A stretch of DNA of 64,000 bases from an uncultured Clostridia bacterium (GTDB taxonomy: Bacteria; Bacillota; Clostridia; Christensenellales; UBA1242): the NCBI GenBank assembly GCA_934746645.1, contig CAKVFE010000002.1:220880-284879 (forward strand). Direction: 5' to 3'. The notes under the pieces were generated by a model that was not told where the DNA came from, did no database searches, and was given only the letters and a program-made list of their open reading frames with translations. Shown piece by piece: positions 1 to 64,000 of the stretch; position 1 is the stretch's first letter, and the number at the start of each line of letters is the position of its first letter. Both the position numbers and the translations under genes were made by a program.

Positions 1-1
1 T

Positions 2-862
2 AATATTATGTACGGTTGCAACAACTTCTGTACATATTGTATCGTTCCTTATGTAAGAGGTAGAGAAAGAAGTAGAGCAATGGAAGACATTGTTGATGAA
101 GTTAAACAACTTATTGCTCAAGGTTACAAATACATTACATTGTTAGGTCAAAATGTTAATAGTTATGGCAATGACTTTAAAGATGGCACCAACTTTGCCA
201 AACTTCTTACAACTTTAGCTTCACTTGATGGCGATTTTAGAATTAAATTTATGACTTCACATCCAAAGGATTTAACTGATGAAGTTATCAATGTTATTGC
301 TACTCAACCAAAAATTAGTAAAGTTATTCATTTGCCAGTTCAATCAGGTAGCAACAAGATTTTGAAACTTATGAATCGTAATTATACTGTAGAGCATTAC
401 AAAACTTTAATAGATAAAATTAAAACTCAAGTTCCTAACTATTTTATATCTACAGATATTATTGTTGGCTTCCCACACGAAACTGAAGAAGACTTTATGG
501 CAACTTACAATCTAGTCAATGAAGTAAAATATGGTGGAGTGTACGGATTTATGTATTCTCCAAGAACTGGAACCATTGCTGAAAAGATGGATGAACAAGT
601 ACCACAAGAAGTTAAAAATGAAAGAGTTAATAGATTATTAGCTTTAAGCAAATGTATTATCAAAGAGCAAAATAAAGAATTAATTGGTGCAGTAAGAGAA
701 GCATTAGTTGAATCAAAAGATGGTAATACATATTATGCTGTATTAGATTGTGGTAAAAATGTAATCATCGAATCTAACCAAGAGTTACAATTACCAACTT
801 TCAAAAATGTACTTATAAAAGATATTGAACGCAATAAACTTATTGCCGAATTTGCAGACTAA
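2..862 (+). CDS. miaB: tRNA methylthiotransferase MiaB, C-terminal part (5' end lies outside the window)
   Basis: Radical-SAM CxxxCxxC (CNNFCTYC) at the window edge, HLPVQSGS family motif, C-terminal TRAM-like domain. Position directly upstream of mutS-mutL matches Bacillus/Clostridium. Confidence 0.8.
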   Translation, partial: NIMYGCNNFCTYCIVPYVRGRERSRAMEDIVDEVKQLIAQGYKYITLLGQNVNSYGNDFKDGTNFAKLLTTLASLDGDFRIKFMTSHPKDLTDEVINVIATQPKISKVIHLPVQSGSNKILKLMNRNYTVEHYKTLIDKIKTQVPNYFISTDIIVGFPHETEEDFMATYNLVNEVKYGGVYGFMYSPRTGTIAEKMDEQVPQEVKNERVNRLLALSKCIIKEQNKELIGAVREALVESKDGNTYYAVLDCGKNVIIESNQELQLPTFKNVLIKDIERNKLIAEFAD

Positions 863-907
863 GCTAATAAATAGATTATATAGCCTAGCTAATTAAAAGG
901 AGTATAT

Positions 908-3490
908 ATGGCATTATCACCAATGATGCAACAATATGTCATCACAAAAGAAAAATATAAAGATGCAATCCTAATGTATAGATTGGGAGATTTTTACGAG
1001 ATGTTTTTTGAAGATGCAATAACAGCAAGTAAAGCTCTAGATCTTACACTTACAGGTAAACAATGTGGATTGGAAGAAAGAGCTCCAATGTGTGGTATAC
1101 CATATCACGCACTTGATAGTTATTTGCCAAAACTTATTGAGCAAGGATATAAGGTTGCTATATGCGAACAACTTACCGAGCCTAAGAAAGGTGTTAAACT
1201 TGTTGAGCGTGATGTAGTAAGAGTTATTACACCGGGAACATTGATTGATTCTAATTTGCTAGATGATAAGAAAAACAATTATATCTTGTCTGCTGTTTAT
1301 GCAAACAATCAAGTAGGCGTAACATATACAGATATATCTACAGGTGTATTGTATATGGCTGAGCAAACTCTTGACCAATTTAATGATTTGTTAGTTAGAG
1401 TTCGTCCAAGTGAGATTATATGTAATAGAGAACTAGCTGATATATCTGATACATTACTTGCTTCAAAACTTCAAGTTGTTCCTAATTTTCAAGTAAGAGC
1501 TTTTGAAGATTTTGATTATGATAACAATTATAAAGTTCTAACTAATCAAATAAATATGAAAGAACTTATAGGTATCACAGACAAACAAGAAGCAATAATA
1601 AGTGCTGGTATACTTATTAATTATTTGGTAGAAACTCAAAAAAGAAGTTTAACACACATTAATACAGTATCCTATATCTGTGATAACGAGTTTATGTCTT
1701 TAGATAGCAATACAAGACGCAATCTAGAACTAACAGAAACTATAAAAGATAGAAAGAAGCGTGGTTCATTATTATGGTTGCTTGATAAAACTCAAACAAG
1801 TATGGGTGGCAGAATGCTTAGAAGTTTTATAGAACAACCTTTATATGATGAAAAGTTAATCAACCAAAGGTTAAATGGTGTAGAAGAACTAGTAAAAAAT
1901 ATAATGGTAAGAGATTCACTTAATCAATTATTAAATTCTGTATATGATATAGAAAGATTATGTGGAAAGGTAAGTTACAATAATCTTACACCTAAAGACC
2001 TAGTTGCATTAAAAAATTCGCTAAGTGTATTACCACAAATTAAAGAAAAAATGTCTGTATTTAAAAGTACGATATTAAAAAATATAAGTAAGGATATATT
2101 TGATTATTCTGAAATATACAATATGCTAGATTCTGCTATTGTCGATAATCCTCCTTTTGTATTAAAAGATGGCGGATTTATTAAACCTGGATATAGTAAA
2201 GAATTAGATGATATCAATAATATATCAAAAGTTGGTAAAACTTGGCTTGCTACATTAGAAGCGGAAGAAAGAGAAAAAACCGGCATAAAGACCTTAAAAA
2301 TAGGGTATAACAGCGTATTTGGATACTACATTGAAGTATCTAAAGGTCAAGTTGGACAAGTACCTTATAGATATCAAAGAAAGCAAACTATAGCAAATGC
2401 AGAAAGATACATAACTGATGAACTTAAAGAAATGGAAAATAAAATTCTTCACGCTGAAGAACAAAAAATAAGTTTAGAGATAGAACTATTTAACAAAATC
2501 AGAGAAACATTGCTAGAAAATGTTGGTGCTATGCAAAAAACAGCTAGACAAATAGCAGTACTAGATGCGTTACTATCATTTGCTTCTGTAGCTTGCGAAA
2601 GAAATTATTGTAAACCACAAGTTTCTAGCGAATTAAATACAATAGAAATAGTTAATGGAAGACACCCAGTTGTTGAAGCATTACTTAAAAATGATGACTT
2701 TATACCAAATGACACATATTTAGACAATGCTGATTCTAGAACAATGATTATAACTGGACCTAATATGGCAGGTAAAAGTACATATATGCGTCAAGTCGCT
2801 ATCATTACACTTATGGCTCAAATCGGAAGTTTTGTACCTGCTACAAAGGCTAATATTGCTTTAACAGACAAAATATTTACAAGAGTTGGTGCAAGTGATG
2901 ACCTTGCATTTGGACAAAGTACATTTATGGTAGAAATGTCTGAAGTAAGTAATATATTAAAACAAGCAACTAACAATAGTTTGATAGTTTTAGATGAGGT
3001 TGGTAGAGGTACAAGTACATTTGATGGCTTAAGTATTGCTTGGAGTGTTATGGAGTACTTGAGTAAAACATTAAAAGCAAAAACCTTATTTGCCACTCAC
3101 TATCACGAATTAACCGAACTTGAAGGCGTACTAGAAGGTGTTAAAAATTATCGAATTAATGTTAAAGAATTTAATGATTCTATAATATTCTTAAGAAAAA
3201 TTGTTAGAGGTGGAGCAAATAAGAGTTTTGGTATAGAAGTTGCAAAACTTGCTGGACTACCAGACAATGTTATATCAAGAGCAAAAGAAATTTTGCATAC
3301 ATTGGAAGAAAATGAAATTAATAAAAACTCTTCACTTACGACAATAAATTCGACAGCTGAAAGCATTAAATATCAGAAAAATGCTATAGAAGTTGCCAAT
3401 ATATTAAAAGATGTCAATGTTGAAACATTAACTCCACTTAATGCTTTTGACCTAATTTTAACCTTAACAGAAAAAGTAAAAAAGGATTAG
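908..3490 (+). CDS. mutS: DNA mismatch repair protein MutS
   Basis: 860 aa. N-terminal SPMMQQY mismatch-binding start, Walker A GPNMAGKST, STFMVEM and DEVGRGTST motifs. RBS aaaggag upstream. Confidence 0.97.
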   Translation: MALSPMMQQYVITKEKYKDAILMYRLGDFYEMFFEDAITASKALDLTLTGKQCGLEERAPMCGIPYHALDSYLPKLIEQGYKVAICEQLTEPKKGVKLVERDVVRVITPGTLIDSNLLDDKKNNYILSAVYANNQVGVTYTDISTGVLYMAEQTLDQFNDLLVRVRPSEIICNRELADISDTLLASKLQVVPNFQVRAFEDFDYDNNYKVLTNQINMKELIGITDKQEAIISAGILINYLVETQKRSLTHINTVSYICDNEFMSLDSNTRRNLELTETIKDRKKRGSLLWLLDKTQTSMGGRMLRSFIEQPLYDEKLINQRLNGVEELVKNIMVRDSLNQLLNSVYDIERLCGKVSYNNLTPKDLVALKNSLSVLPQIKEKMSVFKSTILKNISKDIFDYSEIYNMLDSAIVDNPPFVLKDGGFIKPGYSKELDDINNISKVGKTWLATLEAEEREKTGIKTLKIGYNSVFGYYIEVSKGQVGQVPYRYQRKQTIANAERYITDELKEMENKILHAEEQKISLEIELFNKIRETLLENVGAMQKTARQIAVLDALLSFASVACERNYCKPQVSSELNTIEIVNGRHPVVEALLKNDDFIPNDTYLDNADSRTMIITGPNMAGKSTYMRQVAIITLMAQIGSFVPATKANIALTDKIFTRVGASDDLAFGQSTFMVEMSEVSNILKQATNNSLIVLDEVGRGTSTFDGLSIAWSVMEYLSKTLKAKTLFATHYHELTELEGVLEGVKNYRINVKEFNDSIIFLRKIVRGGANKSFGIEVAKLAGLPDNVISRAKEILHTLEENEINKNSSLTTINSTAESIKYQKNAIEVANILKDVNVETLTPLNAFDLILTLTEKVKKD

Positions 3491-3496
3491 AAAAAT

Positions 3497-5437
3497 ATGC
3501 CAAATATTAATATTCTTGATAAAACAATCTTTAATAGAATCGCTGCAGGTGAAGTAGTTGAAAAACCTGCTAGCGTTGTTAAAGAATTAGTAGAAAATAG
3601 TATTGATGCAAAATCTACCAATATTACTATTGAAGTAGAGGGTGGTGGCATCAAAAAAATAAGAGTAACTGATAATGGTTGTGGTATGGATATTGACAAT
3701 CTACCAAAAGCATTTTTACCACACGCTACAAGCAAAATATCTTGTTTAGATGATTTAGACAAGATAGGTACTTTAGGTTTTAGAGGTGAAGCACTTAGTA
3801 GTATAGCTTCAGTTGCTAATATAACAGCAGTAAGTAAAGTTAAAGAAAGAGAATCTGGTGCAAAAATTATTATTAACGGTGGTGAAGTTGAATCTGTAGC
3901 AGAAACAGGTTGTGTTGATGGTACTAGCATAACAATAGAAAATTTATTCTATAATGTTCCTGCTAGAGCAAAATTCCTTCGCAAACCAAAAACTGAAGAA
4001 AATGAAATAACAAATTTAGTTTCAAGATTAATTCTTGCTAATCCAAATATCTCTATTAAATATGTTGCTGATGGGAAGACAATTTATCATTCTACAGCAA
4101 CAGGTTTAAAAGATGCAATATATACTGTATATGGCGCTTCTGTAGTTGAAAATTTAGTTCCTATAGACTATACATATCAAAATATTATTAAAGTTGATGG
4201 ATATATAGGAATACCTTCATTTACTAAGCCTAATAGGACTTATCAAACTATTATTATTAATGGTAGATATGTCAACAATAAAACCATTTCTACAGCCATT
4301 TTTAACGCTTATGAGCCATATATTATGAAAAGTTGTTTCCCATTCTTTGTTGTAAGTATGACTATACCTTTGGATAAAGTAGATGTAAATGTTCATCCAA
4401 ATAAACTTGATGTAAAATTTGAAAATAATAATTTAATATTTGGTGCATTCTATACTCCAATAAATGAAGTTTTATTAAATTTAAGTTCAAAAATAAGAAA
4501 ATATGAATCTGAAGAAAAAGAAGAACCAGCCACAAGTTCTCAGACTGTAAACTTTAACAATTTACATACTTTAGACAATAATATAGGTTCTCAATTTAAT
4601 AATAATGAATCTCAAGAAAAAGTAGACACAGTAAAATATGCTACTATTGAAGATGATGAACCATCACCACAATTAATTGATAATAGTTTTAAATCTGAAA
4701 CCGAACAAAATATTGCTCAATCTATTAATTCATTTTTAAGTAATAAAGAATTTGAGTTTGAAGTTAACACTAACGAAATTTCACAAAATATGATTAATAG
4801 AGCAACACAAGAACATATATTCAAACAATCTGATATGTTTGATGATAGAAAAGTAGATTTAGCTTCATTAAAAATTGTTGGTACTTGCTTTAATACATAT
4901 ATTATTGTTGAAAATAATGATAGTATATTCTTTATTGACCAGCACGCAGGACACGAAAGATTGTTGTATGACAAATTTAAAGCATCATTTGAAAAAGATG
5001 ATTTGGTAGTACAATCACTATTAGTACCTTATGTTTTAAATACAAATTATCTAGAAAGCAACTTTATTAATAACAACATAGATGTATTTAAATCTTTAGG
5101 ATTTGATATCGAACCTTTTGGTATAAATAGTTTTAAAGTATCTTCTGTTCCAGTTTTGTTAAAAGACATTTCTTTATATCAATTCTTTAATGAAGTATTG
5201 CAAGATGTAAATAAGAACTTAAACTTAACTAAATCTGACATATTAAAGGAATACTTAGAGCGTTCTGCTTGCAGAAGTGCAGTAAAAGCAAACGACATAT
5301 TATCTAAACAAGAAATAGAAATTTTGCTTAATATGTTAAATCAAAACAACCAAATTTTGCAATGCCCACATGGTAGACCAGTTATTATCGAAATAACAGA
5401 TAAAGAAATTGAAAAATGGTTTAAAAGGATTGTTTAA
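3497..5437 (+). CDS. mutL: DNA mismatch repair protein MutL
   Basis: GHKL ATPase N-terminus (AAGEVVEKPASVVKELVENSIDA, DNGCGM), C-terminal DQHAGHERL endonuclease/dimerisation motif. Follows mutS. Confidence 0.97.
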   Translation: MPNINILDKTIFNRIAAGEVVEKPASVVKELVENSIDAKSTNITIEVEGGGIKKIRVTDNGCGMDIDNLPKAFLPHATSKISCLDDLDKIGTLGFRGEALSSIASVANITAVSKVKERESGAKIIINGGEVESVAETGCVDGTSITIENLFYNVPARAKFLRKPKTEENEITNLVSRLILANPNISIKYVADGKTIYHSTATGLKDAIYTVYGASVVENLVPIDYTYQNIIKVDGYIGIPSFTKPNRTYQTIIINGRYVNNKTISTAIFNAYEPYIMKSCFPFFVVSMTIPLDKVDVNVHPNKLDVKFENNNLIFGAFYTPINEVLLNLSSKIRKYESEEKEEPATSSQTVNFNNLHTLDNNIGSQFNNNESQEKVDTVKYATIEDDEPSPQLIDNSFKSETEQNIAQSINSFLSNKEFEFEVNTNEISQNMINRATQEHIFKQSDMFDDRKVDLASLKIVGTCFNTYIIVENNDSIFFIDQHAGHERLLYDKFKASFEKDDLVVQSLLVPYVLNTNYLESNFINNNIDVFKSLGFDIEPFGINSFKVSSVPVLLKDISLYQFFNEVLQDVNKNLNLTKSDILKEYLERSACRSAVKANDILSKQEIEILLNMLNQNNQILQCPHGRPVIIEITDKEIEKWFKRIV

Positions 5438-6369
5438 TGTATAACTCAATTATTATATTAGGCCCAACTGCAAGTGGTAAAACTGATATTTCCATTAACT
5501 TAGCAAAACAGCTTAATTCAGAAATAATAAATGCTGATTGTATGCAAATTTATAAAGAATTAGACATTGGAACTGCTAAAGCTAGTATTGAAGAACAAGA
5601 TGGAATAAAACACCATTTACTTGATTTTGTTGAACCTACAAAAGAATTTAGTGTATCCGAATATCGTGATTTAGCTCTTCCAATTATTGAAAATTTGATA
5701 AAAGAAAATAAAGTGCCAATAATTGTAGGTGGAACAGGATTTTATGTACAAAGTCTATTACTAGACAACAATTATGGTAATAGTTATAAATCTGAAGGAC
5801 TTAGACTTCAATTAAAAAATTTAGCTTCTGAAAAGGGTAATATGGAAGTCTATAATATACTAAAGGATATAGACCCAGAAAGTGCCGAAACCATACATCC
5901 TAATGACTTAAAAAGAGTAATACGAGCTATAGAAATTTTTAAGTTATCTGGGCACAAAAAATCCGAACTAAAGCGTACTATGCAAACTAATATGCAAAAT
6001 AGTATAAAACCCCTAATTATAGTACTAAATCGTAATCGTGATGAGTTATATAATAGAATAAATCTAAGAGTTGATTTAATGATAAAAGCAGGACTTGTAG
6101 ACGAAGTAAAAAATCTTGTTTCAAAATATAATTTAACAATTGATAATCAATGTATGCAAGGCATAGGATACAAAGAAATTTTGGATTATATTAATAATAT
6201 CGTTGATATAAATACAGCTATAGAAAATATTAAAATCAACACAAGACACTATGCAAAAAGACAACTTACTTGGTTTAGAAATCAAGTCGATGCTTTATGG
6301 ATAAATTTAAGTGAAACATCTAAAGATGATGCAGTAAAATATATTATTGATAAATTTAACAATGAGTAA
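5437..6369 (+). CDS. miaA: tRNA dimethylallyltransferase MiaA
   Basis: P-loop GPTASGKT, MQIYKELDIGTAKA motif, about 310 aa. Start overlaps the mutL stop (TAATG). Confidence 0.95.
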   Translation: MYNSIIILGPTASGKTDISINLAKQLNSEIINADCMQIYKELDIGTAKASIEEQDGIKHHLLDFVEPTKEFSVSEYRDLALPIIENLIKENKVPIIVGGTGFYVQSLLLDNNYGNSYKSEGLRLQLKNLASEKGNMEVYNILKDIDPESAETIHPNDLKRVIRAIEIFKLSGHKKSELKRTMQTNMQNSIKPLIIVLNRNRDELYNRINLRVDLMIKAGLVDEVKNLVSKYNLTIDNQCMQGIGYKEILDYINNIVDINTAIENIKINTRHYAKRQLTWFRNQVDALWINLSETSKDDAVKYIIDKFNNE

Positions 6370-6375
6370 AAAAGA

Positions 6376-6408
6376 AAAAGACATATTAAAAATATGTCTT
6401 TTTTTATT
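6376..6408. terminator. Bidirectional Rho-independent terminator between convergent miaA and lexA
   Basis: Hairpin aagacatat/atatgtctt flanked by an A-run and a T-run. Confidence 0.8.
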
Positions 6409-6417
6409 ATTTTAAAA

Positions 6418-7020
6418 TTAAAATTTTCTAATAAGACCAATAACTTTACCCAATATCTCACAATGGTCAGTATAAATTGGTGCCATTGTATCATTTTCAG
6501 GTTGTAAACGGAATCTATTTTCTTCTTTATAAAATCTTTTTACTGTAGCGCAATTATCAATTAAAACAGCAGCTATTTCACCATTGTCAACACTAGGTTG
6601 TTGTTTTACAATTATTTTATCTCCATCAAAGATACCTGCATTTATCATTGATTCACCACTAACTGTCAATATAAACAATCCCTCGCCACGGAAAAGGTTA
6701 GGAGATGCTAATAAATATTCTTCAGTATTTTCAACAGCCAATATAGGTTCACCAGCAGTTATTTTTCCAACAATAGGTATTCTTAAATAATTGCTAAAAT
6801 TAGATATTGTTTCGCCCACAACTTCCAAAGCTCTATTTTTGTTCGGATTCTTTTTAATTTGTCCGTTGTTTTCCAATTTGTTTAAATAATAAGATATTGT
6901 GCTTGTTGAACTAACTTTTATAGCTCTACACATTTCTCTTACTGTAGGTGGATATCCATATTCTTCTTGATGAGTTTTGATAAAATCAAGCAATTCTTCT
7001 TCTTTATTACACTTACGCAT
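6418..7020 (-). CDS. lexA: LexA repressor (SOS regulator, S24 peptidase)
   Basis: wHTH N-terminus (GYPPTVREM), AG cleavage region (KITAGEPI), catalytic Ser in SGESM and Lys in VKRF. 200 aa. Confidence 0.95.
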   Translation of the reverse strand: MRKCNKEEELLDFIKTHQEEYGYPPTVREMCRAIKVSSTSTISYYLNKLENNGQIKKNPNKNRALEVVGETISNFSNYLRIPIVGKITAGEPILAVENTEEYLLASPNLFRGEGLFILTVSGESMINAGIFDGDKIIVKQQPSVDNGEIAAVLIDNCATVKRFYKEENRFRLQPENDTMAPIYTDHCEILGKVIGLIRKF

Positions 7021-7051
7021 TTAATACCTCATTGTATTTTAATTATAAATA

Positions 7052-7092
7052 ATAATACCATATAAATTACTCATTGTCAAACATTTGTTCTA
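7052..7092 (-). promoter_or_regulatory. lexA promoter with overlapping SOS (Cheo-type) box
   Basis: Minus strand reads TAGAACAAATGTTTGACA-17 nt-TATTAT. -35 TTGACA is at 7075-7080 and -10 TATTAT at 7052-7057. GAAC-N4-GTTT (one mismatch to GAAC-N4-GTTC) at 7079-7092 overlaps the -35. Confidence 0.55.
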
Positions 7093-7124
7093 TCACAATA
7101 AAAAATAATTTATATGGCTATTAA

Positions 7125-8192
7125 TTAATCTTTTCTTAATTTAACTTTAGTTGCTGCTTCACGACGAATATCTTCAGACATAGCAGCATAATGCTTACGC
7201 GTTGTATTGACATCTTTATGTCCAAGCACTGACGCAACAACATAAATATCGTTGGTTTCTCTATACAAATTAGTACCATAGGTACTTCTTAATTTATGTG
7301 GTGTAATATGTTTTAAAGGTGTTACAACACTAGCATATTTTTTAACCAATTTTTCTACAGTTCTTACATTCATACGCTTATTTTGTAGACTAATAAATAG
7401 GGCATGTTCGTCTTTAGATAATCCATTAATTGTATTTCTAACAGATATCCATTTTTGCAAAGCCTCTTTAACTTCATCTCCAAAATACAAAATTACACGG
7501 CTTCCACCTTTTCTAGTTATTGTAAATGCGTTATTGTCAAAATCAATATCTTCAACATTAAGACCAACACATTCAGATATACGGATACCAGTGCCTAAAA
7601 ATAGCGATAAAAGGGCATAATCACGCTCTTTTGTATGATTGTGAAAACCTTTTTGCATAGTAGTCAATCCAGAGCCATCTTCTGACATATTAAGTAGTTT
7701 TACGACTTCATCAACTTCAAGTCTTATTATCTCACTATCTCGATATTTTGGTGTATCAACTTTTGTACCAACATTATTATCAATTTTCTCTTTTTTAAAG
7801 AAATATTTTAATAGAGCTCTAACACTGCTTAGTTTTCTTCCTTTGCCTTTTAGTCCATTTCTATATGTTTTTTTACCAACTTTATATACGGTAAGGTAAT
7901 CCATAAACATTTCTAAATGTGTACTAGTAACTTTATTTAAGTCATCTAAAGTCAAATCAGCTACTTTTTTACCATAAAATTCTTGCGTATTGGTTACTAA
8001 AAAATCGAAAAAAATCTTCAAATCTCTACCATATCCAAGTCTGGTTAATGGCATAGTCTGGTTTTCTATTCCCATAAAAAACTGGCCACAAAAAGCAGGT
8101 AATTCAAGCCTTAGTTCTCTTAATTTTAAAATATTTTCTTCATCTCTTTGATTAAAATAATTAGAATTTCCCATAATTAAATTATATAACAA
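7125..8192 (-). CDS. Tyrosine recombinase / phage-integrase family protein (XerC/D-like)
   Basis: C-terminal catalytic signature (GTGIRISE Arg, HKLRSTYGT, LGHKDVNTTRKHY with terminal Tyr). N-terminal SAM-like domain. Start uncertain: TTG at 8192 or ATG at 8174, neither with a good RBS. Confidence 0.85.
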   Translation of the reverse strand: MLYNLIMGNSNYFNQRDEENILKLRELRLELPAFCGQFFMGIENQTMPLTRLGYGRDLKIFFDFLVTNTQEFYGKKVADLTLDDLNKVTSTHLEMFMDYLTVYKVGKKTYRNGLKGKGRKLSSVRALLKYFFKKEKIDNNVGTKVDTPKYRDSEIIRLEVDEVVKLLNMSEDGSGLTTMQKGFHNHTKERDYALLSLFLGTGIRISECVGLNVEDIDFDNNAFTITRKGGSRVILYFGDEVKEALQKWISVRNTINGLSKDEHALFISLQNKRMNVRTVEKLVKKYASVVTPLKHITPHKLRSTYGTNLYRETNDIYVVASVLGHKDVNTTRKHYAAMSEDIRREAATKVKLRKD

Positions 8193-8285
8193 TTCGCAAA
8201 ATATTACAAATTAATTGAAATAGTATGACAATTATATTTTGATATGTTAGAATAAATTATCTAAAGAAAAAGGGGATTTTGGGTA

Positions 8286-9170
8286 ATGTTAGATTTAAGT
8301 GAATATCTTAATATTAATGAAATCAAAAATTATAAAAATGTTAAAGAAAATATGATTACAATAGCTGAATATGCTGTTGGACAATATTTTGCAGATAAAC
8401 CATTATTTAAAACAAACAATTTTAAATATTATTATTATGACGATTATTCATTTGATACAAATACAAGTTTTAACAACTATATGACATTGTATATTGAAAT
8501 TAATCAGCCAAACAATGTAAAAGAAGTTCAAAGTAAAAAAATCATTAAAAAAGACGACAAATTAAAGGATTTACATCTAACACTTAAAGATATAAAAGAT
8601 GGTCTATTTAATGAATTATTGACTTGTTTTGACAGTAATACATTATTATGGCAAGAAGATTATAGTATTAATTTGTCAATCAATGAGATACTTGATGAAG
8701 TTAAAACAAATTATTTGGTAAGAGTAATACCTTGTTTTACTTATAAAAATGAAAATAATGTTTCTGGTGTAATTTATTATAATAATGATATGAACAAAAT
8801 CGAAATAGAATATCCATTAATAAGCACAAAAAACATTAAGAACAAAAATAAAGAGACAAAAAATTTGTACCAATATTTTGATGTTATGATAAAAAATATG
8901 CTTCAAATTGAAAGAAAAGAAAATTTTATCTATTTTGAAATATTTGAATCACTTTTATATAATGTTCCTAATAGTTTATATGTTGATAAATCTGAAAAAA
9001 CATTATTCCAAATAATCAATTTTTTACGCAATAATAATCTAAAAGAATATAAAACAATTGATGAACAAGATTATATGTTTACATCAAAATACAAGTCATT
9101 TTCAATATTATATGTAAAACACGCTTTATCTCAAATTGAAAAGCATTTAAAGAAACTTATGAAAGATTAA
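8286..9170 (+). CDS. Hypothetical protein, nucleotidyltransferase-fold-like (apparently lacking catalytic GS / DxD residues)
   Basis: 294 aa ORF with RBS aaaagggga. The C-terminal segment FEIFESLLYNVPNSLY resembles, from memory, the helical motif of SMODS/CD-NTase-type nucleotidyltransferases. The position expected for GS...DxD reads DDYSFDTNTSFNNYMTLYIEI. Confidence 0.35.
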   Translation: MLDLSEYLNINEIKNYKNVKENMITIAEYAVGQYFADKPLFKTNNFKYYYYDDYSFDTNTSFNNYMTLYIEINQPNNVKEVQSKKIIKKDDKLKDLHLTLKDIKDGLFNELLTCFDSNTLLWQEDYSINLSINEILDEVKTNYLVRVIPCFTYKNENNVSGVIYYNNDMNKIEIEYPLISTKNIKNKNKETKNLYQYFDVMIKNMLQIERKENFIYFEIFESLLYNVPNSLYVDKSEKTLFQIINFLRNNNLKEYKTIDEQDYMFTSKYKSFSILYVKHALSQIEKHLKKLMKD

Positions 9171-9461
9171 TACAAGCTAAAAATAATAAATAAACGGATT
9201 ATAAGTCGACAAGGAAATAAAATTGTCATTATAATTCGTTTTTTTTAGTGCTATGCAAACTTTTATAATATAAATTAATGTAAAAAAATTAAATTTTTAA
9301 CCAATTAATTGATCATTTAATTAATAAAAACGCTTAAAAATATAGTTTTTATCGATAAATTAAAAGATATAATTTATATGTTAGTTTAATAATAAATTAA
9401 ACAATTAGAATTATAAATAAAAAACAAATATCATAAATTGTTGAAAAATTTGTTAAAAATC

Positions 9462-9489
9462 AAAATGGCTTTAAAAAGCCATTTTTTAT
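9462..9489 (+). terminator. Rho-independent terminator-like hairpin about 290 nt downstream of the 8286-9170 ORF
   Basis: aaaatggctt-taaa-aagccatttt followed by a T-run. Confidence 0.55.
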
Positions 9490-9493
9490 ACTT

Positions 9494-9527
9494 AACTATT
9501 CGCAAAACTATCCTTTTGCGAATAGTT
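9494..9527. other. Perfect 12-bp inverted repeat hairpin in a long non-coding region
   Basis: aactattcgcaa (9494-9505) and ttgcgaatagtt (9516-9527) with a 10-nt loop. No adjacent T-run. Confidence 0.6.
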
Positions 9528-9573
9528 TAATTGTGTATTTTTTTATAAAATTGTAGTATTGTCCATTTATTCC

Positions 9574-9615
9574 CTATAAAAAATAAGGAACAATATTATC
9601 AATAGTTCCTTATTT
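9574..9615 (-). terminator. Terminator of the YgjP-like peptidase gene
   Basis: Stem aaataaggaac/gttccttattt, followed on the minus strand by TTTTTATA. Confidence 0.7.
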
Positions 9616-9625
9616 AATGATTAAA

Positions 9626-10297
9626 TTATCTTAATAACTGTAATACAAAATTGTATTCTTTTAATCGTGCCCTATGTTTTTTATAATCTGGCATCACACT
9701 TTCAATAATCCTATAAAACTCTTTGCTGTGGTTAAACTCTAGTAAGTGACTTAACTCGTGTATAACAATATAATCTATAACTTTATGTGGTAACATACTT
9801 AGTCTTAAATTAAATTTAAGCTCTGCATTTATACTACAACTGCCCCATTTTGACTTGGAATTGTCAATCTTTATGCTACTATAATTAACTTGCATTAGGT
9901 CTGCAAAATAGCTTAATCTAGCCATTATTATCTCTTTTGTTATATTAGAATACCATTTAATTAATAATAAGTTTCTTCTATCTTCATCAATATTGGCTGG
10001 TACAAATATATTACTACCCGATATTTCTATATCTTTTAACTTATCAATTTCTATTTTTGTGTATCTTTCTCCACAAAAAAGATATTTATTACCATTAAAT
10101 AGTTCATTGTTATCTAAATTGGTATTTTGAATAACCTTTTGTTTGTTTAATATCCATTTTTCTTTTTGTTTTATAAAAGAATAAATGTACTCCATACTCA
10201 ATTTTCTTGGAGCTCTTACAATCAATTCTCCCTTTTTAGATATTGTTAAACTTAAACTTTTTCTGTTAGTTCTTATTATTGCTGTAGGATTAACCAT
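9626..10297 (-). CDS. YgjP-like (DUF45/M48-family) zinc metallopeptidase
   Basis: HExxH in IHELSHLLEFNHSKEF near the C-terminus. About 220 aa, typical size and layout of the YgjP/DUF45 family. Confidence 0.75.
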   Translation of the reverse strand: MVNPTAIIRTNRKSLSLTISKKGELIVRAPRKLSMEYIYSFIKQKEKWILNKQKVIQNTNLDNNELFNGNKYLFCGERYTKIEIDKLKDIEISGSNIFVPANIDEDRRNLLLIKWYSNITKEIIMARLSYFADLMQVNYSSIKIDNSKSKWGSCSINAELKFNLRLSMLPHKVIDYIVIHELSHLLEFNHSKEFYRIIESVMPDYKKHRARLKEYNFVLQLLR

Positions 10298-10399
10298 ATT
10301 ATCTTCTCCACCTATTCAATTATAGCATAAATGGCTTTATTATTACTACTTTTTTTGATTGCATAATACTATTTAATACTAGATTGCATAGTATTTTAA

Positions 10400-10428
10400 T
10401 TGACTAAAAATTGCAAATTATGTATTAT
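10400..10428 (+). promoter_or_regulatory. Sigma-A type promoter of the PadR-like gene
   Basis: TTGACT (10400-10405), 17-nt spacer, TATTAT (10423-10428) preceded by TG. Direct repeats GATTGCATA(A/G)TA at 10357 and 10382 lie just upstream and are a possible operator. Confidence 0.45.
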
Positions 10429-10512
10429 TATATCAGAAGATATAAAAAGCATTATTAAAAACGCTTTAAAAAATTTATTTGGTTCCCTAACCTTGTACTT
10501 TAAGGAGGTATT

Positions 10513-12300
10513 ATGGCATCAAGAAAAAGACCAGCTTCAAGAGGATTTGTTAACAATATTATTTTAGAAAGCCTATTAAGTGGAGATAAATATGGCTATG
10601 AAATAATAAAAGAAGTAGAAGATAAAAGTAATGGTAAAATTATATTAAAGCAACCTAGCCTTTATAGCAGTTTAAAAAGATTTGAAACTAAAGGGTACAT
10701 TACATCTTATTGGGGTGATAGTGATATTGGTGGTAGAAGACATTACTACACCATAACTGAACCTGGGAAAAATTATTACAACAGAACAGTAAATAAAAAA
10801 TTAAATAGACTTAACAAGAATATTACTGATGACGAAGATGATGATTTAGAAGATGTTGAACAACTTTCTTATGATGACACTGACACTAATGATGTTAATG
10901 AAGTAGATAACGAAACTATTGATGATACAAATGATGAAAGTGAAGAAAATCTTGTTACTGATACCAATGATGAAAATTATAATATATTTGAATTATTAGA
11001 ACACAAAGAAAACAAATCCGAACCAAAACATAACCCACCTACTCCACAACCAGTAAAAACAAAAGAAACTGGTATTCAGGTTGATATGTTTACTCAACAA
11101 GAAAAAGTTAATGAAGTTGATAAAGAAGAAAAAGTTAATGTTGAAACAATACAACAATTAAAAATTAATGACTCTCCTATCACAGAAACTAAAGAAAATA
11201 ATGAATCTAAGAAAGAGATACCATTAATTAAAGAACAAACACAAGAATTTTTCAGTTGGGAAGATTTAAAAAGAAAACAAGTTGCTCAAAAACAACAAGA
11301 ACCAGAACATAATGAAGAACCTATTAAAAATCAAGTTGTTATGGATGAAAATGGAATATTGAAAGTTCCAGATCCAACTATTGAGAAAAAGAAAGAACAT
11401 AAAATTTATGATAATGTTGGTTCAAGAATTGAATATAATGATCCAGTTATTAATAATAAAAAACACGAATCTAAAGTTCAAGAAAAAGAATTAACTGAAG
11501 AAGAAAGACATGTTATTAACCAAAAGTTTAATGAAAAATTAGATAGAATAATAGATCAAAAGGTTGATAAAAAAAGACAAGAAGAACCTACTCCACAACC
11601 AGTTGAAGAAGATATTGATTATAAAAACATTTTGGGCGAATTACTTTCAAAAGAAGATGAAATAGTTAAGCCACAACCTACAATAGCTGAACGCCAACCT
11701 GAATATGAAGAAAATAGTGATGAAGAGATACCAGATAATGTTGTTGAAGAAGCTATAAACAATGTTGAACAATATGTTGCAGAACAACAATCTACTCAGA
11801 ACAATGTCACAGATTTTGGTTTTAAATTCAAGCCATATATGACTGAAACTGATGAAAAGAAAGAAAATGATTTTATCCTTTCAAATAAAGTTAAAATGAA
11901 ATATGGTATATTTATGTTTGTACTTTTAATACTTCAAATCTCTACCCTATTTATCATTTTAAAAGCTAAAAATTTGTTATACACTTCAGACTATATTTTA
12001 TATGGTGTAGCTTATGGATTATCATTAGCATTATTGTTGATATGCATAATTCCTTACTTTGTTTTACCAGACAAACGAAAATCCAATAATTTTAAACTTA
12101 CATATTCTTTATTATTTGGTACATTATTATTCTTAGCTGCTTGTGCATTAACTTACGCTATCAATACATTTGCAGGACTTAATAGCTCTAATGTAGCTAT
12201 GTTCTCTACAAAATTATTGTTACCAATAATATTGTCAATCAACTTTATTATTACACCAATAATCCATATGTTATTATTGTATGACAAACAAAATTATTAA
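10513..12300 (+). CDS. Membrane-anchored PadR-family transcriptional regulator (wHTH, long acidic linker, C-terminal multi-TM domain)
   Basis: N-terminus ILESLLSGDKYGYEIIKEV...PSLYSSLKRFETKGYITSYW...RRHYYTITEPGKNYY is a PadR wHTH. About 330 aa of D/E/K/Q-rich low complexity. The last 150 aa or so contain about 5 hydrophobic helices. RBS aaggagg. Confidence 0.8.
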   Translation: MASRKRPASRGFVNNIILESLLSGDKYGYEIIKEVEDKSNGKIILKQPSLYSSLKRFETKGYITSYWGDSDIGGRRHYYTITEPGKNYYNRTVNKKLNRLNKNITDDEDDDLEDVEQLSYDDTDTNDVNEVDNETIDDTNDESEENLVTDTNDENYNIFELLEHKENKSEPKHNPPTPQPVKTKETGIQVDMFTQQEKVNEVDKEEKVNVETIQQLKINDSPITETKENNESKKEIPLIKEQTQEFFSWEDLKRKQVAQKQQEPEHNEEPIKNQVVMDENGILKVPDPTIEKKKEHKIYDNVGSRIEYNDPVINNKKHESKVQEKELTEEERHVINQKFNEKLDRIIDQKVDKKRQEEPTPQPVEEDIDYKNILGELLSKEDEIVKPQPTIAERQPEYEENSDEEIPDNVVEEAINNVEQYVAEQQSTQNNVTDFGFKFKPYMTETDEKKENDFILSNKVKMKYGIFMFVLLILQISTLFIILKAKNLLYTSDYILYGVAYGLSLALLLICIIPYFVLPDKRKSNNFKLTYSLLFGTLLFLAACALTYAINTFAGLNSSNVAMFSTKLLLPIILSINFIITPIIHMLLLYDKQNY

Positions 12301-12314
12301 AATAAAAATAAAAT

Positions 12315-12345
12315 AAAAAGCCTTAATTAGGCTTTTTATTTTTGT
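12315..12345. terminator. Bidirectional terminator between the PadR-like and DedA-like genes
   Basis: aaaaagcct-taatt-aggcttttt. Overlaps the stop codon of the minus-strand gene. Confidence 0.75.
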
Positions 12346-13216
12346 TTGATTTAGGCAATTTAGATATTATCCAACTTTCTATAGGTTCTTGATATTTTGT
12401 CATTACTACTACTGCAACAATAGCTAAAACAAGTATAAATGGCCATACAAATAATCCCCAACCTGTAAATGGGACAATATATCCACCACCAAAGAAACTC
12501 ATACAAACAACACCAATAGGTCGTGTAATCAATGCAATCCAAAAGAACTCTTTAAATTTCATTGATGTTATACCAGCTATTAAACATAGCATATCATCTG
12601 GGAATAATGGCAATAAAAATGCAACTATGAGAAAAAATTTTCCTTTTTTACTTATTAAATCTGCATACTTTGTAGCGTTATCCTCCCCTGCTATCCATCT
12701 TACAATTTTAACGCCAAATACTTTACCTAGCAGGAATGAAGAATATGAGCCTAATAATACACCAGTAGTGCATAATATTGAACCTAATATTGGTCCATAG
12801 ATTGCAACACCTGTAAGTGTAATTATCATTGATGGAATAGGAACAAATAAAACTTGCAAGTACTGTACTAATACATATACAAACATTCCCTTACTTTTTG
12901 TTGATAATATAAATTCTTTAAATGTTGCCACAGATGAAAAAACTGAAAGCATATCATATTTATTTAAGACAAACACTACAAGAGAAACAATAAATATTAT
13001 TATAGAAATTACAAAAAATAATCTTGAATATAATTGCTTTCTTTTTTTATAAAATATGTATGATAATACACTTAAAATTAAACTAACAAATATTAAAATT
13101 GTCCATACAATTGAAAATCCAATCGCCTTTTCATAATCAACAATAATTATTGTTGTTAATATCGGTAACAAAAATAATAATGAATAATATATAAATTTAC
13201 TTTTGACCATTTTCAC
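12323..13216 (-). CDS. TVP38/TMEM64 (DedA/VTT-domain) family membrane protein
   Basis: Polytopic membrane protein. The core LPLFPDDMLCLIAGITSMKFKEF matches the VTT/SNARE-associated motif. Confidence 0.7.
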   Translation of the reverse strand: MKMVKSKFIYYSLLFLLPILTTIIIVDYEKAIGFSIVWTILIFVSLILSVLSYIFYKKRKQLYSRLFFVISIIIFIVSLVVFVLNKYDMLSVFSSVATFKEFILSTKSKGMFVYVLVQYLQVLFVPIPSMIITLTGVAIYGPILGSILCTTGVLLGSYSSFLLGKVFGVKIVRWIAGEDNATKYADLISKKGKFFLIVAFLLPLFPDDMLCLIAGITSMKFKEFFWIALITRPIGVVCMSFFGGGYIVPFTGWGLFVWPFILVLAIVAVVVMTKYQEPIESWIISKLPKSNKNKKPN

Positions 13217-13381
13217 CTCTACATATATATATTATATTATTTATTAACTTTACTTATGACTTTACAAAATATTCTTATTATGTTACACTACTAAAAATAT
13301 GATTAATTATTGATTTTTTATGAAATTTTAGTTAATTATTTGTATACTTTTTATTAAAAACCATAATAAGAGGATTAGAAT

Positions 13382-14320
13382 TTGAGTAGAGTTGTTCTTA
13401 AATTAGAAAATGTAACAAAAGCATTTGAAGATAGAGTTGCTGTTAATAATGTCTCCTTTGAAATACACGAAGGGGAAATTTTTGGTTTCTTAGGTCCTAA
13501 TGGAGCTGGTAAAACAACCACTATGCGTATGATTTGTGGCTTAACCAAACCTACACACGGCAACATTACTATATGCGGTTATAATGTCCAACATGACTTT
13601 GAAAAAGCCATGAAACTAACCGGTGGAATTATTGAAAATCCCCTAATGTATGGTTATATGTCTGGTTATGATAACCTTAAATATTATGCAAGTCTTTATA
13701 AAGGCATTACAAAAGATACAATATATGCTTACGCAAAAATTGTAGGACTAGAACATAGATTAAAAGATAAAGTTAAATTTTATTCTTTAGGTATGCGTCA
13801 AAGATTAGGTATTGCTCAAGCACTACTTCACAATCCTAAATTATTAATATTGGACGAGCCTTTTAGTGGACTAGACCCTCAAGGCGTTGTTGAGATGAGA
13901 AAATTCTTAAAGAATTTGGCTCAAAAATACAAAATAGCAATTATGGTAAGTTCGCATATGCTTGCCGAAATGGAACAATTATGTGATACACTTGCTGTTA
14001 TTAATGCAGGTCAATTAATTGAATTAAAATCTATACATCAACTTAAACAAAGTATTGTTGGTTCTAGAAGAATTAAATTTAAAGTTGACTACCCTAACTT
14101 TGCTGGTAAAGTTGTTATCAACGAATTTCACTTCCCTGTTGATGTCGCAGGCAATTGCATATACATAACTGCTGGCGAAGAACAAGTACCTGAAATTAGC
14201 AAACGCTTACTAGATAATGGATTATCAATTTTTGGTGTAGAATTTATTTCAAAATCACTAGAAGAAATATTTATGGAACTTATTAAACGCAAAAATAAAG
14301 GACATATCGAAATCTTTTAA
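13382..14320 (+). CDS. ABC transporter ATP-binding protein
   Basis: Walker A GPNGAGKTT, signature YSLGMRQRLGIA, Walker B LLILDEP. TTG start with RBS aagagga. Confidence 0.92.
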   Translation: MSRVVLKLENVTKAFEDRVAVNNVSFEIHEGEIFGFLGPNGAGKTTTMRMICGLTKPTHGNITICGYNVQHDFEKAMKLTGGIIENPLMYGYMSGYDNLKYYASLYKGITKDTIYAYAKIVGLEHRLKDKVKFYSLGMRQRLGIAQALLHNPKLLILDEPFSGLDPQGVVEMRKFLKNLAQKYKIAIMVSSHMLAEMEQLCDTLAVINAGQLIELKSIHQLKQSIVGSRRIKFKVDYPNFAGKVVINEFHFPVDVAGNCIYITAGEEQVPEISKRLLDNGLSIFGVEFISKSLEEIFMELIKRKNKGHIEIF

Positions 14321-14333
14321 CTAAGGAGTAATT

Positions 14334-16418
14334 ATGGGTGTATTTAGAATTGCCCGTGCGGAATTTATAAAAATATTTAAAAAACCAAGCATATACTTGA
14401 TGGGTGTCATATTGGCAGCTGTCTTAGTTTTGTCGTTATTATTTTTCGACCCTATTGGCAAACAAAATTACACTGTTACAATAGATGGTTCTAGTGTTGA
14501 AAAAATATATGACAAATTTATGGATAACGCTGGCGATATAACTAAAGAAACATACGATAAAAGTATTCAAAATAGTTTAGATAAAATTAATTTCTATAAA
14601 AGTTTTAATGATCGTAACCTTTCTTTAACAAAAATATATAATGAATTTGTTATTTTGTATAAAGACTTAGAAACACAAAATAGTATAGAAAACAATGAAG
14701 ATAAAATAAATTCTACATTCACAGAATTAAAAAATAAATTTCAATCTTACTGTGATGAATATAACAATGTAGAAAATTTATCAACTTATAGCGAATTATT
14801 TAAAACTTTTTATGATAACTCAGATACAACAAAATCAGATTTAAATAATTTAACAGAAGTATTAAACAGAGAAACAACTACCCCAAAAGTTTTTATAAAC
14901 TATGTAGTAAGTAATACATATTTAGACAAAATGGAGTCTATCAATAAAGACAATAAAAACTTTATAGTTTCTACATTTAAACGATATTCTGAATCAATAA
15001 AAGATAAACAAACTAAATATTATACTAGAGTAACCAACAACACAACATCTTCACAATTTAATGACTTAAAAGATGAATTATACCAAGAACTAAGTGCCTT
15101 TTATGATAATCTAATTAGCATAAACAAAGATGACCAACATCTTGCATTTATGGTAACAACAGAATATGAAAATCTTAAAAATGAAGTTGCTGAAGAAAAA
15201 TCAATTATTGAATATTATAATGATGTAAACAATCCAAATAAAACTGAATACAAAAAACATCAAACAATTGTAAACCAATTAAATGATAAAAATATAGTAG
15301 CAAAAATTGATAAGTTTATTGATAATATTATTGAATTTAAGGTATCCAACACTACCCTTGAAAAATTGGAAAATACAATTAATACAAAGGTAATGGATTT
15401 AAAAGAAAGTCTAAATGCTGACATAGAAGCAGTTAAACAAATTTATAATACAAGCAATAAAAAAGATATTGACAATATTAATAGTCTTATTTCTAAATAC
15501 AAAGTACTAGCACTTAATACAGAAAATTTGGTTAATGACACAATTGATTTAGAAGCAATAAGAGTTTTAAACTCAAACAAAATTACTAAATATATTGGTT
15601 TTGAAAAATTTAATGTTTATGAAACAAAAGAAGAACTAACCAAAACCAAATATATGATTGATAAAGGCACATATAATCAAGAATATTCTGATGTATTTGC
15701 TTTCAACAAAAATAGTTCTACCGAAACAACAGCTTATGACTTTATGTTTTATGGTATGGAAATAGCTACATTAATTATAAGTATTTTTGCTATATTCCTA
15801 TCAGCAAGTTTGATTGCTTCAGAATATGATAGTGGCACAATCAAATTGCTTGCTATGAGACCATTTAACCGTTGGAAGATAATAACTGGTAAGTTGGTTG
15901 CAACAATGATATTTGCCCTATTATTCGTGTTATTTAGCTTTATAATCTGCTTTGTTGCAGGTATATGTATGTATCCACTAGTTAACACTCCAATACTTAT
16001 GGTATTTAATGCAACTAGCGCTGTAGCAATTAGTCCATTTGTATTGATGCTACTAGACTTATTATGCATACTAGCAGAAATATTCTTCTATACAGTAATT
16101 GCCTTATCTATATCAACAATATTCCGTTCATATACTTCAGCAATTTCAATTTCTTGCATAATGTTTATACTTGCTACAAGCTTTAACTTATTATTTGGCG
16201 GATATTTCTGGTATTCATTTATACCATTTATTAATGCAGATTTCTTTAAATTCTTTGGTGGTAGTTTCTTAACTACTCAATCTGGAGCATTTAATACATT
16301 GTTTACTTCTACCCTATTATCTAATGCTAATTTCTTTATGTCATTAGGTATATGGGCTGGTACAATAACAATATTCTTACTTATTACTTACATTACATTC
16401 AAATTAAGAGATTTCTAA
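14334..16418 (+). CDS. ABC-2 type transporter permease with a large (about 430 aa) extracytoplasmic insertion
   Basis: One N-terminal TM, a long N/K/E-rich soluble region, then about 5 C-terminal TMs typical of ABC-2 permeases. Probably translationally coupled to the ATPase gene. Confidence 0.75.
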   Translation: MGVFRIARAEFIKIFKKPSIYLMGVILAAVLVLSLLFFDPIGKQNYTVTIDGSSVEKIYDKFMDNAGDITKETYDKSIQNSLDKINFYKSFNDRNLSLTKIYNEFVILYKDLETQNSIENNEDKINSTFTELKNKFQSYCDEYNNVENLSTYSELFKTFYDNSDTTKSDLNNLTEVLNRETTTPKVFINYVVSNTYLDKMESINKDNKNFIVSTFKRYSESIKDKQTKYYTRVTNNTTSSQFNDLKDELYQELSAFYDNLISINKDDQHLAFMVTTEYENLKNEVAEEKSIIEYYNDVNNPNKTEYKKHQTIVNQLNDKNIVAKIDKFIDNIIEFKVSNTTLEKLENTINTKVMDLKESLNADIEAVKQIYNTSNKKDIDNINSLISKYKVLALNTENLVNDTIDLEAIRVLNSNKITKYIGFEKFNVYETKEELTKTKYMIDKGTYNQEYSDVFAFNKNSSTETTAYDFMFYGMEIATLIISIFAIFLSASLIASEYDSGTIKLLAMRPFNRWKIITGKLVATMIFALLFVLFSFIICFVAGICMYPLVNTPILMVFNATSAVAISPFVLMLLDLLCILAEIFFYTVIALSISTIFRSYTSAISISCIMFILATSFNLLFGGYFWYSFIPFINADFFKFFGGSFLTTQSGAFNTLFTSTLLSNANFFMSLGIWAGTITIFLLITYITFKLRDF

Positions 16419-16443
16419 TCATAATATAAAAATGATTAAAAAC

Positions 16444-16475
16444 AAAAAATCACTCAAATTGAGTGATTTTTTTTA
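16444..16475. terminator. Bidirectional terminator
   Basis: aaaaaatcactc-aaatt-gagtgatttttt. Confidence 0.8.
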
Positions 16476-16491
16476 TTAATTAATTTAATTC

Positions 16492-17673
16492 TTAATCGGT
16501 TGCATAATTGTCAAAATAACCAGTAACTAGGACTATAGGAGTACCTTTATCACCACTGCCACTAGTTAAATCACATAAAGAGCCAACTAAGTCTGTTATC
16601 CTTCTAGGTGTTGTTCCTAAAGACTCTGCTTTATTAACTAAGTTAGATTCTTTTTCATTAATAAGTTTTTTCATTGCTTCAACTGCTTTTTCACCAGTTA
16701 AATTAGCAATTTTGTTATCAGCTAAGTATTTAAGTTTGATTTCATTTGGAGTACCCAATAAGCCATCAGTATATGCAGGACTTACAACTGGATCTGCCAA
16801 TTCCCATATTCCACCTACTGGATCTTTAAATGCGCCATCGCCATACACCATACATTCAAGCTTAACACCCAATCTTGAAAGAAGTTCTTTTTGAAGGTTG
16901 TTGACAAAAGTTTTTGTATCACGAGGGAACAATTTAACCTTTTCATCTGTTGATAGGTTGCTACCAAGAACACCATAATCTTCATGGTATCCACTACCAT
17001 CTACACTTTTATTAAGTATTTCGTGTAGAGAAATAACTTTTTCAGCACCATTACTTTCTAACAATTTTTTAGTTCTAAATCTAGAATGTATATCTGCATT
17101 AATAACTTTCTTTGTATATTTTAAAATTTCGGTTGGATCATTGGATAAAATAATTTCGCAATCACACTCTGATATTTGCTTATACATTTCAATGTAATTA
17201 ACACCGGTAAATGGATGTGTAACATCTTTAACCAAATCAGTAAATTCTTTAGCTGTATAAGATTTACCAAATTGGAATATACCCAAATCATATAGTTTAT
17301 CTATAGATACTAATGGATTGCCAACTTCATCAAATGGATATGATAATTGGATAACAATCTTATCAGCACCTCTTGAAATACCTCTCAAGATACTTGAAAA
17401 TCTATTTCTTGAAAGTATTGGGAACACAACTCCTATTGTTCCACCACCAAGTTTGGTTCTAACATCTTTTGCGATATTGTCAATAGTAGCAAAATTGCCT
17501 TGTGACTTAGCAACTATAGCTTCAGTAACTGCAACAATATCTTTTTCTTTTAACTTTATATTCTCATTTTTCACTGTAGCTTCTATGCAATCGGCTACTA
17601 TTTTTACCAAGTTATCTCCTGGTCTTATTATTGGAGCTCTAACTCCTCTTGCAACTGTACCTACTGTTCTCAT
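16492..17673 (-). CDS. F420-0:gamma-glutamyl ligase (CofE)-like family protein
   Basis: N-terminus MRTVGTVARGVRAPIIRPGDNL...DIVAVTEAIVAKSQG resembles the CofE/F420-ligase fold. Start chosen at 17673 (RBS aaggag) rather than the ORF-track start at 17715. Confidence 0.5.
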   Translation of the reverse strand: MRTVGTVARGVRAPIIRPGDNLVKIVADCIEATVKNENIKLKEKDIVAVTEAIVAKSQGNFATIDNIAKDVRTKLGGGTIGVVFPILSRNRFSSILRGISRGADKIVIQLSYPFDEVGNPLVSIDKLYDLGIFQFGKSYTAKEFTDLVKDVTHPFTGVNYIEMYKQISECDCEIILSNDPTEILKYTKKVINADIHSRFRTKKLLESNGAEKVISLHEILNKSVDGSGYHEDYGVLGSNLSTDEKVKLFPRDTKTFVNNLQKELLSRLGVKLECMVYGDGAFKDPVGGIWELADPVVSPAYTDGLLGTPNEIKLKYLADNKIANLTGEKAVEAMKKLINEKESNLVNKAESLGTTPRRITDLVGSLCDLTSGSGDKGTPIVLVTGYFDNYATD

Positions 17674-17741
17674 AATAATCTCCTTAATTATTTTGTTAAC
17701 ACACTCATTATACAATATATGTAAAAAAATTAAAAATTAAT

Positions 17742-17776
17742 ATTAAAAAAAAAAGATATAAATTTTATATCTTTTT
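17742..17776 (-). terminator. Terminator of rnhA
   Basis: aaagatataa/ttatatcttt hairpin followed on the minus strand by a T10 run. Confidence 0.75.
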
Positions 17777-18218
17777 ATTTGTTATTATTCATTTCTATTT
17801 GTTTTCTTGCAAGAGCATCACATCTATTGTTATACACATTATCTGCGTGACCTTTTACTTTTACCCACTTAACATTATGTTGTGATAACAATTGTAATAA
17901 TTCTTGCCACAAATCTATATTAAGCACTGGCTTTTTATTGGCTGTACGCCAATTATTGGCTTGCCAATTTTCTATCCAACCTTGCAAAAAGGCATTAACA
18001 GTATAAGCTGAATCCGAATATATTGTTACATTACAAGGTTCTTTAATTAATTTTAAGCCTTCAATTACAGCTGTTATTTCCATTCGGTTATTAGTGGTAT
18101 TATCACAATAACCTGAATGTTCTTTTTCTTTATCTTTATATTTTAAAACAATTCCATATCCACCCGGACCTGGATTATAAGAGCAAGCTCCATCAGTATA
18201 CAACTCTACATCTTTCAT
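17775..18218 (-). CDS. rnhA: Ribonuclease HI
   Basis: YTDGACSYNPGPGGYG and KVKGHADNVYNNRCDALA motifs. 147 aa. Confidence 0.93.
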   Translation of the reverse strand: MKDVELYTDGACSYNPGPGGYGIVLKYKDKEKEHSGYCDNTTNNRMEITAVIEGLKLIKEPCNVTIYSDSAYTVNAFLQGWIENWQANNWRTANKKPVLNIDLWQELLQLLSQHNVKWVKVKGHADNVYNNRCDALARKQIEMNNNK

Positions 18219-18286
18219 ATTTAGTTCCTCTTCATATTATAATATCATATTATAATTTTATAAACAAAACTATTTTATGGTTTTTA

Positions 18287-18315
18287 TTGACATTTAATAA
18301 ATAATTATTTATACT
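18287..18315 (+). promoter_or_regulatory. Sigma-A promoter of tRNA-Trp
   Basis: TTGACA (18287-18292), 17 nt, TATACT (18310-18315). The same tttttattgaca upstream context occurs at the six-tRNA operon promoter. Confidence 0.65.
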
Positions 18316-18345
18316 ATCAATGTGGTAAAAATTACTACACTATTT

Positions 18346-18420
18346 AGGGGAGTAGTTCAATGGTAGAATCGCGGTCTCCAAAACCGTTGGTTGAGGGTTC
18401 GAGTCCTTTCTCCCCTGCCA
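18346..18420 (+). tRNA. trnW: tRNA-Trp (anticodon CCA), CCA-3' encoded
   Basis: Hand-folded cloverleaf: acceptor AGGGGAG/CTCCCCT, anticodon stem GCGGT/ACCGT with loop CTCCAAA, T-loop TTCGAGT. Confidence 0.93.
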
Positions 18421-18425
18421 ATCTG

Positions 18426-18449
18426 ACGCACTTTAGTGCGTTATTTTTT
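18426..18449 (+). terminator. Terminator after tRNA-Trp
   Basis: acgcac-ttta-gtgcgt followed by TTATTTTTT. Confidence 0.8.
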
Positions 18450-18527
18450 ATTTAAGATAAAAAATTAATATGTTTATTATAAATAATAAAACAAAAAAAG
18501 AGTTGTATTGCTACAACTCTTTTTTAA

Positions 18528-20126
18528 TTACTTAGCGTATTCTACACTTCGTGTTTCTCTTATTACATTAACTTTAATAGTACCTGGATATTCCATTTCT
18601 TTTTCAATCTTTTGAGCAATATCCTTAGCCATAAATAATGCGTCATCATCACTAATTTCTGTAGGTTTAACAATGATTCTAACTTCTCTACCTGCTTGAA
18701 TAGCATAAGATTTTTCAACACCTTTAAAGCTATTAGCGATTTCTTCAAGTTTTTGTAAACGCTTAATATAGTTTTCCAAGCTTTCTCTTCTAGCACCTGG
18801 TCTAGAACTTGAAATGGCATCTGCTGCTTGAACTAAAATAGCTTCGATACTTTCAAATTCGACATCACCATGGTGAGCTGCAATACAATGAATAACTTCT
18901 TTAGTTTCTTTGTATTTTTTAGCTAAATCAACACCAATAGTAACATGTGTACCTTCTACTTCATGGTCAACAGCTTTACCAATATCGTGCAACAAACCAC
19001 CACGCTTTGCTACATTGACATTAGCACCTAACTCTGCAGCCATAAGTCCAGCTAAGTATGACACTTCCAAACTATGTTTTAATACATTTTGTCCATAACT
19101 TGTACGATATTTTAATCTACCAAGTATTTTAATAAGTTCTGGATGTAAACCATTAATACCAGCATCAAAAGCAGCAGCTTCTCCTGCTTCTTTAATAGTA
19201 ACTTCCATATCTCTAGTAACTTTTTCTACCATTTCTTCTATTCTTGTTGGATGAATACGACCATCAAGAATTAGTTTTTCCAATGATATACGAGCAATTT
19301 CTCTTCTAACTGGATCAAATGAAGATAGTACTACTGCTTCTGGTGTATCATCAATAATTAGGTCAACACCTGTAGCATTTTCAAGTGCTCTAATATTTCT
19401 ACCTTCACGACCAATGATTCTACCCTTCATTTCTTCACTAGGAAGTATAACTGATGAAACTGTAACCTCACTAGTATGATCTGCAGCACATCTTTGAATT
19501 GCCAATGTAACAATATCTTTTGCTTTTTTGTCAGCTTCATCTTTAGCTGCTTGTTCAATATTTCTAACAAGGATTGCAGCATCTCTTTTAGCATCTTCTT
19601 CAAACATTGATACTAATTGATTTTTAGCTTCTTCCTTAGATAATCCAGCAACTTTTTCTAATTCGCCAACAATTTGTTCTTTGATTTTGTTTTGTTCATT
19701 GATAGCATTTTCAATTTCTTGTTCTTTATTTTCCAAAGCAGTTTTCATATTATCAATAGCTTCGATTTTATTATCCAACATAACTTCTCTTTTAGTAATA
19801 AAATCTTCTCTTTGAACAACACGATTTTCTGCTTTTTGCATTTCAGCTCGTCTTTCTTTCAATTCTGCATCGCATTCATTTTTAAGTCTTAACACTTCAT
19901 CTTTAGCTTCCAAAATTGCTTCTTTTTTCACAGTTTTTGCTTCATTAAGGGCTTCTTGAATGATGTTGGCAGCAGTTGCTTTACTCTTTTCAGTCTTTTT
20001 CTTTGATAGAAAAGTACTTAAAAACATACCCAATGGTAATGCTAATCCAACACAAATTATACCCACAATAACACTAACAACTGGAGTAGACAATGCTAAT
20101 AAACTAAACATTGCACTTTGTGTCAT
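18528..20126 (-). CDS. rny: Ribonuclease Y
   Basis: N-terminal TM helix, coiled coil, KH domain ([11 protein letters not shown]), HD domain (LLHDIGKA). 532 aa. Confidence 0.96.
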
Positions 20127-20293
20127 TTTAATTCTCCTTTTATTAAATTTTAATTGTACAATAATTTTAATTCTTTAAAACAATAAAGAAATATTTTTGT
20201 TATATAAATAAATTTTTTGATATATCAAAAAATACTATTTACCACATAATAATTGTAAATAATTAAATAAAATTTGTCAAACAATATGATTAT

Positions 20294-20332
20294 AAAAAAA
20301 GTCGAATAATATCCATAAATATTATCCGACTT
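20294..20332 (-). terminator. Terminator of thiI
   Basis: Minus strand aagtcggataatat...atattattcgactt followed by a T7 run. Confidence 0.7.
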
Positions 20333-20337
20333 ACATA

Positions 20338-21501
20338 TTAAATATCTCTTGTGTTTATTATTTCTTCTTGACTAATTGCGTCATTAATCAATTCTTCAAT
20401 ATCCAATCTTATTTCTTCTTTTTTTACTTTATCAATTTTAGGTTTAATAATTGGATGTTCTGGTAAAAATACTGTACAACAATCTTCATAAGGAAGTATT
20501 GAAGTTTCATAAGTATTTATTTTTCTACTAATAGCTATTATATCTTCCTTATCCATAGCAATACAAGGTCTTAGCACTGGCAAATCTTCAATAACAGCAT
20601 TTGTAACAGTCATACTTTCTATTGTTTGAGATGCTACTTGTGCTAAGCTTTCACCAGTTACGATAGCTTTTAAGCCATTAGCTTTTGCTATTCTTTCGCT
20701 TATACGCATCATAATTCTACGCATCAAAGTTATCATATATTCTGGTTTACAACGCTTATGTATTTCTTCTTGGATTTTGGTAAATGGAATAACATGTAAA
20801 GTTATATTACCAGTGTATTCACTAATAATTTTTGCCAAAGAAATAACTTTGTTTTTTGCCAATTCGCTTGTGTATGGAAAACTATGAAAATGTATTGCGT
20901 GCAATGGCATACCTCTTTTGCTTATTAGATAACCAGCAACTGGGCTATCTATACCACCTGATAATAGCAACAATCCACCACCACTACTACCAACTGGCAT
21001 ACCACCAACACATTTAATAATTTCACTATAAATATATGTATTTAAATCTTCCCTAATTTCTATAGAAACTGTCATCTCAGGATTAGCTAAATCCACTTTA
21101 AGTTCTGGATTTTTATTTAATATATATTCTCCCATCAAAGCTGAAAAATCAATTGATTTAATTGGAAACAACTTATCAGCTCTTTTTACATTTACTTTAA
21201 ATGTTTTACAATTATAATCAATACTATCCAAACATTCTTCAATATTGGTTTGGTTAGTTTTTACAACATAACAAGGACTTAAAGAATATACACCAAATAC
21301 ATGAGATATCTTTTCAATTATTTCTTGTTCATATATTTCATCATAGTCTTTAACTATATATCTTCCCGAAATTTTATGTAGTTTTAAAGTAAACTTATTT
21401 AACGCTTCCAAAATATTATGTATAAGCATATTTTCAAATACATATTTATTTTTTCCTTTTAAAAATAGTTCACCAAATCTAATTAATATTGCTCTTTCCA
21501 T
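20338..21501 (-). CDS. thiI: tRNA 4-thiouridine synthase ThiI
   Basis: N-terminal IRFGELFLKGKN (ferredoxin-like/THUMP domain), PP-loop LLSGGIDSPVA. Confidence 0.93.
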   Translation of the reverse strand: MERAILIRFGELFLKGKNKYVFENMLIHNILEALNKFTLKLHKISGRYIVKDYDEIYEQEIIEKISHVFGVYSLSPCYVVKTNQTNIEECLDSIDYNCKTFKVNVKRADKLFPIKSIDFSALMGEYILNKNPELKVDLANPEMTVSIEIREDLNTYIYSEIIKCVGGMPVGSSGGGLLLLSGGIDSPVAGYLISKRGMPLHAIHFHSFPYTSELAKNKVISLAKIISEYTGNITLHVIPFTKIQEEIHKRCKPEYMITLMRRIMMRISERIAKANGLKAIVTGESLAQVASQTIESMTVTNAVIEDLPVLRPCIAMDKEDIIAISRKINTYETSILPYEDCCTVFLPEHPIIKPKIDKVKKEEIRLDIEELINDAISQEEIINTRDI

Positions 21502-21508
21502 ATATAAC

Positions 21509-22642
21509 CTACTTTAGTATTTTTAAATATCTTGTACAAGTTGTTTTTATAACTTTAGCTGCTTGTACAACTTCTTCTTCTGTATTAAATTCGCCAAAAC
21601 TTACTCTTACTGAACCTTTTATAATATCACTTGGAACACCCATAGCTTCTAGTATACGATTACCACTTTTTTTACTAGAACAAGCAGAACCATTACTTAT
21701 AAGCACACCTTCACTTTCAGCCATATGTAAAGTTGTTTCTGCTTTTACATTAGGTATAGCAAATGAAAGTATATATGGCGAACATTGGTCTGTAGAAATA
21801 ATCTTGTAATTATAAAAATCTGAAGTTAACTCGTTAATAAACAAATTCTTTAAATGCAAAACATGATTATAGTTATCATTCAATCTTTTTACTGCAATTT
21901 CCATAGCAACTTTAAATGCAGATATACCACAACTATTTTCTGTGCCACTTCTTAAACCAAATTCTTGTCCACCACCAAATACTAATGGTTTTAAGTTGAT
22001 TCTATCTTTTACATATAAAGCACCAACACCTTTTGGTCCGTGTATTTTATGGGCACTCATTGTATACATATCTACACCCAAATCACTTATATTAACAGGT
22101 ATTTTACCTAAAGCTTGTACCCCATCACTATGGAATATAATGTTTTTATTTTCTCTTTTTGCAATTCTTACCAATTTTTTAATATCATTTATAGCACCTG
22201 TTTCATTGCAAACATGCATAATTGATACAAATGATGCACCAACGATTTTAGATTTAAAATCTTCTTCATCTACTACACCATCTTTAGTAAGTTTAACAAA
22301 TTCAACATCATAACCTTTTGATTGTAGTTCTTTAGCCACATTAAACACAGATGGATGTTCGGCATAAGAAAATAATAGTTTACCCATATTTTTTCTTAAT
22401 ACACCATTAATTGCCATATTGTTAGCTTCGGTAGCACCGGAAGTAAAATATATTTTATCAAAAGAACTTGCACCAAGCATTTTCAACATCTCTGCTCTAG
22501 TTTTATTGATATCCATTGCTATATCCGAACCTGCTCCATACAAAGAAGATGGATTGTAATAACAATCCTTACTATACTTATTGTATTCTTCTAATGCTTC
22601 ATCATAAATTCTAGTTGTACTTGCGTTATCTAAAAAAATCAT
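21509..22642 (-). CDS. Cysteine desulfurase (NifS/IscS class V aminotransferase)
   Basis: PLP-Lys motif SAHKIHGPKG, active-site Cys SNGSACSS. Start taken at MIFLDNAST (RBS aaaggataagg); the ORF track extends to 22675. Confidence 0.9.
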   Translation of the reverse strand: MIFLDNASTTRIYDEALEEYNKYSKDCYYNPSSLYGAGSDIAMDINKTRAEMLKMLGASSFDKIYFTSGATEANNMAINGVLRKNMGKLLFSYAEHPSVFNVAKELQSKGYDVEFVKLTKDGVVDEEDFKSKIVGASFVSIMHVCNETGAINDIKKLVRIAKRENKNIIFHSDGVQALGKIPVNISDLGVDMYTMSAHKIHGPKGVGALYVKDRINLKPLVFGGGQEFGLRSGTENSCGISAFKVAMEIAVKRLNDNYNHVLHLKNLFINELTSDFYNYKIISTDQCSPYILSFAIPNVKAETTLHMAESEGVLISNGSACSSKKSGNRILEAMGVPSDIIKGSVRVSFGEFNTEEEVVQAAKVIKTTCTRYLKILK

Positions 22643-22704
22643 TGCCTTATCCTTTTTACTAGATAATTCTATCACAGTATTAAGAATTTAACAATGAATT
22701 TTTT

Positions 22705-23376
22705 TTAATATGGAACAAAGTTTAACAATGTGTCTAATGTGTCCGAATAAAGATATACTTCTGGGACTTGTCCAACAATAATACTTTCAGATATTAATAC
22801 TTGTCTTGAAGTATTATATTTGGTACTCAACAATGGTAATACTATACCAACATTGGCAGAAATGTTAAGATAAATTTTGTGGTTTGTTTGGTTGATACCT
22901 GCAGTTTCAAATTGAGATAAAAACGAACAATTAACTGCACCTATAGGATTAACCTTTAATTTTACTTTTGGACCTCTACCAACAAAAAATGGAATACCAG
23001 TAAACGAACCTAAAGGTATACTTATTCCAGCTCGTCCATATTCTTCAATTTTATTTTCTGTTGTTTGAGCCAAATCTTTACTTAAATTATTTATTTCCAA
23101 CGAATTGGCTTGTATCATACTAATATTGCCCAATTCATCAGTAATAATATTAACCAAATCTTCATAAACTATCGAATTGATTACTACATCAGCTATAGCA
23201 CTATTCATAGCTTTTGTGGCAAGAGCTTTTGACTTTAATTCGACAGTATCGGAAATAATTGTATTTATACTATTTTTAAAAATTAGTAGTCCGGACACAA
23301 TAATTGTAACAATTATTAATAAAGCAATAATCTTCTTTTTATGCTTTTTTATTTTTATGCACAAAGATTTTATCAT
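22705..23376 (-). CDS. yunB: Sporulation protein YunB
   Basis: N-terminal TM. C-terminal pattern IPLGSFTGIPFFVGRGPKVKLKVNPIG...AGINQTNHKIY...IVGQVPEVY is characteristic of YunB. Confidence 0.8.
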   Translation of the reverse strand: MIKSLCIKIKKHKKKIIALLIIVTIIVSGLLIFKNSINTIISDTVELKSKALATKAMNSAIADVVINSIVYEDLVNIITDELGNISMIQANSLEINNLSKDLAQTTENKIEEYGRAGISIPLGSFTGIPFFVGRGPKVKLKVNPIGAVNCSFLSQFETAGINQTNHKIYLNISANVGIVLPLLSTKYNTSRQVLISESIIVGQVPEVYLYSDTLDTLLNFVPY

Positions 23377-23417
23377 ATAAAAATATATGATTTTACATTA
23401 ATTTTTATAACATAATA

Positions 23418-23789
23418 CTAATATTTTTTGGTTCTACTATTAAATATAAGAGCGAAAATAAACGCAGAAACAACTGCACAAGTTATACCAGCCGCCGTAG
23501 CAGTAAGCCCACCTGCAAATGCTCCTAAAAAGCCCATTTCTTTAACGCCTCTAATTGCACCTTTAGCAAGTGACCTACCAAATCCAGTTATAGGAACAGT
23601 TGCTCCTGCTTTAGCAAAGTTGGCGATAGGCTCATAAAGCCCTACAGCTTCCAATACAGCTCCAATACAAACAAACAATACAAGTATTCTAGAACTGGTT
23701 ATTTTGGTCTTTATAATCAATATTTGACCAAGCATACATATAAGCCCACCTATTGCAAACACTTTTAAATAAGTTAAAAACATTTCCAT
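23418..23789 (-). CDS. spoVAE: Stage V sporulation protein AE (SpoVAEB-type)
   Basis: SpoVAC/SpoVAEB family membrane protein (AGATVPITGFG). Third gene of the spoVAC-D-E operon. Confidence 0.85.
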   Translation of the reverse strand: MEMFLTYLKVFAIGGLICMLGQILIIKTKITSSRILVLFVCIGAVLEAVGLYEPIANFAKAGATVPITGFGRSLAKGAIRGVKEMGFLGAFAGGLTATAAGITCAVVSAFIFALIFNSRTKKY

Positions 23790-23801
23790 ACAATTAATTA
23801 C

Positions 23802-24827
23802 CTATCTTTCATTATTTTCTTTTTCAATAACTACAGCATGACAAACTCCTGGGATACTATCACCTTGTTGACTACTCAAAGTACTTAGTAACGCTCCAGT
23901 AGCTGCAAACAAGACATTTTTGTATACACCTTCGTCTAATTTTTTTATGATATAAGAATTTAGAACAGATGCACTACAACCACAGCCACTACCACCTTGA
24001 AAAGATTTTTGACTATTGCTAAATATCATCTGCCCACAATCATTATAATTTTTACCGAGTTTATAACCATTATGTTCCATTAAATCCATCAAAATCTCAG
24101 AGCCTAGTTTACCCAGATCACCCGTAACAATAAGGTCATAATCATCAGGATAAGTCTTTGTATCTTGAAAATGGCTAATAAGCGTACTCATAGCCGAAGG
24201 TGCCATTGCAGCACCCATATTATTGACATCTTTTATTCCATAATCTGTGACTTTACCTAAAGTAGCTTTAGTTATAGAATGTCCTGATTTTCCAAGACTT
24301 AATACTGTACTTCCAGCACCAGTTACAGTCCATTGGCTAGTTGGTGGTCTTTGGTTGCCCAATTCCAACGGAAATCTATATTGTCTTTCAGCAGTAGAAA
24401 AATGCGTACCTGTAGCACACACAACATTGTTTCTATATCCACCATCTACAAATGTTGCACCTATAGCCAAACTCTCAGCCATAGTACTACACGCCCCATA
24501 AACACCTAAAAATGGTCTATCAAAATGCCTTGCAGTAAAAGATGTGCTTATTATTTGATTAAGCAAATCCCCACCAACAATCAAATCAATATCGTTTAAA
24601 TCTAATTTTGCTACTTTAATTGAATTATCAATGACAAATTCGAGCATTTTTCTTTCTGCGTGCTCAAATGATTTTTCGCCAAACAAATCAACTTTCATTA
24701 TGTGATGATAATAGTCTTTAAATGGTCCATTACCCTCTTTTTCTCCAACTATAGAATAGTGTCCTATAATTTTTGGCTTATTATTAAAAATTATAGTTTG
24801 ATCTCCAACTTTATTTTTCATATACAC
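23802..24827 (-). CDS. spoVAD: Stage V sporulation protein AD
   Basis: About 340 aa thiolase-like protein. N-terminus GDQTIIF...IVGEKEGNGPF is typical of SpoVAD. Flanked by spoVAC and spoVAE. Confidence 0.9.
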   Translation of the reverse strand: MYMKNKVGDQTIIFNNKPKIIGHYSIVGEKEGNGPFKDYYHHIMKVDLFGEKSFEHAERKMLEFVIDNSIKVAKLDLNDIDLIVGGDLLNQIISTSFTARHFDRPFLGVYGACSTMAESLAIGATFVDGGYRNNVVCATGTHFSTAERQYRFPLELGNQRPPTSQWTVTGAGSTVLSLGKSGHSITKATLGKVTDYGIKDVNNMGAAMAPSAMSTLISHFQDTKTYPDDYDLIVTGDLGKLGSEILMDLMEHNGYKLGKNYNDCGQMIFSNSQKSFQGGSGCGCSASVLNSYIIKKLDEGVYKNVLFAATGALLSTLSSQQGDSIPGVCHAVVIEKENNER

Positions 24828-24830
24828 CTT

Positions 24831-25286
24831 TTAAAAAAACAAATATATTATTCCAGTAATAAAACTTATCACTAAACCACAAACAATAACAGGACCAGCA
24901 ACAGTAAACATTTTTACACACAAGCCAAATATGATTCCTTCTTTCTTAAATTCCATAGCTGGACTTGTAATGGAGTTTGAAAACCCTGTTATTGGAACTA
25001 TTGAACCAGCACCAGCAAAAACTCCAATACGGTCATATACCCCCAATCCTGTTAAAAAACTTGCTAAAAATATTAGTATAATTAGCATCCATGTAGAAGC
25101 CTCTTCTTGCCCCATTGTAGGGAAAATTGCCATTAAAGAATCACTTATTCCTTGTCCAATACAGCATATTATTCCACCCACAATAAAAGCATATATTAGT
25201 GTTGGAAAATCTTTTGTTTTAGGTATTTTTGATTCAACATATACATTGTATTGTTCATCTCTAGTTAAATGCTTTTCTTTCTTCAT
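24831..25286 (-). CDS. spoVAC: Stage V sporulation protein AC
   Basis: 151 aa from MKKEKHL (RBS aaggtgag). Motif GAGSIVPITGFSNS. The ORF-track start at 25376 is probably too far upstream. Confidence 0.88.
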   Translation of the reverse strand: MKKEKHLTRDEQYNVYVESKIPKTKDFPTLIYAFIVGGIICCIGQGISDSLMAIFPTMGQEEASTWMLIILIFLASFLTGLGVYDRIGVFAGAGSIVPITGFSNSITSPAMEFKKEGIIFGLCVKMFTVAGPVIVCGLVISFITGIIYLFF

Positions 25287-25400
25287 ATTACTCACCTTAA
25301 TAAAATTGTTTACCATAAAATTTATTTTTAAACTAAAAATTGTGTTTGAATAAATATTTTCAATAAAATTAAACAAACTAATACTAATTATGGAGGAATT

Positions 25401-27374
25401 ATGAAAAAGTCTAGCATTTTATTAACAACTGCTTTGTGTGGAAGTTTTTTATTTTTAGGTTGTACCAATACAACACCAACAGCTAACATATCTAAGAGTT
25501 TGGAACACAATTTAACTGTTCTAACAAATACTATTAATAGATTGGATACGATAGATAATTCCTATTTATCCAATCCTGATATTTATCCAATAACAACTAC
25601 TGTCAATGCTCCAGCCCCTGATTCTAATCATCATTTATTAGCAAAAATAGATTTTGATGATATGTATAAATCTAATCACAAAAATAAAATTTGTATTTCT
25701 AACTTAAATTTAAATAATAACATTGATAGTTATAAAACTAAAAATATAAAAAATGAAAACAGAAACACTATCAACAACTATACCCTTGAACCAGTAAAAT
25801 ACAGTCCAAGATATAATAAGTATCAATCAGAAAATGAAAATTATCTTGATAGTTATATTGGTAAAGTTAGAAATTTATATGCAATAACTAATGATGCAAT
25901 GGAAGCAAATACCACTTTTAATAACTGTAAAACTAATGTTTTAAGTTATTGTGAAGAAATAAAACAACTCAACTATGCCATAGAAGATGGTTATTTTGTC
26001 CCAAGCAATCAACAAATAGCTGCGTTAAATAACTATATTGACGACATAAAAATCACTATAAAACGAATAAAAAAATGTAATGGTGATTTAACAGATGAAG
26101 TTAATACTATTAATAAAGGCGATTCTAATGGAATTACCACTGGAATTGATGTAATAAACAGTAATTATATTAGTGTTCTTAATCACCTAGATACTCGTAT
26201 AACATATTTAAAAAATGCTCTAGTTACACTAGAACAAATCAAAGATATTTTGATTGAAACTCAAAAATTATCAGTAGACAATAACACCAATATTGATACG
26301 ATTGTTGATGACGAAAACAATAACTCAAATAATGATGTAAACACATCAGATGATAACAACTCACAACTTATCAATAATTCCGAAAATGTTGATAATCAAG
26401 GCGAAAACCAATTAAATGATCTAGATAATATAGATACAAATAATAGTGATAATAACGCTAATAATAACGACTTATTAACTGATGAAATAGAAAATAAAGT
26501 TGATGTTAACGAAAACAATATTACAGACAAACAAGAAGTTGTAAATGACACCAATTTAAACAATAGCAATATAAATGATAATAACAATGTAAATGGTGAA
26601 AATTTAGACGATGAAACATCAAATATCGAAACAACTAAAAATACTTACACAGAAACGGAAACTAAAGAAAAGAAAGGAACAAATATTGACACTTACCTAA
26701 ATACAAACAATAACTTAGACACATACAAAAATAACAATAATATAGAAAACAATTGTGATGATTGTAACAATTTAAACAACCAAGCAAACTGTGAAAATAA
26801 TAATCAAAATGACAACATTAATTTAAATAATAACAATTTGGGAAATTGTGAAAACAATAATATCCCTTACAATAACAACTTTAATGGAACAAATAATAAT
26901 ATACCAAACAATTCAAACATTAATGGCAATTTAAACACTATACCACTACCAAACGATGTAGACAGAATCAATGCTCCCAATGGTACATTTCAAAATGGTA
27001 TAATAACTCAAAATAATTTAAATAATGGCGTTAATAATGGCGTAAATGGTAATCATACTGGTATGGGAAGTAGCAATAACTACCCTTATGTAAATGGTGA
27101 TTTAAATCGAACAAATAAAAATATTGATACCTATGGATATAATACTATGATAGATATGCTTAATCGTGGAACTGTAAATAATGGTATCAATACATTAGAA
27201 TTAAAAGAAAGTGTTAATACAAAGCCAGCTATGGTTAACAATGAAAGCGAACTTACAACTGAACAAATAGAACTTACCAACGCTGACAAACAAGAAGAAA
27301 AAATAGCAGAATCAGATTATAATTTAAATGAAAAATTGAATAATAATGAAGATTATTCTGTAGAATTATTATAG
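25401..27374 (+). CDS. Asn-rich lipoprotein of unknown function
   Basis: Signal peptide with lipobox (LFLGC). RBS ggagg. The C-terminal 350 aa or so are extreme N/D low complexity. Confidence 0.7.
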   Translation: MKKSSILLTTALCGSFLFLGCTNTTPTANISKSLEHNLTVLTNTINRLDTIDNSYLSNPDIYPITTTVNAPAPDSNHHLLAKIDFDDMYKSNHKNKICISNLNLNNNIDSYKTKNIKNENRNTINNYTLEPVKYSPRYNKYQSENENYLDSYIGKVRNLYAITNDAMEANTTFNNCKTNVLSYCEEIKQLNYAIEDGYFVPSNQQIAALNNYIDDIKITIKRIKKCNGDLTDEVNTINKGDSNGITTGIDVINSNYISVLNHLDTRITYLKNALVTLEQIKDILIETQKLSVDNNTNIDTIVDDENNNSNNDVNTSDDNNSQLINNSENVDNQGENQLNDLDNIDTNNSDNNANNNDLLTDEIENKVDVNENNITDKQEVVNDTNLNNSNINDNNNVNGENLDDETSNIETTKNTYTETETKEKKGTNIDTYLNTNNNLDTYKNNNNIENNCDDCNNLNNQANCENNNQNDNINLNNNNLGNCENNNIPYNNNFNGTNNNIPNNSNINGNLNTIPLPNDVDRINAPNGTFQNGIITQNNLNNGVNNGVNGNHTGMGSSNNYPYVNGDLNRTNKNIDTYGYNTMIDMLNRGTVNNGINTLELKESVNTKPAMVNNESELTTEQIELTNADKQEEKIAESDYNLNEKLNNNEDYSVELL

Positions 27375-27388
27375 TACTATTCAAAATA

Positions 27389-27418
27389 TAAAAAAGTACG
27401 CATTTGCGTACTTTTTTG
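27389..27418. terminator. Bidirectional terminator between the Asn-rich lipoprotein gene and sigF
   Basis: aaaaaagtacgc-attt-gcgtactttttt. Confidence 0.85.
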
Positions 27419-27434
27419 TTAGTTTGCATAATAC

Positions 27435-28169
27435 CTAATTTACACCAGACATTTTACCCTTTATCTCATTTAAAATTTTATTCTCTAATCTACTAACTTG
27501 AACTTGGCTTACACCCAATATATCAGCAATTTCTCTTTGTGTTTTATCACGAAAATATCTTAAAATTATTATCTTTTTATCTCTAGGTTCTAGTTTTTTA
27601 AGAATATCAAAAAGTAAAAAATAATCCATTTGTTTGTCTATAGGTTTATCATCAGGAATTTTTTCAATTAACATTTGTGTTTTATCTTCACCTTCACCAC
27701 CTACTTGTGTATATAATGATAGTGGTTGAACACTGCTTTCCATAGCAAAAACTGTTTCTTGTGCTGTTATGTTAAAATGCTCTGCTATTACGCTTATTTC
27801 TGGTGATTTATAGTTAGTTGACATATAATCTTCAATAAACTTATTTATTTGAATACTGAGCTGTTTAACACTTCTAGACACTTTTATAAATCCATTATCT
27901 CTAAGATATCGTTTTATTTCGCCAGCTATCATAGGTACAGCATAAGTTGAAAATTTTACATTAAAATCCTTATTAAAATTTTGTATTGCTTTTAAAAAAC
28001 CCATACTTCCTATCTGATAAAGATCTTCATATTCGACACCTTTATTTTTATATCTCTTAACAATACTTTTTATTAATGGAGAGTTTTCATTAATTAGTTT
28101 TTCTTTTGCAGTTTTATCATCGTTTTGTGCTTTTTCTATAAGTTCTAGTGTTTCTGCAAAATCAAGCAT
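27435..28169 (-). CDS. sigF: RNA polymerase sporulation sigma factor F
   Basis: Sigma-70 regions 2-4 (DLYQIGSMGFLKAI; HTH TQREIADILGVSQVQVSRLE). Third gene of the spoIIA operon. Confidence 0.92.
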   Translation of the reverse strand: MLDFAETLELIEKAQNDDKTAKEKLINENSPLIKSIVKRYKNKGVEYEDLYQIGSMGFLKAIQNFNKDFNVKFSTYAVPMIAGEIKRYLRDNGFIKVSRSVKQLSIQINKFIEDYMSTNYKSPEISVIAEHFNITAQETVFAMESSVQPLSLYTQVGGEGEDKTQMLIEKIPDDKPIDKQMDYFLLFDILKKLEPRDKKIIILRYFRDKTQREIADILGVSQVQVSRLENKILNEIKGKMSGVN

Positions 28170-28170
28170 A

Positions 28171-28617
28171 TCAACCCCCTATTGCAATATTTTGTTCCTC
28201 CAATTTTTTGATTAAAACAACCTCAGTACCTTTATTTACTTCAGAATTGATGACTACATCATCCATAAAGCTTTCCATAACCGTAAACCCCATACCACTA
28301 CGCTCACTATCAGGTTTTGAAGTATAAAAAGGTTCTTTAGCTTTTTTAATATCAGCTATTCCAATTCCGTTATCTTTAATAGATATGTATATTTCTTTAT
28401 CAGTCAATCTAACATTAATTGTTATTGTTCCAACTTTATTAGGATAAGCGTGGACAACACAATTAGTTACAGCTTCACTAACGGCTGTTTTTATATCAGT
28501 AATTGTTTCTATTGACGGATTAATCGGTAGACAAAAAGAAGCAACACAACTTCTTGCAAAACCTTCATTTTCGCTTAAACTTAAAAATTCTATTTTTAAT
28601 TCATTACAATATGCCAT
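28171..28617 (-). CDS. spoIIAB: Anti-sigma F factor SpoIIAB (serine kinase)
   Basis: GHKL kinase motifs (EAVTNCVVHAY, DNGIGI, GMGF). Start at MAYCNEL with RBS aaggaggg. Confidence 0.92.
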   Translation of the reverse strand: MAYCNELKIEFLSLSENEGFARSCVASFCLPINPSIETITDIKTAVSEAVTNCVVHAYPNKVGTITINVRLTDKEIYISIKDNGIGIADIKKAKEPFYTSKPDSERSGMGFTVMESFMDDVVINSEVNKGTEVVLIKKLEEQNIAIGG

Positions 28618-28627
28618 AATACCCTCC

Positions 28628-28936
28628 TTAACTAATTTTTGGCATAATTTCATATAGACCTGTCATTTTAAATATTTTTTCTATATGATTATTAGGATTA
28701 CAAATATAGATTGGTATATTGCTACTTTTCATTCGCTTATATCTACCAATTAACACACCGATACCAGTACTATCCATAAATTCTAGTTCGGACAAATCAA
28801 TTATTACTTGATTAAAGTTGGACATATCAAATAAATGATCTAAAGTATTACGAGTATATGTAGCAGAATACTCGTCTAATTCACCAATTAACATAATATA
28901 TATTGTATTGTTATAAACACGACTTTTAATATTCAT
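28628..28936 (-). CDS. spoIIAA: Anti-anti-sigma F factor SpoIIAA (STAS domain)
   Basis: 102 aa STAS protein with the phosphorylatable Ser context (FMDSTGIGVLIG). First gene of the spoIIA operon. Confidence 0.9.
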   Translation of the reverse strand: MNIKSRVYNNTIYIMLIGELDEYSATYTRNTLDHLFDMSNFNQVIIDLSELEFMDSTGIGVLIGRYKRMKSSNIPIYICNPNNHIEKIFKMTGLYEIMPKIS

Positions 28937-29126
28937 TAGTTATCTCCTTTCATAAGATATTTAATTGTAACAAATTAGACATTAAATATTTCAAGAATGT
29001 TTGTAGAATTAAGTCTTAATTTTTACTTTTTTACACATAATATTTCTTAATAACAGATTAAATAAATTTAAAAAATAATATTAAAAAAATATAATAAAAA
29101 ATTAATAAAAATTTTGATAATTTTTA

Positions 29127-29155
29127 TTGACAAATGCCTGTAGTTAGTGTAAACT
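29127..29155 (+). promoter_or_regulatory. Sigma-A promoter of the six-tRNA operon
   Basis: TTGACA (29127-29132), 17 nt, TAAACT (29150-29155), preceded by an extremely A/T-rich UP-like tract. Confidence 0.65.
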
Positions 29156-29188
29156 TTTACTGTCAGCAATTGAGATAATGACATTTAT

Positions 29189-29266
29189 CGGGGTGTGGCT
29201 CAGTTTGGCTAGAGCACTTGATTTGGGATCAAGGGGTCGGGAGTTCGAATCTCTTCACCCCGACCA
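29189..29266 (+). tRNA. trnP: tRNA-Pro (anticodon TGG)
   Basis: Acceptor CGGGGTG/CACCCCG, anticodon stem CTTGA/TCAAG with loop TTTGGGA, T-loop TTCGAAT, CCA encoded. Confidence 0.9.
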
Positions 29267-29290
29267 TTATTATTGAAATTGTTGCAGATT

Positions 29291-29367
29291 GGGCCTTTAG
29301 CTCAGTTGGTTAGAGCGACCGGCTCATAACCGGTTGGTCCGGGGTTCGAGTCCCTGAAGGCCCACCA
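29291..29367 (+). tRNA. tRNA with CAT anticodon, probably tRNA-Ile2 (lysidine type), alternatively elongator Met
   Basis: Loop CTCATAA. Not an initiator (G1-C72 paired, no GGG/CCC anticodon stem). The GGGCCTTTAGCTCAG...AGGCCCACCA body resembles tRNA-Ile, with C4 and C5 in the acceptor stem. Confidence 0.85.
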
Positions 29368-29396
29368 ATTATTTTTCTTTAAATTATATTTTATAT

Positions 29397-29473
29397 GGCC
29401 CGGTAGTTCAGTTGGTTAGAACGCTAGCCTGTCACGCTAGAGGTCGAGAGTTCGAATCTCTTCCGGGTCGCCA
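29397..29473 (+). tRNA. trnD: tRNA-Asp (anticodon GTC)
   Basis: Acceptor GGCCCGG/CCGGGTC, anticodon loop CTGTCAC, T-loop TTCGAAT, CCA encoded. Confidence 0.9.
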
Positions 29474-29531
29474 TTATTATAGGTTAAAGAAAAGTATATT
29501 ACTTCCCTAACCTGTAATATAATTATTATGT

Positions 29532-29607
<76 letters not shown>

Positions 29608-29636
29608 TAATATTCTATATAACTTCCCTTAATTAC

Positions 29637-29712
29637 GCTGGTGTAGCTCAACTGGCAGAGCAGCTGATTTGTAATCAGCAGGTTGTAGGTTCGATTCCTA
29701 TCACCAGCTCCA
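29637..29712 (+). tRNA. trnT: tRNA-Thr (anticodon TGT)
   Basis: Acceptor GCTGGTG/CACCAGC, anticodon stem GCTGA/TCAGC with loop TTTGTAA, CCA encoded. Confidence 0.9.
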
Positions 29713-29723
29713 TTTTTAGTTAT

Positions 29724-29808
29724 GGGCAAGTTCCAGAGTGGCCAAATGGAGCAGACTGTAAATCTGTTGTCTCTGACTTCGGTGGTTCGAATCCATCCTT
29801 GCCCACCA
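29724..29808 (+). tRNA. trnY: tRNA-Tyr (anticodon GTA), long variable arm
   Basis: Acceptor GGGCAAG/CTTGCCC, loop CTGTAAA, long variable arm, T-loop TTCGAAT, CCA encoded. Confidence 0.9.
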
Positions 29809-29820
29809 CTAAAACAAATG

Positions 29821-29849
29821 ATACTTGATATTAATCAAGTATTTTTTTT
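29821..29849 (+). terminator. Terminator of the tRNA operon
   Basis: atacttgat-atta-atcaagtat followed by a T8 run. Confidence 0.85.
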
Positions 29850-29966
29850 ATTAAATTTCACTATACTTCCCTTTATTATTTATAACTAATATAAATAATA
29901 TATTTTAATACTACAACCAACAGATTAAATTTATATTAATTATATTTTAAGTTTATATCTAAATCT

Positions 29967-30003
29967 AAAAAAAGAAGCAATTATTGGATTGCTTCTTTTT
30001 TAT
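29967..30003 (-). terminator. Terminator of the LtaS-family gene (bidirectional shape)
   Basis: agaagcaat/attgcttct flanked by A6 and T6 runs. Confidence 0.8.
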
Positions 30004-30004
30004 T

Positions 30005-31978
30005 TTAACAATATGCTTTTAATTCTGGGAATTTATTAAAGACATTAGAATTATAAACCAAATTCATATTAAATTGCTTATTATAGAATATGGTTGCATT
30101 TTCTCTAAATTTATTTATTTCTTCATCAGTCAAATTTTTGTCAGAATATATCTTAATAACATTATCAGAATATATATCACTTGCAAATATTCCACCAATT
30201 TGAGATACAAAAACAGTATCTTTAAAGTTATCATTAAATACAGAATATCCCATATACAAATTATTATTATATGTTATTCCAGTTAAATCAAGCAATGTTG
30301 GAGCTAAGTTGTATGGACAACTAAATTGTGTCACATTCCCCTTACCTAATTTGTTAGAATAAATAACTGCAGGAACTCTATATAATTCAATATTTCTAAA
30401 ATCTTCTTTTTTCGTATCTCTCATTTTATAAGATAGATCATGATAATAAGCATTATGATCACCATACACAACTAATGTGGTATTGTCATATAAATTGTTT
30501 TCTTTTAAATAATCAACCAATATACCAATACCTTTGTCCAAATCCATTGTAGTAGCTAAATAATTGCGTAAATATGTTTTATATTTTTTATCTGTTGGAA
30601 AAGTATAATTTGTGTTTGATTCAAGCCAATTCTTGTATTCGTCCAACTTACCATTATCCAATAATGTATAATTGTCTGTAAGCTTATGACTTTCGTTATA
30701 TGGTCCATGAGAAGTGATAGTTGTTATAAAACTAAAATAACTTTTATCTTTAGGTGCTATTATTTCTTTACAACTTTCAAACATATCAGAATCTCTTGTA
30801 TAAGAGGAATTATGACCTATTAAGCCTTCTGCTTTACTTTCAATATCCATATCTTCAAGTGTAACTATATCATCAAACCCAAAAGTAGTATGGGTCTTAT
30901 TTCTAGCATAAAAATCTCCTGTATTATCGTGGAAATATTTTATACTCTCATAACCTGCATTTTTAAATTTATTAGGTAAAGTAAATGTCAACTCATTACC
31001 CAGCAAACTTGATGTTGAACCATGCCAACTATTTGTAAATGCATTATCAGTAGGAACACTACCCAATATAACATCCATCTCAGAATAGTTTGTTTTACTC
31101 TTGCTATAGTAATTGTCAAAACTATATCCGTTGGTAAAGATATTATATAGATTTGGAGTTAACACAGGGTTAATTGCATACCACTCTAAACTTTCACACA
31201 TAACAATAATTACATTGTCATTTTGCAATAAACCAGTATTTGAATTTGTTTGATAAACTTTATTTTTGACATAATCTTTTATTTTGTCATACTGTTTATA
31301 ATCATCCACTCCAAACATCATATTTGTTAAATTTTTTATATAATATGGGTATGTACCAAATTTTCTTAGCGATTCTGATTTTATAAATTGTTTATCATAC
31401 ATAGTTTTATCGTTCTCAAAATATGTTTGATATAAAGTATCATTATTTTGCTTAAATAATGCCTTTTGCATAAAATAACCACCATAAGACAAACCTTGTA
31501 TAACAACAAATACAGATAATACAATTAAAGCTGTTTTAGATTTAAATTGATATGATATTTTGTGTTTTAAATTTATAGCCATATATGTAATTGATATAGC
31601 AAATACAAACACCAAAAATAAAATAAATTTCCATTTTATAAATGATGAATCAAATACAGAAAATGCTTCAGCACCTAAAACTATCAAATCAAAACTAAAC
31701 AAATCGCCATATATTGAATATAGAGTAATATTAACATAACTTAATATTGATTGAAGCAACAAAAACACGATAGCTAAAACAAATTGAGCTATCTTATTTG
31801 AAGTAACAAATATTAATGATGCCAATATCAATAATACAAACAATTCTAATAAAAAATATTGTGGCAATATATTAAAATCTAATGTAATAAAAGTACCCAT
31901 TTCTATAATAATTGAAGTTATTATAAACACTAATGGATACATAAGCATATTAAGTATAGTATTTTTATTATCAGTCAT
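30005..31978 (-). CDS. LTA synthase (LtaS) family sulfatase-domain membrane protein
   Basis: About 5 N-terminal TM helices followed by an extracellular alkaline-phosphatase/sulfatase-like domain (VMCESLEW, ITSHGPY, YGDHN). Confidence 0.8.
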   Translation of the reverse strand: MTDNKNTILNMLMYPLVFIITSIIIEMGTFITLDFNILPQYFLLELFVLLILASLIFVTSNKIAQFVLAIVFLLLQSILSYVNITLYSIYGDLFSFDLIVLGAEAFSVFDSSFIKWKFILFLVFVFAISITYMAINLKHKISYQFKSKTALIVLSVFVVIQGLSYGGYFMQKALFKQNNDTLYQTYFENDKTMYDKQFIKSESLRKFGTYPYYIKNLTNMMFGVDDYKQYDKIKDYVKNKVYQTNSNTGLLQNDNVIIVMCESLEWYAINPVLTPNLYNIFTNGYSFDNYYSKSKTNYSEMDVILGSVPTDNAFTNSWHGSTSSLLGNELTFTLPNKFKNAGYESIKYFHDNTGDFYARNKTHTTFGFDDIVTLEDMDIESKAEGLIGHNSSYTRDSDMFESCKEIIAPKDKSYFSFITTITSHGPYNESHKLTDNYTLLDNGKLDEYKNWLESNTNYTFPTDKKYKTYLRNYLATTMDLDKGIGILVDYLKENNLYDNTTLVVYGDHNAYYHDLSYKMRDTKKEDFRNIELYRVPAVIYSNKLGKGNVTQFSCPYNLAPTLLDLTGITYNNNLYMGYSVFNDNFKDTVFVSQIGGIFASDIYSDNVIKIYSDKNLTDEEINKFRENATIFYNKQFNMNLVYNSNVFNKFPELKAYC

Positions 31979-32116
31979 TTAGTCACCTTATATCAGTCCC
32001 TTAATGTATTTAGTATATGTAATATACCATACACCAATAACAATTGGAATTAACAATTTTTGTAATTATATTAAAAAGACTCGAATTGATTTATATTCAA
32101 ATGAGTCTTTTTTATT

Positions 32117-32797
32117 TTAATTATTTTCATTAGTAGACTTAACCAATCTATTGTATTTTCTCTTAAGTTTTTTAAGCTTTTTATCTTGTTTTTCTTTTAA
32201 ATAGTTTTTTCTTAAATCTAGGATATTTTTCTTTATAATATTACTTGCTTCATCAAGCAATTCTTTATCTATTTTTTTATCCTTAAATTGCTCCATATTA
32301 TAAAGTTCTAGAGGTTTACCAATAATTAATTTATTAGGAACAAATGCCATAGTTTTCTTTACAAAAAATGCAGGAATAACTGGTGTTTGAGTTCTTAATG
32401 AAAACATTGCAACGCCGTGTTTTAACTCATTGGCTTCACTTGTAACAAGTCTAGAACCTTCTGGGAATATACAAACTGCTTTATCATCTTTCAATAGTTT
32501 CATTGTAGTTTTTACAGCTTGAATATCACTAGAACAACAATGCACTGGATAAGCACCCAATTTCTTTAAAAATGCACCCTTTATTTTGTTGTCGAACAAT
32601 GGAGATTTTGCCATATAATGGAATCTACGACGACCAGCTAATTTATAACCAACCAATATTGGGTCATTAAGTGTTTGGTGGTTTGCACTAAAAATTATAC
32701 GACCTTTTTTAGGTACATTTTTCTTTCCCACAACCCTACAAGGGAAAACAATATTTAATGGGATAAAAAACAAAATTAGTAATATGTAAAATAACAT
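32117..32797 (-). CDS. plsC: 1-acyl-sn-glycerol-3-phosphate acyltransferase
   Basis: HX4D motif NHQTLNDP and FPEGSR motif. Basic C-terminal tail. Confidence 0.88.
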   Translation of the reverse strand: MLFYILLILFFIPLNIVFPCRVVGKKNVPKKGRIIFSANHQTLNDPILVGYKLAGRRRFHYMAKSPLFDNKIKGAFLKKLGAYPVHCCSSDIQAVKTTMKLLKDDKAVCIFPEGSRLVTSEANELKHGVAMFSLRTQTPVIPAFFVKKTMAFVPNKLIIGKPLELYNMEQFKDKKIDKELLDEASNIIKKNILDLRKNYLKEKQDKKLKKLKRKYNRLVKSTNENN

Positions 32798-32806
32798 AAT
32801 AACTCC

Positions 32807-33469
32807 TTATACTCTTTCGTCAATCTTGCTATACAAAATAGCTACGACCTCATCAATATTATATTCGTCAGTATTGACATATATTGCATCTTTCGCAAGT
32901 TCTAACTTACCATATTGACGATGAGTATCTCTATAATCTCTTTCGTTGATATCTTCTAACACTTTTTCAAAAGTAACATTTTCACCCTTTGCAATTAAGT
33001 CTTTCAATCTTCTTTTTGCCCTTACTTCAGGAGAAGCTGTAAGATAAAATTTGTATTTAGCATTAGGTAAAATTTCGGTTGTGATATCTCTACCTTCCAT
33101 AATAACATTATTATTTCTAGCAAAATCTTGTTGGATATTTCTTACTTTATCTCTAACAATTTTTAATGCAGAACTTCTAGAAGAATAATCAGAAATAATA
33201 GAAGTTCTAATTTTTGAATTAACACATTCGCCATTAAGATATGTGTATTGTTCGTTATTAACAAAATCAATAACTATATCCATCTTGTCCAATACTTTAG
33301 CTACTTCTTCTTCACTATACGGGTCAACATTATTCTCGTAACAATATAATCCAATAGCTCTATATATAGCACCTGTATCTAAGTGATACACATTTAACAA
33401 CTTTGCAAGTCTTTGAGCTACTGCTCCTTTTCCAGATGCACTTGGTCCATCAATAGCAATATTAATCAT
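32807..33469 (-). CDS. cmk: Cytidylate kinase
   Basis: IAIDGPSASGKG P-loop, HLDTGAIYRA. 220 aa. Confidence 0.95.
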   Translation of the reverse strand: MINIAIDGPSASGKGAVAQRLAKLLNVYHLDTGAIYRAIGLYCYENNVDPYSEEEVAKVLDKMDIVIDFVNNEQYTYLNGECVNSKIRTSIISDYSSRSSALKIVRDKVRNIQQDFARNNNVIMEGRDITTEILPNAKYKFYLTASPEVRAKRRLKDLIAKGENVTFEKVLEDINERDYRDTHRQYGKLELAKDAIYVNTDEYNIDEVVAILYSKIDERV

Positions 33470-33471
33470 AA

Positions 33472-34188
33472 TTATTTCCCCCGTTTAAGCAATAAATTAA
33501 TTTCTTCTTTGTTCAATTTTCTATACTTTCCTATTGGCAAATTTCCCAATGGTAACATACCAATTTTTATTCGTTTAAGATACAAGACTTTAAGTCCAAC
33601 AGCATCAACCATTTTTCTTACTTGTCTGTTTTTACCTTCATGAATGGTTATATCAAACTGATATGTTCCATTGTCCAATTTTTTCTTATTATCAATTTTG
33701 CTTGGACTTGTAACAAAATCATCTTCTATTTTTACACCATTTTCTAGAGCATTAAATTGTTCTATTGAAGGTTGAGTATTAACTTTAACCTGATAAACTT
33801 TATCTATTTGATGACTTGGATGAATCAATTGATTGGCAAAATCGCCATCATTGGTAATAATAAGCATACCTTCTGTGTCATAATCCAATCTACCAACTGG
33901 AAAAATATGTTCTGGAGTACTTTCTATAAGGTCCAAAACAGTATGCCTACCCCTATCATCACTAACAGAAGTTATATAACCACTAGGTTTATTAAGTAGA
34001 TAGTACAATTTAACATTGCTTGGCTTAACAATATCACCATCAAATTTTACAATATCAGTAGGCAAAACTTGTGTAGCCAATAAAGTAACTATTTTGTCAT
34101 TAATAGTCACACGACCAGCCAAAATATATTCTTCAACTTTTCGTCTACTCCCAATATTACATTGTGCTAAATATTTATTAATTCTCAT
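33472..34188 (-). CDS. rluB: rRNA pseudouridine synthase (RluB/RsuA family)
   Basis: N-terminal S4 domain (MRINKYLAQCNIGSRRKVE), catalytic GRLDYDTEG motif. Confidence 0.9.
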   Translation of the reverse strand: MRINKYLAQCNIGSRRKVEEYILAGRVTINDKIVTLLATQVLPTDIVKFDGDIVKPSNVKLYYLLNKPSGYITSVSDDRGRHTVLDLIESTPEHIFPVGRLDYDTEGMLIITNDGDFANQLIHPSHQIDKVYQVKVNTQPSIEQFNALENGVKIEDDFVTSPSKIDNKKKLDNGTYQFDITIHEGKNRQVRKMVDAVGLKVLYLKRIKIGMLPLGNLPIGKYRKLNKEEINLLLKRGK

Positions 34189-34223
34189 ACATAATAATTT
34201 TAATACAATCTAGACTTTTTATC

Positions 34224-34256
34224 AAATAAAAAACATAACACTTTAGTGTTATGTTC
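34224..34256 (-). terminator. Terminator of the dacB-like gene
   Basis: aacataacac-ttta-gtgttatgtt, with a T-run on the minus strand. Confidence 0.8.
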
Positions 34257-34327
34257 AATTTTTTATATATTGTTATATTTTATATGATAATATTTAGGTC
34301 AAAAATCAGGTTAAAATTGAGTTTATT

Positions 34328-35515
34328 TTAAATAAACCAACTTTTAATAATGGTATCCAATTTGTACTTAATATTAATATTTTTTATTTCACTAGTCGAA
34401 TATAAGCCATCTTCATAAATAATCTCATCATTGTAAGTTACTTTTACAGTCCCCATTTTTGTATTAGCATTGATAGGAGCTTCTGCCGTTTCTAAAATAT
34501 CATAATCGACTTTATACATATCTTCTTCAGATTTCTTAATTATTTTACTATACCCTTTAATAGTAACAACAAACGCTTCGTTTTTATCTCCATCAATTAC
34601 AGATACATTACCAACAAAATTATAAGGTTCAACAAAAGTTTTTACCATATATTCGTTGTAAGCTTGTTCTGTTAGCTTGTCACATTCTTCAAACATTGGT
34701 CCACAATTAAATACTACAGAAACAACTCTAAAACCATTGCGTTCACAAGCATTAACTAGACATCTCCCTGCATTGTCTGTAAAGCCAGTTTTAACACCTA
34801 CACATCCGTCTTGACTAAATAACAATTTGTTTTTATTACGCAAATATCTAACATTAGGTTCGCCTTCATTAAGAATTTTTGTTTTTGTACTAACAATTTC
34901 TTTAAAAACTGGATTGTCTAAAGCATAATTAGTAATTACAGCTAAATCATAAGTTGATGTATAATGTCCTTTTGCATCAAGTCCATGAGGATTGGCAAAA
35001 TGTGTATTTTTAAGGTCTAAATCCAAAGCAAATTTGTTCATCATCTCGACAAAATTTTCTTCAGTACCACCTATAGCACAAGCAAGAGCCATTGCAGCAT
35101 CATTGCCAGACGCAAGTATCAATCCATATAATAGGTTTCTTATACTCATTTGCTCTTTTTTTCTAAGATAAATACTTGTACCTTCAATACCAACACTCTT
35201 ATCATCTACAGTGATAATTTCGTCCAAATCATCACAATTTTCAATAGTTACAATAGCAGTAACAATTTTGGTTGTGCTTGCCATTGCAAGTTGTTGGTCT
35301 TTGTTGTATTGATTAAGTACTTGCCCGTCTTCACTAATTACACACATAGACCTGTATGGTGCTAAAGCCTGTAAATCTAGAACTTTGCTAGACTTAATAT
35401 TATATAAAACATTAACAAAACCTAGCACACTCATAATCATAAGTACACAACATAATATTCTGGTTTTAAAACTCATTTTGTGCGTAATAACGCCATTTTT
35501 CTTATCTTTTGACAT
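34328..35515 (-). CDS. D-alanyl-D-alanine carboxypeptidase (PBP5 family, DacB-like)
   Basis: SxxK (ASTTKI), SxN (SGND), KTG (VKTGFT), C-terminal PBP5_C-like domain. Lies upstream of scp genes and ytfIJ as sporulation dacB often does. Confidence 0.88.
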   Translation of the reverse strand: MSKDKKNGVITHKMSFKTRILCCVLMIMSVLGFVNVLYNIKSSKVLDLQALAPYRSMCVISEDGQVLNQYNKDQQLAMASTTKIVTAIVTIENCDDLDEIITVDDKSVGIEGTSIYLRKKEQMSIRNLLYGLILASGNDAAMALACAIGGTEENFVEMMNKFALDLDLKNTHFANPHGLDAKGHYTSTYDLAVITNYALDNPVFKEIVSTKTKILNEGEPNVRYLRNKNKLLFSQDGCVGVKTGFTDNAGRCLVNACERNGFRVVSVVFNCGPMFEECDKLTEQAYNEYMVKTFVEPYNFVGNVSVIDGDKNEAFVVTIKGYSKIIKKSEEDMYKVDYDILETAEAPINANTKMGTVKVTYNDEIIYEDGLYSTSEIKNINIKYKLDTIIKSWFI

Positions 35516-35564
35516 CTTTATACCTTTATCCTTTTACTTTAAAAATCATAAATTATTTAAGTAA

Positions 35565-35960
35565 TTATTGTTTATCTTTTAGATTGCTAAGCAGAATTTT
35601 TAATGTTCTGTTGGCCATTTCTATTAGTTTGTCACTAGATTTGTTAAGCTCAGTATTGATAAATGTAGTTTCACCATTTTTAATAACTAAAAAACCTATA
35701 GGATTAACAGTAAATCCAGCACCTGTACCACCTGCAAACGGATAATTGTATGCAAGCTTATTGTTATTATCCAGTTCGCCACCACCAGCAATTATTCCGA
35801 CATAAATCTTTGATACAGGAATAATTGTTGTGCCATCTTCACTAATAATTGGCGTTCCAACAACAGTATTTATATCAACAAGAGTCTTCAAATTTTTCAT
35901 AGCGTCATCAAGAATTTCGCTTAATTCGCCTGTGTTGTTGTAACTTATTTTTTTCTTCAT
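35565..35960 (-). CDS. ytfJ: Sporulation protein YtfJ (GerW family)
   Basis: AMKNLKTLVDINTVVGTPI...DGTTIIPVSKI...AGGG matches the YtfJ/GerW pattern. Strong RBS aggag. The start overlaps the ytfI 3' end by 53 nt. Confidence 0.85.
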   Translation of the reverse strand: MKKKISYNNTGELSEILDDAMKNLKTLVDINTVVGTPIISEDGTTIIPVSKIYVGIIAGGGELDNNNKLAYNYPFAGGTGAGFTVNPIGFLVIKNGETTFINTELNKSSDKLIEMANRTLKILLSNLKDKQ

Positions 35961-36504
35961 ATTTTCTCCTAATTTTTGATTTGTACGCTCTTAAAAATGC
36001 CCATAGTATATCGTATAAACTAAAAGCAAATGCCAAATCAAACTTTACTTTCATTTCGTTTTGTCTAAATCCTGTAGAAATATAATGTTTCAAATCAGCG
36101 TCACTATGGACTATCGACATTTTTGAATAAACAACACCAATCAACGCATTAATCAGTGCTCCAAGTGTGCTAGAAACAATAGGATTTTCGCTACAAATTA
36201 AAGCATAAATACCTAGTCGCATTAGATATATTTTTTTCTTAATACTCAAGCCAAAATCATTAAAAAATTTAACTTTTTCGTCATTTAAATCAAGTTTGAT
36301 TGTTATAACTTTATTTCGTTTGTTGCTAAGATTAAGGTATTCGCCTGCTATAGTAAAATTGAGCAAAAATATAGGAATACCAAACAAATTTAGTTTTATC
36401 TTTCCTTCATTGTTGATAATGTCATAATTTAATAAGACACTAATCGGCAATGATATCGTAAGCAAAACTATAATAACTGTAGTTATAATCAACAAAACTT
36501 TCAT
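35908..36504 (-). CDS. ytfI: DUF2953-like sporulation membrane protein (YtfI-like)
   Basis: N-terminal TM, size and position immediately upstream of ytfJ as in Bacillus. Sequence assignment is weak. Confidence 0.5.
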   Translation of the reverse strand: MKVLLIITTVIIVLLTISLPISVLLNYDIINNEGKIKLNLFGIPIFLLNFTIAGEYLNLSNKRNKVITIKLDLNDEKVKFFNDFGLSIKKKIYLMRLGIYALICSENPIVSSTLGALINALIGVVYSKMSIVHSDADLKHYISTGFRQNEMKVKFDLAFAFSLYDILWAFLRAYKSKIRRKYEEKNKLQQHRRIKRNS

Positions 36505-36635
36505 ACATTTATTATTAGCAATAATAACAAAAAAATGTATCCAAACTTTGGATACATTTTAATTATTGTTGATATTTTAATGTGATTTTTATAAATACTA
36601 TTCAAAATCGTTAAAAATGACTTTATTGTGGCATA

Positions 36636-37409
36636 TTATGCACCAACATCTTCCCCATCATCAGGCTCGTTAAGAGCATTAAGCAAGTCTTCAACAACAT
36701 CGTTCTTTTCTTCCATTTCTTCTTCAACAAACTCTTCAGCAATTTCTTCTTTTTCCAACTTTTTATCTTCTTTTTGTTGTTTTTCAAGTTCGGCTTGTTT
36801 TTCAGCTTCTTCTGCTTCAAGTTTGTCATTGTCTTCAGGCATATGTGAATAATCAAATAGCCCTGCATTTTGTGGAGTATGTATAACTTGTATGCGTTCC
36901 AACAATTCGTCATAGTCAGGCAAATCTTCCAAGCTATTAAGTCCAAAACGCTTTAAAAATTCGTCTGTTGTGCCAAATAATAATGGCTTACCAATGGCGT
37001 CTTTACGACCAACAACTTCTATAAGTTTGTTTTCAATCAAGTTGTTCATAGCATAGTCAGAGTTAACACCCCTAACTTGTTCTATCTCCAATCTAGTAAT
37101 TGGTTGTTTGTAAGCAATAATAGCTGCAGTTTCTAACACAGCTTTAGTCAAAGCTTTTTCTTTTATTGGATTTAAAACTTCTGCGACTTGCTCAGCATAC
37201 GCAGAGTTGGAACATAATTGTGCTTTCTTATTGAAAGTCAAAACTTGTATACCACTACCACATTTTTCGTGGTCTTCTTTAAGTTTGTTTAGAGCTTTTT
37301 CAACTTCATCAACAGATACGCCAAGTTTTTCGGCAATATCAAAAAACTCTACGCCATCTCCAGCAACAAACAATATACTTTCAATTATCTTATCTAGATT
37401 GTCCATCAC
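36636..37409 (-). CDS. scpB: Segregation and condensation protein B, with an acidic C-terminal tail
   Basis: ESILFVAGDGV...ITRLEIEQVRGVNSDY...GRKDAIGKPLLFGTT motifs. About 70 aa E/K-rich extension. Confidence 0.92.
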   Translation of the reverse strand: MMDNLDKIIESILFVAGDGVEFFDIAEKLGVSVDEVEKALNKLKEDHEKCGSGIQVLTFNKKAQLCSNSAYAEQVAEVLNPIKEKALTKAVLETAAIIAYKQPITRLEIEQVRGVNSDYAMNNLIENKLIEVVGRKDAIGKPLLFGTTDEFLKRFGLNSLEDLPDYDELLERIQVIHTPQNAGLFDYSHMPEDNDKLEAEEAEKQAELEKQQKEDKKLEKEEIAEEFVEEEMEEKNDVVEDLLNALNEPDDGEDVGA

Positions 37410-38259
37410 TCACCTCTTTAATGTCTGTAGCAGTGTCTACAGGTTCAGTTTCCTTTTTAGTAATTTCTATATCGCAAAATGCACCAGCTTGTGCACATTT
37501 GATTTCTTGCAATTTAAGCAATTCCAACAAAGCCATAAATGTTGTTATTATCTCTTCTCTGGATATGCTTTGTTCAAACAATTCGCTAAACATAATTTTT
37601 GGTTTTATCAATAGTTCATCTTTTATAAATGCTATTTTTTGAGTAACTGTAAATTTTTCTTTAGCGATTTGTTTAGGTTCATTTTCTTTTTCAGTCTTAG
37701 TAGCACGAGTAAGAAGACTTGTAAACGCATTAAGCAATAAATCTAAGCTCATATCTTTTAATACAATACGGAACTTATTGGCATCTTCTTCAGGCTCTTT
37801 ATAAAACTTATTGACATCTTCAATAACTTTAAGTTTTTCGCTTGTTTCCTTAAATAATTCGTATTCTTTAAGTCTTTGAGTAAGCAACCAAGTTGGGTCT
37901 TCTTCGTCTTCTTCGTTTTCACTTTCCAATAGTCGTGGCAAAATAATCTTACTTTTAAGCTCTATAAGATATGCTGCCATTTCGATAAAGTCACTTGCTT
38001 TTTCAAGGTCAAGTTCTTCTATATTGGACATAAGTTCAAGATATTGCTCAGTTATTTTGCTTATCTCTATCTCTTCAATCTCCATCTTGTTTTTCTTAAT
38101 AAGATGGATAAGCAAATCCAATGGTCCTTCAAAGTTTTCCAATTTAAAACTTAACTTATCATCGCCATCATCTAAGTCATCAATATTTTCGTCAATATTA
38201 AGTTGTTGTTTGTCATCAACATTTTCTTCTAGTTGATTGTCTTTTTCGTTGTCTATCAT
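37390..38259 (-). CDS. scpA: Segregation and condensation protein A
   Basis: FEGPLDLLIHLIKKNKMEI kleisin N-terminal motif. ATG at 38259 forms an ATGA overlap with the upstream M50 gene stop (the ORF track extends to 38280). Confidence 0.9.
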   Translation of the reverse strand: MIDNEKDNQLEENVDDKQQLNIDENIDDLDDGDDKLSFKLENFEGPLDLLIHLIKKNKMEIEEIEISKITEQYLELMSNIEELDLEKASDFIEMAAYLIELKSKIILPRLLESENEEDEEDPTWLLTQRLKEYELFKETSEKLKVIEDVNKFYKEPEEDANKFRIVLKDMSLDLLLNAFTSLLTRATKTEKENEPKQIAKEKFTVTQKIAFIKDELLIKPKIMFSELFEQSISREEIITTFMALLELLKLQEIKCAQAGAFCDIEITKKETEPVDTATDIKEVSDGQSR

Positions 38260-38912
38260 ATTCCAAATACCAAACCCCAAAATAATTCCATAGGTACGCC
38301 TACCCAGCTAACCAAAGTAAACAACAAAGTATCTCCAATGGTAACTACAAGTAACAAGATAATGTATCCGTATTTACGCATAAATCTGACATAGCCATTT
38401 TCGTATTTAGCATAAGCTGTTATACAATTAAAACCATCTAGTGGATATATTGGCAACAAGTTAAATACAAACAATGACAAGTTGATATAATACAAAAACA
38501 TAGAAAAATAATACAAAAAGTGGCAGAACCAGTTGGCATATATCCCAACTCTGTATGTCAAATGCAACAACATACAACCTATAAATGAAAGTATAAGGTT
38601 GGCTGTAACACCAGCTATTGATACTTTAAATATACCACTTTTATAATTTCTAAATTTCAATGCATTGATTTCGACTGGTTTTGCCCAACCAAAGCCAAAC
38701 AATGCACAACAAAGAAAACCTATAGGGTCAATGTGCGCTAAAGGATTGAGAGTAACTCTGCCTTGATATTTAGGAGTCATATCGCCTTGTTTGTATGCAA
38801 CATAAGCGTGTCCAAATTCGTGCAAAGATAGTGAAATAATAAGTACGAGCAACATAGCAATACCTGCATATATAAACTCATAGCCTTCTAAAACATCTAA
38901 AAAATTAAGCAT
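38256..38912 (-). CDS. Site-2 protease (M50) family membrane metalloprotease
   Basis: HEFGHAY (HExxH) in TM1 and NLLPIYPLDG second motif. Confidence 0.85.
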   Translation of the reverse strand: MLNFLDVLEGYEFIYAGIAMLLVLIISLSLHEFGHAYVAYKQGDMTPKYQGRVTLNPLAHIDPIGFLCCALFGFGWAKPVEINALKFRNYKSGIFKVSIAGVTANLILSFIGCMLLHLTYRVGIYANWFCHFLYYFSMFLYYINLSLFVFNLLPIYPLDGFNCITAYAKYENGYVRFMRKYGYIILLLVVTIGDTLLFTLVSWVGVPMELFWGLVFGI

Positions 38913-39042
38913 AACTTTCCTTTTTAATATACTACCTAATAAGTATATAATAAATAATATAATTAAGCAAATATTTACATATCATTTTAGTTTTTTATAT
39001 ATCCAAATAATGTAAATTTGATACATAATTGTTAATAAATAG

Positions 39043-39075
39043 ACAAAAAAAGAAGACCTAATATTGGTCTTCTTT
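39043..39075 (-). terminator. Terminator of the dacF-like gene
   Basis: aagaagacc/ggtcttctt, with a T7 run on the minus strand. Confidence 0.8.
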
Positions 39076-39147
39076 ATCTCAACTATGCAATATACAATAT
39101 AGGGCTATATAAAGCCAAATTATACTTGTTGACATAGTATATGAATA

Positions 39148-40335
39148 CTAGCCACAAATACTCCAGTTGTCTATCATTTTGTTAAGGACATCTTTGTAGG
39201 TTTGACGCTCAATATCGTCCTTTAATACTACATCTACTTCGCCTATTATTTTACCATCTTTTAATATAGTAGCAGTACCCACTTTTTGACCTGCTTTTTG
39301 TGGCGCTTTTATAGTACTAATATTGCTTATATCTATACCATAACTACTACTATCTCCTTTACGACATACAACGCTATAATCATTGGCATATCTTAAGCCT
39401 ACAAAATCTTCTTTACCACCACTAACTTTAATGCTAGAGTCTATAGGACTATTGACATCAATAATCTTTTTATTTTCAAAATTGGCAAATCCATAATTGT
39501 ACAAGTCTACACTTTCCTTAAATCTATCTTGTGCTTTATCACACTTTAGCACTACAGCTATAAGGTTGAGATTGGAGTTAGATGCAGTACTTGCAAGACA
39601 ATAACCTGCTTCATCAGTAAAACCGGTTTTACCTGTTTTGCATTTGTCATAATACTTTATAAGTCTGTTGGTATTGACAAGTTGGGTTTCTCTGCCACTT
39701 GGGTGTACTAAAGTATCCATCCATATATGTGAATCTTTTACATAAGTGTCATACTTAGCTACCTTTTTAAGTAGTATACTTGTATCCATTGCTGTAGAAT
39801 ATTGGTTGGAAGCTGGCAAACCAGTTGCATTGGCATAACAAGTATTGTTCATACCAAGTTCTTTTGCACGATTATTCATCATAGACACAAAGGCACTTTC
39901 GCTACCACCTATAGCTTCTGCAAGTACAACTGCACTATCATTGGCAGATGCTACAACTACACTTTTCAATAATTCAGCCACACTATACTCACTACCAGCA
40001 TCTAAAAAGGCTTGACTACCTTCCATACTACAAGCGTGCTCAGACGCAGTCAACATATCGTCAAGTTTTAATGCTCCACTATCTAATCTTTCTAAAGTAA
40101 GTAGACTAGTCATAAGTTTGCATATACTAGCAACTTCCATTTTTTCATCAGCATTGTTGCTTACAAGTACAGTGCCACTATCACTATCCAATAGCACATA
40201 ACTTTTACTTGTAAAATTGTTAAATTGCTCTTCATAATATGCTTTTACTATCATTGCCTTATTGCTTATCATTAATGTTGTAACCAATAATACTAAGCAC
40301 ACAACACTAATGTACAACTTATACATCTTTTTCAT
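39148..40335 (-). CDS. D-alanyl-D-alanine carboxypeptidase (PBP5 family, DacF-like)
   Basis: Signal peptide. SxxK (ASICKL), SxN (SAND), KTG (GKTGFT), PBP5_C domain. Confidence 0.88.
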   Translation of the reverse strand: MKKMYKLYISVVCLVLLVTTLMISNKAMIVKAYYEEQFNNFTSKSYVLLDSDSGTVLVSNNADEKMEVASICKLMTSLLTLERLDSGALKLDDMLTASEHACSMEGSQAFLDAGSEYSVAELLKSVVVASANDSAVVLAEAIGGSESAFVSMMNNRAKELGMNNTCYANATGLPASNQYSTAMDTSILLKKVAKYDTYVKDSHIWMDTLVHPSGRETQLVNTNRLIKYYDKCKTGKTGFTDEAGYCLASTASNSNLNLIAVVLKCDKAQDRFKESVDLYNYGFANFENKKIIDVNSPIDSSIKVSGGKEDFVGLRYANDYSVVCRKGDSSSYGIDISNISTIKAPQKAGQKVGTATILKDGKIIGEVDVVLKDDIERQTYKDVLNKMIDNWSICG

Positions 40336-40512
40336 AACATTCCTCTTTAAACTATTTTTTAGTTATTATAAGTAAAAGTTAAAAAAATATGTATTGACAT
40401 TTTTTATATTTTTAGTGATTGCAATGTATAATTACACTACTATGCAAAACACCCTATTTTGCCTTTATATACTGATTTATTAATGTTTACATAGTATATC
40501 ATAATAACCAAT

Positions 40513-40550
40513 AAAAAAATGTATGGCTAAATATTAGTCATACATTTTTT
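40513..40550 (-). terminator. Terminator of lipoprotein paralog A
   Basis: aatgtatg...catacatt flanked by A/T runs. Confidence 0.7.
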
Positions 40551-40599
40551 ATAAATTAAATATTGTATATAAATTGTATTATTGATTTTGATTTAATAA

Positions 40600-42237
40600 T
40601 TATTTGTTGTAATATCCAGTAAATGTTACTTTAAACATAGCATTGCTTGGATTTGTAAATACCAATTTGATGTAGTTTGAACCATCTGATGAATTTTTAG
40701 ATGTTTGATTGTTAGCAAACAAATCATTATTAGTATCTTTTTCTGTGCTACCATTGTAAGAACCGATTGTGCTATAGCTGTGTAAATCAAATTCTACAGT
40801 TTCACCACTTGCAGACAATCTAACTTTCTTTTGATTACTACTTGCATTAGAACCATTTACACTGCAACCAATTGTAAGTTCTACATTGTTGCCTGTACCT
40901 TCAATCTTAACTACAAGTTTTGTAGCTGGAGTGCTTGTTCTTGGAGCCAATACAATAGAATCAAAGTTTGATGTTGAAGTTGTAAATACATTGCTACTAT
41001 AGTCTGTAGCATATCTATTCATTGATGGATAAATAGATTGTGTTGTGCCTTCAAAAGTATTATTTAATGCTTGTTCTACAATAGCTGGAACTATAATGTT
41101 ATAACCTTTATATAAACGAGGTGAATTTTCATTTTCTAAATCACTATAATTAGAATTACCAGGATATGGTGCATTTACCATAAAATTACTATTAATTACA
41201 TAATTATTTTGTTTAAAGTAATTGCTATCATAAATTTTATTATCTTTTTCAATTAGACTATTACCTATAACATTGTTATTAATAAAATTAACGATGTTAT
41301 TTTTATAGCTTGAATTTATTCCTAATTGATTAATATTTTTTAATAAATCATTATATTTGCTTGCATTGTATATGCCATCTAAATTGGAATTTGTTAAAAT
41401 TTGAGCAACAGCCATCTTAAAATTATTTTTATTAATATTTACAAAATTTAATGTATTTTCACTATTATTTGCCCATTTCCACGAATTACTTGAATTTGCA
41501 ATAAGTTGAACAACATTTAAACTTGTATTATCTCCTGTTATTGCTCCATATAAATTCATATAATTTTTATTATAAATATAATTTGTACTTGATTCATAAT
41601 TGTTTAAGAAACTTTGTATACAATCATCACAATTTAAATTAAGTTCATTTGAATGTGAATGATTAATATTTTTTACAATTACTTTATTATCATTTACCTT
41701 TGCAATAGCACCATTCAAATTAAATACATTATTATTTGTATTATAAAGAAGTTGTTCTCCCAATTCAGTTTTCAATCTGTTAGTGCCATTTGTTCCATAA
41801 ATATAATTTAATCTATAAAGTATATCTTGGGCAAATACATCTAATTGACGATCTAATACTTCATCAAAAGATTTTGTTACATTGTCAGCATCTTTTACAC
41901 TTGCTCTAGTTGATGTAGTCTTCATACCACTAAAATATGTTGACATAGATTGTGGTTCACCTGGTTTAAGACTTTCATTAACATATCCACATACTTCACA
42001 AGTATATCCACCATTGTATTTATGGTCTTCACGCTCTTCTGCAGTACAACCTGAACTTGTACATTTTCTCCAGTGTTGTGTAGCATTGTGCTCCCAATTG
42101 CCATAAGTGTGTTGAGTATGTTCGATACTAGAACCACCACCACCATTGCCACCACCGCCAGTACAGCCTGCTAAGCCAAACACTGAAGTAGCCATAACTG
42201 ATGTTAGAGCTAAAACTAAAATTTTGCTTTTCTTCAT
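40600..42237 (-). CDS. Lipoprotein of unknown function, paralog A
   Basis: MKKSKILVL...FGLAGC lipobox followed by a Gly-rich linker. RBS aaggggaa. About 350 aa are collinear with the 43022-45103 product (LDRQxDVxAQDxLYRLNYIYGTNGT, HSH..NL.C..C, SAPYPGNSNYS, NSPRLYKGYNII.PAIV.QAL). It also has a 4-Cys/His-rich module just after the linker. Confidence 0.8.
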   Translation of the reverse strand: MKKSKILVLALTSVMATSVFGLAGCTGGGGNGGGGSSIEHTQHTYGNWEHNATQHWRKCTSSGCTAEEREDHKYNGGYTCEVCGYVNESLKPGEPQSMSTYFSGMKTTSTRASVKDADNVTKSFDEVLDRQLDVFAQDILYRLNYIYGTNGTNRLKTELGEQLLYNTNNNVFNLNGAIAKVNDNKVIVKNINHSHSNELNLNCDDCIQSFLNNYESSTNYIYNKNYMNLYGAITGDNTSLNVVQLIANSSNSWKWANNSENTLNFVNINKNNFKMAVAQILTNSNLDGIYNASKYNDLLKNINQLGINSSYKNNIVNFINNNVIGNSLIEKDNKIYDSNYFKQNNYVINSNFMVNAPYPGNSNYSDLENENSPRLYKGYNIIVPAIVEQALNNTFEGTTQSIYPSMNRYATDYSSNVFTTSTSNFDSIVLAPRTSTPATKLVVKIEGTGNNVELTIGCSVNGSNASSNQKKVRLSASGETVEFDLHSYSTIGSYNGSTEKDTNNDLFANNQTSKNSSDGSNYIKLVFTNPSNAMFKVTFTGYYNK

Positions 42238-42325
42238 TTTTTTATTCCCCTTTTTTATCAATAATACTAATATTTTTGTTATATACTATTGTTTTTGTAG
42301 TATACACTACCTTATGTACATACCT

Positions 42326-42355
42326 ATTATACCACAAACAATAACATAGTTGCAA
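42326..42355 (-). promoter_or_regulatory. Sigma-A promoter of lipoprotein paralog A
   Basis: Minus strand TTGCAA (42350-42355), 18 nt, TGgTATAAT extended -10 (TATAAT at 42326-42331). Confidence 0.55.
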
Positions 42356-42461
42356 TACCCAAAATTAAAAAAAATATGTAAATTATTAAATATATATGTT
42401 ATAAGAAAACAGCTTGTATAAAATTATTTTATTTATTATATTAACTTAACTATTGTTACTT

Positions 42462-42485
42462 GTCATTTCTAAAGCGAAATCGAAC
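42462..42485 (+). repeat. Degenerate 5' fragment of the GTCATTCTGAGCG repeat family (D0)
   Basis: GTCATTTCTAAAGCGAAATCGAAC resembles the 5' half of the full units (GTCATTCTGAGCG..GTCGAAC). Confidence 0.5.
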
Positions 42486-42518
42486 ACAAAGAACAATAAT
42501 GTAATATGTTTGTTTGCT

Positions 42519-42603
42519 CCCCTGTCTAGATTACGACTGCATTTCATTTGTTGCTTGTCCGTTTCACTCCCAAGTTCGACTATCGCTCATAATGACAGAC
42601 AGG
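42519..42603 (-). repeat. Structured repeat unit U1 (subfamily 1)
   Basis: Minus strand reads CCTGTCT-GTC-ATTAT-GAGCGATAGTCGAAC...GCAGTC-GTAAT-CT-AGACAGG(GG). Near-identical copy at 45599-45683 on the plus strand. Confidence 0.85.
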
Positions 42604-42610
42604 TAATATA

Positions 42611-42690
42611 CCCACCTAGATTCCATGTCGCATTGCTCCATTGCCTTTCACTATCGTTCAAGGTTCGGCTACGCTCAGAATGACAGGTGG
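42611..42690 (-). repeat. Structured repeat unit U2 (subfamily 2)
   Basis: Minus strand reads CCACCT-GTC-ATTCT-GAGCGTAGCCGAAC...-GGAAT-CT-AGGTGG. Near-identical copy at 45365-45444 on the plus strand. Confidence 0.85.
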
Positions 42691-42784
42691 AATTGTATTA
42701 TCATTGTTGAAACATTAAACTAGTAAATATAAAATAGTGCTATTATTTACAAATAGTTTATTCTATATAGAAATTTGGGCTTAT

Positions 42785-42861
42785 ACTTGTCATTCTGAGC
42801 GAAACGAAGTGAAGTCGAACCCCAACGGGCAACGGCTTGCCGTTGGAATCTAAAAACAAGT
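42785..42861 (+). repeat. Structured repeat unit U3 (subfamily 3)
   Basis: GTCATTCTGAGCGAAACGAAGTGAAGTCGAAC-CCC-AAC-GGG-CAACGG-CTTG-CCGTTG-GAATCT. Core 42789-42851. Confidence 0.85.
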
Positions 42862-42874
42862 AGTCTGTTTTATT

Positions 42875-42953
42875 GTCATTCTGAGCGTAGCGTTAGCGAA
42901 GTCGAAATTTGACTTTGTCAAATCGAAAGAGTGCCAAGCACCTTTCGGAATCT
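42875..42953 (+). repeat. Structured repeat unit U4 (subfamily 4)
   Basis: GTCATTCTGAGCGTAGCGTTAGCGAAGTCGAA, then hairpin ATTTGAC/GTCAAAT, then hairpin CGAAAG-aGTGC-caa-GCAC-CTTTCG, then GAATCT. Confidence 0.85.
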
Positions 42954-42977
42954 AATATCACCCATATACTAAACCAA

Positions 42978-43018
42978 TAAAAAAAGTAAACCAAGTATAA
43001 GAACTTGATTTACTTATT
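42978..43018. terminator. Bidirectional terminator: ends lipoprotein paralog B (minus) and any plus-strand transcript through U3-U4
   Basis: agtaaaccaag...cttgatttact with A7 upstream and T7 downstream. Confidence 0.75.
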
Positions 43019-43021
43019 TTT

Positions 43022-45103
43022 TTAGAATGTAAATGGCATTAAGCTAATATCAAATACAACATCATTTTTGTATTCGCTAGCGTCTACAAGTTGAGTACTA
43101 TTGTCACCAGAATATTTTTTTACACTCTTAATATTAAATGTAAATTGAATATAGTTGTCGCCAGCATCCAAATATACTGAACTATCATCAGACTTATAAC
43201 CATTATTGAACAATGTCATTGAACTAGAATCGCTAGGTCCATTGTATGTACCCATTTTTGGTGTATCATCAGTATATTTATCATATATTGAAAATACATA
43301 GTTAAATGGCAAAATCTCTCCATTGGTATCATAAGGTTTTCTAAAACTCTCAGAATATGGGTCTTTTGCATTAGGATTGTTAGGGTCAAATGTAACTTTA
43401 GTTGGGTCAAAATTAGGGTCGCTAGTATCAATATATGTTGGTACATAACCTTTACTATCTATAGTTAGTACTCCACTATCTTCACCATCTGGCACATAAG
43501 TAGGCATATTAAGTACATAAGATTGTTTTTCCCCATTAGTATAGTAACTAGCTTTATATGTTATGTTTACTTCCAACTCCACTACAATATCGTGAGCATA
43601 ACAACCTAAATCGTTGATATCATCACTTTGCTCTCCATTGTTCAATTTACGAGCTGTAGCAATTTGTAATTGTAGTGCAACTGGTTGGCTATTAGCTTTA
43701 GGTTTAAGTATAATCTTATCTAAAGTTATAGGTCCAGTTGTTGTCATTTCTTCAACAACTTCTCCACTAGAATTAATTATCTTTCTAGTTTCAAAATCTC
43801 CATTTTTACTACTACTTCTAGCATAATATGGATATAATGATATTTTTGTGTTTTCAAATTTATTATCTACAATTTTTGTGAAAGAATTGCTAAGTGCTTG
43901 ATTTACTATTGCTGGAATAATTATATTATATCCTTTATATAGTCGTGGCGAATTTTGATTTTCATTTTCAGAATAATTAGAATTACCAGGATATGGAGCA
44001 CTCATCATAAATGAATCTGTAATTGTATACATACAATCAACAGAATTTAAATATTCACTATTTTCAAATATTTTTTTATCTCTTAAAATCAAACTATTAT
44101 TTCCAGTCCTATTACCATCAATAATAGTATCATATACAAAACTAATTATTTCATCTGCAAAATTTACTTTTTCACCTTTTGCATTATTAATTTTTTCAAC
44201 ATATCCTAAATAATCTATGTTATTTAATAATTTTTTATAGCTATTTTCATCATATTTCCCATCAGGTGTAATTCCACTAACAATTTGACAAATAGCCATT
44301 TTAAAATCATTTCTATAAGTTTCAACAAATTTAAATGTATTATTCTCAGTTACTGACCAATTCCATGACTTTGTATTATCAGGAATTAACTGTATTAGAT
44401 TTAAATTCATATTATTTCCAATAATTGCACCACTAAAATTCATAAAGTTAGTATTATATAAATAATTTAACTTTGTTGAATCATATAAATTTAAATATGC
44501 TTGATAGCATTCAATACACTTTAAGTTAAAATTACCATATTGATGTGAATGATTTTTATCTATTAATGTTGCAATAACTTCATCATTCACAACAGCCACA
44601 TTATTACCATATTTATAAACATTATTAGTGATAACATCATTTAAATTTTTATAACCTATTCTATCTTCACTTGAAGCCATCAATCTATCAGTACCATTTG
44701 TACCATAAATATAATTTAATCTATAAAGTACATCTTGAGCTAATACATCAAATTGACGGTCAAGTAAAGTATTAAATTTTACTTTACTACCAGTAGCTTC
44801 GTCTTGAACTTCAAAATCGTCATTTCCCTTTATCATACCCATATAGCCATAGAAATAATCAGAGAAATCTGCAACTTGTCCATTGCCACCAATATTACCA
44901 TCGTCATCAATATCTATATCAGAGTCATCACCTGAAGATGGTGGTTGTTTGCCTGAGTCTGGTTTTGGTGGATTGTCGCTATCGTATCCACTACTACTTC
45001 CACTACCACCACTTCCACCACCAGTACAAGCAGTCAAAAAGAATGTTGAGCATAGCAACAAGCAAAAGCAACATATTATCTTAAAAAATCTTCTTTTTTT
45101 CAT
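43022..45103 (-). CDS. Lipoprotein of unknown function, paralog B
   Basis: MKKRRFF...FFLTAC lipobox, G/S linker, acidic D/P-rich spacer, then the core shared with paralog A and a longer C-terminal region. RBS gagg. Confidence 0.8.
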   Translation of the reverse strand: MKKRRFFKIICCFCLLLCSTFFLTACTGGGSGGSGSSSGYDSDNPPKPDSGKQPPSSGDDSDIDIDDDGNIGGNGQVADFSDYFYGYMGMIKGNDDFEVQDEATGSKVKFNTLLDRQFDVLAQDVLYRLNYIYGTNGTDRLMASSEDRIGYKNLNDVITNNVYKYGNNVAVVNDEVIATLIDKNHSHQYGNFNLKCIECYQAYLNLYDSTKLNYLYNTNFMNFSGAIIGNNMNLNLIQLIPDNTKSWNWSVTENNTFKFVETYRNDFKMAICQIVSGITPDGKYDENSYKKLLNNIDYLGYVEKINNAKGEKVNFADEIISFVYDTIIDGNRTGNNSLILRDKKIFENSEYLNSVDCMYTITDSFMMSAPYPGNSNYSENENQNSPRLYKGYNIIIPAIVNQALSNSFTKIVDNKFENTKISLYPYYARSSSKNGDFETRKIINSSGEVVEEMTTTGPITLDKIILKPKANSQPVALQLQIATARKLNNGEQSDDINDLGCYAHDIVVELEVNITYKASYYTNGEKQSYVLNMPTYVPDGEDSGVLTIDSKGYVPTYIDTSDPNFDPTKVTFDPNNPNAKDPYSESFRKPYDTNGEILPFNYVFSIYDKYTDDTPKMGTYNGPSDSSSMTLFNNGYKSDDSSVYLDAGDNYIQFTFNIKSVKKYSGDNSTQLVDASEYKNDVVFDISLMPFTF

Positions 45104-45172
45104 ATTGCAACCTCAATTTTTTATTTTGATTACAAAGTAAGTGCACTTTAACACACTATATATGTTACTAGT

Positions 45173-45201
45173 ATTATACAATAATAACTATCTTATGTAA
45201 A
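45173..45201 (-). promoter_or_regulatory. Sigma-A promoter of lipoprotein paralog B
   Basis: Minus strand TTTACA (45196-45201), 17 nt, TATAAT (45173-45178) preceded by TG. Confidence 0.6.
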
Positions 45202-45364
45202 TAGAAAAGTCCAAAAAATGCCATATTTACCGATAATTTTATGCCAATATGTGCATATATTAAGTGAAGAATAAATATAAAAGTTTGATTATTTTTGACT
45301 ACAATAAGCTATATAGTTATGTACATCCTAATATACAACTTAATTTTAAACATTAACTATCCCC

Positions 45365-45444
45365 CCACCTGTCATTCTGAGCGAAGCCGAACCTTGAACG
45401 ATAGTGAAAGGCAATGGAGCATTACGACATTGGAATCTAGGTGG
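45365..45444 (+). repeat. Structured repeat unit U2' (subfamily 2)
   Basis: CCACCT-GTC-ATTCT-GAGCGAAGCCGAAC...-GGAAT-CT-AGGTGG. By hand alignment it differs from the reverse complement of 42611-42690 at about four positions. Confidence 0.85.
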
Positions 45445-45493
45445 AACAAAAGCAAATAAAATAAATAATAAAAAAGATATATTTATCGTTTTA

Positions 45494-45557
45494 AGATTCC
45501 AACAACTTGCGTTGTTGCCCTACGGGTTCGACTCCAATTCGTTTCGCTCAGAATGAC
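45494..45557 (-). repeat. Structured repeat unit U3' (subfamily 3)
   Basis: Minus strand GTCATTCTGAGCGAAACGAATTGGAGTCGAAC-CC-GTA-GGG-CAACAAC-GCAA-GTTGTTG-GAATCT. The terminal hairpin differs from U3 by compensatory changes. Confidence 0.85.
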
Positions 45558-45598
45558 AAGTATTAGCCTATTTGAGTGAATGAGTAGGTTCAATATAT

Positions 45599-45683
45599 CC
45601 CCTGTCTGTCATTATGAGCTTGCCGAACTTGGGAGTGAAACGGACAAGCGACAAATGAAATGCAGTCGTAATCTAGACAGGGG
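45599..45683 (+). repeat. Structured repeat unit U1' (subfamily 1)
   Basis: CCCCTGTCT-GTC-ATTAT-GAGCTTGCCGAAC...GCAGTC-GTAAT-CT-AGACAGGGG. Confidence 0.85.
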
Positions 45684-45727
45684 TAAAACAAATTGAATAT
45701 AGAATAAAAAATATACTTATCGTTTTG

Positions 45728-45819
45728 AGATTCCAACGGCAAGCCGTTGCCCTACGGGTTCGACTTCGCTTACGCTTCGCTCAGAATGACGAATAATACA
45801 GACTACTTGTTTTGAGATT
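45728..45819 (-). repeat. Structured repeat unit U4' (subfamily 3/4 hybrid) plus a duplicated inter-unit spacer and unit fragment
   Basis: Minus strand 45790-45728 reads GTCATTCTGAGCGAAGCGTAAGCGAAGTCGAAC-CC-GTA-GGG-CAACGG-CTTG-CCGTTG-GAATCT. Positions 45791-45819 are the reverse complement of the U3-U4 junction 42847-42875 (3 mismatches in 29 by hand). Confidence 0.8.
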
Positions 45820-45843
45820 AAAAGTTATGCGTGCCAACCAGCC

Positions 45844-45871
45844 TGCGATTGGGACAATCGCAGAGTTTTTT
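45844..45871 (+). terminator. Plus-strand terminator-like hairpin inside the multi-helix element
   Basis: TGCGATT-GGGAC-AATCGCA followed by GAGTTTTTT. It would end a plus-strand transcript coming from repeat cluster 2. Confidence 0.5.
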
Positions 45872-45883
45872 GTGCGCAGGCAC

Positions 45884-45917
45884 AAAAAAACCATATAGAC
45901 CGAGTTGGTCTATATGG
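45884..45917 (-). terminator. Minus-strand terminator of spoIIM inside the multi-helix element
   Basis: Minus strand CCATATAGACC-AACTC-GGTCTATATGG followed by a T7 run. Confidence 0.7.
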
Positions 45918-45928
45918 GCTGGTTGGCA

Positions 45929-46555
45929 CTATACGACTATAATTATCACTTTAACCAATGGTAAAAGTAAACATTTTAACAGAATAATCACTACCCCAAT
46001 TATAACTAATGCCCAATACACTTTTTTATAATTAAAATTGCTACAGCAACTATTACAGCCATACTTTTTTATAATGTTATTCCGTTTAATAGCAATAGCT
46101 GATAAAAAGATAAGTATAAGACATACCATAAGGTCAAATGGCAGTATAAAGATAAAGACATTAAGCACACCAGATATGCCATATTGAACAATAAATATAG
46201 TAATATCAAAGCCAATAAGATATCCTTTTATAATCAAAATAAGAAAAGTAAAAATCTTACAAAATGGCTTAAAATTGACAAAAATTATAATCCCTGAAAA
46301 GAAAAGGAATCCAAACATACACGGAAAAAACAATCCCATAGTACCTCTATCCCCTTTCAGAAATTCGACAAAATTGCTATCAGAAAGATTGGAAAGTGTA
46401 AGGTCGCCAGAATACTTGATAGATTTAAATATCCCTAAACTTAAACCAAACACTAAAAAAACAAAACACAACAAAAGAAGTGCTTTGTATGTGCTCCAAA
46501 ATTGAGCAAAGCTATTTTTATATTTATATTGATTTTTATAACTATTAGACTTCAC
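45929..46555 (-). CDS. spoIIM: Stage II sporulation protein M (SpoIIM-like)
   Basis: About 208 aa with 5 TM helices. The IIKGYLIGF motif parallels B. subtilis FLKGVVVGF. Topology and size fit SpoIIM, and it is adjacent to spo0A/spoIVB. Confidence 0.6.
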   Translation of the reverse strand: MKSNSYKNQYKYKNSFAQFWSTYKALLLLCFVFLVFGLSLGIFKSIKYSGDLTLSNLSDSNFVEFLKGDRGTMGLFFPCMFGFLFFSGIIIFVNFKPFCKIFTFLILIIKGYLIGFDITIFIVQYGISGVLNVFIFILPFDLMVCLILIFLSAIAIKRNNIIKKYGCNSCCSNFNYKKVYWALVIIGVVIILLKCLLLPLVKVIIIVV

Positions 46556-46576
46556 AATAATATATATGAAAAAAGT

Positions 46577-47332
46577 CTAAAATTTAATACTCCTATCAAG
46601 TTGAGAATAGCTAATAATAACTTGGTCAAGTAAATATGCTAAAAATGCCCTATTGCTTACAGTACTACCAGCAAAGATAGTATTGAGTACACCATCTTGA
46701 CAATGTTTTTGTGCTAAAGTTATCGAATTGCGAATATTCCTTTCTATATTGATAGGATTGGTATTATTACGCAAAGCAACTTTTGGGTATACTTCTGTAC
46801 TCAAAGGCCCTAGTACACCATTATTGATAAGTGCTTCTTCAATACATTGTTTGATATAGTTAAATCCCATATGCTTAGGCAAAAATCCCATACGAATAAG
46901 GTATTCGGTTAAAAATTGACTAACAATCCTATAATCAAATCTAAAGGTGTTGTTCTTTTCAATATTAAACAAAATCCTTTCTCTAAGTGGTGCCATACTC
47001 TTATAGAACTCATTGTAAGACATACAAAATCTACTTACACCATCAATATTGATTTGTTGTGTGTCATTAACACCAAGATAAACAATATTGTCCGGTATAC
47101 CAAATTTAGCATCTTTTTGGACATTAACAAATTCGTCAGTTATATCAATAGACTCTCCGTCTACTATAAGCAAATTAACTTGTTGTTGGTTGACTGTATA
47201 GATAAGGTCAGAAAAGAACTTAACTATACTTAAATTAAACTTTTTAGAATTATGGAAAATTTCATTCATCTCCATCATTCGTTTTAAATTATCTCTACAA
47301 TAAAATACTGTATACAGATTCTCCGTTGCCAT
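46577..47332 (-). CDS. spo0A: Spo0A orthologue with a divergent, apparently degenerate receiver domain
   Basis: The C-terminal half matches the Spo0A_C DNA-binding domain (MGFLPKHMGFNYIKQCI..., EVYPKVA, NIERNIRNSI). Canonical position immediately downstream of spoIVB. The N-terminal REC-like half retains LLIVD but lacks several conserved REC residues by hand alignment. Confidence 0.75.
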   Translation of the reverse strand: MATENLYTVFYCRDNLKRMMEMNEIFHNSKKFNLSIVKFFSDLIYTVNQQQVNLLIVDGESIDITDEFVNVQKDAKFGIPDNIVYLGVNDTQQINIDGVSRFCMSYNEFYKSMAPLRERILFNIEKNNTFRFDYRIVSQFLTEYLIRMGFLPKHMGFNYIKQCIEEALINNGVLGPLSTEVYPKVALRNNTNPINIERNIRNSITLAQKHCQDGVLNTIFAGSTVSNRAFLAYLLDQVIISYSQLDRSIKF

Positions 47333-47369
47333 TTTATAAATCCCTTCTTTTTAAAAACTTAATGGCAAT

Positions 47370-47378
47370 AGTATAGCA
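47370..47378 (-). promoter_or_regulatory. Candidate extended -10 promoter of spo0A
   Basis: Minus strand TGcTATACT about 40 nt upstream of the ATG. The -35 is weak (TAGATT). Confidence 0.35.
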
Positions 47379-47455
47379 AAGATAATCTAAAAAATCTACA
47401 AAAATAAGTATATTTTTACAAAAATATTTTTAAATAAAAAAATTGTAAAAAACTT

Positions 47456-47472
47456 TGTCGAATTGTGTCGAA
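47456..47472. promoter_or_regulatory. Two tandem consensus Spo0A boxes (TGTCGAA) 10 bp apart upstream of spo0A
   Basis: TGTCGAA at 47456-47462 and at 47466-47472, in tTGTCGAAttgTGTCGAAa. They lie 125-140 bp upstream of the spo0A start. Confidence 0.7.
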
Positions 47473-47563
47473 ATATGGGTTATATTTTGCCTAAAAATAG
47501 GCATTATTTTGTACAAATATATTTTTTACAAAAAATATAACCACATTTAAACAATTCAATAAT

Positions 47564-48766
47564 TTATTCGTTGAGCATAAAGTCAAGATATAGTCCAAAA
47601 CCTTTTGTAGAATCGTTGACAAAAACATGTGTTACAGCCCCAATAAGATGTCCGTCTTGTATTATTGGACTACCACTCATTCCTTGTACAATTCCACCTG
47701 TTTTTTCTATAAGTTTTTGGTCTGTAATTTTGATAACCATATTTTTACTTTTACTACCAGTTTGATAGTTAGTTTTGATAAGTTCGATACTATATTCTTC
47801 TATTGTTTCGCCGTCTACACAACACAAAATACTAGCTTTGCCTGGGTGTGCTGTGAGTTTACCACCAATTTTTATATTGGTCTTCCCTAAAGTAAGTTGA
47901 CTATTTTCATTAAAATTGCCAAAGACACCATAGTTACAGTTTTTGTCTACTGTTCCCTGTTCGTCCCTACCTTTCATAAAAAAGCCAAGTATTTCGCCCG
48001 GAACTCCACGCTTTCCTTTTTTTATCCCTACTACATTGCATTTGTATACTTCACCATTGTTGACTTCAAAAATTTCGTTGGTATCAGCGTCTGTTATTGC
48101 GTGTCCTAAAGAACCAAATCTCAATGTTTCTGGTTGGATATATGTAAGAGTTCCTACACCCATAGCGTCATCTCTTATCCATATCCCAAGTTTGTAAGAT
48201 TGGGTTTGGATATCCAATTCTGGCTGGATATGTGTCGAAAATTGTTTACCATCTCTTTTTGCCAACACTTCAATAGGTTGACCTTCACACTCATCTAGCA
48301 CTTTTTGTATATCTTCCAAACAATTAACATCAGTATTGTTTAGTTTAAGTATAACATCTCCATTATTAAGTCCAGATTCGGCAATCGGACTTATATTTCC
48401 GTTTTTAGTAATTATGTAGTTGCTACCAACAATAATTACTCCTTTGCTTTTTAGGTTTAGACCAATACAATCGCCACCTAGCATTACTTCATCAGTCTTA
48501 ACCACATTTACTTTTAAGTTTTTTATATTAAACAAATTAAATAATTTAAATTTGACAACATATTCGTTGAGTTCTTCGTCAGTACCTGCAAATACTGATT
48601 TTGCCCTAACCAAGCCAGTTTTGCTTATTAAGTTGTTGTATTCTTCTTCTGTAAGAATGTCATTGTTGTTGATAAGCATAAGTTCGTTGTAAGGGACAAT
48701 ACTACACACCAAAACAAACATAATTGACAACATAGCAAAAAGTAAGTATTTACATTTTTGTTTCAT
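47564..48766 (-). CDS. spoIVB: SpoIVB peptidase (S55 signalling serine protease)
   Basis: N-terminal TM, PDZ domain, S55 domain with GVGTLTY and catalytic-Ser context VQGMSGSPI. Confidence 0.93.
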   Translation of the reverse strand: MKQKCKYLLFAMLSIMFVLVCSIVPYNELMLINNNDILTEEEYNNLISKTGLVRAKSVFAGTDEELNEYVVKFKLFNLFNIKNLKVNVVKTDEVMLGGDCIGLNLKSKGVIIVGSNYIITKNGNISPIAESGLNNGDVILKLNNTDVNCLEDIQKVLDECEGQPIEVLAKRDGKQFSTHIQPELDIQTQSYKLGIWIRDDAMGVGTLTYIQPETLRFGSLGHAITDADTNEIFEVNNGEVYKCNVVGIKKGKRGVPGEILGFFMKGRDEQGTVDKNCNYGVFGNFNENSQLTLGKTNIKIGGKLTAHPGKASILCCVDGETIEEYSIELIKTNYQTGSKSKNMVIKITDQKLIEKTGGIVQGMSGSPIIQDGHLIGAVTHVFVNDSTKGFGLYLDFMLNE

Positions 48767-48868
48767 AAAAAAAACTACTCCTAACTAAAAGTAGTTTTTT
48801 TAATTATTGATTTTTTATACTGGAAATATATTCTAATTATAATTTTATATTTTATTACAAAATATTTA

Positions 48869-50572
48869 TTACAAATTAGCTTTATATGTATTGGCATTAT
48901 CAATAAGTTCGCTTGCACTATTGATTGCGCTAGCACTTGAATTTAGTCCCAACATACGAGCTATTTCTTTGACTTTATCGGCGTCATTAAGCAACTTAAT
49001 AGAAGAAGTTGTATAATTGTTGTCTGTAGTCTTTTCTATTAGATAATTATTGTCGGCAAATGCTGCAATTTGAGCCAAGTGAGTAATACAAATAACTTGA
49101 TTATATCGAGATATCGAAACAATCTTTTTGCCAACTTCAACACCTATTAAACCACCAATACCAGTGTCAATTTCGTCAAATACAAGTGTTTTTATACCAC
49201 TCTTATCTTGTATAACACACTTAAACGCAAGCATAAATCTACTCATTTCGCCACCGGAGATTATTTTTGCCAATGGTCTAACTTCAATACCTGCGTTGGC
49301 ACTAAACATAAATTCAAGGTTGTCAGCACCATTATATGTTGCCTTCTTTTCAATATTTTCCAACGAATAATCATTGTTAAACACAACTTCAAATTGACCG
49401 TTTTTAATGCCTAAACATTTTAATTCTTGCAAAAGATTGGTTTTTATATTATCCCCAACCTTTTTACGCATACTAGTCAATTGAGTACACAAGTCATAGA
49501 CTTCTTTTAATACTTTAGATTTTTGCTTATTAAGTTTAAGCAAAGCTTGTTCCGAGTTAAGCAAATTGTCCAATTTGGTTTTAGCTTTATCCAAATAATC
49601 AAATATATCCTTAACCGAATTGCCGTATTTACGCTTTAAATCTTTTATAAGGTCAAGCCTTTCTTCAAGTTCGTTGACTTCTTCTTCATCATAATCTGTT
49701 TGAGCAATCAAGTCGTTGATACTGTCGGTTATATCGTTGAGTTCGTACATAGCAGAATTAAGTCTATCACGCAATTCCGATATTTTTGGAGAAATATCAC
49801 TAACCATACCTAAGCTAAATGAAGCACTTTTTAATTGGTTGACCATACCACCATAATCACCCATAACACACGCATACGCATCTGTAAGGTTTTTAGCCAA
49901 TTTTTCCGAATTTGCATAGTATTTTCGCTTTTCTAAAAGCTGGTCTTCTTCTCCGTCTTTTAGTTCTGCCAATTCAATCTCATTGATTTCGTGTTCTAAA
50001 AGTTGGATATTTCTAACTTTATCTTCCCCTTCTCCACCCAAATCCGAGATTTGATTATTGATATCTTTTACTTCGTCCAATTTAAGTTTTAATTGAGATT
50101 TGATATCTTCAATACTAGGTTCTAGCGAATCGATAATTTTTATATGGTTTTTAACATCAAGCAATGCTTGGTGGTCATGCTGTCCGTGCACATCTATAAG
50201 ATTGATAGTCAATTTTTTTAGCATACCCAAAGTAACAGCTTCACCATTAACTCTAACTTCGTTTTTGCCATTAGTATTGTAATATCTAGAGATGATTATT
50301 GTGGTTTCTGGTTCGGCATTAATACTATTAAAGAAGTCGACAATGGCGTCATTTAAGCAAGGCAACTCAAACACAACTTCAACTCTAGCAAAGTCTTTGC
50401 CTGTTTTTATAAGAGTTTTGTCAGCTTTGCTTCCCAATACAAAATTAAGTGAGTCTATAATAATACTTTTACCAGCACCTGTTTCGCCAGTTAAAGCATT
50501 AAACCCATCGCCAAGTTTAATAATACTTTCTTCTATTAACGCTATGTTATTTATCTTCAAACTAGATATCAT
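48869..50572 (-). CDS. recN: DNA repair protein RecN
   Basis: Walker A GETGAGKS, long coiled coil, C-terminal SGGEMSR signature and LVFDEIDTGI Walker B. Confidence 0.96.
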   Translation of the reverse strand: MISSLKINNIALIEESIIKLGDGFNALTGETGAGKSIIIDSLNFVLGSKADKTLIKTGKDFARVEVVFELPCLNDAIVDFFNSINAEPETTIIISRYYNTNGKNEVRVNGEAVTLGMLKKLTINLIDVHGQHDHQALLDVKNHIKIIDSLEPSIEDIKSQLKLKLDEVKDINNQISDLGGEGEDKVRNIQLLEHEINEIELAELKDGEEDQLLEKRKYYANSEKLAKNLTDAYACVMGDYGGMVNQLKSASFSLGMVSDISPKISELRDRLNSAMYELNDITDSINDLIAQTDYDEEEVNELEERLDLIKDLKRKYGNSVKDIFDYLDKAKTKLDNLLNSEQALLKLNKQKSKVLKEVYDLCTQLTSMRKKVGDNIKTNLLQELKCLGIKNGQFEVVFNNDYSLENIEKKATYNGADNLEFMFSANAGIEVRPLAKIISGGEMSRFMLAFKCVIQDKSGIKTLVFDEIDTGIGGLIGVEVGKKIVSISRYNQVICITHLAQIAAFADNNYLIEKTTDNNYTTSSIKLLNDADKVKEIARMLGLNSSASAINSASELIDNANTYKANL

Positions 50573-50654
50573 ATTTTATCTCCAAATATCAATTAAGATT
50601 TTAGCAAATTTTGATAAAAATAACAATTATAATATTACTAAATTATTGTTATAC

Positions 50655-50690
50655 AAAAAAATAAAACACACTAAAGTGTGTTTTTTTTAT
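50655..50690 (-). terminator. Terminator of argR (bidirectional shape)
   Basis: aaaacacac-taaa-gtgtgtttt flanked by A7 and T8 runs. Confidence 0.8.
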
Positions 50691-50753
50691 TAATCAACTA
50701 TACTCATACCACAAAAGTGATATTAATAAGCCATTATATTTTCATTATACCAA

Positions 50754-51212
50754 TTAGTCGTTCATTAGGACTTCATTGATTTTTTCTTGAACCATATAAG
50801 CGTCTTCAACATCTGCAGTGATAACCATAACAGTATCATCACCATAAGTACAACCTAGCACGCTATTAAGTGATAATTGGTCAATACAATTACTAACCAT
50901 ACTTGCTGTACCTTTTAATGTCTTAAGAACAACCAAATTCATAGCATTTTTGACAGAGATAACACATTCCTTAAAAATACCAATAAACTTATTAGATACT
51001 GCTTGATTGGTAGAACCAACGATAGCATATTTGTATTTTTTAGAATCAGACAATATTTTGATAAGTCCAAGTTCTTTAATATCTCTACTGATAGTAGCTT
51101 GTGTTACATCAAAATTAGCAGCTCTAAGTTCGGCTACAAGTTCTTCTTGTGTTTCTATTTCTTTTAAAGATATTAATTCTAGTATTTTTGATTGACGAGT
51201 ATTTCTTGCCAT
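50754..51212 (-). CDS. argR: Arginine repressor ArgR/AhrC
   Basis: N-terminal wHTH (RQSKILELI...TQATISRDIKELGLIK) and C-terminal oligomerisation domain (GTASMV...LGCTYGDDTV). Confidence 0.93.
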   Translation of the reverse strand: MARNTRQSKILELISLKEIETQEELVAELRAANFDVTQATISRDIKELGLIKILSDSKKYKYAIVGSTNQAVSNKFIGIFKECVISVKNAMNLVVLKTLKGTASMVSNCIDQLSLNSVLGCTYGDDTVMVITADVEDAYMVQEKINEVLMND

Positions 51213-51423
51213 TAATTTATCCTTCTAGTTATTTTTATGCACTCAAAAATTTTTCAAGCATCATAATTATACAACACGATAATTTTTTATGCAAGTATAT
51301 TTTGCATATTTATACATTTTATTTTTTATTTTTATTCACAGCGATTTATAATTATAAAATTGACTTTGCATAAATATTCTGTATAATTATACAATGGCTT
51401 TATTAAGCCATTTTTAGTTTATG

Positions 51424-51465
51424 CATAAAAATAAGAATAGTTATATTTTTATTACAACTATTCTT
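51424..51465 (-). terminator. Terminator of proS
   Basis: aagaatagtt/aactattctt 10-bp stem followed on the minus strand by ATTTTTAT. Confidence 0.7.
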
Positions 51466-51547
51466 AAAAAATCGATATTTTTATTAAAATTATTTTTAGT
51501 TATTATATACAAAGTCCCCTACCCTGCATATAAATACAAGTTAAAAA

Positions 51548-52972
51548 TTAATATTGAAGTCCCCACAAAACTAAGTGTTTTGCTTTCTTGCCACAGACAA
51601 CACATTTGTCATCAATAGCTTTTTCGTTTTCCAAAATACAACGAGATTTTGTACCACGAATTTCTTTCATCTTCAATTCACAAGCTTCGTCACCACACCA
51701 CATTGCTTTTACAAATCCTGGCTGAGTATTCATTATCTTTTCAACTTCTTCAATATTGTGAGCTTCAAAAGTCAATGAGTCACGACGCTCCAACGCTTTG
51801 TTGTATAAGTTGTTTTGGATATCCTCAAGTAGTTTTTCAACTTCTTTTACAATGTCACAATTTACATCAACAGTTATTCTTTCACGAGTATCTCTTCTAG
51901 CTAGAGTCACTACCCCACTCTCTAGGTCACGCTTACCAAGTTCGATTCTAACTGGTATACCATTAACTTCGTGTTCAGCAAATTTGAAACCTGGAGATTT
52001 TTCAGTTAAGTCAACAAATGAAACAATATTGTTTGCATTAAGTTTTTCATTGATTGATTTTGCTAGAGTTACTACTTCTTCATCAGTACCAATAGGTACA
52101 ATAGCAACTTGACGAGGTGCAATACGAGGTGGTAATACCAAACCATTTTCATCGCTATGAACCATAATCAATGCACCAATCATACGAGTTGTTGTACCCC
52201 AAGATGTTTGGTATACATATTCCCATTGATTGTTTCTATTTAAAAAATTAATATTATATGCTTTAGAAAATTTTTGACCAAAATAATGACTTGTACCACA
52301 TTGTAATGCAACACCATTATACATCAAAGCTTCATTGGTATAAGTATATTCAGCACCAGCAAATTTTTCTTTTTCTGTTTTTCTACCAATAATTGATGGT
52401 ATAGCTAAATAATCGTGGAAGAACTTTTTGTATACTTCCAACATTCTGATTGTTTCTTCTTCAGCTTCTTTTTGTGTTTCGTGGATAGTATGTCCTTCTT
52501 GCCACAAAAATTCTCTAGTACGCAAGAATGGACGAGTTTCTTTTTCCCATCTTACTACACTACACCATTGGTTGTACAATTTTGGCAAATCTCTATAAGA
52601 ATTTATCTTTGAACTATAGTAGTCACTAAACAAAGTTTCGCTAGTAGGTCTTACAGCCATACGCTCGTCAAGACAACCTGTACCACCTTGTGTTACCCAC
52701 GCACATTCTGGAGCAAAACCTTCAATAAGTTCTCCTTCTTTTTTCAACAAACTTTCTGGTATAAACATAGGCATATATACATTTTGATGACCTGTTTCTT
52801 TAAACATTCTATCCAAAACACTTTGCATCTTTTCCCAGATTGCATAACCATTAGGTTCAAATACTATACAGCCTTTTACATTAGAATATTCTGCCAATTT
52901 TGCAGCCTTTACAACATCTGTATACCATTTTGCAAAGTCTACATTTCTATCTGTTATCGCTTTATTTTTCAT
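51548..52972 (-). CDS. proS: Prolyl-tRNA synthetase (short archaeal/eukaryote-like type without INS editing domain)
   Basis: 474 aa class II aaRS. The N-terminus DFAKWYTDVV...AEYSNVKGCIVFEPNGYAIWE is typical of the short ProRS form. The C-terminus has a Zn-binding-like Cys cluster (WCGDEAC..., CVVCG). Confidence 0.9.
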   Translation of the reverse strand: MKNKAITDRNVDFAKWYTDVVKAAKLAEYSNVKGCIVFEPNGYAIWEKMQSVLDRMFKETGHQNVYMPMFIPESLLKKEGELIEGFAPECAWVTQGGTGCLDERMAVRPTSETLFSDYYSSKINSYRDLPKLYNQWCSVVRWEKETRPFLRTREFLWQEGHTIHETQKEAEEETIRMLEVYKKFFHDYLAIPSIIGRKTEKEKFAGAEYTYTNEALMYNGVALQCGTSHYFGQKFSKAYNINFLNRNNQWEYVYQTSWGTTTRMIGALIMVHSDENGLVLPPRIAPRQVAIVPIGTDEEVVTLAKSINEKLNANNIVSFVDLTEKSPGFKFAEHEVNGIPVRIELGKRDLESGVVTLARRDTRERITVDVNCDIVKEVEKLLEDIQNNLYNKALERRDSLTFEAHNIEEVEKIMNTQPGFVKAMWCGDEACELKMKEIRGTKSRCILENEKAIDDKCVVCGKKAKHLVLWGLQY

Positions 52973-52973
52973 A

Positions 52974-53183
52974 TTAGTTATTCATTCCTTCTTCTCTAAA
53001 TTTATCTAAGTCTTGTTTTAAAATTGTAACTTTACCTTTTGCATTATTTAATTCTGTGTAAAGTTCTTTTGCAATTTGATTACCTTCTTCAAACAATTTT
53101 AAACTTTCTTCAAATGTAACTTCATTTTTATCAAGTTTGTCAGCAATCTCTTGCAACTTCTTTATTTTCTCATCTATGTTCAT
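52974..53183 (-). CDS. xseB: Exodeoxyribonuclease VII small subunit
   Basis: 69 aa helical protein (FEESLKLFEEG). Immediately follows xseA. Confidence 0.9.
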   Translation of the reverse strand: MNIDEKIKKLQEIADKLDKNEVTFEESLKLFEEGNQIAKELYTELNNAKGKVTILKQDLDKFREEGMNN

Positions 53184-53184
53184 A

Positions 53185-54357
53185 CTACTCTCCTCTCACT
53201 ATAGCTGTACCATCTTTAAATACAAGTTTGTATTCATGGTCTTTAACAATATTTTTGTGAGTATTAATTACAACATTGTTTTCTTCAACCTTAACATACC
53301 CTTTATTAAGAGCAGTCATTGGATTAAGATATTCTAGTTTGTTGTTAAGCAAATTAATATTAGATTCCAAATTTAACAACTTAGAATCAACACTATGTTT
53401 TATTTTTGTTGTCAATTCATTTATTTTGTTTTCATTTTTAACAATAATATTTGATGACACATAACAAATTTTGTTAATTGAATTGTCACATAAATTTTGT
53501 AAATTTTCAATTCTATCAATAACATTATTATAAAATGTATCAGTATAACTATCTATAAGATTATAATCATCAACAATATCATTAACAACACATTCTGCAG
53601 CAGCAGATGGTGTCGGTGCACGCAAATCAGAAACAAAATCTATTATTGTAAAGTCTGTTTCATGACCTACCGCAGAAACGATAGGTTTTTTACAATTATA
53701 TGTTGCATTGGCTACTATTTCAGTGTTAAACGGTTGTAGATCTTCAGCACTACCACCACCCCTTGCAACAATAACAACATCTACTTTATCATAGTCACTA
53801 AAGAAATTAATGCCTTTAGCAATATCATCTTCTGCACCAACTCCTTGCACCTTAACTGGATACAAAACTATATCAACTGTAGGATTTCGTCTTGTTGTTA
53901 CATTAATAATATCTTGTATAACAGCTCCTGTCGAGCTAGATACAACACCAATTCTTTTTACCCTTTCGGGAAGTGGTTTTTTATGACTTAAATCAAAATA
54001 TCCCTTTTGCTCCAACTCAGCTTTTAGTTTTAAAAACTTTTCATATAGCAAACCTTTACCATACGGAGCAATATGATTAGCATTAAATGAAAGTTTACCA
54101 CCCTTAGCATAGTAAGAAACACTACCTACTGCTAATATCATATCTCCTATATTAGGAACATCAAATCTTAAAGCATTGAAAAGAACACAGGATATCAATC
54201 CTGTATCATCAGTCAAATTGAAGTAAGCAATATTATTTGAAATCTTATAACTACTTACTTCACCAAAAATACAAATATTTTGAAGCATTACCTCTGCTTC
54301 AAAAATATTTTTGATATAATTATTAACTTGTCCAACACTTAAATATTGTTCACTCAT
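53185..54357 (-). CDS. xseA: Exodeoxyribonuclease VII large subunit
   Basis: N-terminal OB fold (LSVGQVNNYIK...FGEVS), catalytic core RIGVVSSSTGAVIQD...ARGGGS.EDL. Confidence 0.93.
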   Translation of the reverse strand: MSEQYLSVGQVNNYIKNIFEAEVMLQNICIFGEVSSYKISNNIAYFNLTDDTGLISCVLFNALRFDVPNIGDMILAVGSVSYYAKGGKLSFNANHIAPYGKGLLYEKFLKLKAELEQKGYFDLSHKKPLPERVKRIGVVSSSTGAVIQDIINVTTRRNPTVDIVLYPVKVQGVGAEDDIAKGINFFSDYDKVDVVIVARGGGSAEDLQPFNTEIVANATYNCKKPIVSAVGHETDFTIIDFVSDLRAPTPSAAAECVVNDIVDDYNLIDSYTDTFYNNVIDRIENLQNLCDNSINKICYVSSNIIVKNENKINELTTKIKHSVDSKLLNLESNINLLNNKLEYLNPMTALNKGYVKVEENNVVINTHKNIVKDHEYKLVFKDGTAIVRGE

Positions 54358-54365
54358 AGCAAAAA

Positions 54366-54770
54366 TTATATATCTTTAGCAATACTAGCAATAACAGCAT
54401 TAATAAAAGAATAACTTTTTTCAGTGCTATATTTTTTAGCTAGTTCCACAGCTTCATTAGCAACTATCTGTAAACTACTCTGTTTATAATATTTTAGTTC
54501 ATAAGTAGACATTATCAAAATTGCCAAATCAACTTTAAACAATCTATCAACTGTATAGCCTTTTATATGCTTTCCAACAATTTCCTTTAATTCATCATAA
54601 TGTTCAACAATACCTTCGTACATTTCTTTTACGAAAGTCATATTTTCTTCATCTAACTTATTGTCACTATCATTTAACAAGTCTTCATAAAAAGAACTGT
54701 CTTCGGGTTTATGAAAACACAATTCAAAAGTTAATTTAAATACTGTTTCTCTTGCTAAAATTCTACTCAT
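54366..54770 (-). CDS. nusB: Transcription antitermination factor NusB
   Basis: 134 aa. ILARETVFKLTFE N-terminus and NEAVELAKKYS...FINAVI C-terminal motif. Confidence 0.9.
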   Translation of the reverse strand: MSRILARETVFKLTFELCFHKPEDSSFYEDLLNDSDNKLDEENMTFVKEMYEGIVEHYDELKEIVGKHIKGYTVDRLFKVDLAILIMSTYELKYYKQSSLQIVANEAVELAKKYSTEKSYSFINAVIASIAKDI

Positions 54771-54872
54771 AAATTCTCATCCTTAATAATTTTACTTTAT
54801 TAGTATATCATATATGAAAATATTTTTACATTAAAAATAGTTAATAAATAAAAAAATTAACCTAAAGTTAGG

Positions 54873-55265
54873 TTAATTTTTATCTTCTTCTTTTATAAAA
54901 TCAACACCCAATACATGAACATTAACTTTATCTATTTCCACATCAATCATACTAGCAAGGCTGTTTTTAATATTCTCCTGAACTTTGTATGCTATTTCAG
55001 ATACATTATATCCATAAAAAACATTAACATAAACATCTACACTAAGTTTACCATTATTATTAGTAAGTTTTACTCCTTCATAATAATTGTTACCAAACCA
55101 GCGTTTTAATGCAGAGCCAAAATTAGCAACTAGTGAACTAACACCAGAAATCTCTTTTGTAGCTAGATTAACTACTGACAAAATAATGTTTTTATTAAAT
55201 GTAACATTACCTTTTGTTCCTCTATTGGTTGTGTCATTATTACTATATAACATATTTAACCTCAA
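54873..55265 (-). CDS. Asp23/Gls24 family envelope stress protein
   Basis: Typical pattern (ILSVVNLATKEISGVSS ... VDVYVNVFYGYNVSEIAYKVQENI ... VNVHV). Confidence 0.85.
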   Translation of the reverse strand: MRLNMLYSNNDTTNRGTKGNVTFNKNIILSVVNLATKEISGVSSLVANFGSALKRWFGNNYYEGVKLTNNNGKLSVDVYVNVFYGYNVSEIAYKVQENIKNSLASMIDVEIDKVNVHVLGVDFIKEEDKN

Positions 55266-55310
55266 TTTTAGACTACATATAATAATAACACTATTTAATT
55301 AATTTGACAA

Positions 55311-55805
55311 TTAATCTACTGGGAATATTTTAATATTATCTAGTCCATATTCTGTTTGGCTTTGAATAATATCAACAATTTGAGCAACTTCTGCTTCTTT
55401 TAATTCAGCACTTTTAACAATAACATTAATATTTGATGTTGAAGTTGAAACAACTACATCTTCAAAACCTTTAGCTTTAATCAATCCTTCTAAAGCCAAT
55501 TCAGTTTCCATCATACTAATCAATTCGGCTTTCTTAGCTTCAGCAGCAGCTTTGCTTTCTGCACTTGCACTAGCACTTGCAATAATAGCATCTAGATACA
55601 AAACTTCCTCATTTCTAGTACCAGTTCTATCTGTACGATATGTACTAAAGAAATTTCCTGTTGTTACTGCAGTCCCAGCATTAGCTTCTTTAACGATTTT
55701 GTTGTTAAGTACAATATTTAAAACCCCTGTTAATACCAACAAAAAGCAAAATCCAGCAACAATAAATATTTTTTTCTTTTTAGACAACATTTTATACCCC
55801 TCCAA
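55311..55805 (-). CDS. spoIIIAH: Stage III sporulation protein AH
   Basis: N-terminal TM, then a C-terminal YscJ/FliF-like domain. Last gene of the spoIIIA operon. Confidence 0.8.
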   Translation of the reverse strand: MEGYKMLSKKKKIFIVAGFCFLLVLTGVLNIVLNNKIVKEANAGTAVTTGNFFSTYRTDRTGTRNEEVLYLDAIIASASASAESKAAAEAKKAELISMMETELALEGLIKAKGFEDVVVSTSTSNINVIVKSAELKEAEVAQIVDIIQSQTEYGLDNIKIFPVD

Positions 55806-56555
55806 TTAATAATATATTTGAATGTTGTTATTTGAAACATTAAGTAAGGCTTTAACAGCTTCCAACAAATTAAGCCTTACTTTTATATCTTTTGCACCAC
55901 TTGCAACAACTACAATTCCAGTTACTTTTGGACTTAATTCACTTAACACCAATGGTGTACTATTACTAGAAGTTTTTACAATTATCGGTTCTGTTGATTT
56001 AGTCACATTAGTAGTAGAATTGCTACCATTTGTTGTCGTATTTGTTCTTTCATCAGTATTGCTTGCAAGTTTAAGTTCGGGACCATTTTCTACAGTCACC
56101 ATAACTTTAACATCACCAGCCCCACTAATTTTACTCAACACCCCCACAAGTTTATTTTCCAGTTTTTCACAATACTCCAAGCTACTCATATATCCATTTG
56201 AATTACCAGAACTAGCAGTTGATGTAAGACTTGTACCGAAAGAACTGTTTAATATAATTAATGCAATAACACCAAAAATTAGAACAACAATAACAGCTTT
56301 AAATTGTTTATTTTTTAGTATTTTAAAAAAGTTAGTATTTGTTTTTTCTTTATTATCTGTTTTCTTACATTTTTCATCATTTTCACTCAATTCTTGCATA
56401 GTATTTTTTTGCTTTACTGCATTCAAATTTTCATTCTTATTACTTAAAAAACTTTTAAAAATATTCTTAATAGAAAAATTTTTATGAGTCTTTGTCTTAT
56501 TTTCAATATTCCTTTTATTGAGATTAACGACATTAATTTTTGAATCCATAAACAA
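55806..56555 (-). CDS. spoIIIAG: Stage III sporulation protein AG
   Basis: Central TM. The C-terminal domain has LSKISGAGDVKVMVT and PKVTGIVVVASGA motifs typical of SpoIIIAG. Confidence 0.85.
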   Translation of the reverse strand: MFMDSKINVVNLNKRNIENKTKTHKNFSIKNIFKSFLSNKNENLNAVKQKNTMQELSENDEKCKKTDNKEKTNTNFFKILKNKQFKAVIVVLIFGVIALIILNSSFGTSLTSTASSGNSNGYMSSLEYCEKLENKLVGVLSKISGAGDVKVMVTVENGPELKLASNTDERTNTTTNGSNSTTNVTKSTEPIIVKTSSNSTPLVLSELSPKVTGIVVVASGAKDIKVRLNLLEAVKALLNVSNNNIQIYY

Positions 56556-56994
56556 CTATATCCTTTTCATCAACATTAGTTATTTTTACAATCAAGTCAA
56601 TTATTGACTTATATTTTGTGTCGTCTATATCAGAGTTTGACACATCTAAATATATAGATTCCACACAAAATGACTCGCTAAAAATATTAGCATTAACAAT
56701 AACCGATGTATTATTAACATCTATTTTTTCCAATTTATTTTTAATATCCACTTCCAAACTATTTATTTTTTCTAAGTTAATTTGGTATATATATTGATTA
56801 TCTATTTCTACTGTATTATTTATGTATGAAAGTCCATTATTTACTATTTTGGTAATCGGAGCTACAATAACAAATAGCATAAAGATATTAAATATGTGTT
56901 TTATGAAGGTGTTACTTTTTCCATCAGGAAGTATTATTTCTATGATTACACCTATAAACACAATACCAACTATATTAAGAATCCAACTTTTCAT
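56533..56994 (-). CDS. spoIIIAF: Stage III sporulation protein AF
   Basis: Two N-terminal TM helices (WILNIVGIVFIGVIIEIILPDG), about 150 aa, correct operon position. Confidence 0.8.
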   Translation of the reverse strand: MKSWILNIVGIVFIGVIIEIILPDGKSNTFIKHIFNIFMLFVIVAPITKIVNNGLSYINNTVEIDNQYIYQINLEKINSLEVDIKNKLEKIDVNNTSVIVNANIFSESFCVESIYLDVSNSDIDDTKYKSIIDLIVKITNVDEKDIVVYGFKN

Positions 56995-57001
56995 ATTTCA
57001 C

Positions 57002-58183
57002 CTACAATATGTTGGCAGTAGTCATTATTAGCGCAATGCTTAATAGATACATAAATGATACAGCCAAAATCAAGACTAAAGGATAAATCAATATTTTTGA
57101 ACACCCCATACAAAAATCAGAAATTTTCCCATCAGATATAGGTTCCAATATTGCAGAAGTTAACTGCAATACAAGTCTTAAAAGAAGAATTTGTACTATA
57201 GGTTGAATTATTAATCCAACAATAATCAGTAGTCCAATAACACCTATCGCATTTTTAATAATAACTGAAGAACACATAATCAAATCAAATCCATCTGATA
57301 TAAATCCACCAATAAGTGGAATATAACTTTTAACTGCAAACTTGGTAGCTTTTATACTAATACCATCATATTTACCAGCACTAATGCCCTGTATTGTTAG
57401 AAAAGCAGTAAACAATGTCACTGAAAATCCAATAACAGTTTTAAACAAATTAGAAATAAATGTATTAGATTTAGTAAGTTTAACATTCTTACTTAAATTG
57501 CTTATTATCAAAAATATAAAAGATAAAATAAATAACGGAAATAAAAATTTAGAATATATTGTACCAATACCACTAGTAAGTATAGCGATAATCGGTCTAT
57601 ATATTCCAACACTCGCAACACCACCAACTGCAGTTAGCAATGTAAGCATTATTGGGAAAATTATAGATATATGAGAGTTCATTATATTTAATACAGAACC
57701 TGTATTTTTTATAACCCCTGTTATTGATGACGATAACAATAAAACTACACTTGCATAACAGACAAAATGAATCAGGTCATTAACACCAGCTCCACTTTTA
57801 CTTGATTTTAATGTGTTGAGTATACTCCCCACCACTGCAATACCAACAATTAAAAACATTAATGGTAATAGTTTTTTTACACCATTAAACACAAGATTAA
57901 TTAACGAATCAAATATACTTGAATAAGAAGAAAAATAATTTCCGGAAGATATTTGTTTTATTACATCTTTAATTGATGTTGTATTGTCTAAATTATAAAA
58001 TTGAGTTAAATCATTTAAACAATCTTCCAAATTACTTAAATCCAAATTATCTAATTGATCTGATATTGATTGATTAATTTTTATTTCAACATTTTCACCA
58101 CTATCAGCTTTTACATAAATTGCTGGCTGAATATTAAACATACCAATAATACAGATTGATAAAAAAAATATAAATTTTTTCAT
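57002..58183 (-). CDS. spoIIIAE: Stage III sporulation protein AE
   Basis: Signal peptide followed by about 7 TM helices, 393 aa, correct operon position. Confidence 0.85.
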   Translation of the reverse strand: MKKFIFFLSICIIGMFNIQPAIYVKADSGENVEIKINQSISDQLDNLDLSNLEDCLNDLTQFYNLDNTTSIKDVIKQISSGNYFSSYSSIFDSLINLVFNGVKKLLPLMFLIVGIAVVGSILNTLKSSKSGAGVNDLIHFVCYASVVLLLSSSITGVIKNTGSVLNIMNSHISIIFPIMLTLLTAVGGVASVGIYRPIIAILTSGIGTIYSKFLFPLFILSFIFLIISNLSKNVKLTKSNTFISNLFKTVIGFSVTLFTAFLTIQGISAGKYDGISIKATKFAVKSYIPLIGGFISDGFDLIMCSSVIIKNAIGVIGLLIIVGLIIQPIVQILLLRLVLQLTSAILEPISDGKISDFCMGCSKILIYPLVLILAVSFMYLLSIALIMTTANIL

Positions 58184-58566
58184 TATAACAATTCCACAAT
58201 AATATCTAATAGATTTGTTATTATTGGCATTGATACAGTCAAAATAATCAATTTACCACCTAGCACTATCTTATCAGCAATAGCTGGATTTCCTGAATCG
58301 GCACATATATTAGCAGCAAATTCTATAAGATACCCTATACCAACAATTTTTAAAATAATGGAAAATAATTCGGCATTAATTCCAGTTTTTGATATTATTT
58401 TGTCAAAAACTCCTAGTATATTGGTAAAATAATTAAACAAATAACAAAGCATTATTATCGAACCAGCAATCAAAACCAAAACAGCAAACTCTGGTTTTAT
58501 CTGTTTAACAATAATAATAACAACACATATTAAAATGCCTAAAGCTATAATTTTAAATATTTCCAT
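58183..58566 (-). CDS. spoIIIAD: Stage III sporulation protein AD
   Basis: 127 aa with 4 TM helices. Paralogous to the preceding AC gene. ATGA-type overlap with AE. Confidence 0.85.
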   Translation of the reverse strand: MEIFKIIALGILICVVIIIVKQIKPEFAVLVLIAGSIIMLCYLFNYFTNILGVFDKIISKTGINAELFSIILKIVGIGYLIEFAANICADSGNPAIADKIVLGGKLIILTVSMPIITNLLDIIVELL

Positions 58567-58573
58567 TTAACAC

Positions 58574-58771
58574 CTAATATAGTGAAAACAATTGTTTTAC
58601 TGTACCAAACAATTCGTTAATCATATTAACAACCATAAATAGCACAATAATCACACCAGCCAATGTAGTCAATGTAGCAATCTCATCTTTACCAGAATAT
58701 TTTAAGACTTGATTAGTGACAGCAGTCAATATTCCAATTGCTGCTATTTTAAAAATAATATCAATTCCCAT
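58574..58771 (-). CDS. spoIIIAC: Stage III sporulation protein AC
   Basis: 65 aa with 2 TM helices (IFKIAAIGILTAV...). Confidence 0.85.
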   Translation of the reverse strand: MGIDIIFKIAAIGILTAVTNQVLKYSGKDEIATLTTLAGVIIVLFMVVNMINELFGTVKQLFSLY

Positions 58772-58777
58772 ACTTAC

Positions 58778-59245
58778 CTATACGAAAACAATAAAAAATA
58801 TTAGTCCAAACAAAACGCCAAGTTTTGTTCCTAACATTCCTTTTGGTTTGTTTTCTTTTAAATCTCTATATATTTTTTCAAACGCTTTTTTATTGTTACT
58901 TAAATTATTTAATTCACATCCAACATCCATTTTACCTAAAGAAAGCAAAAAATCTTTTACTATTTTTTCTTCAGATACACTTAAATAATCAGAATGATAA
59001 TCAAAATTTTTGTTTAAATAATAGTTATCAACAATATCTAAAAATTGCTTTGAAAATGAATCTTTATATTTATCAATAATCTTAGTTATTGATAATTTGT
59101 TGATAGTTATTCCTAAATTACATATTTCACAAAATTTAACTAAATCATTAAAGATAATGACTTTTTTCTTATATGATTTGGTAAAAAGATAACCCAAATA
59201 CATTATAAGCAACGACATTGATATTAATAAAATATATTTAATCAT
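58778..59245 (-). CDS. spoIIIAB: Stage III sporulation protein AB
   Basis: About 155 aa with N- and C-terminal TM helices. ATG at 59245 gives an ATGA overlap with the spoIIIAA stop (the ORF track extends to 59257). Confidence 0.8.
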   Translation of the reverse strand: MIKYILLISMSLLIMYLGYLFTKSYKKKVIIFNDLVKFCEICNLGITINKLSITKIIDKYKDSFSKQFLDIVDNYYLNKNFDYHSDYLSVSEEKIVKDFLLSLGKMDVGCELNNLSNNKKAFEKIYRDLKENKPKGMLGTKLGVLFGLIFFIVFV

Positions 59246-60147
59246 ACACAAATACAATCCAAATTTTGATTATATATTCCCTCTAAACTTCCCACCCCAC
59301 AATTATTGCTTAGTACAACATATCTTTCAAATAGTTGATTATTAATAATTTCTTTAAATGACTTTTTCATTTTAAGTTCATTAATATCCTTCGCATGTAT
59401 AGTAGCAATAATCTTACAGCCTGATGTTAAAGCATTTTCAATAACATCTAAATCATTATTAAGGCTTATTTCGTCTGTAACAATTACATCCGGTTTAAGA
59501 CTTCTTATGCCATTGGTCATTCCATATTCTTTTGAACAATTAAGCAATACATCGACATTGTTACCTAAATTAAATTTACCACCACCGCTTATTTCTCCCC
59601 TTTCATCTAAAATTAATATAGATTTATCAATAAGTCTTTTTGATATTTGTTGTACCAAATCTCTAATATATGTTGTTTTACCAGCACCCGGTGATGATAC
59701 AACTAAAGTAGATTTTATTTGATTATTGCTAACCAAACTTGAATATGTATTTAAGCTACAATTTTTTATCTGATGAGGTATTCTAATATTGAGTGAAGAT
59801 ATATTTTTTATTGTTTTAACAATATTATTTTGAGTTACAACTTCCCCTGCAACCCCAATTCTGATCCCTCCAGTATAACTGATATATCCATTAATAATTT
59901 CATCATTGATTGTATAAAACGAATTATCTGATACTTTATTAATAATATAATTAATATCCGAATTTTCACATATAACTGCTTCATTCCAATTATTTGTTAA
60001 CCCATTAGATGTTAAATAATAACTTCTAGTATTTAGATTAACTATAATAGGTTTGTTAACTCTTAGTCTAATTTCGTTGAGCATATCTATATTTATTTCT
60101 GCCAAACAATAATTAATTTTACTAGGTAAAATATCAGATAATCCCAT
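59242..60147 (-). CDS. spoIIIAA: Stage III sporulation protein AA (AAA+/secretion-type ATPase)
   Basis: Walker A SSPGAGKTT, Walker B ILILDE. First gene of the 8-gene operon. RBS aggaggtg. Confidence 0.9.
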   Translation of the reverse strand: MGLSDILPSKINYCLAEINIDMLNEIRLRVNKPIIVNLNTRSYYLTSNGLTNNWNEAVICENSDINYIINKVSDNSFYTINDEIINGYISYTGGIRIGVAGEVVTQNNIVKTIKNISSLNIRIPHQIKNCSLNTYSSLVSNNQIKSTLVVSSPGAGKTTYIRDLVQQISKRLIDKSILILDERGEISGGGKFNLGNNVDVLLNCSKEYGMTNGIRSLKPDVIVTDEISLNNDLDVIENALTSGCKIIATIHAKDINELKMKKSFKEIINNQLFERYVVLSNNCGVGSLEGIYNQNLDCICV

Positions 60148-60206
60148 ATTACACCTCCTATTTTTATTATGTTATTATTGAAAAATATCAACAATGAATA
60201 ATGTAG

Positions 60207-60240
60207 ACAAAAAAAATACCAAAACATTAAGTTTCGGCAT
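60207..60240 (-). terminator. Terminator upstream of the spoIIIA operon (ends the TIM-barrel gene transcript)
   Basis: Minus strand AUGCCGAAAC-uuaau-GUUUUGGUAU (with G.U pairs) followed by a T8 run. Confidence 0.65.
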
Positions 60241-60263
60241 TTTTTCTTTAAAAAATTGTTTTA

Positions 60264-61109
60264 TTATACATTTTCATATATGTTTTTTAATATTAGTGCG
60301 TCGTGCGCCATTACTTCACTAGATTCACTAATAATAACAGGTTCCATTTTATATTCTTTTATTAACTTTGCAAGTGGCTCAAATTCTGGTCCATATTTTT
60401 GGTCTTCTAAAGTAAGATGTCTAATTTCTCCTTTAGCACCATATTCTATTTTGCTAAAGTGAATATGAACTTTCCTTGCTTTTTCTTCACCCAATGTATC
60501 AAACAGATAATCTATAATTTTTCTATAATCATCTTCTGTTTTTAGACAACCTTGTCCTAAAGCATTTATATGTCCAAAATCCAATGTTGGAATAAAGTTT
60601 GGACTGATAGTACACATATCAATAACTTCTTGATATGTACCTATTTGTGCTGGTTTTCCCATTGTTTCCAAACAAATTAGAAAATTATCTAATCCCAATT
60701 CTTGCAATTTATCTTTTAATATATGCAATCTTTTATGTACTAATTCTATAGCATCTTTTCTATCAAGTTTTCCACAAGATGCAGGATGAACAACCAATCT
60801 ATGGCCACCTATCAATTTTAACTTTTGCAAAGAATTGATAACATACATATAACTTTTTTCCACCATTTCATCATCTGGATTAGCAAAATTGATATAATAT
60901 GGTGCGTGAATACTAACTTCAATATCATATTTTTTAGCTTCTTCACCTAGAGTTATAGCAGTATCATCATTTAAAGTAATTCCTCTACCAAAGCTATATT
61001 CGTAAGCGGATAACCCAATTGACTTTAACCATTTTGGTGCTTCAATAGATTTTTTATACCCTGCTTCATAAAAAGTTTTACAATTACCAGCTGGCCCAAA
61101 TCTTACCAT
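60264..61109 (-). CDS. TIM-barrel protein of the xylose isomerase-like / endonuclease IV superfamily
   Basis: MVRFGPAGN... N-terminus with His/Asp/Glu metal-ligand pattern (SIHAPYYINF, VVHPAS, LETM, DFGHINA, HIHFSKIEY). Start at 61109 with RBS ggaggg. Confidence 0.7.
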   Translation of the reverse strand: MVRFGPAGNCKTFYEAGYKKSIEAPKWLKSIGLSAYEYSFGRGITLNDDTAITLGEEAKKYDIEVSIHAPYYINFANPDDEMVEKSYMYVINSLQKLKLIGGHRLVVHPASCGKLDRKDAIELVHKRLHILKDKLQELGLDNFLICLETMGKPAQIGTYQEVIDMCTISPNFIPTLDFGHINALGQGCLKTEDDYRKIIDYLFDTLGEEKARKVHIHFSKIEYGAKGEIRHLTLEDQKYGPEFEPLAKLIKEYKMEPVIISESSEVMAHDALILKNIYENV

Positions 61110-61110
61110 A

Positions 61111-61983
61111 TTATATACCCTCCTCATCATAAAGATAAGTTTTTAATTTAAGTTTACCATTGATAGCATCAGCTATTCCAAGTATAGAAGTTTTATATCT
61201 AATAAAAATATTTTTATCATCCACACTGCTATCTATTGTTAATCCATTTTTTAATTTGAAAAAATCTGTTTCATTAACATCAATAATTTTATAATTTGAA
61301 AATACTTTTTCGATAGGAACAATATAATCATTTATATTAGATTTCAACAAATCATCTAAATTAACACTATTATTTATATCAAAGACGCCAGTTTTAGCTC
61401 TTTGCAAAAAAGTTACAGTTGCAAGCGAATTTAGATTATATGCCAAATCTCTAATTAAACTTCTAACATATGTTCCACTAGAACATTCAATTAAAAATTT
61501 GAATTTATTTTCACCCAAATCTTCTAAACATTCAAATCTAAATATTTCAACATCAACTGGTTTAAGTTGTACATTTTGCCCTTTTCTAGCCAAATTATAG
61601 GCTTTTTCACCATTAATGTTTTTAGCACTATAAATTGGTGGCAATTGTTTTATAATACCTAAGAACTTTGATGTAGTATCACAAATTTCTTTATATGATG
61701 GGATAATAGTAGTATTTTTTTCTACTTCCGTACCCAAATCCAAACTAGGAGTTTCATAACCAAATTCCGCTTCAACTATATATGTTTTTTGCTTATTTAA
61801 AAAATAATCAAATAACCTAGTTGCTTTACCCACAGCAATAGGCAAAACACCACAAGCAAGTGGATCTAAAGTACCCATATGCCCTATTTTATCCAATTTA
61901 AAGTTATGTTTTATACGACCAACCACACCAGCGCTTGATATACCTTGTGGTTTGTTTACATTTATAAAACCTATCATACTCAC
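61111..61983 (-). CDS. truB: tRNA pseudouridine(55) synthase TruB
   Basis: Catalytic Asp motif HMGTLDPLACGVLPI. 290 aa. Follows nrnA and rbfA. Confidence 0.95.
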   Translation of the reverse strand: MSMIGFINVNKPQGISSAGVVGRIKHNFKLDKIGHMGTLDPLACGVLPIAVGKATRLFDYFLNKQKTYIVEAEFGYETPSLDLGTEVEKNTTIIPSYKEICDTTSKFLGIIKQLPPIYSAKNINGEKAYNLARKGQNVQLKPVDVEIFRFECLEDLGENKFKFLIECSSGTYVRSLIRDLAYNLNSLATVTFLQRAKTGVFDINNSVNLDDLLKSNINDYIVPIEKVFSNYKIIDVNETDFFKLKNGLTIDSSVDDKNIFIRYKTSILGIADAINGKLKLKTYLYDEEGI

Positions 61984-62943
61984 CTATTTTAAATACTTTT
62001 CACAGACTGTAATAAGTTTATTTTTTACTGTATTAAGACAGCCAAAAATATTGCATCCAGACGCTTTAGCATGTCCACCACCGCCAAATTCTTTAGCAAT
62101 TAGTGAAACATCAATATCATTTTTACTTCTTAAACTGCATCTAAATAGTCCACGCTGTTCTTCATAAATAATGGCACCAATTTCACAACAATTTACATTG
62201 GTAATTTGATTAACAAGTCCTGTAGTATCACTTATATCTGCCTTTGTTTCAATAAGGTCTTTTTTTGTTAACTTCAAAAGTCCAATTTTGCCATCAGCAA
62301 AAAATTCTGCACCAGCAAGTGCTCTTTTATTTAATTCAAATTTTGCTAATGTTGTATACTTAAAAAGCATTTGATTAGCATTGTCAAGATCAAATCCATA
62401 ATCAATCAATTCGGCAGCAACTTTATGTTCCAAACTTGTTGTATTTGAATGGATAAAACATCCTGTATCAGATGAAATACCAGCATATAAAGCTTCAGCG
62501 ATTTCTTTATTAATTGGGCATAATTGTTGTACATAATAATACAATATTAGACAAGCACTAGACATACTAGATTCAACATGACATAGTTTTGCAAATTGTT
62601 CTGATGTTTTGTGATGATCAATCATAATAGTGTTTTCTATCTTATTAAAATATTTATCATATTTTGCCAATCTCTTTAAATCAGAACAGTCTAAGGCTAC
62701 ATGTAAATCAAAGCCTTCAACATTTTCATCATATCTTATATCTTTTATATACTTTATAAAATTATAATTTTCTGATACTACTGAATCTGAAAAAATATCA
62801 ACACTTTTATTTAACAAGACAAGTGCTTGTTTTAAAGCACTTGCTGCACCCAAACAATCCCCATCGGGATTGGTATGAATAAATATTGCTACTCTATTAG
62901 CTTGTTTTAGAGTATTAACAATATCATTATTTGTTTTCATCAT
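61984..62943 (-). CDS. nrnA: DHH-family phosphoesterase NrnA (oligoribonuclease / pAp phosphatase)
   Basis: DHH motifs HTNPDGDCLGA, MIDHH and DHHA1 GGGGHAKASG. Confidence 0.88.
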   Translation of the reverse strand: MMKTNNDIVNTLKQANRVAIFIHTNPDGDCLGAASALKQALVLLNKSVDIFSDSVVSENYNFIKYIKDIRYDENVEGFDLHVALDCSDLKRLAKYDKYFNKIENTIMIDHHKTSEQFAKLCHVESSMSSACLILYYYVQQLCPINKEIAEALYAGISSDTGCFIHSNTTSLEHKVAAELIDYGFDLDNANQMLFKYTTLAKFELNKRALAGAEFFADGKIGLLKLTKKDLIETKADISDTTGLVNQITNVNCCEIGAIIYEEQRGLFRCSLRSKNDIDVSLIAKEFGGGGHAKASGCNIFGCLNTVKNKLITVCEKYLK

Positions 62944-63298
62944 TTGTTCCTTTTCTAGATTTTTCTATCTCTTCCAATTTATCATCAATAGTTTCACCAT
63001 AAGTATAACTATCATCAAGATAGAATGTTAAAAATGGTACTTTTCTTAATTGAACTTTTTTACATAGTTCTTTTCTTATAAATCCAGCTGAATGTTTAAT
63101 TTGGTTAAACACATCTTCTTTATCTCCGTTAGGTGTAAAGATACTAACATAAACTTTGCAGTATTCTAAGTCATTAGTTGTATCTACTTTTGTAACAGAA
63201 ATTATACCAGTAATTGCAGGATTTTTTAAATCATAAGTAATAATTTCACTTATTGCTTTTTCAATTTCTGAGTTGATTTTTAAAATTCTCATACACAC
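62927..63298 (-). CDS. rbfA: Ribosome-binding factor A
   Basis: About 120 aa. RILKINSEIEKAISEII and LRKVPFLTFYLDDS motifs. Follows infB. Confidence 0.9.
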   Translation of the reverse strand: MCMRILKINSEIEKAISEIITYDLKNPAITGIISVTKVDTTNDLEYCKVYVSIFTPNGDKEDVFNQIKHSAGFIRKELCKKVQLRKVPFLTFYLDDSYTYGETIDDKLEEIEKSRKGTNDENK

Positions 63299-63300
63299 TC

Positions 63301-64000
63301 CTACATTATTTGAACTTCTTCAAAGACTTCGATAATATCTCCTTCTTTGATATCATTAAAGCCTTTTAATCTAATACCACATTCAAAGCCAGCTTTAACT
63401 TGTTTAGCATCATCTTTACCCATTTGTAAAGACTCAATAGATGTAGCAACAACTTCTTCATTGTTTCTAAGCAATCTAACTTTAGCATTTCTATTAACAA
63501 CACCATCTAGTACATAACTACCAGCAATATTGCCCAATGAACTTACTTTAAATATTTTTCTAATTTCAACATGTCCTACAACATTTTCTTGATATTTAGG
63601 AGCTTGCATACCATTAATAATGTTAGTGATTTCATCTACTGCTTCATAAATTATCTTGTACAATTTAACTTCAACATTATTTCTATCAGCTAAGACTTTT
63701 GCTTTAGCTTCAGGCTTAATATTAAATCCAATAATTAAAGCATTACTTGCTTTAGCTAGTACAACATCACTTTCAGTTATGCTACCAACACCACTATGGA
63801 TACATTGAACTTTAACTTCATCATTTCTAATTTTTTCTAGAGTTTGTTTAACTGCTTCAGCACTACCTTGAACATCTGCTTTAACAATAATCTTTAATAC
63901 TTTCATTTCGCTATCAGCAGATTGTTGTAGGAAGTCTTCCAAAGACATACCATTGTTTTGTTTTGCCTTTTCTTGTTGAACTTTTGTAAGTCTTTCATAC
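63301..64000 (-). CDS. infB: Translation initiation factor IF-2, C-terminal part (5' end outside the window)
   Basis: IIVKADVQGSAEAV...GFNIKPE... C1/C2 domains of IF-2. The reading frame stays open to the window edge. Confidence 0.93.
   Translation of the reverse strand, partial: YERLTKVQQEKAKQNNGMSLEDFLQQSADSEMKVLKIIVKADVQGSAEAVKQTLEKIRNDEVKVQCIHSGVGSITESDVVLAKASNALIIGFNIKPEAKAKVLADRNNVEVKLYKIIYEAVDEITNIINGMQAPKYQENVVGHVEIRKIFKVSSLGNIAGSYVLDGVVNRNAKVRLLRNNEEVVATSIESLQMGKDDAKQVKAGFECGIRLKGFNDIKEGDIIEVFEEVQIM

Follow-up and report, generated by a model that had tools for sequence, protein, structure and literature searches.

The G+C-rich units on either side of a lipoprotein gene in this uncultured Clostridia bacterium are probably copies of a non-autonomous mobile DNA palindrome (~65-100 nt), REP-like, which would work as a folded single strand through a putative enzyme. 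Their structure is supported by covariation, their two strands are not equivalent, and their core is spread across phyla. The copies occur clustered and nested, turn over and decay between strains, and have no linked gene.

Units and their setting in the window

The window, meaning the whole stretch of 64 kb that was analysed, has a G+C content of ~29%. Its host is a sporulating member of the Clostridia, as the window encodes Spo0A at 46577-47332(-) (Pfam match); Pfam matches on strain contigs include SpoIVB-type peptidase and RecN-like genes.

A search for the box GTCATTCTGAGCG, allowing up to 2 mismatches, recovered 9 copies in the window against 0.30 expected, a number reached in 0 of 100 shuffles. 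Eight of these nine matches belong to full units; the remaining one, at 57021, is missed by the covariance model and arose by chance. Across the 64 kb, this model finds exactly the same eight units (E values from 3e-18 to 2e-3) and nothing more, and its scan of the other intergenic regions of the window revealed no units. The window total is eight full units of 63-79 nt, four on the plus and four on the minus strand, together with one fragment, arranged in two clusters on either side of the lipoprotein gene 43022-45103. The features are as follows.

40600-42261 (-): lipoprotein gene, paralogue of 43022-45103, below cluster 1
42326-42355 (-): promoter-like site of lipoprotein gene 40600-42261, TTGCAA-18-TATAAT with TG, at the other edge of cluster 1 (pattern match only)
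42463-42953 (mixed): cluster 1, comprising u1 to u4 and a 5'-half fragment
42463-42486 (+): degenerate 5'-half fragment GTCATTTCTAAAGCGAAATCGAAC, with box and CGAAC element, without hairpins and 3' end; read directly, missed by the covariance model
42521-42603 (-): u1, subfamily B, core 42528-42596; P1 CCTGTCT/AGACAGG; box match; model E 6e-4; 93% identical to u7
42612-42690 (-): u2, subfamily A, core 42618-42684; P1 CCACCT/AGGTGG; box match; model E 2.3e-4; 94% identical to u5
42789-42851 (+): u3, subfamily C; model 67.1 bits, E 2e-16; member of the seed alignment; 91% identical to u8; stems P2 ATTC/GAAT, hpA CCC..GGG and hpB CAACGG-CTTG-CCGTTG
42875-42953 (+): u4, subfamily D; model 38.9 bits, E 1.3e-8; outside the seed; longer hairpins, TTTGAC-TTT-GTCAAA and CGAAAGAGTGCCAAGCACCTTTCG; relatives in loci L002, L006 and L057
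42984-43015 (-): terminator-like hairpin and T-run of lipoprotein gene 43022-45103, an inverted repeat bounding cluster 1 (pattern match only)
43022-45103 (-): lipoprotein gene between cluster 1 and cluster 2
45371-45790 (mixed): cluster 2, comprising u5 to u8
45365-45444 (+): u5, subfamily A, core 45371-45438; P1 CCACCT/AGGTGG; box match; model E 5.8e-7
45494-45557 (-): u6, subfamily C; model 61.1 bits, E 9e-15; 82% identical to u3 and u8
45599-45683 (+): u7, subfamily B, core 45608-45674; P1 CCCCTGTCT/AGACAGGGG; box match; model E 1.9e-3
45728-45790 (-): u8, subfamily C with a 5' part like that of u4 and subfamily D; top model score, 73.7 bits, E 3e-18

All units start with GTCATT(C/A)TGAGC, contain (G/C)(T/C)CGAA(C/A) internally, form one or two hairpins, and end in G(G/T)AATCT. 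These are the shared boxes that an earlier note on this DNA had described, and the positions and strands it gave for four units and a fragment in cluster 1 agree with u1-u4 and 42463-42486. The G+C enrichment that it had seen by eye amounts to 0.42-0.56 in the units against ~0.29 in the window, and is high only in intact copies.

The two lipoproteins that flank cluster 1 both have a lipobox-like N-terminus and are paralogues, as had been supposed, with 396 residues aligned at 40% identity (E 8e-79). Both clusters sit in a stretch that opens with a terminator-like hairpin and closes with the following promoter-like site. For cluster 1 this matches the spacer already proposed, from 43015-42984(-) to 42355-42326(-), all of these sites being pattern matches only. 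Within cluster 1, a further promoter-like site (pattern match) is found at 42707-42735(+), 5' of u3 and u4, and a perfect 18-nt inverted repeat (42668-42685 / 42874-42891) encloses the AT-rich segment that carries it. The ORF 42453-42683 runs antisense through the 5'-half fragment and two units, which, with the mixed orientations and the spacer location, sustains the view that the units are not protein-coding.

Three pairs of units are highly similar between the clusters (u1/u7, u2/u5 and u3/u8), and the members of each pair are mutually inverted across the lipoprotein gene. As unit order and orientation differ between the clusters, these are not collinear duplicates. That both clusters are the leftovers of a tandem duplication behind the two lipoprotein genes is extremely improbable. 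Each cluster does precede one paralogue, and the paired units are 91-94% identical; however, their arrangement is not collinear, the proteins are 40% identical whereas the units exceed 90% identity as DNA, and these subfamilies recur, in unrelated contexts, in Christensenella sp. UBA6345 and dozens of other genomes. These copies in other genomes already refute a duplication scar.

Fold, covariation and the folding strand

Each unit folds as a perfect four-way junction (P2, P3, hpA and hpB), and in many cases an outer stem, P1, closes the structure. The sequence of P1 varies by subfamily while its complementarity is kept (CCACCT/AGGTGG, CCTGTCT/AGACAGG), and inside it lies an internal loop in which (T)GTC faces CT. 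P2, a stem of 4-5 bp of the form AT-nnn/nnn-AT, leads to three arms through a junction without unpaired bases. The P3 arm consists of a T-A pair, tandem sheared G.A/A.G pairs, a G-C pair and a C-G pair with a bulged T, and often bears a GNA-capped extension. Past P3, the two remaining arms are the hairpins hpA and hpB.

The covariance model was built from a seed alignment of 22 subfamily-C units, taken from eight genomes and the window. In this alignment 98.4% of the cells are paired, against 26-47% in slid controls, and both sides have changed in 9 of the 20 pairs. Applied to the Clostridia loci, the model recovers 96 copies in 359 kb. Among the 91 distinct matches, 98.0% of 1359 cells are paired, although the pairing percentages of this larger alignment are inflated because it was fitted to the model. 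Compensatory change affects 17 of the 20 pairs in these 91 copies (260 cells), a result equalled by 0 of 500 shuffles. P2 covaries across copies as TTC/GAA, TCC/GGA, TAC/GTA, TTA/TAA and CCC/GGG, and as TTCT/AGAA, CCCT/AGGG, TCCT/AGGA, TCTT/AAGA and TGTT/AACA in the short form. The proposal that these are structured repeats under selection gains strong support from this covariation. The folding energies of single units do not stand out, with z from -3.3 to +0.1 for RNA parameters and from -2.6 to +0.04 for DNA parameters, and thermodynamic folding of single units did not recover the four-way junction. Since the single-sequence energies are not significant, the structure is derived from covariation alone.

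The mismatches in the same 1359 cells bear on the nature of the folding molecule. With G.T in 7 cells and A.C in 6, there is no enrichment of wobble pairs. G.A occurs in 14 cells against 2 for its mirror C.T, which identifies the GTCAT strand as the one that folds. The loops follow the rule of DNA mini-hairpins, that is, G-N-A or G-N-N-A loops with any N closed by C:G, a structural motif rather than an element family. GNA triloops number 66 of 153, against 5 expected, and the 39 GNNA tetraloops are divided into 14 GNRA and 25 GNYA (GATA, GTCA and GTTA being among the non-GNRA loops). The GNA character of the loops is weaker in the window units than in related genomes. In the literature, the DNA mini-hairpins d(GCGNAGC) and d(GCGNNAGC) count as very stable whatever the N: the Tm of the DNA form is 76.5 C, that of r(GCGAAAGC) 39 C (PMC13037366). 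The same source places GNA mini-hairpins in N4 promoters, in ssiA and in those origins of phage G4 that depend on primase, and notes that SSB binds them poorly (PMC13037366).

It is unlikely that the units act instead as structured RNA, whether as small RNAs, as hairpins that stabilise or process mRNA, or as a new self-cleaving ribozyme cutting at the conserved GUC. The strong covariation and the invariant core nucleotides speak for such an RNA, and the promoter-like site 42707-42735(+) lies ahead of u3 and u4. The tandem G.A pairs stand in a Y-GA-R context, which is a classic RNA motif, and REP RNA in E. coli has a role as an mRNA-stabilising or processing hairpin. Moreover, the short form of the element (see below) is found 3' of co-oriented genes in 63 cases versus 36, a mild bias, and in several contigs of the viral collection it often lies directly 5' of a ribosome-binding site, placements that fit some effect at the RNA level. 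Against this, the orientation of the units relative to the majority gene strand in the Clostridia loci is 29:29, orientations are mixed inside one spacer, and both window clusters lie outside the predicted transcription units. G.U accounts for 0.5% of cells and does not exceed A.C, the tetraloops violate the GNRA rule, and copies decay and turn over between strains. Conserved bases lie mostly in helices and the junction is fully paired, unlike known ribozyme cores. On balance, the findings point more to an element acting at the DNA level than to an RNA.

Named RNA families offer no match, as the earlier note had already surmised. Rfam 15 gave nothing relevant on the window at gathering score (only tRNAs) and nothing relevant at E<=10 in 42300-46100, and at gathering score it gave nothing on the units of 16 other loci, with hammerhead, twister, pistol, hatchet, HEARO and IS605-orfB included. 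A hammerhead combines a three-way junction, a CUGANGA ... GAAA core and cleavage after UH. Direct reading discards it for the units, which have a CUGAGCG...CGAA(C) core and a four-way junction without unpaired bases, and in which GUC precedes P2 rather than stem I. A mapping by hand onto the hairpin ribozyme also fails, as the GUC strand has the wrong polarity when set against the hammerhead and hairpin-ribozyme cores. A likeness of the reverse strand to tRNA or a T-loop was likewise dropped after direct reading and the Rfam search.

Spread, turnover and genetic neighbourhood

The units form one superfamily across many bacterial phyla. A pattern scan over one genome per species returned at least 119 stretches in many phyla, and evident chance matches in coding DNA were removed before the taxa were listed. 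True units among the matches listed come, on the Bacillota side, from Oscillospiraceae, Christensenellaceae, other Clostridia and Peptoniphilus, and, in other phyla, from Acidobacteriota, Bacteroidota, Verrucomicrobiota, Chloroflexota, Nitrospinota and others. Christensenella sp. UBA6345 (L057, L108, L112) holds the closest relatives of the window subfamilies among these matches. Long forms are found in Clostridia and Acidobacteriota, and in Acidobacteriota and Peptoniphilus the extra hairpin is located within the P3 loop and not after TCGAA.

In many lineages the element takes a short form, a single hairpin of the type GTC-ATTCT-GAGCGNAGCGA-AGAAT-CT. The short form GTCATTCTGAGCGNAGCGAAGAATC is known from Bacteroidota, Cyanobacteria and contigs of the viral collection, with the exact 24-base string in 92 stretches of IMG/VR contigs. 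It is also present, unannotated, on plasmids of Planktothrix, Calothrix, Hymenobacter and Granulicella, while records of cultured phages gave no convincing copy. The earlier note had pointed to a resemblance to a widespread GTCATTCTGAGCGAAGCGAAGAATC-type repeat. This repeat does exist, as its exact short form turns up in these IMG/VR stretches and, on plasmids, in several phyla, and it represents the minimal version of the family.

In contigs that other samples yielded for this species, flanking genes are 95-96% identical, whereas whole units differ at cluster 2. Strain contigs also carry heavily decayed, AT-rich units at this position, and the window fragment at 42463 is a decayed remnant of like kind. 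Because such decayed AT-rich copies exist and high G+C is confined to intact ones, selection seems to act on the element itself and not on behalf of the host. Short-read contigs of the host species break off inside units, and the only contig from other samples with the gene 43022-45103 is 2.5 kb long and ends in units. For the lipoprotein 40600-42261, with either start codon, no other record was found.

Units also nest in one another. In rumen Clostridia MAGs, the P3 loop of a unit can enclose an opposite-strand unit complete with its P1. Outside the window, inverted doublets of the short form are common; the P2 stems of the two partners differ, each being internally complementary, and the 5' halves of short forms stutter. 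The window units are single, with both orientations within each cluster. Mobility is an indirect conclusion here, since no clean pair of a filled and an empty site was recovered.

In the loci searched, no gene accompanies the units in a way that would point to an enzyme. An all-against-all BLAST of 1907 flanking ORFs revealed no recurrent neighbour protein family, and only synteny among closely related Acidobacteria emerged. A possible link to genes for small GIY-YIG nucleases was dropped after a motif scan of the six frames of every locus found none. Searches for a Y1 transposase by tblastn with three approximate queries found none in the window and one IS200-like gene among ~220 loci (L081). 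This gene has end hairpins of its own, and the unit adjoins it but lies outside, for which reason a link to Y1 HUH enzymes through L081 was abandoned. Neither the flanking-ORF BLAST nor the tblastn of the loci found a RAYT gene flanked by units, and no recombinase gene was seen near them.

A doubtful alternative is that the host itself makes use of the units as DNA, be it as a single-strand initiation or priming signal, an SSB-free hairpin, a nucleoid or topoisomerase site, or a recombination substrate behind variation or inversion of surface-protein genes. The known occurrence of GNA mini-hairpins in phage origins, ssiA and N4 promoters, with their poor SSB binding (PMC13037366), agrees with such a use, as do the inversion of all subfamily pairs across 43022-45103 and the 18-nt inverted repeat around the AT-rich promoter-like segment. 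A core shared across phyla would also suit a conserved host partner. In the Clostridia loci, a signal-peptide-like N-terminus is found in 15 of 37 genes with a unit at most 600 bp upstream, against 40 of 195 others (p 0.012), but this is a crude test whose cases lack independence, as paralogous pilin-like genes of one MAG are included. Against a host function, unit positions are not conserved between strains and the units decay, copy number and arrangement are idiosyncratic, and the remaining intergenic regions of the window hold none. Nor was a recombinase gene seen nearby, and none of six strain contigs carries a variant with inverted orientation.

For a mobile palindrome, the following course of events is proposed. 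The GTCAT strand would fold on itself, from the optional P1 through the (T)GTC/CT loop and P2 to the three-armed junction, and the fold would matter in single-stranded DNA exposed by replication or transfer. A trans-acting enzyme would recognise this fold and might cut and join at the unpaired GTC/CT loop, in analogy to the HUH tyrosine transposases that act on REP or IS200/IS605 hairpins. Copies would build up where they are harmless, in untranscribed spacers from a terminator to the next promoter, and, once accumulated, could drive rearrangement of the adjacent lipoprotein genes.

Relation to described elements and significance

Among known elements, this one is most like REP/BIME/REPIN in its way of working, yet it is not filed here as a REP. 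REP/BIME/REPIN elements with RAYT are known from E. coli and Pseudomonas, with a 5' GTAG and simple hairpins, and are lineage-specific (PMC3116915). Both kinds are short extragenic imperfect palindromes in many copies and in both orientations, often clustered or as inverted doublets, without target-site duplication or coding capacity, favouring gene 3' ends and convergent spacers, with 21 convergent and 8 divergent cases for the present element, and both are thought to work as hairpins in single-stranded DNA. In contrast to the GTAG of REPs, all units here begin with (T)GTCA and follow the order GTCA...GAGC...TCGAA...ATCT. They also differ in their tandem G.A pairs, in the four-way junction of the long form and in having one core across phyla. 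A near-invariant core across phyla is unusual for REP-like elements, and could mean a conserved host partner or a function as RNA.

Searches of the literature with literal sequences and spurious peptides found no published name for the element, and the only sequence to emerge was the consensus of Bpu, a short interspersed element of Cycas and Ginkgo mitochondria (AAGGTTATCCCTTTCCTGAGCGTAGCGAAGGGAAGG, 36 nt, ~500 copies; PMC8297867). Judging by this consensus and the accompanying description, the two have in common an identical 15-nt hairpin core, CTGAGCGTAGCGAAG. Read directly, the consensus follows the same design as the units, with a stem CCTTTCC/GGGAAGG, a T-A pair, tandem G.A, GC and a GTA triloop, with a GTTAT 5' overhang that resembles GTCAT, and Bpu, like the units, is mobile, non-coding and present in hundreds of copies. 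Unlike the units, Bpu is organellar and bears AAGG as terminal direct repeats, and its consensus has neither an ATCT end nor a four-way junction. A CCTGAGC (Bpu10I) site is a further mark of Bpu. Measured against these features of Bpu, the window units show a hairpin core of the CTGAGCG(N)AGCGAAG type, while AAGG ends are absent and their length is 63-79 nt rather than 36. Bpu is the closest described sequence, and a relation suggested by a literal text search may be taken as a lead and not as membership; the resemblance may stem from common descent or from convergence on a very stable DNA hairpin.

The element fits the operational class of 'mobile/repeat sequence candidates' (MRSC), which belongs to a set of 250 motifs, mostly undescribed, from searches of G+C-rich intergenic regions by Narunsky et al. 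2024 (PMC11109978). Members of this class are, like the units, structured and covarying, present in dozens per genome with inconsistent orientation, distributed over diverse phyla, and possibly relevant as DNA (PMC11109978). MRSC-65-2, however, is one long stem with UYCCGG repeats, and the one supplementary text file of the set that was searched holds no match to the box (PMC11109978).

Two further comparisons were set aside. Integron attC sites are also a folded single-stranded DNA substrate: they have a conserved base, leave some bases near the foot unpaired and carry a variable terminal structure, in some cases a branched one. The units have no R''/R' core sites (RYYYAAC / GTTRRRY), abut one another without cassettes and have no integrase nearby. 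MITEs such as Correia, RUP, BOX and ERIC are likewise small, non-coding, repeated, foldable and intergenic. Classical MITEs have conserved terminal inverted repeats matching a known insertion sequence, together with target-site duplications. In the units, P1 varies and covaries by subfamily (CCACCT, CCTGTCT, CCCCGCCT), no insertion sequence with such ends was seen, and no direct repeat indicative of target-site duplication surrounds u1, u2, u5, u7 or their relatives in L057 and L112. The earlier note had staked its reading on described families and on further copies; no match to a described family came up, and many copies exist elsewhere.

A bolder version of the mobile reading can be put forward only tentatively. 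Here, the invariant module (T)GTCA-stem-GAGC-GNA-GC/TCGAA-stem-ATCT, which extends from Clostridia to Acidobacteriota and Cyanobacteria and finds an echo in the Bpu elements of gymnosperm mitochondria, would be the substrate of a widely conserved putative enzyme acting on folded single strands, and hence part of a new hairpin- or junction-guided system of transposition or copying; a new self-cleaving or self-mobilising RNA is a less likely variant. Under such an enzyme, the four-way long form and the nested opposite-strand composites may be adaptations by which the substrate is offered on either strand, depending on which one is exposed.

If the proposed reading is true, one small structured element with a near-invariant core is spread over a large part of the bacterial tree. 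It is also present in sequences filed as viral, and yet it is absent from Rfam and from the literature as searched. In practical terms, it breaks short-read assemblies, as in the contigs of the host species, generates spurious ORFs, and marks hypervariable regions beside surface-protein genes. The general category is familiar, but a core that stays invariant from phylum to phylum, the branching into a four-way junction, the nesting of units and the link to Bpu are unusual. Since REP-like elements are normally lineage-specific and the core here crosses phyla, a conserved putative mobilising enzyme or a conserved host partner is implied. The hairpin core in common with the consensus of mitochondrial Bpu could be a sign that the module is very old or transfers very easily, and the element would provide a natural test of whether ultra-stable GNA/tandem-G.A DNA hairpins play any biological role.

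Arrays, composites and neighbouring genes in other genomes

Among the loci fetched from other genomes and contigs (L-numbers), the element also occurs in tandem arrays, one of eight copies with a 138-nt period in an Acidobacteriaceae MAG (L124, 365-1392), and another in Pedobacter nototheniae (L009, 3513-4100), where the array is built of five composite repeats of ~135 nt, each containing a short unit together with a 5'-half and an inverted partner. Larger composites of ~190 nt are found in L088, L034, L076, L118, L091, L093, L040, L055 and L073. Here, one unit, with its outer stem, is inserted into another that lies on the opposite strand, within the loop of P3, an arm of the four-way junction. 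Each DNA strand thus carries one unit reading forward.

In a Eubacteriales MAG (L081, 267-716 and 846-912), 130 nt separate a unit from an IS200-like transposase gene; this gene has its own 5' hairpin and its own terminator, and is the sole Y1-transposase match in ~1.8 Mb of fetched loci. In plasmid p1 of Planktothrix agardhii (L225, record 13790-13819), three short-form, single-hairpin units are found in tandem within the spacer separating pglX, which encodes a BREX methyltransferase, from a block of PIN-domain and DISARM (drmA) genes.

Genes downstream of units

A signal peptide, lipobox or prepilin-like N-terminus was predicted for 15 of the 37 genes with a unit no more than 600 bp upstream of the start, against 40/195 in the comparison (Fisher p 0.012, with a crude predictor and non-independent cases). 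The sample comprised the window and the Clostridia loci L013, L042, L096, L075, L057, L083, L118, L027, L028 and L053.

Other structured features of the window

A distinct G+C-rich four-helix structure (45826-45931) stands beside the second cluster of units (u5-u8), directly after the stop of the minus-strand ORF 45929-46555. It consists of three hairpins inside a 13-bp closing stem (GTGCCAACCAGCC/GGCTGGTTGGCAC), and both of its strands show terminator-like hairpins with T-runs. The structure is single-copy, 95-100% conserved across six strain contigs, and had no match in Rfam.

Six tRNA genes are clustered on the plus strand at 29189-29805, whereas most genes of the window are on the minus strand; one further tRNA gene is located at 18346-18417.

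Inverted repeats around the lipoprotein genes

Public metagenome assemblies break at the units: short-read Logan contigs of the same species (L001, L002, L004, L005, L006 and L224) end within them, on either side of the lipoprotein gene 43022-45103 and also after a 208-aa gene.

Within the first cluster (u1-u4), the u2 and u4 5' boxes together make a perfect 18-nt inverted repeat (42668-42685 and 42874-42891). The DNA enclosed by its two arms is AT-rich and carries:

42707-42735, plus strand, promoter-like site

The arrangement at 42668-42891 resembles an invertible promoter upstream of the paralogous lipoprotein gene 40600-42261, although this layout could equally have arisen by chance in AT-rich DNA.

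On a larger scale, the pairs u1/u7, u2/u5 and u3/u8 (91-94% identical) place their members in mutually inverted orientation, at 42528-42953 and 45371-45790. Because these subfamily pairs flank it in this way, the intervening 2.7-kb segment, in which the lipoprotein gene 43022-45103 lies together with a promoter-like site of its own, could be inverted by homologous recombination.

Follow-up and report, generated by a model that had tools for sequence, protein, structure and literature searches.

A spo0A paralogue with a predicted pseudo-receiver domain downstream of spoIVB in an uncultured, reduced-genome gut Clostridia bacterium

Gene organization of the spoIVB locus

The DNA analysed in this study (hereafter, the window) is a stretch of 64,000 nucleotides from the genome of an uncultured Clostridia bacterium (G000), corresponding to positions 220880–284879 of contig C2. 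The genome assembly comprises 1.32 Mb in 5 contigs, is 97% complete, and has a G+C content of 30%. The gene of interest (X) is the last in the order nusB-xseA-proS-argR-recN-spoIVB-X, and it and its immediate neighbours are as follows.

47564–48766, minus strand: spoIVB, the upstream neighbour (Peptidase_S55, 270 bits; synteny in relatives)
46577–47332, minus strand: spo0A paralogue gene, an ORF of 251 amino acids plus stop, encoding a pseudo-receiver N-domain and a divergent Spo0A_C domain
45929–46555, minus strand: gene for a divergent SpoIIM-like membrane protein of 208 amino acids, 21 bp downstream; co-transcription is probable

The initial annotation of this DNA had placed the gene in the canonical spo0A position next to spoIVB, and this holds: the gene is directly downstream of spoIVB, as are its counterparts in relatives. 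The usual arrangement in the paralogue family is recN-spoIVB-X-spoIIM-like, and the SpoIIM-like gene keeps its place behind the paralogue in most relatives. The product of the latter gene matches TIGR02831 under the cut-off (24.9 bits, E = 1.5e-5, model positions 10–185 of 200). The annotation had also described the other sporulation machinery in the window as intact, and SigF, SpoIIAB, SpoVAC, SpoVAD, SpoVAE, SpoIIIAA, SpoIIIAE, and SpoIIIAG were all confirmed.

Sequence and structural matches of the gene product

The sole Pfam match of the window protein is Spo0A_C (PF08769), with 55.4 bits over residues 142–236 and thus above the cut-off of 25 bits, whereas Response_reg (PF00072) was absent even at E ≤ 10. 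On the NCBIfam Spo0A equivalog model TIGR02875, which has a full-length cut-off of 200 bits, the protein scores 36.1 bits, below the cut-off and through its C-terminal part only. Among solved structures, sequence relatives were confined to 1lq1 and 1fc3, both of Spo0A DNA-binding domains. The Pfam score and these two structures bear out the earlier assignment of the C-terminal half as a Spo0A_C effector domain.

A search of 5.8 billion proteins yielded 15 clusters, 14 of which cover 97–100% of the protein length at 43–97% identity. All 15 clusters are annotated as Spo0A_C, and one of them additionally has PF00294. The family alignment contains 52 invariant columns, the helix-turn-helix (HTH) core included. 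The AlphaFold2 (AF2) model, built from an alignment of 15 sequences, has a mean pLDDT of 81, and FixJ, VpsT, NarL, and DesR were obtained as whole-length Foldseek matches of this model.

A canonical spo0A gene on another contig

Two genes were detected in the genome by a Spo0A_C search, namely the window gene (57 bits) and a gene on contig C3 (142.5 bits). The latter, located at C3:37183–37974 (positions 1039–1830 of locus L001), encodes a product of 263 amino acids, which is also the sole Response_reg match in the genome (83.7 bits). Its receiver (REC) signature consists of VLVDNN, IITDIVLP, LVLSALS, and MIKP, with D17, D62, Ser, and Lys in place and Asn at the second acidic position. The window protein shares 25% identity with this protein, confined to the C-terminal 114 residues. 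Both genes are present in 9/9 genomes of the same genus. It is unlikely that the C3 gene represents contamination of the assembly, because the G+C content of C3 equals that of the other contigs and the same two-gene pattern is seen in all relatives.

Because the better Spo0A, which is also the only REC protein of the genome, is encoded on C3, the window gene is a paralogue and not the Spo0A orthologue (or master regulator of sporulation) that it had been taken for. The proposal that the master regulator of this organism has escaped control by a phosphorelay or by kinases is correct in the part that concerns the receiver of the window protein, which is most likely degenerate (see below); with a canonical Spo0A in the same genome, whose residues are intact, such an escape of the master regulator does not follow.

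The C3 spo0A gene is not located beside spoIVB. It is followed by a gene for a zinc-ribbon protein whose tail is polyacidic and then by veg, and a perfect 0A box is found about 135 bp upstream of the gene (L001:900–906).

The N-terminal domain

46949–47332, minus strand: N-terminal pseudo-receiver domain, residues 1–128, with a predicted REC-like beta-alpha fold lacking helix α4; D58 is kept
47159–47161, minus strand: codon of D58 (gtc on the plus strand, i.e. GAC), at the phospho-acceptor position and invariant in the family

In the AF2 model, in which the pLDDT of this domain is about 57–88, residues 1–128 are predicted to form β1 (6–11), α1, β2 (32–37), α2, β3 (54–58), α3, β4 (82–86), β5 (101–104), and α5 (106–128). 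Helix α4, part of the usual α4-β5-α5 dimer face, is absent from the prediction. The best fold matches of the domain by Foldseek are the receivers of MtrA, PhoP, CheY3, PmrA, and KdpE (target TM-scores of 0.63–0.68; E of about 5e-3), and KaiA and VpsT are also among the fold matches.

Sequence profiles (Pfam, hhalign, and an N-domain HMM) gave no significant support for a REC ancestry of the domain. The N-domain HMM, searched against 1.84 billion representatives, retrieved 10 proteins only, all of the same family, and reached no canonical REC; every full-length protein among the 10 is fused to Spo0A_C. The proposed receiver ancestry of the N-domain rests on the predicted fold, the domain architecture, and the paralogy, and not on sequence statistics.

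The four motifs on which the initial annotation had based its reading of the receiver are all found in the translation (VFYCRDN at residues 9–15, NLLIVDGES at 53–61, VYLGVND at 84–90, and FCMSYNE at 102–108). In its alignment by hand, the phospho-acceptor Asp seemed to be kept and the acidic pair, the Thr/Ser, and the Lys to be lost. Two independent routes, i.e. the AF2 model and a global hhalign alignment of the N-domain family with canonical Spo0A receivers (E = 0.15, not statistically significant), give one and the same register, and the manual alignment was therefore right. In the model, D58 ends β3 at the phospho-acceptor position, C12 and R13 follow β1 at the site of the acidic pair, G87 follows β4 at the Thr/Ser site, and S105 follows β5 at the Lys site.

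The same losses are found family-wide. S/C/T-K/R stands in place of the acidic pair, with G/N/D as the next residue; the Thr/Ser site is occupied by G/N/E/D and the Lys site by S/T/D, and D58 is invariant. In the hhalign register, D14 of the window species falls on the second acidic position, at which the family consensus is Gly (S-K-G-N). The phosphorylation quintet of the window protein is thus incomplete, consisting of D58 and, in this species, D14 at the second acidic site. Because the Mg2+-binding acidic pair, the Thr/Ser, and the Lys have been lost, the domain is probably a pseudo-receiver in which phosphotransfer is not to be expected. The N-terminal half is most likely a degenerate receiver, which makes regulation of the protein by phosphotransfer improbable. 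Given that D58 is invariant, some unconventional modification of this residue is possible.

The DNA-binding domain

46580–46933, minus strand: Spo0A_C-type DNA-binding domain (DBD), residues 134–251 (PF08769 match; helical in the AF2 model)
46703–46756, minus strand: predicted recognition helix, residues 193–210, PINIERNIRNSITLAQKH (from the alignment to 1lq1)

The C-domain was matched by Foldseek to 1lq1_D with a target TM-score of 0.86 and an rmsd of 2.2 Å. Four residues of the predicted recognition helix (E197, R198, I200, and R201), which correspond to ERAIR of Spo0A in the alignment, are invariant and are kept even in the most divergent members of the family.

Helices αB to αF of the canonical Spo0A DBD are 100% identical across six genomes of the genus. 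In the same six genomes, the identity of the paralogue is 79% in αB, 74% in αC, 66% in αD, and 81% in αF, but only 23% in the αE region. Helix αE is the sigma-A-activating region of Spo0A, and the paralogue probably no longer makes a sigma-A contact in the manner of Spo0A. The C-domain is a divergent but constrained HTH of the Spo0A type, in which the stretch matching the sigma-A-activating helix is unconstrained.

Selection, distribution, and origin of the paralogue

The dN/dS ratio, computed against one close strain with a 97% identical protein, is 0.10 for the whole paralogue, 0.13 for the N-domain, and 0 for the C-domain (0 non-synonymous vs 5 synonymous changes). The adjacent spoIVB gene gives 0.044 in the same strain comparison. 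Both domains of the paralogue are under purifying selection. Within the genus, the identity of the paralogue is 36–51%, compared with 77–88% for the canonical copy.

The paralogue ORF is full-length and intact in 8/10 genomes of the genus, and such ORFs also exist in several further genera. G007 and G008, which are sister species, show a clean deletion of the N-domain, yet the promoter, the RBS, and a DBD-only ORF are retained directly after spoIVB. These ORFs encode 120 amino acids in G007 (L012:1579–1941) and 142 amino acids in G008 (L011:1486–1914).

The sample of the window's family comprised 24 relatives (G001–G024) with genomes of 0.8–1.3 Mb. Among them, only the copy that is not adjacent to spoIVB (copy B) keeps a receiver. 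The pseudo-receiver form is present after spoIVB in the window's genus, in G012, G015, and G017, and probably in G020. In G016, a canonical spo0A gene is followed in tandem by the pseudo-receiver paralogue (C36:2499–4226; loci L014 and L062), and unrelated genes follow spoIVB. In G018, G019, and G021, the paralogue was not found and none is located after spoIVB. At least four genera of the family (those of G016, G018, G019, and G021) accordingly lack the paralogue beside spoIVB, which indicates that it is dispensable.

Beyond the window's family, at least six families of the order have a spoIVB-adjacent copy (copy A) with an intact receiver and the signature D/E-D-D-S/T-K, together with a second copy, B, located elsewhere. 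The Pfam REC scores of copy A are 52–82 bits in the four copies scored. The A copies in these families are found at loci L044, L049, L050, L053, L057, and L058, and the B copies at loci L045, L048, L051, L052, L056, and L059. Because two intact spo0A copies per genome are common in the order, the duplication seems, from these sequences, to be old.

In the maximum-likelihood tree, the pseudo-receiver clade is nested in the B clade with a support of 100/100 and has a very long stem. Union of this clade with the spoIVB-adjacent A copies was not rejected by the AU test (p = 0.143). Spo0A of Bacillus subtilis served as the outgroup and as a register guide, for rooting and orientation only. The evidence for the origin of the paralogue is split: synteny favours A, whereas the tandem arrangement in G016 and a B-like intermediate (L042) favour B. 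We lean towards in-situ decay of A on account of the identical synteny.

The intermediate L042 (G013:C7, ORF 3451–4197, minus strand) is a degenerate second Spo0A with Glu at the phospho-acceptor position and a B-like DNA-binding domain. Another degenerate second Spo0A is encoded at L061 (G040:C42, ORF 3961–4671, minus strand), in another small genome, which lacks HisKA matches and encodes only one receiver protein.

The upstream region

47370–47378, minus strand: extended -10, reading TGCTATACT on this strand, of a likely sigma-A-type promoter for the paralogue
47456–47472, plus strand: two perfect 0A boxes (TGTCGAA), 10 bp apart, 124–140 bp before the start codon
47508–47517, no strand: palindrome TTTGTACAAA, within a TTTGTA[A/C]AAA element; more copies at 47413–47422 and 47523–47532

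An extended -10 (TGnTATACT, TGnTATAAT, or TGnTACAAT) is present at a constant distance to the start codon in 10/11 related upstream regions; the one region of the 11 in which it is not evident is that of the tandem copy of G016 (L014). The consensus promoter scan did not call the sequence at 47370–47378. The promoter scan yielded a further candidate (TCGACA-18-TACAAT), the -35-like hexamer of which is overlapped by the tandem 0A boxes. A tandem pair of perfect 0A boxes is unique in the 1.32-Mb genome, and the corresponding pair in the close strain is TGCCGAA and TGTCGAA. The pair is absent before the orthologues in other species, i.e. it is species-specific, and a conserved Spo0A autoregulatory site was ruled out on this basis. 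Two further observations concern 0A boxes in general. The window contains 9 perfect TGTCGAA boxes against 3.2 expected (0/100 shuffles reach 9), and TTGTCGAA is enriched in intergenic DNA genome-wide (12/39 vs about 12% expected).

The TTTGTA[A/C]AAA element occurs in one to three copies upstream of 14/14 paralogue genes examined, in many cases as the palindrome TTTGTACAAA. The related loci compared span 180 kb, and all of their TTGTACAA octamers (10/10) lie in the 2.8 kb of DNA upstream of the paralogue genes. A relaxed motif has 25 occurrences in those 2.8 kb, whereas the genome background is 0.0065 per 200 bp; since the compared genomes are kin, these counts represent a phylogenetic footprint and are not statistically independent. 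Only its two central bases distinguish the element from the extended 0A box TTTGTCGAAA, and this similarity suggests that it may be a variant 0A box recognized by Spo0A or by the paralogue. In the whole genome, TTGTACAA is not enriched in intergenic DNA (10/94), and a regulon therefore cannot be defined from the palindrome. The sole other intergenic region with two copies of TTTGTACAAA, 41 bp apart (111547 and 111588), is C3:111547–111597. This region, a possible second target of the binder of the element, precedes a small CxxC zinc-ribbon ORF (C3:111611–111925).

Histidine kinases

Searches of the genome for histidine kinases with HisKA, HisKA_2, HisKA_3, His_kinase, and HATPase_c_5 were all negative. 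The four HATPase_c matches in the genome are GyrB, a second GyrB-type topoisomerase subunit (ParE-like), MutL, and SpoIIAB. Among the 24 family relatives, HisKA is absent in 19 and a single receiver is present in 19; in the few family genomes with a HisKA match, the match adjoins one extra regulator. Most genomes from other families of the order contain 2–29 HisKA and 4–77 receiver matches, the exception being G040 (f17), which has none and one, respectively.

The initial annotation had doubted that conventional kinases control the sporulation regulator of this organism. The doubt itself is supported by the lack of a detected histidine kinase in the genome, but the reason originally given for it, the degenerate receiver, concerns the paralogue. 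An acetate kinase is present in the genome and makes acetyl phosphate a conceivable donor for the canonical Spo0A, which acetyl phosphate might then charge.

Comparison with known systems

The window protein resembles Spo0A (TIGR02875; B. subtilis and Clostridioides difficile; 1LQ1) in its two-domain layout, length, Spo0A_C fold, and spoIVB-adjacent position, as well as in the E-R-x-I-R core of the recognition helix and an S/T-N-x-x-F motif in the last helix. It differs from Spo0A in that it is without the REC sequence signature, having lost the acidic pair, the Thr/Ser, and the Lys, and in that its sigma-A-activating region is not conserved. In addition, a canonical Spo0A is encoded in the same genome, and some relatives do without the paralogue. 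The window protein is an accessory Spo0A paralogue, most likely phosphorylation-dead, beside a normal Spo0A.

Atypical regulators with degenerate receivers include HP1043, ChxR, WhiI/BldM, and FrzS, and pseudo-receivers are also present in KaiA and plant PRRs. As in these proteins, the receiver fold (here predicted) is kept, the phosphorylation quintet is incomplete, and the output domain is retained. To our knowledge, none of them has a Spo0A_C output domain. The window protein further differs in that the Asp itself is kept and the residues surrounding it are lost, and in that a function is proposed for it from its sequence.

Paralogous spo0A genes have been described in clostridia: 10 of 118 clostridial genomes carry two copies and Anaerostipes hadrus carries three (Galperin et al. 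2022, bioRxiv 10.1101/2022.02.25.481979), and Cthe_0812 and Cthe_3087 are paralogous spo0A genes of C. thermocellum (PMC3804516). The situation reported here is similar in that a second Spo0A-like gene exists beside the main one, with the two-copy state extending across the window's whole order. However, the published reports mention no loss of phosphorylation residues, whereas the window copy has a pseudo-receiver, and no description of a pseudo-receiver form was found in the literature on paralogous spo0A. A corresponding difference is seen within the order, where the other families keep an intact REC in both copies, whereas one copy has become a pseudo-receiver in the window's family.

Two reports are relevant to the DBD-only orthologues of G007 and G008. 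The isolated Spo0A DBD binds its targets without phosphorylation (PMC3485338), and these natural DBD-only proteins fit such constitutive DNA binding. Gut phages carry truncated spo0A homologues consisting of the effector domain only (PMC10294663); the two orthologues, with 120–142 amino acids, are alike in architecture, and receiver-independent action on the Spo0A network is an idea that may apply to both. In contrast to the phage genes, the window gene is chromosomal, is located in conserved synteny, and encodes an N-domain of 128 residues, and no phage context was seen.

Interpretation of the paralogue

We consider it likely that the window gene is a lineage-specific Spo0A paralogue whose product, carrying a pseudo-receiver, is a phosphorylation-independent DNA-binding regulator, with the C3 Spo0A as the phosphorylatable switch. 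Of this explanation, the analysis establishes that the gene is a paralogue, which residues have been lost, what fold is predicted, and that synteny, purifying selection, and a conserved upstream element exist, whereas DNA binding, target sites, regulatory sign, and independence from phosphorylation are inferred. The constrained DBD, the invariant ERxIR residues, and the N-domain deletions point to a DNA-binding protein without dependence on phosphotransfer, and the lack of a detected histidine kinase in the genome is indirectly in line with such independence. The paralogue would be made from the sigma-A-type promoter and would bind 0A-box-like sites without phosphorylation, including the TTTGTA[A/C]AAA element at its own promoter. 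It may thereby modulate part of the Spo0A regulon, competing or repressing being likelier than activating, and the canonical Spo0A would stay the phosphorylatable switch.

The paralogue might instead act mainly through protein contacts, the pseudo-receiver pairing with the canonical receiver or titrating a partner of Spo0A and so tuning Spo0A without kinases. There is a precedent in Streptomyces, in which the atypical regulator WhiI pairs with BldM. Such a role would be consistent with the purifying selection on the N-domain (dN/dS of 0.13), with the invariant surface-candidate residues of this domain (Y11, N15, D58, D81, and N82), and with a lineage in which there is one REC protein and histidine kinases are undetectable. 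Two species, however, do without the N-domain, and helix α4 of the α4-β5-α5 dimer face is not predicted; we regard protein contacts as an unlikely main mode of action.

A still less probable explanation is that the paralogue is a decaying, functionless duplicate, a relic heading for loss in a shrinking genome. Its fast evolution relative to the canonical copy, the N-domain deletions in G007 and G008, the unconstrained αE region, and its absence from G018, G019, and G021 and from beside spoIVB in G016 would all be expected of a relic. This is countered by the intact full-length ORF in most genomes of the genus and in several other genera, by the overall dN/dS of 0.10 with a C-domain free of non-synonymous change, by the 52 invariant columns including the HTH core, and by the conservation of the promoter and the upstream element even where the N-domain has been deleted.

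That the window gene is the Spo0A orthologue and master regulator, with a phosphorylation-independent receiver, is very improbable and, as originally stated, is refuted by the C3 Spo0A: the spoIVB-adjacent position, the fact that other families of the order have a genuine Spo0A, its REC intact, at this position, and the AU test, which does not reject descent from an A copy, are outweighed by the far better scores of the C3 protein (84 bits for REC and 142 for Spo0A_C) and the complete conservation of its DBD helices in the genus, by the 36 bits of the window protein on an equivalog model that requires 200, and by loss or shortening of the paralogue in several relatives in which both spoIVB and the canonical gene are kept.

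Returning to the preferred explanation, i.e. a DNA-binding paralogue beside a phosphorylatable Spo0A, a broader joint reading may be put forward, to which we attach low confidence. The decision to sporulate could be kinase-free, made by an orphan phosphorylatable Spo0A, perhaps charged by acetyl phosphate, together with a phosphorylation-independent factor that binds variant 0A boxes or pairs with Spo0A. As a part of this reading, and equally tentative, almost all two-component signalling might have been lost in this family of gut Clostridia with genomes of 0.8–1.3 Mb.

Entry into endospore formation is universally switched by Spo0A, whose control by phosphorylation is a textbook case. The second Spo0A-type protein, encoded at the locus described here, has apparently given up the chemistry of phosphorylation and yet is kept under selection. 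For annotation, this means that adjacency to spoIVB together with a Spo0A_C match does not identify the master regulator. The lineage consists of uncultured gut Clostridia with reduced genomes, in which the sporulation genes checked (those for SigF, SpoIIAB, SpoIIIA, SpoIVB, SpoVA, and Spo0A) are retained and, despite this, no recognisable histidine kinase is present. These findings raise the question of the role of a receiver-dead Spo0A at 0A-like boxes and, because no histidine kinase is detectable in the genome, that of the activation of the canonical Spo0A without kinases. The paralogue is of more interest together with this kinase-less background than alone.
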